From assembly GCA_964016885.1 (NCBI GenBank), contig OZ024740.1, positions 266,352,001 to 266,416,000 on the forward strand: DNA of 64,000 nucleotides, written 5' to 3'. Shown one piece after another: positions 1-64,000 of this stretch. The position numbers were made by a program, and so were the translations under genes. The notes under the pieces are model-generated. The model was given only the letters and a program-made list of their open reading frames with translations. It did no database searches and was not told where the DNA came from. The stretch comes from Eledone cirrhosa. Lineage: Eukaryota. Within the stretch, counting starts at the first letter, position 1; each line of letters starts with the position of its first letter.

Positions 1-1336
1 ACAATATAATAAAGTAGAATAGATAATCCCCGGTTAATTTACAGAAACAATATAGATGTCACAATGAAATACAATGATAAAATGTTAACATTATATTAAC
101 AAGTACCATAAACAATATATACAAATTGATTCATACTGGGTTACATAATAAATGAGGAAATATAAATCATATAATACTCAAAAAAACTATAATGGTACAG
201 GGAAAAATTGTGATGTTACAGAAAAAATATGATGTTACAGAAAAAAATATACAGACATCTAACATGATATGTAAAGTCTAAATATCATAATGTTACATAT
301 TACAATATTAAAAAAATCCAGACATCTTACATAATATATAAAGTTTAAATATCATAATGTTATATATAATGAACGGTAAGTAATAAGGATCTATATCATA
401 ATGTAATATATTTTAAAATTGGCATAAAATATATAAATACTTATAATTACAAGGTTAGTAGACAGACATGTGTGGATGAGTGAGCGAAGCTAGACAGTGA
501 ATAGTAAATAGAATATAGAATAAAACAAATAAATACAATCAACCGGCAATTACAAAACAAAAGCAAATGTATACACATTTAGGCCTCGCGTGCATTAAGA
601 AATTAGGTAAACACCAAGGAAAGCGATCATTTTAAATGACTCCAAACCCTATCTGATAAATTAATATTAAAAATATCGAACCCGTCCAATAAGGTAGTAT
701 AATATTAGCTGTAGTTTAAGTCATTAAAGTATATAAACTTTAATGTATCATTACAAATGTTTACAAAAAGGAATAAAATTACACTATCATATACGCAACG
801 ATATCTAAAAAACTGACTTAAGTAGAGTTAAGGTAGGCTAATGGGGACAGAATTGACAAAATATATGGAGGGTGCGAAGTGGCATAAAACATATTCGATA
901 TACTTTAATAAATAATAGAACGGAGCATAAAAGAGGGGGGGTTAAATATAATCATATACAATCTGGAGGGGTTGACAATAAGTTTATGTGTGCATGGGGG
1001 GAAGGGGGGAGGGGGGAGAAAGGGGGGGTTCGATAGATAAATCAGAATAGACTTAGAAATAAAAATAGAATTAAAAATAAAAATAAAAATAATATTAAAA
1101 TTAAAATTAAAGTTAATAATAATAAAAAAATATAAAGATAATAATAGAATAACGTAAGTGGCGTAAAGTGTGTAATCTTATGTATACTAACAAGGTGTAA
1201 TAGTGAAGACATAGATATGGTACAGTGGCCAAATGATTATGAGAGCTAGAATGAAGAGTCATCAAAAACCAATGATAACATTAATGTTGGCAAACAAAAG
1301 AACCCAAACAAAAAACTAAGTAATGGAATATATCTG

Positions 1337-4031
1337 CTAATGGGTACAATTTGTACTACTAGAACATTTGGGTTTATAATAAAAATAAGAATTAGAAATG
1401 GCATGGGGGCAAGAAGAGAATATCTCAGACTTTCTATTCAGTAAGGGTACGCTAGAGAAAATAATAGAGTGTGTCTCAAGTATACAGAGATTACAAAACT
1501 TACTATGTGCAGAAAGGTGGTTAGATCGTGCTACTAAACTCCAGTTAAGGCTATATGGTATATAAGCTCCCTTAAGATCCCAGATATAATGCGCTAGAGA
1601 GGTAGAATTCTTAAACCTAACATGTTTGAAGTTAGAGATATGAGAGTTAAACCTAGTCTTAAAAGTGTTTGAAGTAGATCCTATATACGTTCTTTTAGAG
1701 GAATTAGTTATAACCTCGCAAGCATAGACAGTGTTCTTAGAAAGGCAGTTAACGTTTAGAGGGCAGTTAGCACTCACTCTACAATTGCACTTCCGGGTGT
1801 TATTGGTTGGCTCGAGTGGTGATGTATTGCACATAGGACCTCTATTAGATAAGGACTGTTCTGGTGGTAAAGCATTGTCCGATGCATTCAGACTAGTAGT
1901 ATGTAGAGAGGAGAATCCATCCCTAATTTTCCTATTATTAGTGCTAGCTAAATGAGAACTAATATTAGGGGTGGTAGAGAATGAGAGTTTAATAACATTT
2001 TTATTAAAAATACCATGGTATTTGTGAGAAGGGGGGAAATTTTTCTCCAAGATAGTGAAGAAAGACCTAGGGATATTAGTTGATACATCCTGATTATATG
2101 GCGGGTTGAAATAAGTATTCAATCGCCTTCTATTTTTATTTATATTCTTATCGACCCTACCTCTATCAAATGTCCCACCGTCGAGACTAGGGTTACTATC
2201 GGGAATAGTTGAAGCCACATTCATAGAATCAGCCATAATTTCGTTATGCCTATTATAGTTTCTACCTCTGGTAGATCCGCTGTTGTCCAGAATCCCTACA
2301 AGAGGATTAAGGCCAATGATAGGATCAGTATGAGCAACATTACTAGAATAAGATCCAGCCAAACCAACACCAATGCGTGAGCGCACAGGGGGCTCGACTT
2401 GTCTCTTAGAGGTATTATATTTGTTATTACGAGTCCGGTGGGATAACTTATGGGTGGGTTCAGATACTCCTATATAAGTTCTACGGTTACTATGTTTGCT
2501 ACTCCCATTCATGGCCATGTTATGTGATATAATGTTATTATTATTAAGAGTAAGCGGAGACTTTCTAAAGTTACTATTATTATAATTTATTTTACTAGAG
2601 TGACCTGAATTTGCTAGGGCATTATTGTAGTACTCCGCATGTTCATTAAAAGTTCCTATGTCCTTAGATAGTGTGGAAATCCTATTAGAAACGCCCTTAA
2701 TTATAGAGTTTATCATAGACTTAGGGTGGTTAGAATTGGGGCTAACATAAGAAAGAATTTCATTAGGCTTATGGAAGGGTTTAAAACTATTAGTGGCCAA
2801 GTCCAAAGTCACATCTAAAAAGTTAACCGCTCTATCATTTCTATCTATCGTGATTGAAAGGTTGTAGCTTTTAAAAAACTTATAAAGCTTCTTCTTATTA
2901 CGTTCCACATTGTTGGTACTAGAGTTAATTACAAACAATGCATCATCACGATATAGTCCGCCTACAAGGTGCGGGAAGGTAGCGTATAGTTCATTAAGGA
3001 GGAACAACCCAACAAGATCAGTAACCTGGGCCGAATCACTCGAACCCATTGTAACGTCGAAATTATTGGGCGTGTTTTTACGGGTCCAAAAAGTGTCCTC
3101 AAATTTAATAATAGTTTTACGGGCTGCTAGTATAATATCTACCTGCGATCGTGTAAGGCTGGACACTCTCATGGCCAACATTAAGGCTTTATTGAGGAGG
3201 ATGGGTGAAATTGATGTGTAGTAGGCATCAATATCGAATTGGATAAACTTATTAGATTCAAGTCTATTAATCCCAGAGAACCAATCTATAACTTCCCTAG
3301 TGTTCCCCCATAAGTTAAAATTAACCTTATCCCTAACATCTGGTATAATAAGGTCAAGGATTTTTTTACTGATAATGGCTATATCCGACTTAGAAGGACA
3401 GATAAGTCTAACTGAGGGGTTACTAATAAAATCAACCTTATGGTCCTTAAGTGTGAATCTCGGTTCTCGAGGGTAATATGGCTGGGTATACTTATCGAGT
3501 CCGAGGTCAGAGACTATTCTAAGGCCCTCACTATTGATGTGGTTCAAATTTTCAAGCGTAGTTTTTTTTATAGTTTCTATATAACTCTTTATAAATAAAA
3601 TCGCGGTATGTACTATAGTCCATGGAGTATAGATTCTTAGTCTTATCTGCCGGGACCAGAATGGACTTATTCTCACCGAAACCCTTAACAGTATTTTTAA
3701 GTCTGGACTGGAATTTATCAAAATTACTATTGTTTCTATGTCTATTATTTGGCCTAAACCTAACATTTTTGACCAGAGAGAGTAAGTCACCTTCGAAACT
3801 ATCTAATAGTATGTTGTGTGGTGGGCTCTTATAAGTTTTGAAGCCGTAATTATTAAAATTTGTTCTATTCCTGGGGTCCTTCTTATTCTTATTACTATCG
3901 TAGTGAAACGCACGCCATCTAATCCTTTTTACAAAGGAGTTAACACTAGCTATCAGTAGTTTTTGGTAAGTATTCTTAGAGGGGGTGGGAATATTTTTCA
4001 GAGATAAAGGCAAGTAACTCTTTGTCAGCAT
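1337..4031 (-). pseudogene. PLE reverse transcriptase + GIY-YIG endonuclease (Naiad-like), one frameshift at the A8 run 3562-3569
   Basis: N-terminal SLKNIPTPS..FVKRIRWRA..ADKTKNLY. RT motifs FIQFDIDAYYTSI, FDVTMGSSDSAQV, GLYRDD, VNFLDV. YFNPPY. CNCRVSANCPLNVNCL..VY..YIGST..FKTR. ORFs 3552-4031 and 1337-3790 join as RNYKK-TTLENLN. Confidence 0.9.
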
Positions 4032-4254
4032 ACTGTCAAATAAAAATATATAGAGGCCAAAATACCAGTATATATGTGAGTAAGCTCAACCTATCGGGAG
4101 CAGTTACAAGGATTAGAATACTGGAGCGTGTTTGAGTCAAACACCCTCTTCGTATTATAGAAATGACAGTAAAAGGTATAGCTCAATGCAGTTAAACAGA
4201 GCCAAAAAATTAAGAGAGTAAAACAAAGAATCCTTTAATACATCAAAAGTTTTT

Positions 4255-4299
4255 ATTAGCCGACAATGTTTCGTCCTATTAAGGACTCATCAGGGCAAT
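4255..4299 (-). ncRNA. Minimal type I hammerhead ribozyme
   Basis: Minus strand reads attgcc CTGATGA gtcc-ttaata-ggac GAAA c-att-GTC ggctaat. Predicted cleavage between 4262 and 4261. Confidence 0.88.
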
Positions 4300-4634
4300 C
4301 AAAACAACAAGAGGTAATATCGGCAGATACAAGCCAGAAACTCTGAAGAATATGGAGTGTACATACACTAATGTCTTACAAAGTTATACGATAATAAAAA
4401 TGAAAATAAAGATAAAAATAATAAAAATATATAATAACTAAGGATGTAGATAACATTAAGAACCATATTACAAATATAGTCCAAAGCCACCAACCTAAAT
4501 CTAAACAAATTTGGTTATATAGAGCAGGAATTATATATAACACAATATAATACATTATTATAATAATATATTTATACCAACATTAAAATTCCAAATTAAA
4601 AATCAAAAGGTACAATATATACATGTATATATGT

Positions 4635-4671
<37 letters not shown>

Positions 4672-4859
4672 ACAATACATATATCTATGTTCTATTACAC
4701 AGAAATTAAGCCCTATTAGAAGTTTGAATATTAAAAATAAGCATGGTAATAGTGAAAATAATACTAATACATCTACCCAATATACATGAGGCAATAATAT
4801 GATATAATTACAAGAAACACATATAACAAATAATAAACAACAAAATTATATAATTCAAT

Positions 4860-5219
4860 ACAATATAATAAAGTAGAATAGATAATCCCCGGTTAATTTA
4901 CAGAAACAATATAGATGTCACAATGAAATACAATGATAAAATGTTAACATTATGTTAACAAGTACCATAAACAATATATACAAATTGATTCATACTGGGT
5001 TACATAATAAATGAGGAAATATAAATCATATAATACTCAAAAAAACTATAATGGTACAGGGAAAAATTGTGATGTTACAGAAAAAAATGATGTTACAGAA
5101 AAAAATATACAGACATCTAACATGATATGTAAAGTCTAAATATCATAATGTTACATATTACAATATTAAAAAAATCCAGACATCTTACATGATATATAAA
5201 GTTTAAATATCATTATGTT
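4860..5219. repeat. Direct repeat of window bases 1-360 (pLTR duplication)
   Basis: acaatataataaagtagaatagataatcccc... matches position 1 onward with few differences. Confidence 0.95.
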
Positions 5220-6181
5220 TATTTAGGGCCCTTCTAAATAGCCTACAAATTTAGAAGGGCCCTAAATAAACATAATCTCAATATTAAGATAGTAGAAAGA
5301 CCAGGTACCTCCGTAAAAGCACTTATTAGCAAGACATACCCGTTCCAAAGACCCTCATGTATAGATAAGAAATGTATAACCTGTAAAATAAGCCCCCATA
5401 TTAACTGTAAAACTAGAAATGTAGTGTATAGCATAAGATGTACTGAAGGACAATGTAGAAACAAAAATATAGTGTACATAGGTGAGACAGCTCGTAGTAT
5501 AGGGGAACGAATAAATGAACACTGGCGAGACCTCCAAGATAATAAAGAATCATCTGTGCTCTACCAACATGCTAAGATAGAACACAGGGGTAGATTAGAG
5601 AACATAGAAATAAAAATAGAATCCACACACAGAAAAGACGCAATGTTTAGGCAAATTACAGAGGCAGTAAGCATAAAAGAATTAAAACCAAAATTAAATA
5701 GAAAATATGAGTGGAACAGCAACATCACAACTTACAATTAAGGACAAATGAAAACACACACAGGACAAAATGAAAACACACACACACATAGAACAAACAA
5801 CCAACCAACAATAAATAAATAAATAAATAAATAAATAAACAAATAGATAAATGAACACAAACACACACAGACACCCGGATGTGGCGCATGCGCAAACTGA
5901 GCACACAACACACACACAGAAACAAAATGGCGTAGGATAGAAGAAAGGAAAGGCACAGAAACAAAGAAAGGAATCCCCAGTCACTGAAGAGGTCACAGAA
6001 TGTGTGACGAAAGGACTATGACTATATATAAACAACTATCTGGTTGTGGAACCAACCAACCAACCAGAAATTTATAAGTTTGTAAATTTGTAAATTTATA
6101 AATTTATAAATATATAATAAATTGAAGTGAAAGCAACTGGTGCGTGTGTTTCTTATTGGCAACATGACCCTCCCAAAGTAT

Positions 6182-6188
<7 letters not shown>
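5212..6188 (+). mobile_element. 5'-truncated PLE (Neptune-like Cys linker + GIY-YIG at about 5248-5741, then 3' UTR) ending in (TA)n
   Basis: Reads KIVERPGTSVK..CIDKKCITC..NCKTRNVVYSIRC..YIGETARSIGERINEH..EAVSIKELKPKLNRK. A 28-bp inverted repeat marks the 5' junction. Confidence 0.85.
5979..6023 (+). ncRNA. Minimal type I hammerhead ribozyme
   Basis: agtca CTGAAGA g gtcaca-gaatg-tgtgac GAAA g-ga-CTA tgact. Confidence 0.8.
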
Positions 6189-6270
<82 letters not shown>

Positions 6271-6357
6271 AATATATATTTATATTTATATATAAATATA
6301 TATATATATAAATATATATTTATATTTATATATAAATATATATATATATATTTATCA

Positions 6358-6484
6358 CCCACTGATGAATTATAGGAGCCCACTTGAATATATATCTATT
6401 GATGGTATACAAGCTCCTACATAAAATGGTATAATTTCACCCTAATTGTAGGAATCCTATAATGAAACGAGACGTCCGTCTGGG
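6358..6484 (+). ncRNA. Type I hammerhead with extended stem II, in a ~310 bp non-coding element (6352-6662) inserted in (TA)n
   Basis: ccca CTGATGA attatagg [~79 nt] cctataat GAAA cg-agacgtc-c GTC tggg. Confidence 0.8.
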
Positions 6485-6660
6485 AAGAGATATATTCGAT
6501 ATGTCTCATATGAAATAATACAGCCAATTTTCCACGCAATACTTTTAGTTAGCACCCCGAACGCATAATTAGGAATATAATCACTTATTTCCTAATGTTT
6601 GTTGAGTGAGTTGGAATTTGGCCGGAGTATCGCTAAAAAGCTTTCTCCAATATTGTATTC

Positions 6661-10247
<3,587 letters not shown>

Positions 10248-10266
10248 ACTTTAATATATATATATA

Positions 10267-10532
10267 TATTGATGGTATACAAGCTCCTACATAAACTGGT
10301 ATAATTTCACCCAAATTGTAGGAGTCCTATAATGAAACGAGACGTCCGTCTGGGAAGAGATATATTCGATATGTCTCATATGAAATAATACAGCCAATTT
10401 TCCACGCAATACTTTTAGTTAGCACCCCGAACGCATAATTAGGAATATAATCACTTATTTCCTAATGTTTGTTGAGTGAGTTGGAATTTGGCCGGGGTAT
10501 CGGTAAAAAGCTTTCTCCAATATTGTATTTAT
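10267..10532 (+). repeat. Second, 5'-truncated copy of the 6352-6662 element (3' half of the hammerhead only)
   Basis: Near-identical to 6397-6662. Confidence 0.93.
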
Positions 10533-10537
10533 ATATA

Positions 10538-10573
<36 letters not shown>

Positions 10574-10658
10574 AAAGTTATATTTAAAATTGTTGGGTTA
10601 CAACTAGTAAATATTTATAACTGGTATAAAAGCACTCGACAAATATTTGGAGTATATT

Positions 10659-11056
10659 TACAATATTAAATAAATGGAAAACTATATTTATAAAACCATA
10701 TTTATTTCATTATATATATTTCGGGGATATCATATTAACAATATGCTATGCCTTCATCAAACAAAATACAATATAAACAGTTTTATAGACAAATAGGTTC
10801 GACATACCGTTATAACACCGACTTCATTTGAAGAGGTTTACTCTGGCTGTGTAAACCTGTGTAAACAGCCAGAGTAAACCTCTTCAAATGAAGTCGGTGT
10901 TATAACAGTATGTCGAACCTATTTGTCTATAAAACTGTTTATATTGTATTTTGTTTGATGAAGGCATAGCATATTGTTAATATGATATCCCCGAAATATA
11001 TATAATGAAATAAATATGGTTTTATAAATATAGTTTTCCATTTATTTAATATTGTA
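10659..11056. repeat. Fold-back palindrome, 192-bp arms, 14-nt spacer
   Basis: 10659-10850 is the reverse complement of 10865-11056; I saw one mismatch. Confidence 0.93.
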
Positions 11057-11109
11057 TATATATATATATAATTCCTAACAGAGTTACATATATATAATTA
11101 TATATATAT

Positions 11110-11271
11110 AACAAAGGAATTGTGGTAAGGAACCAGATGGACCATAACGCACCAGAGTACTCAATACTTAGGGTAGTAGAGTGGGAAATAGGAAAAAGTA
11201 TGACCCCGACGGCAGAGCTCAAGCCGTTTCGACGGCTTGAGCTCTGCCGTCGGGGTCATACTTTTTCCTAT
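11110..11271 (-). mobile_element. Short tail element with a half hammerhead and a 40-bp-arm palindrome (11188-11271)
   Basis: Minus strand reads gtc GAAA cggc-ttgagctct-gccGTC gggg. A homologue lies at 25298-25475. Confidence 0.75.
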
Positions 11272-11293
11272 ATATATATATATATATATATAT

Positions 11294-11706
11294 ATAAGTA
11301 TGTACACGTACATACATATATGTATACAGACGTACAGTAGTATGTATATATATATACATACATGCACACATATATATATGTACGTATGGATTCACCGAAC
11401 ATTTATTATAATGCTCGGTGTGTTTGTAAACAAACATCCCGTATTTGTCAGTGTTGAACAAACGAGCAACGATGGTTGCTAGACACTACGGCTTAATACG
11501 GGATATTTGTTTACAAACACACCGAGCATTATAATAAATGTTCGGTGAATCCATACGTACATATATATATGTGTGTGCATGTATGTATATATATATACAT
11601 GCTACTGTACGTCTGTATACATATATGTATGTACGTGTACATACTTATATTTAAGTAACAGCCGTACTAAGAGTGGGAAATGAAATTTCGTTTCATTTTT
11701 TCCGTT

Positions 11707-11707
<1 letters not shown>
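11294..11707 (+). mobile_element. Diverged relative of the 46340-47475 retrozyme-like unit, 5'-truncated, with an inverted duplication (11294-11445 vs 11495-11650)
   Basis: Shares tgtcagtgttgaacaaa, tttgtttacaaac, catgctactgtacgtctgtatacat and ctaagagtg-gaaatgaaatttcgttt with 47175-47466. Confidence 0.85.
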
Positions 11708-11763
<56 letters not shown>

Positions 11764-11938
11764 GCTTTACGCGTTTCACTTGTCCCAATAACTTATTTTA
11801 GTTATTGCTCGCACCAACGTGAGGTATATGATTTTTAATGCGATGAAATACCAATGATCGTTGGCAAATCACTGATGAAGGACTAATTTTATAATATGTA
11901 ATCCATGTGCAACCATGCAGTATTCTTCTCCCCATATT

Positions 11939-12001
<63 letters not shown>

Positions 12002-12122
12002 GTGGAGTATCCGTTTTAAATACAGCATCAAATACTTTGAGAAGAGTATATTTTTAAAAAAAGAGAGACAATATATACTAAACTGTAAACTAAAACTAAA
12101 TAGAGGGTAAACATCTACATGG

Positions 12123-12170
<48 letters not shown>

Positions 12171-12234
12171 GGATCATTATCAGTGTTTTTTTTGTTTCAA
12201 TACTGTACTACAGACTATGTACAGAGATTTTTTC

Positions 12235-12490
12235 AGCTAGAAATCATATTGCCTTAATAATGATTTCTAGTATAGGCACAAGGCCAGTAATTTGGGAAGG
12301 GGGTAATTCGATTAAATCGACCCCAGTACGTTACTTGTGCTTTATTTTATCGACCCAATGAGGATGAAAGGATATTGCCCTAATAATGGTTTCTAAGAGA
12401 CCTGCAAACGGGTTTTGAACTCAGAAGAAAACGAAAATGACTAAATACCACAATTCGTTTTGTTTAGCGTTCTACCATTTCTACCACTTG
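12235..12490 (-). mobile_element. Diverged tandem pieces of tRNA SINE family 2
   Basis: Contains tttattttatcgacccaatgaggatgaaagg, tttgaactcag and aggcacaaggccag; matches 45050-45236. Confidence 0.7.
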
Positions 12491-12559
12491 TCTTTTTATC
12501 ACAATTCTAATACTGAAAATGGTCTAAAAGTCTATTTCGAGTTCAGAGGCTCATCATGC

Positions 12560-12762
12560 GATTGCTTATCCCGGTTTCTATGACGTTAATTTACTGAGAG
12601 AACAAGACTTCCCCGTGGTCAGTACGCCAGTCCATTGTGGGTTAAACCCTCAGTTGAGTATACTGGAGCAACGCAAAATCAACACAACACACAACCCAGT
12701 CTAGGAATCGAACCTACGACATTATAACCGTAAGCTGAACACACATACAACTAGGCCACTTG
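12560..12762 (-). mobile_element. Diverged tRNA-derived SINE (family 1-like)
   Basis: Minus strand TGGCCTAGTTG ... GGTTCGATTCC. Confidence 0.6.
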
Positions 12763-13589
12763 CCTCCACACTGAGAACGGTGGTAATTTCTTAACAAGGC
12801 TGACATAGACTGCTAACAGTGAAAGGAGTTAATAATTCTAAAGAAAGACACTGGTTATAACTCTTAAATTGTTGGGAGGCATTTGTATTATAACTAATGT
12901 ATGAAGCATAACTTAACAAAGTTCCAATCCAATCCAAACCAGGGCTTTCTCAATCCTGTTGAAGTAACACCTCTCTGGTTGAACACCGCCGCGTTCTGTT
13001 TGGTTTCAGTCATTTCTTCAGTGGTGTAGCTGTACTCAACACATTTGGCCAATTGCGGGCTTGTGCGGCTATTTAACCCATAGTTAAGGTGGATGGCCGT
13101 TGACTCTGAGAAGTTCATCCACTCTTGTTTTTTTTCTGCTGCTGGGGATCCACTAACCCTCCCCACCAGACCCTAGACTGGTTGGGGAGCCGGTTTAGTC
13201 ATTGACCACCCCACCATAAAACAGGTTGTACTGAGTTACATGGTACCAGTAACAGGCAGAAGTTTCATAAAATTATGATGAAGTGATGAAAGGATGTAAT
13301 GTTTCTCGAATTACATAGTTTAGTAGGTCTTTTCTTTTTTTACGTTGGTAGTGTGTGACTCGTGGAAAGTATGGTGGTTATATCTAGTAGATTCAGTGAC
13401 TACATAGAAGCTCCTTTCGCGGCTCGATGTTACATTATAAGATAGAGCAAACAGAAGAATCATTTGCGCTCAAATTGAGACACCAAACCATCAACTGCGC
13501 CGAAGAATGATCTTACAGTACTTTACATCACTAATGATCTTGGAGAAAAGCTTGAATATCACAATTTCACATATTTCATCTTTTCTTCC

Positions 13590-13702
13590 ACTTGGGTGAA
13601 CTGATGCAACGTGAAATAAAGTGTTTTGCTCAAGGACACAACGCACCGCCAGGAATCGAACTCATGACCTTACGCTCGTGAGCCAAACACCCTAACAGCT
13701 AA
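13590..13702 (-). mobile_element. tRNA-derived SINE (family 1)
   Basis: gcaacgtgaaataaagtgttttgctcaaggacacaacgc..aggaatcgaactca matches 9534-9600. Confidence 0.78.
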
Positions 13703-13853
13703 TATTTGGAGAAAAAGACGGGATGGCCACGGCTGGAATACTTTTAAGCATAGACTTGCTTGATAAGAATTAACCTAGAGCTATACATCGATAATGTATT
13801 TGTACATATATGAGTGCGGGTTTGAGTGTGAGTGTGTGTGTGTGTGTGAAAGA

Positions 13854-13897
<44 letters not shown>

Positions 13898-14057
13898 GTG
13901 TGTGTGTATGTGTATGAATATGTGTGCGTGTTTGTGTGCGTGTGTGTGTGTGTTTGCGTGTGTTTGTGTGTGCGTGTGTGTGTTTCTTACATTGTTCAGA
14001 TTTCATGCTTGTCTGAGAAATCCCTTTTTGCTGTTACCATTATTAAAAGACCTCTGA

Positions 14058-14672
14058 GGACGGTGGATTGGGAGTATCGGTAGAGCGTCAGACACTATGC
14101 CTCGTAGCATTGAGTTACGTCCATTTAAGTTAGCTTTAGGTTTTCCCCTCCCCTCAAACATTGTTGGACTTGTGCCTAAATCAGAAACCATTATTAGGGC
14201 AATATCCTTTCATTAAATCGATGCCGCCCCCTCCCAAATTACTGGCCTTGTGTTTATACTAGAAATCATTATTAGGGCATGGATTGGCAGTATCGGTAGA
14301 GGGTCTGACGCTATGCTTTGCAGAAAAGAGTTACGCCCCTTTATGGTTTGAGTTCAAATCCCGCCGAGGTTAACTTTGCCTTTCATCCTTACGGGGTCGA
14401 TAAAATAAAGTACCAGTAATGCACTGGATAATTGCTGGCCTTGTGCCTAAAGTAGAAATCATTATTAGGGCAATATCGGTAGATACAAAATGATTTGTGA
14501 CATATAGTTACGGCCTTATACTTTCTCAGTTCAATTCCCACCAAGGTCAGCCTTGCCTTTCGTTCTTACAGGGTCGATGAAATAAAACACCAGCAACGCA
14601 CAGGGGTCGATTTACTCAGTATTCCCTCTTCACTTCAAGTTGCTGGCCTTGTGCTGAAAGTAAAAATAATTA
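14058..14672 (+). mobile_element. Head-to-tail cluster of about four family 2 SINE copies or fragments
   Basis: Repeated heads (ggtggattgg-agtatcggtagag), B box gagttcaaatcc, core gcctttcatccttacggggtcgataaaataaagtacc, and tails ggccttgtgcctaaagtagaaatcattatt. Confidence 0.8.
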
Positions 14673-14839
14673 TTGTTGTTGGCGTTGCTGTTGTTGATGT
14701 TAATATTATTATTATAATTATTACTTTTTCCTTTTAAATCTTGTTTCGGGGTATTTTTCTTCCTTTCATTCTGTATTTTATATTACTCCTCACTTCGCGT
14801 GATGTTCTAATAACTGGCTCAAAATCATAAAAAAAAAGA

Positions 14840-15830
<991 letters not shown>

Positions 15831-16386
15831 ACAATAGAAATTCAATAAATATCCAGTATTATTGAGGAGCTGGCGAAGAAAAGCATGAATATTGTCCGAG
15901 CAAAGAAAATACGATAAAAACAAGTTGCATGTATATGTGTGTGTGTGTGTGCGCGCGCAACTGTGTGAGTGCGCGTGCGTGTGTATGTTATGTGGGTGTA
16001 TGTGAGTGTGTGTGCGTATGTGTGTGTGTGTATGTGTGTTTGTGTGTGTAAGTGTATCTATACGCGTATTTATGTAGATGTGTATTGTGTGTTTATAAGC
16101 ATGTGTATATATATATATATGTGTGTGTCTACAAGCTTGTGTATTTGTGAATGTGTAAGAGCGACAGGAAGGGTGGTAAAGAGTGTATGTGAGTACAGCC
16201 GCCTATGTGTATGTACATATATTACTTTAATGGCGCCTACCACAGAGCGGGAGGTTAAATCCCGTTGATCTGAATCATAGATGTGGTTATGATTTCCAAC
16301 TAGAGTTAATTCATTTTACTTTAAATGAAGAAACATCTCCGTGTAAAAATTCCAAGCATCAATAATATTGAAATTTATATTATCAT

Positions 16387-17391
16387 AGTAACCGCGGTGA
16401 GTTGTCAGGGTCGTTAGAATGTCGAACTCTCCAGAGTAACCGCGGTGAATTGTCAGGGTCGTTAGAATGTCGAACTCTCCAGAGTAACCGCGGTGAATTG
16501 TCAGGGTCGTTAGAACGTCGAACTCTCCAGAGTAACCGCGGTGAGTTGTCAGGGTCGTTAGGACGTCGAACTCTCCAGAGTAACCGCGGTGAGTTGTCAG
16601 GGTCGTTAGAATGTCGAACTCTCCAGAGTAACCGCGGTGAATTGTCAGGGTCGTTAGAATGTCGAACTCTCCAGAGTAACCGCGGTGAGTTGTCAGGGTC
16701 GTTAGAATGTCGAACTCTCCAGAGTAACCGCGGTGAATTGTCAGGGTCGTTAGAACGTCGAACTCTCCAGAGTAACCGCGGTGAATTGTCAGGGTCGTTA
16801 GAACGTCGAACTCTCCAGAGTAACCGCGGTGAATTGTCAGGGTCGTTAGAATGTCGAACTCTCCAGAGTAACCGCGGTGAATTGTCAGGGTCGTTAGAAT
16901 GTCGAACTCTCCAGAGTAACCGCGGTGAATTGTCAGGGTCGTTAGAATGTCGAACTCTCCAGAGTAACCACGGTGAGTTGTCAGGGTCGTTAGGACGTCG
17001 AACTCTCCAGAGTAACCGCGGTGAGTTGTCAGGGTCGTTAGAATGTCGAACTCTCCAGAGTAACCGCGGTGAATTGTCAGGGTCGTTAGAATGTCGAACT
17101 CTCCAGAGTAACCGCGGTGAGTTGTCAGGGTCGTTAGAATGTCGAACTCTCCAGAGTAACCGCGGTGAATTGTCAGGGTCGTTAGAACGTCGAACTCTCC
17201 AGAGTAACCGCGGTGAATTGTCAGGGTCGTTAGAACGTCGAACTCTCCAGAGTAACCGCGGTGAATTGTCAGGGTCGTTAGAACGTCGAACTCTCCAGAG
17301 TAACCGCGGTGAATTGTCAGGGTCGTTAGAACGTCGAACTCTCCAGAGTAACCGCGGTGAATTGTCAGGGTCGTTAGAACGTCGAACTCTC
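16387..17391 (+). repeat. 48-bp minisatellite, 21 units, derived from a SINE 5' head
   Basis: Unit agagtaaccgcggtgaRttgtcagggtcgttagRaYgtcgaactctcc. It runs directly into a SINE B box and core. Confidence 0.97.
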
Positions 17392-17480
17392 TGCTCTCTG
17401 AGTCCAAATCCAGCCGAGGTCAACTTTGCCTTTCATCTATTCGAGGTCGATAAAAAACGTAACAGTCTGGTACTGGGGCC
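17392..17480 (+). mobile_element. B box and central core of a family 2 SINE
   Basis: ctgagtccaaatccagccgaggtcaactttgcctttcatctattcgaggtcgataaaa. Confidence 0.8.
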
Positions 17481-17743
17481 GATTCTTCCTCTATATCTTT
17501 TTCTCACTTTTTCTCTCTCACTTTCTATCCTTCTCTGTGAGAAATCTACTGTATTCAGACCTAGAAAGTCATGGGCTCCATCAGGTTTAAAATACCCAAG
17601 AAATGGTGTATGTCAATACAGCACTCCAACCACTCCGTCAGAAGTTGCGGGACCATATCATAGCATAGATATGGATATGGATGTATATCTTATGCCCCTG
17701 AGATAAACAGGCAAAGCTACAGAGTAACAAGGATCACTGTTCA

Positions 17744-19087
<1,344 letters not shown>

Positions 19088-19155
19088 TCCTTAATGAAAT
19101 GAATAATGAAACTACTTCGGTATAGAATACTTTTTCTCTCAGCCATCAACCACAT

Positions 19156-19263
<108 letters not shown>

Positions 19264-19291
19264 ATCCATATATATATATATATATATATAT

Positions 19292-19361
<70 letters not shown>

Positions 19362-19485
19362 ATATAAATATATATATATATGGATATAAATATAGATATA
19401 TATGGATATAAATATAGATATATATGGATATAAATATATATATATATGGATATATATATATATATGGATATAAATATATATATGG

Positions 19486-19545
<60 letters not shown>

Positions 19546-19551
<6 letters not shown>

Positions 19552-20283
19552 ATACTTTGGGAGGGTCATGTTGCCAATAAGAAACACACGCACCAGTTGC
19601 TTTTACTTCAATTTAATTTATTATATATTTATAAATTTACAAATTTATAAATTTCTGGTTGGTTGGTTGGTTCCACAACCAGATAGTTGTTTATATATAT
19701 ATAGTCATAGTTCTTTCGTCACACACTCTGTGACCTCTTTAGTGACTGGGGATTTCTTTGTTCGTTTCTGTGCCTTTCCTTTCTTCTATCCTACGCCATT
19801 TTGTTTGTGTGTGGGTTGCGTGCTCAGTTTGCGCATGCGCCACATCCGGGTGTCTGTGTGTGTTTGTGTTCATTTTTCTATTTTTCTATTTATATTTTTT
19901 TGTTTGTTTGTTTGTATAAATAAACAAACAAATATAAATAGAAAAATAGAAAAATGAACACAAACACACACAGACACCCGGATGTGGCGCATGCGCAAAC
20001 TGAGCACGCAACCCACACACAAACAAAATGGCGTAGGATAGAAGAAAGGAAAGGCACAGAAACGAAGAAAGAAATCCCCAGTCACTGAAGAGGTCACAGA
20101 GTGTGTGACGAAAGAACTATGACTATATATATATAAACAACTATCTGGTTGTGGAACCAACCAACCAACCAGAAATTTATAAATTTGTAAATTTATAAAT
20201 ATATAATAAATTAAATTGAAGTGAAAGCAACTGGTGCGTGTGTTTCTTATTGGCAACATGACCCTCCCAAAGTATAACAATAT
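19546..20283. mobile_element. Fold-back palindrome of the 3' UTR of the 5212-6188 PLE family; intact hammerhead at 20080-20124 (+), mutated copy at 19703-19747 (-)
   Basis: Arms of ~355 bp are reverse complements and match ~5850-6188. Confidence 0.92.
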
Positions 20284-20335
20284 CGGTTTCAACACACGAT
20301 TTCAGATAAAGAATCTTGCTAAACAAATTCAGAAA

Positions 20336-20382
<47 letters not shown>

Positions 20383-20863
20383 TAGATATAGATATAGATA
20401 TAGATATATATACATATATACAGTTCAAGAATAAACCAATCTTAAAGGGAGAGATGGATATAGGCGAGGAGAAGAGAGATTGGTGAATTTGTTAGAAGCC
20501 AAAAGCGTAAAGACATGTGCTCAATGTGCAAAAAGCAGTGGAAGGCAGCTAGATGGCTAGATTCATGCAGAGATCGGATGCACAGAACTGGAAATATTCA
20601 TTAGTTAAGCAAAGACAAGACCACAAATTTCACAAGGAAGACATTATTTAAAGAAAGTCAACATAGTTTCAGTATATTTGAAGTTCTGAAGAGCCGCTCC
20701 ATTTTTTACCTAAGTTACTTATCTTCATCTGAACCAGATCAATAATGATCTATAATGAATTGATCCAGAAACATTATATGGAGTAGCGAAACAATTGTAA
20801 ACGGACATTATTATAATCATTATTAACATTCCTTACATTAAACTATAATTACACTCCTTATTC

Positions 20864-23800
20864 AAAAATCACCCCTCCCCCAAAAAAGTACACAGCCATA
20901 AACATGGCAAAAAAAGAACTCGAACTCATACAATATACAAAGCAGCACACAGACATCACAAAAAAAAACTACTACACCTCACCAACACCAAGATCTCTCC
21001 CGACAAACATAAGCATCATTGAAATCTCAATAGAACAGTACACACTTTTAAAACAAAAATTCCCCCACGCAGTTGGAGACTTCAGAGGGTTGGTTACCAA
21101 GAGGATATACACTGACATCCTCTTGGAAACACCCATGACCAGCCAAAGGAACGGTTCTACTGTCCCTTCACCACACGATCAAGGTAAATGACCCTTTCTC
21201 ACTTGCCCCGTTTCTCATCCAACATGGCCGTACTCAGAATAGGCAGTATAAATGCACGTGGCCTGAGGTCATCTTGGAAGCAGGGTCACCTGCTCAACGA
21301 CCTCAGGTCACTAAACATAGATGTGGTGGCCATTAGTGAGATCAGAATCTCCGAAGCACGGGTCCTTCGCACCGATCTTCGGCGGCTACGATGTATACGC
21401 ATCTCCCAGCCGTCCGGGATCGGGGGGATGGGTTGCCGTCCTTTTTCGGAGAGGCTTGGATCTCGCCATACAGGCCATCTTCCTAGATCCAGAAGGTAAG
21501 TCGGTGGTGCTGGACGTGACCGGCACCGAAGGCAACGCTTTCAGGCTAGTAGCCGTCTATGCCCCGACAGGGACAGGTCGGCCAGATTTCTTTAGACGTC
21601 TAGAGACCTTTCTTGGAACGTGCCGCTCCTTAGTGCTAGTGGGCGACTGGAACGGTATCTTGGATGCACGCTGGGATTGTGTGGGGCTAGTGGATAGATG
21701 AGGGGGGTGCAAGAGCCTCACCAACCTGCTCAGACGTTTTGAACTGTCTGACAGGTATCGACTGGATTACCCGAATGTACCAATGTGGACATGGACAAAC
21801 CGCATCGGATCATCCAGATCGTATCTCGATAGGGTATTCTGCAGGGAACTAGATAAGGCTAGTATAAGTTGTCCACAATTTAAAATAGTCGACTACACAG
21901 AACACAAATTTGTGATCAGTGAGATCGACATAGACAGACTTTATAGACAAGGACCCGGTTACTGGAAGCTGAACGCGTCTTTCCCAGCGCGCAAAGCCTA
22001 CAGAGACCGGATTAGCGTATTAGTTAAGCGGGCGTTGACGGGAGCGGTCGTCGACAACAGGTGGTGGTTCGCCCTGAAAAGGGCAATTAAAGTAGAGTCG
22101 ATTAGGTTTAGCAAAGGACTAGTGATAGAGGAAAATAGAGTAGAGGGAGAGCTAGTCAGAAAGTTAGAAGAGGCGTTTAGGACAGGCATCACAACCGACG
22201 TGCTTGCGGCGAGATTGGCACTCGACCAATTCTTCAACGCAAAACACGAAGGCTGCGTTGTCAGAGCTAGAGCGCGTGCTCTTAAACACGAGGGGACAAA
22301 AGCCGTCCAAAGGGCCCGGGTGGCAGATGTGCGACGTGGGAACAAAGCCACAATTCGGTCTTTATCTGACCAAAACGGGCGCGTGTTGCTCGAACCCAAG
22401 CAGATGTGTGAAGCTTTTCAGCAGCACTTTGCTGAACTGTTCGGGAGCATAGGCGGGCCGGATCGGGTATGGACTTCAGTGCATACCTCGACGGACTGCC
22501 TCGGCTCTCGACGACCGCAGCACAGTGTTGCGAAAAGCCAATAACAGCCGCTGAAATACGAGAAGCGGTGGCTAACTACACGAGGTGTAAATCGCCAGGT
22601 TTGGATGGTCTGCCCTACGAGCTTTATGCATTTATGCCAGACTTGTTCGGTGACCTCTTGGCAGAAGTCTACTGCAACTGGCAGCAGAACGGGAGCATTC
22701 CCAGTTTTGTGAGCCGGGGAGCAGTGGCGCTGCTGAGAAAAGACCCGAACATGGGGGATGTTATCGATAACTTCAGGCCCATAACCCTGCTAAACGCAGA
22801 GTTCAAGATTTTGGCCAAGGTGTTAGCAACGAGATTGGCGCTTGTCGTCAAGGGTCTGGTGGGGGAGGCGCAGACATGCGCCATTCCGGATAGATCAATA
22901 CACGACAACCTCCACCTCATGCGATACATCATAGAGAGGGTGGTTAAGGAACCTGGCACGGGTGGGGCCCTGATCAACTTGGATCAATCCAAAGCATTCG
23001 ATAGGGTCGACCATCGGTACCTGGCGGCGGTCGTCGAGGCAGCCGGTTTCGGGCCCGTTTTCAGGGGTTGGATCGCTGCGATGTACAGAGACATCTGCTC
23101 AGTTGTGAGGGTGAACGGTCACCTGTCGCAGCCGTTCAGCATCATGCGCTCAGTCCGCCAGGGTTGTCCTCTCTCGTCCCTCTTGTACGTATTGGCGCTC
23201 GAGCCGTTACTGCACAAACTGGGGGCGATGAGGGGAGTCCCACGCGAACTAGGATGCGGGAAATCCGAATCGGCTTACGCCGACGACGTCACCGTGGTGG
23301 TGTCGAGCACCAGACACGTCCAGATGCTCGGCACCGCTCTCAAAGAGTACGAAGCGGTGACAGGAGCAAAGATAAACCAGGAGAGGCAAGTCCATGCCGT
23401 CCGACAGCGTCGTGGGGCGTTGGACGGCCGGACCGTTTAAATTGCTTGAGGTCTGGTTCGGACCGGACCTCCAGATGGAGAAAAACTGGAGCGAGGTGAC
23501 GAGTAAGGTGGCCTCCCTCACCCAGAAATGGGCCGAGAGGAAGCTGTCCCTGAAAAGCCGGGCGGAGGTGGCGAATGCGTACATCGCATCCGTCATCTGC
23601 TACCGCTTCACCGTCGTCCCTTGCCCCGGCCCAACTCTCACCAAAATGGAGCGCCTTCTCTTCCGCTTTTTGTGGAAGGGACGCGCTCCCATGGTCAGAC
23701 GATCCATCTGCTGTCAACACCCGTTTCGTGGAGGACTGGGCATGCCATGGCTGATGATGCACAAACATGCGCTGAGGCTACGACATCTCTGGTGCTTCCT

Positions 23801-24960
23801 TGACGGTGAACAGGTGTGGTCGCCGTTCGCCAGGCACGTTTTCCCACAGCTCGTCTCCTTGACGGGGCTGCAGTCCTGGGCCAGGAAAAGACCGAGGGAT
23901 AGCGCTTGGAAACTGGATGTCTCCAGGCGCTCACTGCCCTCTGCCAGCTGGGCACCAGTATCGGTGGAACATCCACCTCAGCGTTTTATAGAGGACTAGT
24001 GGAGGGGAAGAGCGACGACGTTCTCGGAGAGATCCTGGGCGTCGAAGAAGATCAGCTGTTTGCTCTCTTCCGGAGAACTTTCAACCCAGGAACTATGGAT
24101 AACTTCCAAAAATCCCTGGCCTGGCAGTGCTACCGGGGAGCGTTGCCGGTTCGAGATAAGCTCTACAGACACGGAAGTGCCATCAGCCGAGCCTGTCTGA
24201 GATCCGCGCAGCGCGACGAAACCGTCGTGCACGCACTCATTCAGTGTCCGAGCATTGCTGACTTGTGGAGCTATGTCGAACAGTTGCTGTCGCGTGTAGG
24301 ACTGGTCCGGTTATCGACTGAGTCCATTGTGCAGATGGTCTCGCCGTCTTCCTTCGAGGAGGAAGGGCAGGCGGTTTTCATCTGCCTGGTGGCAATGGCG
24401 AAAGAGATTGTGTGGTGAACAAGGTTGAAAGGATTAAAGACAGACACTTCGTCGAATCCCTAATTAACTTTTTCAAGTTTCACTTGAAGAGGAAAATCAG
24501 AGTGGAGAGGCAAGTGCTGCCTTCTAGCAAGTTTGTTGAAAGGTGGTTGATGTAGCGAGAATGGTCCGAGTGAACGGGACCGCTTTGAATATACGCTTGT
24601 AGTTTGAGAAATTGAAAAATTGAGATATGGCGCTTGCCCTGGTGGTCAGGGTGGCCGTGGTCTTTTGTGTGGTTTTCGCCATGAGTAACCCTCGGAGGTT
24701 TCCCCCCTACTGGGAAATTTTTCATTGTTTCAATTTTCATTTTTATTGTTTATATATATATATGTTTCTATGTCTTTTTCTTTTTCTTTTCTTATATAAA
24801 TAATAAAAATATTTCCACGCACAAAACCCACATCGTACCGTCCTGTACCGCCCTGTGTCGTCTGTAATGTTTTTCTTGATGTCAGCCCTTGTGGCCAATA
24901 AAGAAATCATTAGTGTCCTTAATGTCTACTTTATGTAAACCCTTGTGGTTAATAAAGAAA
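20864..24960 (+). mobile_element. Tx1/L1-clade non-LTR retrotransposon; ORF2 pseudogene ~21224-24602 (APE, RT, C-terminal Cys/His knuckle) with several frameshifts
   Basis: SINARGL, VAVYAP, LVGDWN, SYLDR, GYWKLN, KSPGLDGLPYE, FRPITLLN, LDQSKAFDRVDH, VRQGCPLS, AYADD, ETVVHALIQCP. 3' end cccttgtggccaataaagaa. Confidence 0.93.
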
Positions 24961-25116
24961 GTATTATTATAATCACACTCCCTATTATTATTATTATTAT
25001 TCCTTACATTAAATTATAATTACACTCCTTATTCCTCACATATACTGAAACTATGTTGACTTTCTTTAAATAACGTCTTCATTGTGAAATTTGTGGTTTT
25101 GTCTTTGCTTAACTAA

Positions 25117-25551
<435 letters not shown>

Positions 25552-25814
25552 ATATATATATCTTTGCGCGTATATATATATATATATATATTTGTCTATG
25601 TGTGTGCTTACAATAGCTTATCTAAATATCTATTACATTACTGTGAATGAAATTACAGACCTGAGGATACAACATTCAGGAATATTTCTTCCCTGGAGGA
25701 CATTTCCCTTCTCCAACAGACCTTCAAAGATTAAAAGACGAAATTAGTTGTCTTTAAATTCACTAAAACCCTGTCATCTACATCTTCTCTTCTCCCTCTC
25801 TTTCTTTCTCACGT

Positions 25815-25924
<110 letters not shown>

Positions 25925-26021
25925 GATATATATAAAGAGATAGATAGATAGACAGACGGATAGATAGAGAGTTAGTGTAATGTATGAATGCATATATCCA
26001 CAAACACACACACACATATAC

Positions 26022-26058
<37 letters not shown>

Positions 26059-26936
26059 ACATACATACATATATCATATGCATATTTGCATTCATACATC
26101 TCACTAACTCTCTATCTATCTATCTACCTTTTTATCTATCCGCCTGTCTGTCTGTCTCTCCGTCTGTCTATCTGTCTATCTATCTTTTTACGCCCACGAG
26201 GAGTCGTAGCTACTTGATTATAGGCCTTTTCCGTTGCCTTCTTCTATGCCTGGAGGAATGAAAGGGCGGATACGTCTACACGCATGGCTGCAATTAACAC
26301 ATGGCTGCCACAAACACACGCACGTACGCACACACACACACACAAAACACACACACACACAAAACACACACACACACAAAACACACACACACACACGCGC
26401 GCGCGCACACACACACAAAACACACACACACACACACACACAAAATACAGACACACACACGCACGCACACATGCACATACACACACATACATGCACACAC
26501 ATTGTTGAATATGGTGGGCTAAGACAAATTCTGAAAGATATCCGCCTTAGAGAAATATCCGAAAATAACATATAAAAAAGTATTTCAAAATGTAAAAAAA
26601 GAATGATAGATAAAAAACAAAAAATAATCCAAGGAGAAAAATAGAGCTGCTTTAAGGGGTAAAAAATACAAAATTTCTAGAAAAATACCAAAAATAAAGA
26701 AAGCAAATACAGAAAGCAAGAAAATAGCAGACCAAGCTTTGCTTATTATCTATTTCTACGTGTCCTATAAGTTATAGTTAGTATTTCAGGTCAGCCGTGC
26801 CCTCTGGTGGTGTAGGTTACAACTAAACTAAACAGAGCGTCAACAAGATATGTGTGTATATGTATGCATGTATGTATGTGCATATGTATTTATGTCTGGG
26901 AGTATATTTGTGTGTGTATATATATATATATATAGA

Positions 26937-27014
26937 TAGGGTGTGCAAAAAAAATGTATGCACACTTCATCAGCATTCTAATAAAAGTGTGTATACATTT
27001 TTTGAGACACCCTA
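26937..27014. mobile_element. Tiny Tc1/mariner-type MITE remnant
   Basis: Imperfect TIRs tagggtgt..aaaaaatgtat.cacactt / aagtgtgtatacattttt..acacccta. Confidence 0.6.
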
Positions 27015-27064
27015 ATATATACAGACAGACCAGATCTAGCTAGCTAGATGGATAGATAGATATC

Positions 27065-28783
27065 TTTCTTCATTTGCCACAGGGGCGTACAAAAATGGGA
27101 CATTACAAGACGTGGGGGCGGGGGTTTTACATAAAAATACTTTAACGTTAATAAATAACAATAAACTATATATAATAAAATAACAATTGAAATCCCCAAT
27201 AGGGAGGGGGTGGGGCGCTAATGCAGGGTTGTTTTACACCCCGTGAATAGATCAACCCTCAACACAGGAAAACGTTTTGTAGGTGTTCCTGTCTTCCCTC
27301 TGTTTATCTTCCTCAACCTACAGGTTTATATACAGAGAAGACCCATTCACTCGAGTCATTTTCTCCACATTCACCCACCTTTCAGCGAATTTACTGGGGT
27401 GTAGCACCTCTCTTTCCACTCTCACCTTCCTTCTGAAGTGATACTTAAAGAAGGGGATTAGTTGTTGTCTGGAGAGAAAGGTGTTTGGCCTCAGTCCTTT
27501 TAATCTCGTCCACCACATTACCTCTTTCGCCATAGCCACCAGACAGAGAAAAACCGCCTCTCCTTCGTTCTTAAATGAAGGCGGCGGGGTGATCCTCACG
27601 ATGGACTCGGCTGACAACTGGATGCGTCCCACACGCGAAAGCAGCTGTTCGACATAATTCCACAGGTCGGTCACCCCTGGGCACTGAACAATTGCGTGCA
27701 GAACGGTTTCGATGTCCTGCTCGCATCTTGGACAGGTCCTTTTGGCAGGATCTCTGCCAGGGCGTCCGTGCTTGTAGATTTTGTCTCGAACTGGTAGAGC
27801 TCCTCGGTAGCACTGCCAGGCCAGAGACCTCTGGAAGTTATCCATAGACCCTGGATGGAAAGTCCTCCCGAACAGACTGGTCAGTTCGTCCTCCTCGATG
27901 CCTAGAGTTTCCTCGTGAACATCGCCGCACTTATCCTCCCTAATCCCCTATAGAATGTTGAAGTGGAGCCTCCGCTGATTGCCGTTTCCGCTTGGTAGAG
28001 GGCCGTGAGCGCCTGTAGGCACTCGAGGTGCCAGGCACCCATTTTCGGTCTTCGCTTGACCCAGGACTGCAGCTCTGTTAGTGAGACGAGTTGTGGAAGA
28101 GCTTGTCTCACAAACGACAGCCACACCGGTTCACCGGTGAGGAATACCTGGACATGGCGTAGCCTGAGCACGTGTTTGCGTATCATCAGCCACGGCAGGC
28201 CCAGCTCTCCGTTAGAAGGGTGTTGAGTGCAGATGGATCTCCTCACCAATGGAGCCTGTTTTTCCAGAGGAATTGAAGTGTAGGCGTTCCATTTTGGTAA
28301 GGTATTCGCGGGGACAAGGCACGACTGTCAAGCGGTAGTAGATGACGGACACTACGTAAGTGTTCGCCACCTCCGCTCGACCTTTCAAGGAGACATTGCA
28401 CTCAGCCCACATCTGGGTGAGTGCAAACACCTTCGCCGTGACCTCGTTCCAGTTCTTGTCTACCTGGAGGTCTGGACCAAACCAGACCCCGAGCAGTTTC
28501 ACCGGTCTTTCCGTCCAGCGTCCAACGACACTGTCGGGAGGCATGGGTTTGCCTCTCCATGTGCCGAGTTGCAAACCGACAGACTTGTTTGGGTTTAGTC
28601 TTGCTCCTGTCAACGTTTCGTATTCCTGTAATAGGTTGCCGATTACCCCGATTTCCGAGGTTTTCGACACCATTACGGTTATGTGGTCGGCATAGGCAGA
28701 CGCTGCTTTCCGCAGTCCTGGTTCGATCGGTATGCCCTGCAACAGCTCCAACTTCCGCAGTAACGGCTCGAGAGTCAGTACAC

Positions 28784-28784
<1 letters not shown>
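27065..28784 (-). mobile_element. 5'-truncated Tx1/L1-clade element (relative of 20864-24960) inserted in (GATA)n
   Basis: VLTLEPLLRKL..AYADH..VKLLGVWFGPDLQ..MDNFQRSLAWQCYRGALPVRD..CPRC..H..C. 3' end gcccctgtggcaaatgaagaaag. Confidence 0.9.

Positions 28785-28868
<84 letters not shown>
28785..28868. repeat. (GATA)n microsatellite
   Basis: Direct reading. Confidence 0.98.
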
Positions 28869-29164
28869 CGACGAAAGAGGGGGAAAGAATAATATAGAGA
28901 GCCTTACTGCCTGAATATGGCGAGTGACAAACATCTTCAATTAACTGAGATTGTCTTTAGGTGTGTTCGGGTCCTAAGAAGCAACAAGGGAAAGAAATCG
29001 TATAGACTGAGATGATCAAGATTTTGGGGACAACTTAAACAATGCAGTGGTTGTAGATCTTTAAGACAATGCTGTGGTCAAAAGTTCTACTTGGTGAAAG
29101 CAATGGAGATGTTTCCATCTTATTAGATCACCTCAACGAAGCATAGTCACATAGCAAATCAAAT

Positions 29165-29195
<31 letters not shown>

Positions 29196-29218
29196 TTATA
29201 CAAATATATATATATATA

Positions 29219-30838
29219 ATGGACTCTCCCATTGATTCGACTTATGTTCAACAGATTCAACAGGTTCAACAGCCTTTTCAGTTCATGTTTTTATGTTTAT
29301 GCCTCAAATGGCACTTCAATCCAGCTGTGAGTGCGGTAAAGTGTCCATGACTCTGAGCCATATAAGAGTGTTGTCAGTATTACTGCACGATAAACTGCAA
29401 CTTCTGGCATTCCATGCGCGATGATGTAGTTTGCCAAAAGCATCAGTTGCCTTGGAGATGCAATTAACAATCTCATCATCCAGGGATGCAGAGTGGTTCA
29501 TCTTGCTGCCAAGATAAGTAAATGAGATCACATATTTCAGATCTTTACCATCAATAGTGATGGGTACAAGAGGATGCTTTTGATCTGACCGCATCTGTTT
29601 AACGCCTCCTGCATGCCTGGGGGATGACTTTGATTAATGTCCCACCACAGCCTTTTGAAGCTGATTGTTAGACCAAACCTCTTACAGGCAGCGAAAAGCG
29701 GTTTATCAATTCCTGTGCTTCTTTGAGAGATGTTGCAAAAAGTGCAGCAGCAGCAGCAAACAGTAAATTGCGAATGATACTTATTCGTGTGAGTGTTTTA
29801 GCCTTAAAACGCTGATGGTTGAATAGCCCACCCGATGTACGGCACTCAAATCTGAAACCACTGTCCAAATCGCCAAGTGTATACTGGAGCATTACAGAAA
29901 AGAACAAAGTAAAGAAGACAGGAGCCATGACACAACTCTGTTTCGCACCATTTGTAACAGCTAAGGGTTCAGAGCATTCACCACCTGACATAACTGATTC
30001 ACCCGTGCCCTCATAGAAGTATAGATGATATTTAGCATATTATCAGATATGCCAAGCTTTTTCGGGATTTTCCAAAGAGCTTTGCGATTGACAATGTCAA
30101 AGGTCTTAGTCAGGTCAACAAAAACCATAAACAACTCTTCATTCCTTTCACGAACCTTCTCTGCAAACTTGCGAAGAGAAAAAATCATGTCAATAGTACC
30201 CCAACTAGAGCGGAAACCACATTGATTTTCAGGGTAGATATTGTCAAGAAGTCTGGATGTAATTCTGTTGAGAATGACACGGGATAGTATCTTACCACCA
30301 ATACAAAGAAGGGAGATGCCGCGAGAGTTGCCGCGAGAGTTGTTGCAGATAGACTTTTTTACCTTCGTTTTTAAACAGGTGGATTATCGATGCATTTCTG
30401 AAGTCCCGAGGACGCTCCCAACTTTCCAGATCTCTAGAAATAGCTGAATAAGCCTAGGAACCAGTTTTTTTACCACCATATTTGAAGATTTCAGGTGGGA
30501 TGCCATCTTTACCAGGAGCCTTCTTGGATGATATATGCCTGATATCATCAAGTTTTTTCATTCAAGTTTGAGTGTAATGCTTATTCAGGGATCTCCGGCC
30601 TTTGTGGAATAGATGAAATTACATCTTCATCGACCTTTGATTCTGCATTAAGGACCTTCTCAAAATGTTCCTTCCAGTGAGTGAAAATCTCAGCTTTGTC
30701 CGTGTATATGGTTGTTCCTTCAGAGGAAAGCAATAGATTTGACCTGCCCTCTCTCGGACCATACACTGCCTTGAGACCATTATAAAAGGCTCGTGAGTCA
30801 TTTTTATCGGCAGCTTCTTGTAGTTTGGCTGCTTTGAC
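29219..30838 (-). mobile_element. Degraded RTE (BovB-like) LINE, RT remnant
   Basis: LQEAADKNDSRAFYNGLKAVYGP, MIFSLR..FVDLTKTFD, GAKQSCVMAP, FTYLGS, LLYGSESWT. Confidence 0.88.
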
Positions 30839-31101
30839 GTAATAAACCCAAAAATTTAAGGTATCTCTGTAATTGTGATAAATGGCATAAATTAAAAGAT
30901 ACGATGAATTTCTCACTTACGAGAAGACAGTATATGTCCATTAGGGAACTTTAGCTGGTGTTGTTGGAATTGTTTACAAGAACGATCTTCATAGCTATTA
31001 ATATATACAGTCTGGCTATTGGTCAGTCTATTTTTCGTGAAAGGGAGCAAAGCATTCAAAAATTATTTCGTTTGTTCCTTTTTTTGTTTTTTCTTGCTTT
31101 A

Positions 31102-31431
31102 TGAGGTTCAGCTGAAAAGTTCATAGGCTGACTATGAAGGAGTGATGCTAGAGCTGTGAAATGTTCCATGCATTCATTTCAACTCTTCTTATTAATAACT
31201 GCATTGCTTCTTTTCAAGGACTATGTTTAAAAATAAACCTTATTTGGTCATTCCAAGAGAATATGTTGGGCAGCCAATGAAGAAGCGATGCTAGAGCTAT
31301 GAAATCGTGCATGCATTAATTTCAACTCTTGTTATTAATTTATTTCCAGGGACTGTGTTGAAAAATAAACCTCATTTGGTCATTCCAAGAGAGTATCTTG
31401 GTCAACCTATGAACTATTTAGCTGATCCTCG
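31102..31431. mobile_element. mariner-type MITE with TA target duplication and an internal ~140-bp tandem duplication
   Basis: TA-tgaggttcagctgaaaagttcatagg ... cctatgaactatttagctgatcctcg-TA. Confidence 0.8.
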
Positions 31432-49617: not shown

Positions 49618-52318
49618 GTCATGAGGGTAAATTTGAGGATAGCCTAAGTAGGATAGAAGAGGTCCTTGACAAACTGGACCAGGGTCTCAACATCCTACTG
49701 CTGGGAGACTTCAACCTTCCAAAGGTCAAATGGCCTGAGGGCCACCTCCTCCCTGGAATGACGTCAACAGAACAGAGACAGATGGAATCCCTGCTGGCCC
49801 TCACACACAAGCTGTTCATGGAGCAAGCAATACTCCTCCCAACAAGAGGCGAAAATGTCCTGGACCTCTGTTTTACAAACAACGAAGTGCTCATCCACAA
49901 TGTAAAGGTGACACCAACAATTCTCTCGGATCATAACTTAGTAGAGCTAATGATATGTGGTCCAAGAGAACCAACAGAGACAAAACCACCAAGAAGCTCC
50001 GGGACGCTATCCAACCTTAACTTCTACAAGGCTAACTGGAAAAAGATTAAGAGTGAAATCCGGAAGCAAACATGGAGTGAAAACACCGCCACACAAGACA
50101 CTAACACACAATTTCAACACTTCATGACAACGATACACACCATATGCAAAAAGTGTGTCCCGGAGAAAGAGGCAAACAGACAGAAAAATCATATTCCCAG
50201 AGATAGGAAAATCCTTATAAGACGTAGAACTAAACTCTCAAACCAGTTGAATAGTCAACAAAACAAAAACAAGAAGGAATCCTATTTGAAACGTGCACTA
50301 CTTGACACCGAGATTTCACTCAAACTTTCACATGAGAATGAGAGGGCAAAGAAAGAGAACAGGGCCATAGAAAACATTAAAACAAACCCTAAGGCCTTCA
50401 TTAAATTTGCAAAAGAAACTGCCTCAGTACACTGCAAGATTGGGACACTCTTCCACACGGACGGTTCATTAACCGAAAATCCCCAAGAGATAACTGAAAT
50501 ACTGAACGAACAGTACAAAAGTGTCTTCACGTGTCCACTGAGGCACATGCAAATAACAAAGCCAGAGGAGTTCTTTGATGCCACAACACTACATCAAGAA
50601 ATGGCAACCATCAACCACATAGACATAACGGAGGAGGATGTGGTGTACGCCATTGATGAAATTAGAACAGACTCGGCTGCTGGACCTGATGGATTCCCAG
50701 CAGTTCACCTAAAAATATGTAAGCCGGCCTTAGCAACTCCACTGAAGATGCTCTTCAGAAGCTCCTTGGCTAGCGGTGTACTACCCAGGGAGCTGAAAGA
50801 AGGCACAATATGCCCTATCCATAAAGGAGGTAGTAGAGCGGAGGCCAAGAACTATAGGCCAGTCTCCCTGACGTCGCATATCAGTAAGGTCATGGAGCGA
50901 GTCGTCAGAAAGAAACTAATCACTTTCCTCGAAGAAAATGACCGCCTGACTAGCACGCAACATGGCTTCCGCCCAGGAAGAAGCTGCCTTACACAGCTGC
51001 TACATCACTACGACTGGGTACTGAGACAACTACTAGACAGCTCACATGTGAACGTGATATATCTTGACTTTGCGAAGGCCTTTGACAAGGTCGACCACGG
51101 AATGATATGTCACAAACTACACGGACTCGGCATAACTGGAAAAGTAGGTGAGTGGCTGCATGGCTTCCTAAGGGACAGAAGCCAGGCAGTCGCAGCAAAT
51201 GGGGCCCTCTCAAAGGAAACACCAATAACAAGTGGGGTGCCGCAGAGGACAGTCCTGGGACCACTACTGTTTTTGGTGTCTCTCTCGAACATGCCCTCTG
51301 TGGTGCATGCAACAACATCCCTCACTAGCTATGCTGATGACACTAAGGTAGCACAGGCAATCAAAAACCCGGCTGACGCTGCCCTTTTACAGCAGGATCT
51401 GGATGCCATATACAGATGGGCGGAAGAAAACAACATGCAGTTTAATGCTGGCAAATTCCAAGCCCTACAATACAAACCTGCAAACACAAATATAGTGGAA
51501 CACAGCTACAAAAGACCAGGAGGTAACCGATATCCCCGTGTCAAAATCGATACGAGACCTGGGCATAGACATGAGCGATGATGCATCTTTTTCTTCACAC
51601 ATCATGAAGGTGGCGACAACATGTAGACGATTCGCTGGCTGGATCTTGAGGACTTTCCTTACAAGAGATCGAGACACCATGTTGACACTGTTGAGGACTT
51701 TTGTCCTAAGCCGCCTGGACTACTGCTCCCAGCTGTGGTCACCCCATAGTGTCAAACTAACCACGGAGCTTGAGGCAATCCAGCGAAGCTACACCAAGAG
51801 GATTGCCAAGATGAGGGAGACAAGCTACTGGGAGAGGCTGAAGGAACTGAACCTCTACTCCTTGGAGCGAAGACGGGAGAGATACGCAGTGATCTACATG
51901 TGGAAAATCCTGGAGGGACTAGCACCAAACTTTGGCATTGGGAGCTGGACCAACCGTCGAACAGGACGTCACTGTGTGGTGCCAAAGGTCCCATCTTCCA
52001 CATCTAGAATAAGGAGCAGGTATTGCAATAGCCTGGGATTCAAGGGCCCTCAACTCTTCAACAGGCTGCCGAGGCATCTGAGAGACTTGCATGACGTGGA
52101 GGTGGATGTCTTTAAGAAACATCTCGACACCTTGTTATCCAGGATCCCGGATGAGCCCACAGCAAGACACGAGGGAAACCTAAGGGCAGCAGCAACAAAC
52201 TCCCTCCTACACCAGTGGCCAACCTATACAGGCTGGAGATAAAGTGTGTAGCAGCAAGGGCGGTGCCCCAGCATGGCCTCAGCCGGATGGCTGAAACAGG
52301 TAAAAGAGTAAAAGAGTA
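49618..52318 (+). mobile_element. CR1/L2-group LINE, partial APE + RT, frameshift near 51510-51540
   Basis: LLGDFNLP, LDL, LSDHN, NYRPVSLTSH, YLDFAKAFDKVDH, SYADD, SLERRRERY. 3' hairpin tcagcc/ggctga and a (gtaaaaga) tail before (TA)n. Confidence 0.93.
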
Positions 52319-52338
52319 TATATATATATATATGTATG

Positions 52339-52475
<137 letters not shown>

Positions 52476-52527
52476 ATATATGTATATATATATATATGTA
52501 TATATATATATAAAAATACGTATTTAC

Positions 52528-55500
52528 GTTAAGTCGGTAACGAGGTGTGAAGCATCGTTGGTAGGTAGATCGATGTTGGGGGGTGTAGCGGTGGGTGTTG
52601 TACAGCTGTTGCCCCTGGTGTGGTTGTAGTCGGTCCGTCTGTGGGAGCGGATGTTGTCAATGTAGTATTTGTTTACAGTCCATTCGTATTTCCGTACAAG
52701 GCGCTGTTTATCAAATCTGACTCTGGTGTGGTAACACTGATCTATACACCAGGGGCAACAGCTGTACAACACCCACCGCTACACCCCCCAACATCGATCT
52801 ACCTACCAACGATGCTTCACACCTCGTTACCGACTTAACCGGTACCCTCACCAACGACGAACTCGAACTTCTGCGCCTCGGACCCAAGTTCATCATTACA
52901 CAGCGTCTCGATGATAGACTGAAACTCGACATCGAAACCAACTTCTGTCGGACAGCTTATCAACTGAAATGGCTAACCGCCATCCAAAACAACACCGAGA
53001 TCGATTACAACCCCACAACCCACCCCACACTCCCCACGTATCACCTCGACAACCCACTCCACCCCCCACCCACCAACCACGAACTTGACACTAAACTACT
53101 CAGGTTGAAACATTCTATCTCTAACATCCTTTCCCAACACACACACACACACAATAAACGCAACCTCACCAATGCACAATTTAATACTCTCACCAACCTA
53201 AGATCCAGGAACCTTGTGTACCTTCCCTCTGACAAGGGGAAAGAATTCTGTGTCATCTCGAGAGAGACCTACAACAACTTAGCTCTCCAACATCTTAATG
53301 ACCACAGCCTCTACTCGAAAGTCACAGGGACCTCCTCGACTCTAATCGAGGAAGGCATTAACACCATATGGACTAACATCTGTGTCCAACGAAAACTGCC
53401 AAAGAAGGTAAAAAACAACATAATGACTCGAAACAGCAAATTACCCACCTTCTACCACCTGGTCAAAACACATAAACAAGGACCCGATTTGAAAATCAGG
53501 CCCATTGTCTCTAGCGTGGAGGGCCCACTCTATAAAATATCGTGGCTGCTCTCCACACTACTGAAACCTATTCCACACACACTACCAGCCCACGTCTGCA
53601 GCTCAATGGAAGTCTTGGAGCGACTACACCATCTGGCGCCCAACACCAGAAAGGACAACGGTTATGCCTTCAGTCTTGATGTGGTCTCCCTTTATACCTC
53701 CGTACCAGCATCCCCAGCTGTCGACCTGTTGACCGAACGAGTCCGAGCATCTAACCTACACTGCTTCGGACTCACACACACGGACATCCACCAACTCCTC
53801 TCCTTCGTTGTGGATAATGCACTCTTCAATTTCCTCGGCCACACGTACAAACAAATCTCTGGGCTACCTATGGGCTCTAGTCTGTCCGGCATACTTGCGA
53901 TCTCGTACATGGACCACCTGGAACGCAAGGCACTCAATACCTGCCAACCCAACGCCGTCGCCTTCTACTCCAGATACGTTGATGATATCCTGATACTTAC
54001 TTCTTCCCGGGAGATGGCGAATGAAATTCACCAAATCTTCAACGATACTGACCAACACATCGATTTCACCATCGAACACCCGGGAGAAGACGGGTCACTC
54101 GCCCTCCTCGACTTCCGTATCAACATCTCGGAACAAGGAGACATAAACACCACTTTCTACCGCAAAGCAGCGTGCAAGGACCTATTTGTGCATTATAACT
54201 CAGCCCTCCCCAACAACGCTAAGAGAGGCTATGTCCTAAATGAACTGACACGGATCACTAACAGATGCAGCGACCCGATGGGTGGTCTCACCCATACCAC
54301 GCAATTCCGTAATCTACTCAGATCTAATGGTTATCCCAAGCGACTGATTAACGGAATTAGAGACCCCAGACCCAGTAGACCTACACCCACTAGAAAACTT
54401 AATATTAGCAGGTGCTTCTTTAAAATCCCCCACCTGAGTGAATATACCACGAACGCCATCCGCAGGGCCATACGTACGGAGGGACTTGACATACATTTGG
54501 CCCACACAGGACCTTCGCTGCGAAGATGCCTCTCCAACAAACCCTACGAGGCAGATAGGACTTGTTCCCTCAGCAACTGCCCGATACGGGGGGCAGATTG
54601 CCTACGCACCTATGTCGTATATAAGATTCAATGCGATAAATGTAACAAGTTTTACATAGGTAGCACCATCCGACCCCTACATGTTCGTATCAAGGAACAT
54701 ATCAACACCAACGCATCTTCCTTCCGTAAACATATCCTCAAATGCGGAAACCCACAGGGTAGACCCTTGGTCACAGTCCTAGCGACTGAACGCAGCATCG
54801 GATCCTTAAGGATAAAGGAAGCACTTGTTATTAGGAACCTCAGACCCCCACTTAACAACCGGGCTGAGAGAAATGAGCTGACATGGCTAATTTAACCATA
54901 ATGACCATTCACAGCCTACGGCCTGCTATATTCACACACACGCACGTATATGCATACCCATACGCATGCACACACACTTCTATATTTTACACGCACACAT
55001 GTTTTTACAACCTACCACCTTTCACACCCTTTGATTTCCAGCTTCTACAGCCCACTATCTTTCACACACAAACGCACTCACACATATACATACACAGTTA
55101 CACACACACATGTATACCCATACGCTTACACACACACACTTCTATATTTATACACGCACACATATTTTACAACCTACCACCTTTCACACCCTTTGATTTC
55201 CAACTTCTACAGCCCACTATCTTTCACACACACACACACTCACACATATACACACTTACACTTATACACACACAGTCACACACACATATATATTTACATA
55301 CACATATCTTAAGGCTTTCACACGCTAACGCACCCTCTTGATTTAACCCATTTGGTCAGTAGCTTTTGCCACAGCTTATCACGCGCACGCGCATTCTCTC
55401 CCTCGTTTAAATTTTAAATATTTTTCTCCCCATAACGCATTCCTGTCTTAACGACATCACCACTTTCTCCGCTTGGCCTGTTTTCCCCCTTTTGGAACTT

Positions 55501-55727
55501 TTCCCCGTTGATGGGCGTGAGTCCGAATATTGGGATTAAATCTCTACTATGGTAACCCTTCTACCTTGTTTTGTTTTCATCTTTGTCTCTCTCAACTTTC
55601 ACTTTCACCTGTTTTTCCTATCTATATTTCACTTCCTACCTCGAGATTTCCCTTTGCATTGTTGTGGCTTTCTTAAATACGTATTTTTACACATTTCACA
55701 ATGCTTCAAGCAACTTTAACACCCTCT

Positions 55728-55728
<1 letters not shown>
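52528..55728 (+). mobile_element. Penelope-like element with a 5' inversion, inserted in (TA)n
   Basis: 52528-52622 is the reverse complement of 52746-52839. Long RT-GIY-YIG ORF. The 3' UTR has an internal ~150-bp duplication. Confidence 0.92.
52748..54895 (+). CDS. PLE RT + GIY-YIG, uninterrupted frame of ~715 codons, N-terminus displaced by the inversion
   Basis: VTDLTGTLTNDELELLRLGPKF is in frame with LPSDKG, IRPIVS, SLDVVSLYTSVP, GLPMGS, RYVDD, VVYKIQCDKCNKFYIGST..RIKEH. Confidence 0.9.
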   Translation, partial: TRGNSCTTPTATPPNIDLPTNDASHLVTDLTGTLTNDELELLRLGPKFIITQRLDDRLKLDIETNFCRTAYQLKWLTAIQNNTEIDYNPTTHPTLPTYHLDNPLHPPPTNHELDTKLLRLKHSISNILSQHTHTHNKRNLTNAQFNTLTNLRSRNLVYLPSDKGKEFCVISRETYNNLALQHLNDHSLYSKVTGTSSTLIEEGINTIWTNICVQRKLPKKVKNNIMTRNSKLPTFYHLVKTHKQGPDLKIRPIVSSVEGPLYKISWLLSTLLKPIPHTLPAHVCSSMEVLERLHHLAPNTRKDNGYAFSLDVVSLYTSVPASPAVDLLTERVRASNLHCFGLTHTDIHQLLSFVVDNALFNFLGHTYKQISGLPMGSSLSGILAISYMDHLERKALNTCQPNAVAFYSRYVDDILILTSSREMANEIHQIFNDTDQHIDFTIEHPGEDGSLALLDFRINISEQGDINTTFYRKAACKDLFVHYNSALPNNAKRGYVLNELTRITNRCSDPMGGLTHTTQFRNLLRSNGYPKRLINGIRDPRPSRPTPTRKLNISRCFFKIPHLSEYTTNAIRRAIRTEGLDIHLAHTGPSLRRCLSNKPYEADRTCSLSNCPIRGADCLRTYVVYKIQCDKCNKFYIGSTIRPLHVRIKEHINTNASSFRKHILKCGNPQGRPLVTVLATERSIGSLRIKEALVIRNLRPPLNNRAERNELTWLI

Positions 55729-55760
<32 letters not shown>

Positions 55761-55783
55761 ATATATATATATATGTATGTATG

Positions 55784-55852
<69 letters not shown>

Positions 55853-55921
55853 ATATATATATATATGTATGTATATATATATATATATATATGTATGTAT
55901 ATATATATATATATATGTATG

Positions 55922-55961
<40 letters not shown>

Positions 55962-55976
55962 ATATATATATATATA

Positions 55977-56046
<70 letters not shown>

Positions 56047-56074
56047 ATGTATGTATATATATATATATATGTAT

Positions 56075-56274
56075 NNNNNNNNNNNNNNNNNNNNNNNNNN
56101 NNNNNNNNNNNNNNNNNNNNNNNNNNNNNNNNNNNNNNNNNNNNNNNNNNNNNNNNNNNNNNNNNNNNNNNNNNNNNNNNNNNNNNNNNNNNNNNNNNNN
56201 NNNNNNNNNNNNNNNNNNNNNNNNNNNNNNNNNNNNNNNNNNNNNNNNNNNNNNNNNNNNNNNNNNNNNNNNNN
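56075..56274. other. Assembly gap (200 N)
   Basis: Direct reading. Confidence 1.
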
Positions 56275-57637
56275 CACCAACGTAACTTTACATTGAAAGG
56301 GGCGGTGTGGATGAGGTGGGGGTGGTGTGACGGGGGCGTATTTTGTTAGAGATGCCTACTGACAGTAGTAGGTTTACTTTGTATTTAGGCAAGGCGGGTC
56401 TTCTCTATTACTGAGTACCGCCGAAGATCTCGGTCCAGTGACATTGTCTTGGAGAGGTGTAAGTGTGTGAGGTCGGAGTTTATCAGGTCGTCCCAGGTTT
56501 TCCTGGGTCTGCCTACTCTGTGGCTACCATCTATCTTTATTGCCCTGCACTTTGTTATACAGCTGTCGTCTTTCATGCGCATCACGTGACCATACCAACG
56601 TAGCCTTCTCTCGAGTAAACAACATCTGATCCCTCTTATTTCTAATTTTTTCCTTAGTTCGTTTATGCTTTGCCGTTCACGTATATTACTATTACACATC
56701 CAGCGGAGCATGCAAGCTTCGTTCCTCTCTAGTCTGCGTATATCCTCTGCACACAATGCCCAGGTCTCACTGCCATGCAACATTGCTGTTCGTATGCAGG
56801 CATCATACAACCTGCCTTTCTTTTTAGGGAGAACCCTTTAGCAGCTAATAGTGGTATAAGCTCTCTGAACTTTTTCCATCCAGTTCTGACTCTCGCTACT
56901 GTACTTTCTGAGCACCCCCCCCCCCCCACTGCTGATTTTGTCACCCAGGTAACGGAAGCTGTCCACTATTTCTATAGAACGCTCTGCGCAATTGTAAGAG
57001 CTAGTATTTTTGGGGCACTTGCTGCTACTTATTGCACCAGAGCAACGGCCACATGTAAAATCTGTGTTCTTAGTTAGCTTACCTGTGATCCCACTACATC
57101 TTTTATGCACCCATACTTTGCATTTGGGACATAAAATGGAGTTTCTACCTACGCCTTTCCTACACACTGAGCATGGCCATTTCCCGGAAGGGACCAGCGC
57201 CTTATTTTCTTTCCTACAAACTAGAACTTTAGTCTTAGCCAGGTTAATTTTAAGGCCTTTTGATTCTAGGCCGTGCTTCCATGTTTGGAATTTCTTCCCT
57301 AGCTCGACCATTGATTCAGCTATGAGCGTTAGATCATCTGCGTATAGGAGTTCCCATGGGCAGCCGGTCTTGAACTCCTCTGTTATAGCCTGATGGGCAA
57401 TAATAAATAGTAGGGGGCTAAGAACAGAGCCCTGTTGGACACCAACTTTTACGCTAAACTCTTCACTATATTCGTTGTTAATTCTAACCTTGCTGACTGT
57501 TTCTTTATACATGGTTTGTATAGCTCTCACAAGCCATTTGTCAACACCTAGTTTTGTAAGAGCCCACCACATAATGGAACGGGGGACTCTGTCGAAGGCT
57601 TTCTCCAAGTCGACAAAAGCTAAGTATAGGGGTTTAC
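56275..57637 (-). mobile_element. 5'-truncated RTE-clade LINE with a PHD-type finger inside the RT; frameshifts at the G-run ~56920 and at ~56820
   Basis: FVDLEKAFDRVPR, GVQQGSVLSPLLF, LLYADD, C4HC3 finger, [31 protein letters not shown]. Confidence 0.92.
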
Positions 57638-57703
57638 TATATATATATATAAATATATATATAAATATATATATATATATCTATGTATGTATATATATAT
57701 ATG

Positions 57704-57760
<57 letters not shown>

Positions 57761-58134
57761 GTATGTATGAGACATGATATGAAGGTTAAAACACACTTGT
57801 GAATAGTGCAGTTTTAAATCAACATATATGTTGATTTTATCTGTCGAAAACGCAAATGTTATTGCATGATGATATTTGTTTTTGAAATGCGCATAATAAA
57901 ATACGTGGAACTCTTTTAACCATCTTTTGATCTTATATATTATGTATATATATATGATGATGATGATGTATATGCATATGTATATATATGTATATATATA
58001 TATGTATATGTATGTATATATATGTATATGTATATATGTATATATATATATATGTATATATATCTATATATATGTATATATATATATATATGTATATATA
58101 TGTATATATATTTATGTATATATATGTATATATG

Positions 58135-58181
<47 letters not shown>

Positions 58182-58298
58182 GTATATGTATATATATATG
58201 TATATATATATATATGTATATGTATATATATGTATATATATATATATATATGTGTATATATATGTATATATATGTATATATATGTATATATATGTATA

Positions 58299-58347
<49 letters not shown>

Positions 58348-58398
58348 ATATATGTATATATATGTATATATATGTATATATATGTATATATATGTATA

Positions 58399-58491
<93 letters not shown>

Positions 58492-58524
58492 ATATGTATA
58501 TATATATATATATGTGTGTATATG

Positions 58525-58555
<31 letters not shown>

Positions 58556-58678
58556 GTATATATATGTATATATATATATGTATATATATATATATGTATA
58601 TATATATGTATATATGTATATATATATGTATATATATGTATATATATATGTATATATGTATATATATGTATATATATG

Positions 58679-58771
<93 letters not shown>

Positions 58772-58778
58772 ATATATG

Positions 58779-58835
<57 letters not shown>

Positions 58836-58875
58836 GTATATATGTATATATATATTTATATATATATATATATAT

Positions 58876-59589
58876 CATCATCATCATCATCATCAACGTT
58901 TAACGTCCCCGTGTTCCACGCTTGCATGGGTTTGGACGGGGGTAGTCCCACTTGAGGCAAGAGTGATTGTCTTGCTCGCATAGGACTGTCTGGCAGGTTT
59001 TCTACAGTTGGATGCCCTTCCTAACACCAACCACATTTACAGTGTGGGTCTGGGAGGTTTTTACCGTGTTGCCTACACGGCCACATTACAGCGTGGACTG
59101 TGTGTTTTTTTGTCGTGACACCTACACGATCTCATTTGTTTCGGCCTCGATGGCGCGGCACCAACATAACTTTACATAGAACGGGGTGGTGTGGATCGGG
59201 TGGGGGTGGGGGTGGTGGGACGGGGTGTATTTTGTTAGAGATGCCTACTGGCTGGAGTAGGTTTTACTATATATTTAGGTAAGGCGGGTCTTCTCTGTTA
59301 CTGAGTACCGCCAAAGGTCTCGGTCCAGTGACATTGTCTTGGAGAGGTGTAAGTGTGTGATGTCGGAGTTTATCAGCTCGTCCCAGGTTTTTCTAGGTCT
59401 GCCTATTCCGTGACTACCGTCTATCTTTATTGCCCTGCACTTTGTTATACAGCTATCGACTTTCATGCGCATCACGTGTCCATACCAACGTAGCCTTCTC
59501 TCGAGTAAACAACATCTGATCCCTCTTATCTCTAATTTATTCCTTAGTTCGTTTATGCTTTGCCGTTCACGTATATTACTGTTACACAT
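58876..59589 (-). mobile_element. RTE 3' fragment with a (GAT)n tail
   Basis: Same C-terminus as 56385-56700. Confidence 0.92.
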
Positions 59590-59614
59590 ATATATATGTA
59601 TATATGTATATATA

Positions 59615-59647
<33 letters not shown>

Positions 59648-59656
59648 ATATATGTA

Positions 59657-59763
<107 letters not shown>

Positions 59764-59766
59764 GTA

Positions 59767-59853
<87 letters not shown>

Positions 59854-59862
59854 GTATATATG

Positions 59863-59953
<91 letters not shown>

Positions 59954-60091
59954 GTATGTGTATATATATATGTATGTATGTGTATATATATATGTATGTA
60001 TGTGTATATATATATGTATGTGTATATATATATGTATGTATGTATATATGTATGTATGTATATATGTATGTATGTATATATATATATGTAT

Positions 60092-60259
<168 letters not shown>

Positions 60260-60640
60260 GTATATATATATGTATATATGTATATATATATGTATATATA
60301 TATGTATATATGTATATATATATACATATACATATATATACATATCAATACATATATACATATATATATATACATATACACATATATACATATACACATA
60401 TATATATATACATATATACATATATACATACATATACACATATATATATATATATATACATATATACATACATATACACATATATATATATATACATACA
60501 TATATACATACATATACACATATTATATACATATATATACACATATATATATATACATATATATACACATATATACATATACATATACATACATATACAT
60601 ACATATATATACATATACATATATATACATACATATACAT

Positions 60641-61273
60641 ATGTTGTTTACTCGAGAGAAGGCTACGTTGGTATGGACACGTGATGCGCATGAAAGTCGA
60701 TAGCTGTATAACAAAGTGCAGGGCAATAAAGATAGACGGTAGTCACGGAATAGGCAGACCTAGAAAAACCTGGGACGAGCTGATAAACTCCGACATCACA
60801 CACTTACACCTCTCCAAGACAATGTCACTGGACCGAGACCTTTGGCGGTACTCAGTAACAGAGAAGACCCGCCTTACCTAAATATATAGTAAAACCTACT
60901 CCAGCCAGTAGGCATCTCTAACAAAATACACCCCGTCCTACCACCACCACCTCCACCCCATCCACACCACCCCGTTCTATGTAAAGTTATGTTGGTGCCG
61001 CGCCATAGAGGCCGAAACAAATGAGATCGTGTAGGTGTCACGACAAAAAAACACACAGTCCACGCTGTAATGTGGCCGTGTAGGCAACACGGTAAAAACA
61101 TCCCAGACCCACACTGTAAATGTGGTTGGTGTTAGGAAGGGCATCCAACAGTAGAAAACCTGCCAGACAGTCCTATGCGAGCAAGACAATCACTCTTGCC
61201 TCAAGTGGGACTACCCCCGTCCAAACCCATGCAAGCGTGGAACACGGACGTTAAACGTTGATGATGATGATGA
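60641..61273 (+). mobile_element. RTE 3' fragment, inverted near-copy of 58876-59513
   Basis: [20 protein letters not shown]...TEKTRLT, UTR and gatgatga tail. Confidence 0.92.
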
Positions 61274-63972
<2,699 letters not shown>

Positions 63973-64000
63973 GTACGAATCTCAGAATTTGTCAACTCTT

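Follow-up and report, generated by a model that had tools for sequence, protein, structure and literature searches.

A covarying RNA fold and two Penelope-type insertion ends in the hammerhead retrozymes of Eledone cirrhosa

The window analysed here comprises 64,000 nucleotides of the Eledone cirrhosa genome and contains two related stretches, at positions 11446-11707 and 47175-47466, which are copies of a tandem type I hammerhead repeat, i.e. of a non-LTR retrozyme. They have been assigned to two subfamilies, A (the 11446 copy) and B (the 47175 copy), and each represents one arm of an inverted insertion within a (TA)n run. The subfamily A insertion is composed of a plus-strand copy (11446-11707), which is 5'-truncated just past the hammerhead and reaches (TA)n at a point designated end 2, and of an inverted minus-strand arm (11293-11445), which lacks the tail and stops in (TA)n at a different point, end 1; the two arms share 2 nt of microhomology at the inversion junction, 11445/11446. 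Read on the plus strand, the A copy begins with the remnant 3' strand of an extended hammerhead stem I (11446-11459), the partner of which has been lost, and continues with a hairpin whose position is kept in B-F with a different sequence (11465-11480) and with the 5' arm of a long-range helix (11487-11493; hereafter the long helix). Within the long helix are found two internal hairpins (11506-11547), the second with compensatory changes, a long alternating AT-rich helix that is missing from family E (11554-11641), and a short hairpin with end 1, the first putative reverse transcriptase (RT) start, in its loop (11642-11657). The 3' arm of the long helix (11660-11667) lies within the tail and is followed by the 5' strand of a second covarying helix (11671-11677), which pairs with a strand beyond end 2, in the following unit, and by a terminal hairpin and U-rich run leading to end 2, the second putative RT start (11678-11707). 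The terminal hairpin itself (11678-11698) is not kept in families E and F.

The subfamily B insertion consists of a plus-strand arm (46766-47474), with a partial and then a full unit ending at end 2, as well as an inverted minus-strand arm (46340-46764) that has its own hammerhead (core at 46617) and reaches end 1. On the plus strand, this insertion includes a junction closed by the second helix (46966-46972/47035-47041), which spans end 2 of the upstream unit, an octamer-like 8-mer that is a possible promoter element (47045-47052), the type I hammerhead with its extended stem I (47102-47188; core from 47133, predicted cleavage after 47163), and the long helix (47217-47224/47423-47430) together with the domain that it closes (47217-47430).

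A first-pass annotation of this DNA had described the two stretches as a second structured RNA module beside the hammerhead. The motifs that it quoted are all present where it placed them, including the long helix (11487-11493/11660-11666 and 47218-47224/47423-47429) and the hairpins of the A copy (11465-11480, 11520-11547, 11642-11657 and 11678-11698). The module is not separate, however, as the stretch forms the body of a single retrozyme monomer and in part belongs to the hammerhead: the extended stem I has as its 3' strand the conserved 17-mer (11446/47175), which pairs with 47102-47117, and part of the supposed second module is therefore hammerhead. Nor does a hammerhead stand beside the module at 11446, where the copy is truncated at the inversion junction and has none. 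The internal hairpins, thought to be of unrelated sequence, prove to be homologous, with intermediates found among the copies, and the motifs termed invariant are changed in families C-F. The purine run at 11671-11677 pairs ~60 nt downstream, past the range that had been considered.

The hammerhead has a conserved core, an NUH site and covarying stems, with double changes in 4/6 pairs of stem I and 3/5 pairs of stem II, as in type I (types after PMC4209133), and its loop III is palindromic in families A-D. It does not reach the Rfam gathering score (HH9, 18.5 bits on the hammerhead versus a cut-off of 52), and no gathering-level matches were found in five loci. A comparison of 46930-47480 with Rfam gave 44 matches up to E 5, which include no ribozyme except a weak HH9 (hammerhead), and in a scan of the whole window the best 150 of 441 matches are miRNA-type noise only. 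Twister, pistol, hatchet and HDV, which the first-pass annotation had also found not to fit, did not match in the Rfam comparison.

Exact patterns counted over the whole 3.0-Gb assembly illustrate the abundance of these elements, with 32,427 matches to the 17-mer (reversed control, 1) and 27,502 to the hammerhead core (control, 0). Repeat units in the fetched loci are ~420-540 nt long and tandem, with a type I hammerhead in each; the core recurs in consecutive units, with a core-to-core spacing of 419-538 nt in 32 distinct stretches. Four further families, C-F, share this layout in the same genome. Families C (283 exact matches) and D (units of 466-469 nt; 11,810 matches to a pattern not specific to D, as old A copies and others match it too) were recovered by a hammerhead survey and looser patterns, and families E (2,643 matches) and F (a 310-nt unit; 3,779 matches) with an HMM built from A-D. 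Arrays of ~30 units occur in families D and F: those at G000:C1:5738326-5752444 and 36482096-36490619 contain ~31 near-identical D units (the array listed first) and ~27 near-identical F units (listed second, 36482096-36490619), each with a short inverted arm, which is the pattern expected of rolling-circle reverse transcription. Loci L171-L200 also contain remnants of several older hammerhead families that share the short stem III, and in some of them an octamer-like 8-mer lies upstream.

The units have no coding capacity beyond a low-complexity antisense frame in the window B insertion (46624-46998). Matches to Penelope-like element (PLE) proteins in tblastn all lie outside the retrozyme units, in which an ORF with RT and GIY-YIG domains is absent. 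Helentron/DINE and MITE readings were dismissed by reasoning from the hammerhead, the head-to-tail arrays and the variable inversion points, and a SECIS reading by inspection.

Covariation was assessed in a sequence-only alignment of 24 hand-picked copies from families A-D, one per locus. In agreement with the earlier claim of covariation in the long helix, this helix was recovered unprompted by RNAalifold from the structure-blind alignment, as part of a consensus of 37 pairs, 21 of which have a double change. Five of its eight pairs are changed on both sides and 96.8% of cells are paired (A-D). For the long and second helices together, 94.5% of cells are paired and the covariation score is 0.368, a value attained in 0/500 shuffles (mean 0.178), although the shuffle control ignores relatedness and the tool warns that kindred sequences can exceed shuffles. 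Slid controls gave a maximum of 0.121, and the hammerhead stems, as a positive control, 0.429. More conservative measures are weaker (14/500 shuffles for double-change pairs, 484/500 shuffles for further pair types). In the second helix alone, 3/6 pairs have a double change. When subfamily majorities were scanned exhaustively for helices of 6 bp, four were retained: two windows of the long helix with four covarying pairs each, hammerhead stem I, which the long helix outscores, with three, and one helix with none; the parallel-strand control gave at most one covarying pair.

Copies of A/B in which both arms could be read include one-sided intermediates, G-U among them. Furthermore, families E and F, both found later and outside the alignment, have a perfect 8-bp helix at the corresponding place (L298:1093-1100 with 1188-1195; L240:1582-1589 with 1661-1668), the register in family F being taken from position and fold rather than from alignment. 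Over the six families, 7/8 pairs of the long helix are represented by at least two Watson-Crick types. The second helix is present in E and F as well, and in an old family E copy it is found in the minimum free energy (MFE) structure and is absent from the centroid. The blind alignment places several of the hairpins out of register, and these were assessed only by eye.

When folded separately, monomers of families A, B, D, E and F are predicted to adopt one common topology, in which the extended stem I closes the molecule and encloses a hairpin, the long helix, the second-helix junction and one or two more hairpins, and the long helix in turn encloses the internal hairpins, the optional AT-rich helix and the end-1 region. 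The z-scores (A circular, -10.4; B, -10.1; D, -11.3; E, -6.0; F, -4.6) are high in part because of AT-rich palindromic tracts. The antisense strand of family A is ~24 kcal/mol weaker than the sense strand, and the G-U pairs that have become fixed in subfamilies are on the sense strand. The independent folds of five families and the covariation support the proposal, made in the first-pass annotation, of selection on RNA structure. Counting against the start-site model developed below is the observation that the single A copy of the window shows the long helix only partly, and in the centroid only, the MFE structure containing a pairing that competes with it.

The octamer-like 8-mer is located 80-100 nt upstream of the core in 149/217 A-D hammerheads (many of those without it are truncations), compared with 0.6% of random windows and 2/53 other hammerheads. 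It is found in families A-E, with several copies in E, and is absent from F. It is fixed while its pairing partner varies, which suggests a role as a DNA-level promoter, as in newt satellite 2, whose promoter reportedly uses the octamer. Part of the conservation could simply reflect common descent.

Inserted copies pass into simple repeats, for the most part (TA)n, at either of two fixed points, which flank the 3' arm of the long helix. End 1 lies ~6-14 nt before this arm, within the loop of the short hairpin in A, B and D, and end 2 lies in a U-rich run ~15-25 nt after it when the inserted hairpin is discounted, these distances having been judged by eye. Among 80 A/B ends, 38 are at end 1, 36 at end 2 and 6 elsewhere, with end 2 of subfamilies B1/B2 undercounted as a result of their end-2 copies being sorted by script as read-through. 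The corresponding numbers are 15, 18 and 2 for family D (n=35), and 15 end 1 and 13 end 2 for family F (n=28, by eye, with one read-through row and one row with N omitted). The junctions are with simple repeats, mostly (TA)n, at 74/80 A/B ends and 33/35 D ends. As end 1 of A/B adjoins TA-like bases, microhomology of 1-3 nt may help to set it, a point that counts against the start-site model.

The two ends are also distributed by a simple rule, with one end of each type in 12/13 A/B and 10/10 D inverted insertions, as well as in 10/10 F and 18/19 E insertions scored by eye. The total of 50/52 corresponds to p ~3e-13 under an independent 50:50 choice, a value possibly inflated slightly by duplicated loci. 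Two A/B pairs (one 16 kb apart, one with an unclassified end), one D pair, one F pair with N and two E loci (unpaired or duplicate) were dropped, and five further B1/B2 pairs, including the window B insertion, were judged by eye outside this total and are all mixed. Two ends with one of each in the inverted arms constitute the 'tail' signature of PLEs, and the tandem or inverted 5'-truncated structure, the tail at one end only and the microsatellite target are likewise those of PLE-type insertions. The earlier suggestion of an RT-recognition scaffold gains from this result, in that both 3' ends of inserted copies fall inside the domain, at matching places in the five families counted, but the evidence for recognition is indirect. 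Of 274 HMM matches that reach the 3' end of the model, only two begin no more than 3 positions away from the cleavage site (24 begin downstream and 248 upstream of it), which argues against a cut linear monomer as the template, although this sample is biased by the many loci picked for an intact hammerhead core.

Two ends with a tail are likewise seen in the autonomous PLE families of the same loci. These families are presumably Nematis-, Neptune- and Poseidon-like, clade labels that we assigned from motifs, and a Pfam comparison of five PLE proteins confirmed GIY-YIG in three and RT in one. The Neptune-like elements form a young, abundant family (38,765 first-look candidates; 97-100% identity among the 150 scored), which, like the Nematis-like families, targets (TA)n. 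Neither shares sequence with families A-D. No homology to the retrozymes was found in the 3' flanks of Nematis-, Neptune- and Poseidon-like ORFs or in six long Neptune-like copies, and no homologous repeat in the PLE 3' flanks of ~220 fetched loci. The Neptune-like repeat folds no better than shuffles (z -0.7). Both this result and the lack of a homologous repeat in the fetched flanks count against the start-site model. Neptune- and Poseidon-like elements of the window have, by eye, a helix of 7-8 bp with the 3' arm starting 8-10 nt after end 1.

The window itself is rich in such elements. Neptune-like PLEs at 5238-6190 and 19550-20340 have a hammerhead, and the beginning of their ORF is encoded by the 57-nt tail. 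A Poseidon-like PLE at 52510-55729 encodes RT and GIY-YIG in an intact 724-aa frame (52721-54895); its inverted arm is short, only one end bears the 40-nt tail, and the 3' arm of a 7-bp helix lies 8 nt past end 1. A Nematis-like PLE on the minus strand (1337-4300) has its ORF preceded by a canonical hammerhead (4293), and a young Nematis-like copy with a long 3' region (42649-45540; also in L017) has a one-base difference, near 45378, in a hammerhead-like core that is canonical in other copies. Another PLE repeat forms an inverted insertion at 10550-11060, where it shows two ends and a variant hammerhead-like core. An abundant (TA)n-targeting element with a single end type and no tail (32 matches in the loci) is found at 11110-11270, and a 33-nt tandem repeat with long open frames on both strands at 16316-17430.

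Taken together, these observations make it likely that the conserved fold positions two start sites for a Penelope-type RT supplied in trans. Tandem transcripts would self-cleave at the hammerhead, and the extended stem I would hold the two ends of the monomer close to each other, so that they can be ligated into a circle. A protein from a PLE, with RT and GIY-YIG domains, may then bind the long helix and nick both strands of the (TA)n target. The first cDNA would start ~6-14 nt before the 3' arm of this helix and the second ~15-25 unpaired nt beyond it. Arrays would arise as the cDNAs continue around the circle or along a multimer that has not been cut, and the inverted arrangement as they meet by microhomology.

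The fold could instead have been selected for the life of the RNA, i.e. for hammerhead folding, ligation, circle stability or nuclear export, in which case the PLE protein or endonuclease processing would set both ends independently of the helices. A high degree of self-pairing is predicted for all retrozyme circles (Cervera & de la Pena 2020, PMC7229834), structure is found across the whole monomer rather than in the tail alone, and two-ended tails also occur in PLEs whose repeats lack a strong fold. Despite these points we consider this explanation rather unlikely, as the positions of the ends relative to the long helix are kept where the families scarcely align, and the strongest covarying helix is the one between the two ends. 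A role of the structure in single-stranded cDNA, as a hairpin for the GIY-YIG nuclease during resolution, would accord with the nuclease resolution of the tail proposed by Craig et al. (2021, PMC8557442) and with the tail requirement for Penelope endonuclease recognition cited by Frangieh et al. (2024, PMC11167929). It is improbable, however, in view of the fixed wobbles, which are mostly sense-strand G-U and would be A-C mismatches in cDNA, and of the poorer folding of the antisense strand (calculated with RNA parameters only).

Template switching between inverted repeats could also homogenise the arms of a helix, so that covariation would arise as a neutral by-product; such switching is frequent in these elements, as seen in their inverted arms, and the disregard of relatedness by the shuffle control leaves some room for this explanation. 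With arms of only 8 bp that are 70-200 nt apart, G-U intermediates fixed in subfamilies, a topology that persists in six families and a parallel-strand control devoid of any helix with more than one covarying pair, it is very improbable. Hardly credible is the suggestion, raised in the first-pass annotation, that this domain represents a new ribozyme, self-cleaving in addition to the hammerhead. Its strongly covarying fold of several helices, for which Rfam has no name, might invite such a reading, but few unpaired bases outside the hammerhead are fixed across A-F, parts of the domain are dispensable (the AT helix is gone in E, the terminal hairpin in E and F), no Rfam ribozyme matches, and there is no sharp 5'-end peak within the part of the unit covered by HMM-match starts.

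An extension of the start-site model, which we regard as possible rather than probable, is that the long helix and its flanking starts represent a general 'dual-priming' element of PLEs, of which six retrozyme families have kept a protein-free copy. A dimeric, telomerase-related RT would dock on the 7-8 bp helix and make one cDNA per nicked target strand, at fixed distances on either side of the 3' arm. The template of telomerase is delimited by a boundary helix, which is offered as an analogy.

The class of element is already known; its architecture and end rule we did not find in print, and a search of the openly accessible literature returned nothing on these families or on covariation in the retrozyme body. 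The choice of template and start by PLE RTs and the origin of inverted one-tail insertions are described as open questions in PMC8557442 and PMC11167929, and the mobilisation of animal retrozymes by PLEs is still a proposal. The retrozymes described here number tens of thousands of copies, bear the end signature of PLEs and are free of coding constraint, so that the start domain becomes visible by covariation, and family F offers a natural template of 310 nt.

As in the metazoan non-LTR retrozymes (Cervera & de la Pena 2020, PMC7229834; Li et al. 2026, 10.64898/2026.07.22.740005), the units are non-coding, tandem and low in GC, have a type I hammerhead, range from dispersed monomers to long arrays and co-occur with PLEs. 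Predicted folds are given and PLE mobilisation is proposed in those studies, whereas a covarying domain outside the hammerhead and mapped insertion ends do not feature in the sections of them that were accessible. At 310-540 nt, the units are at or above the 170-400 nt stated there for invertebrate circles. Newt satellite 2 is likewise a hammerhead tandem repeat and has an internal snRNA-type promoter (PMC2220036), comparable with the upstream 8-mer of families A-E; family F, which is without the 8-mer, differs in this respect.

Among PLEs, pLTR insertions in general and non-autonomous Chlamys elements such as MRC1 (Craig et al. 2021, PMC8557442) are similar in their tandem or inverted 5'-truncated structure, microsatellite targets, one-end tail and multicopy head-to-tail non-autonomous forms. 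MRC1-type elements resemble their partners at the 3' end, whereas no such partner was found here in the fetched loci. The tail is described in that paper as 'often' at one end only, compared with the 50/52 counted here, and is attributed to endonuclease resolution and not to RT starts, which counts against the start-site model. A close parallel to that model is the Poseidon element PAc of Anolis, whose RT initiates in vitro at two internal sites within a stem-loop, one on either side of the tail; both strands are extended, and a dimer is predicted (Frangieh et al. 2024, PMC11167929). Both systems have an AT-rich target, and under the model both would also have two internal RT starts flanking the tail, with both strands cleaved and extended and hammerhead cleavage not needed; the tail of the Neptune-like family described above is at the ORF start, as in PAc. 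PAc differs in being autonomous, with its sites within the ORF and, in the available text, no covariation model of the start domain, and its tail measures 30-40 nt, compared with ~35-75 nt in the retrozymes of Eledone cirrhosa.
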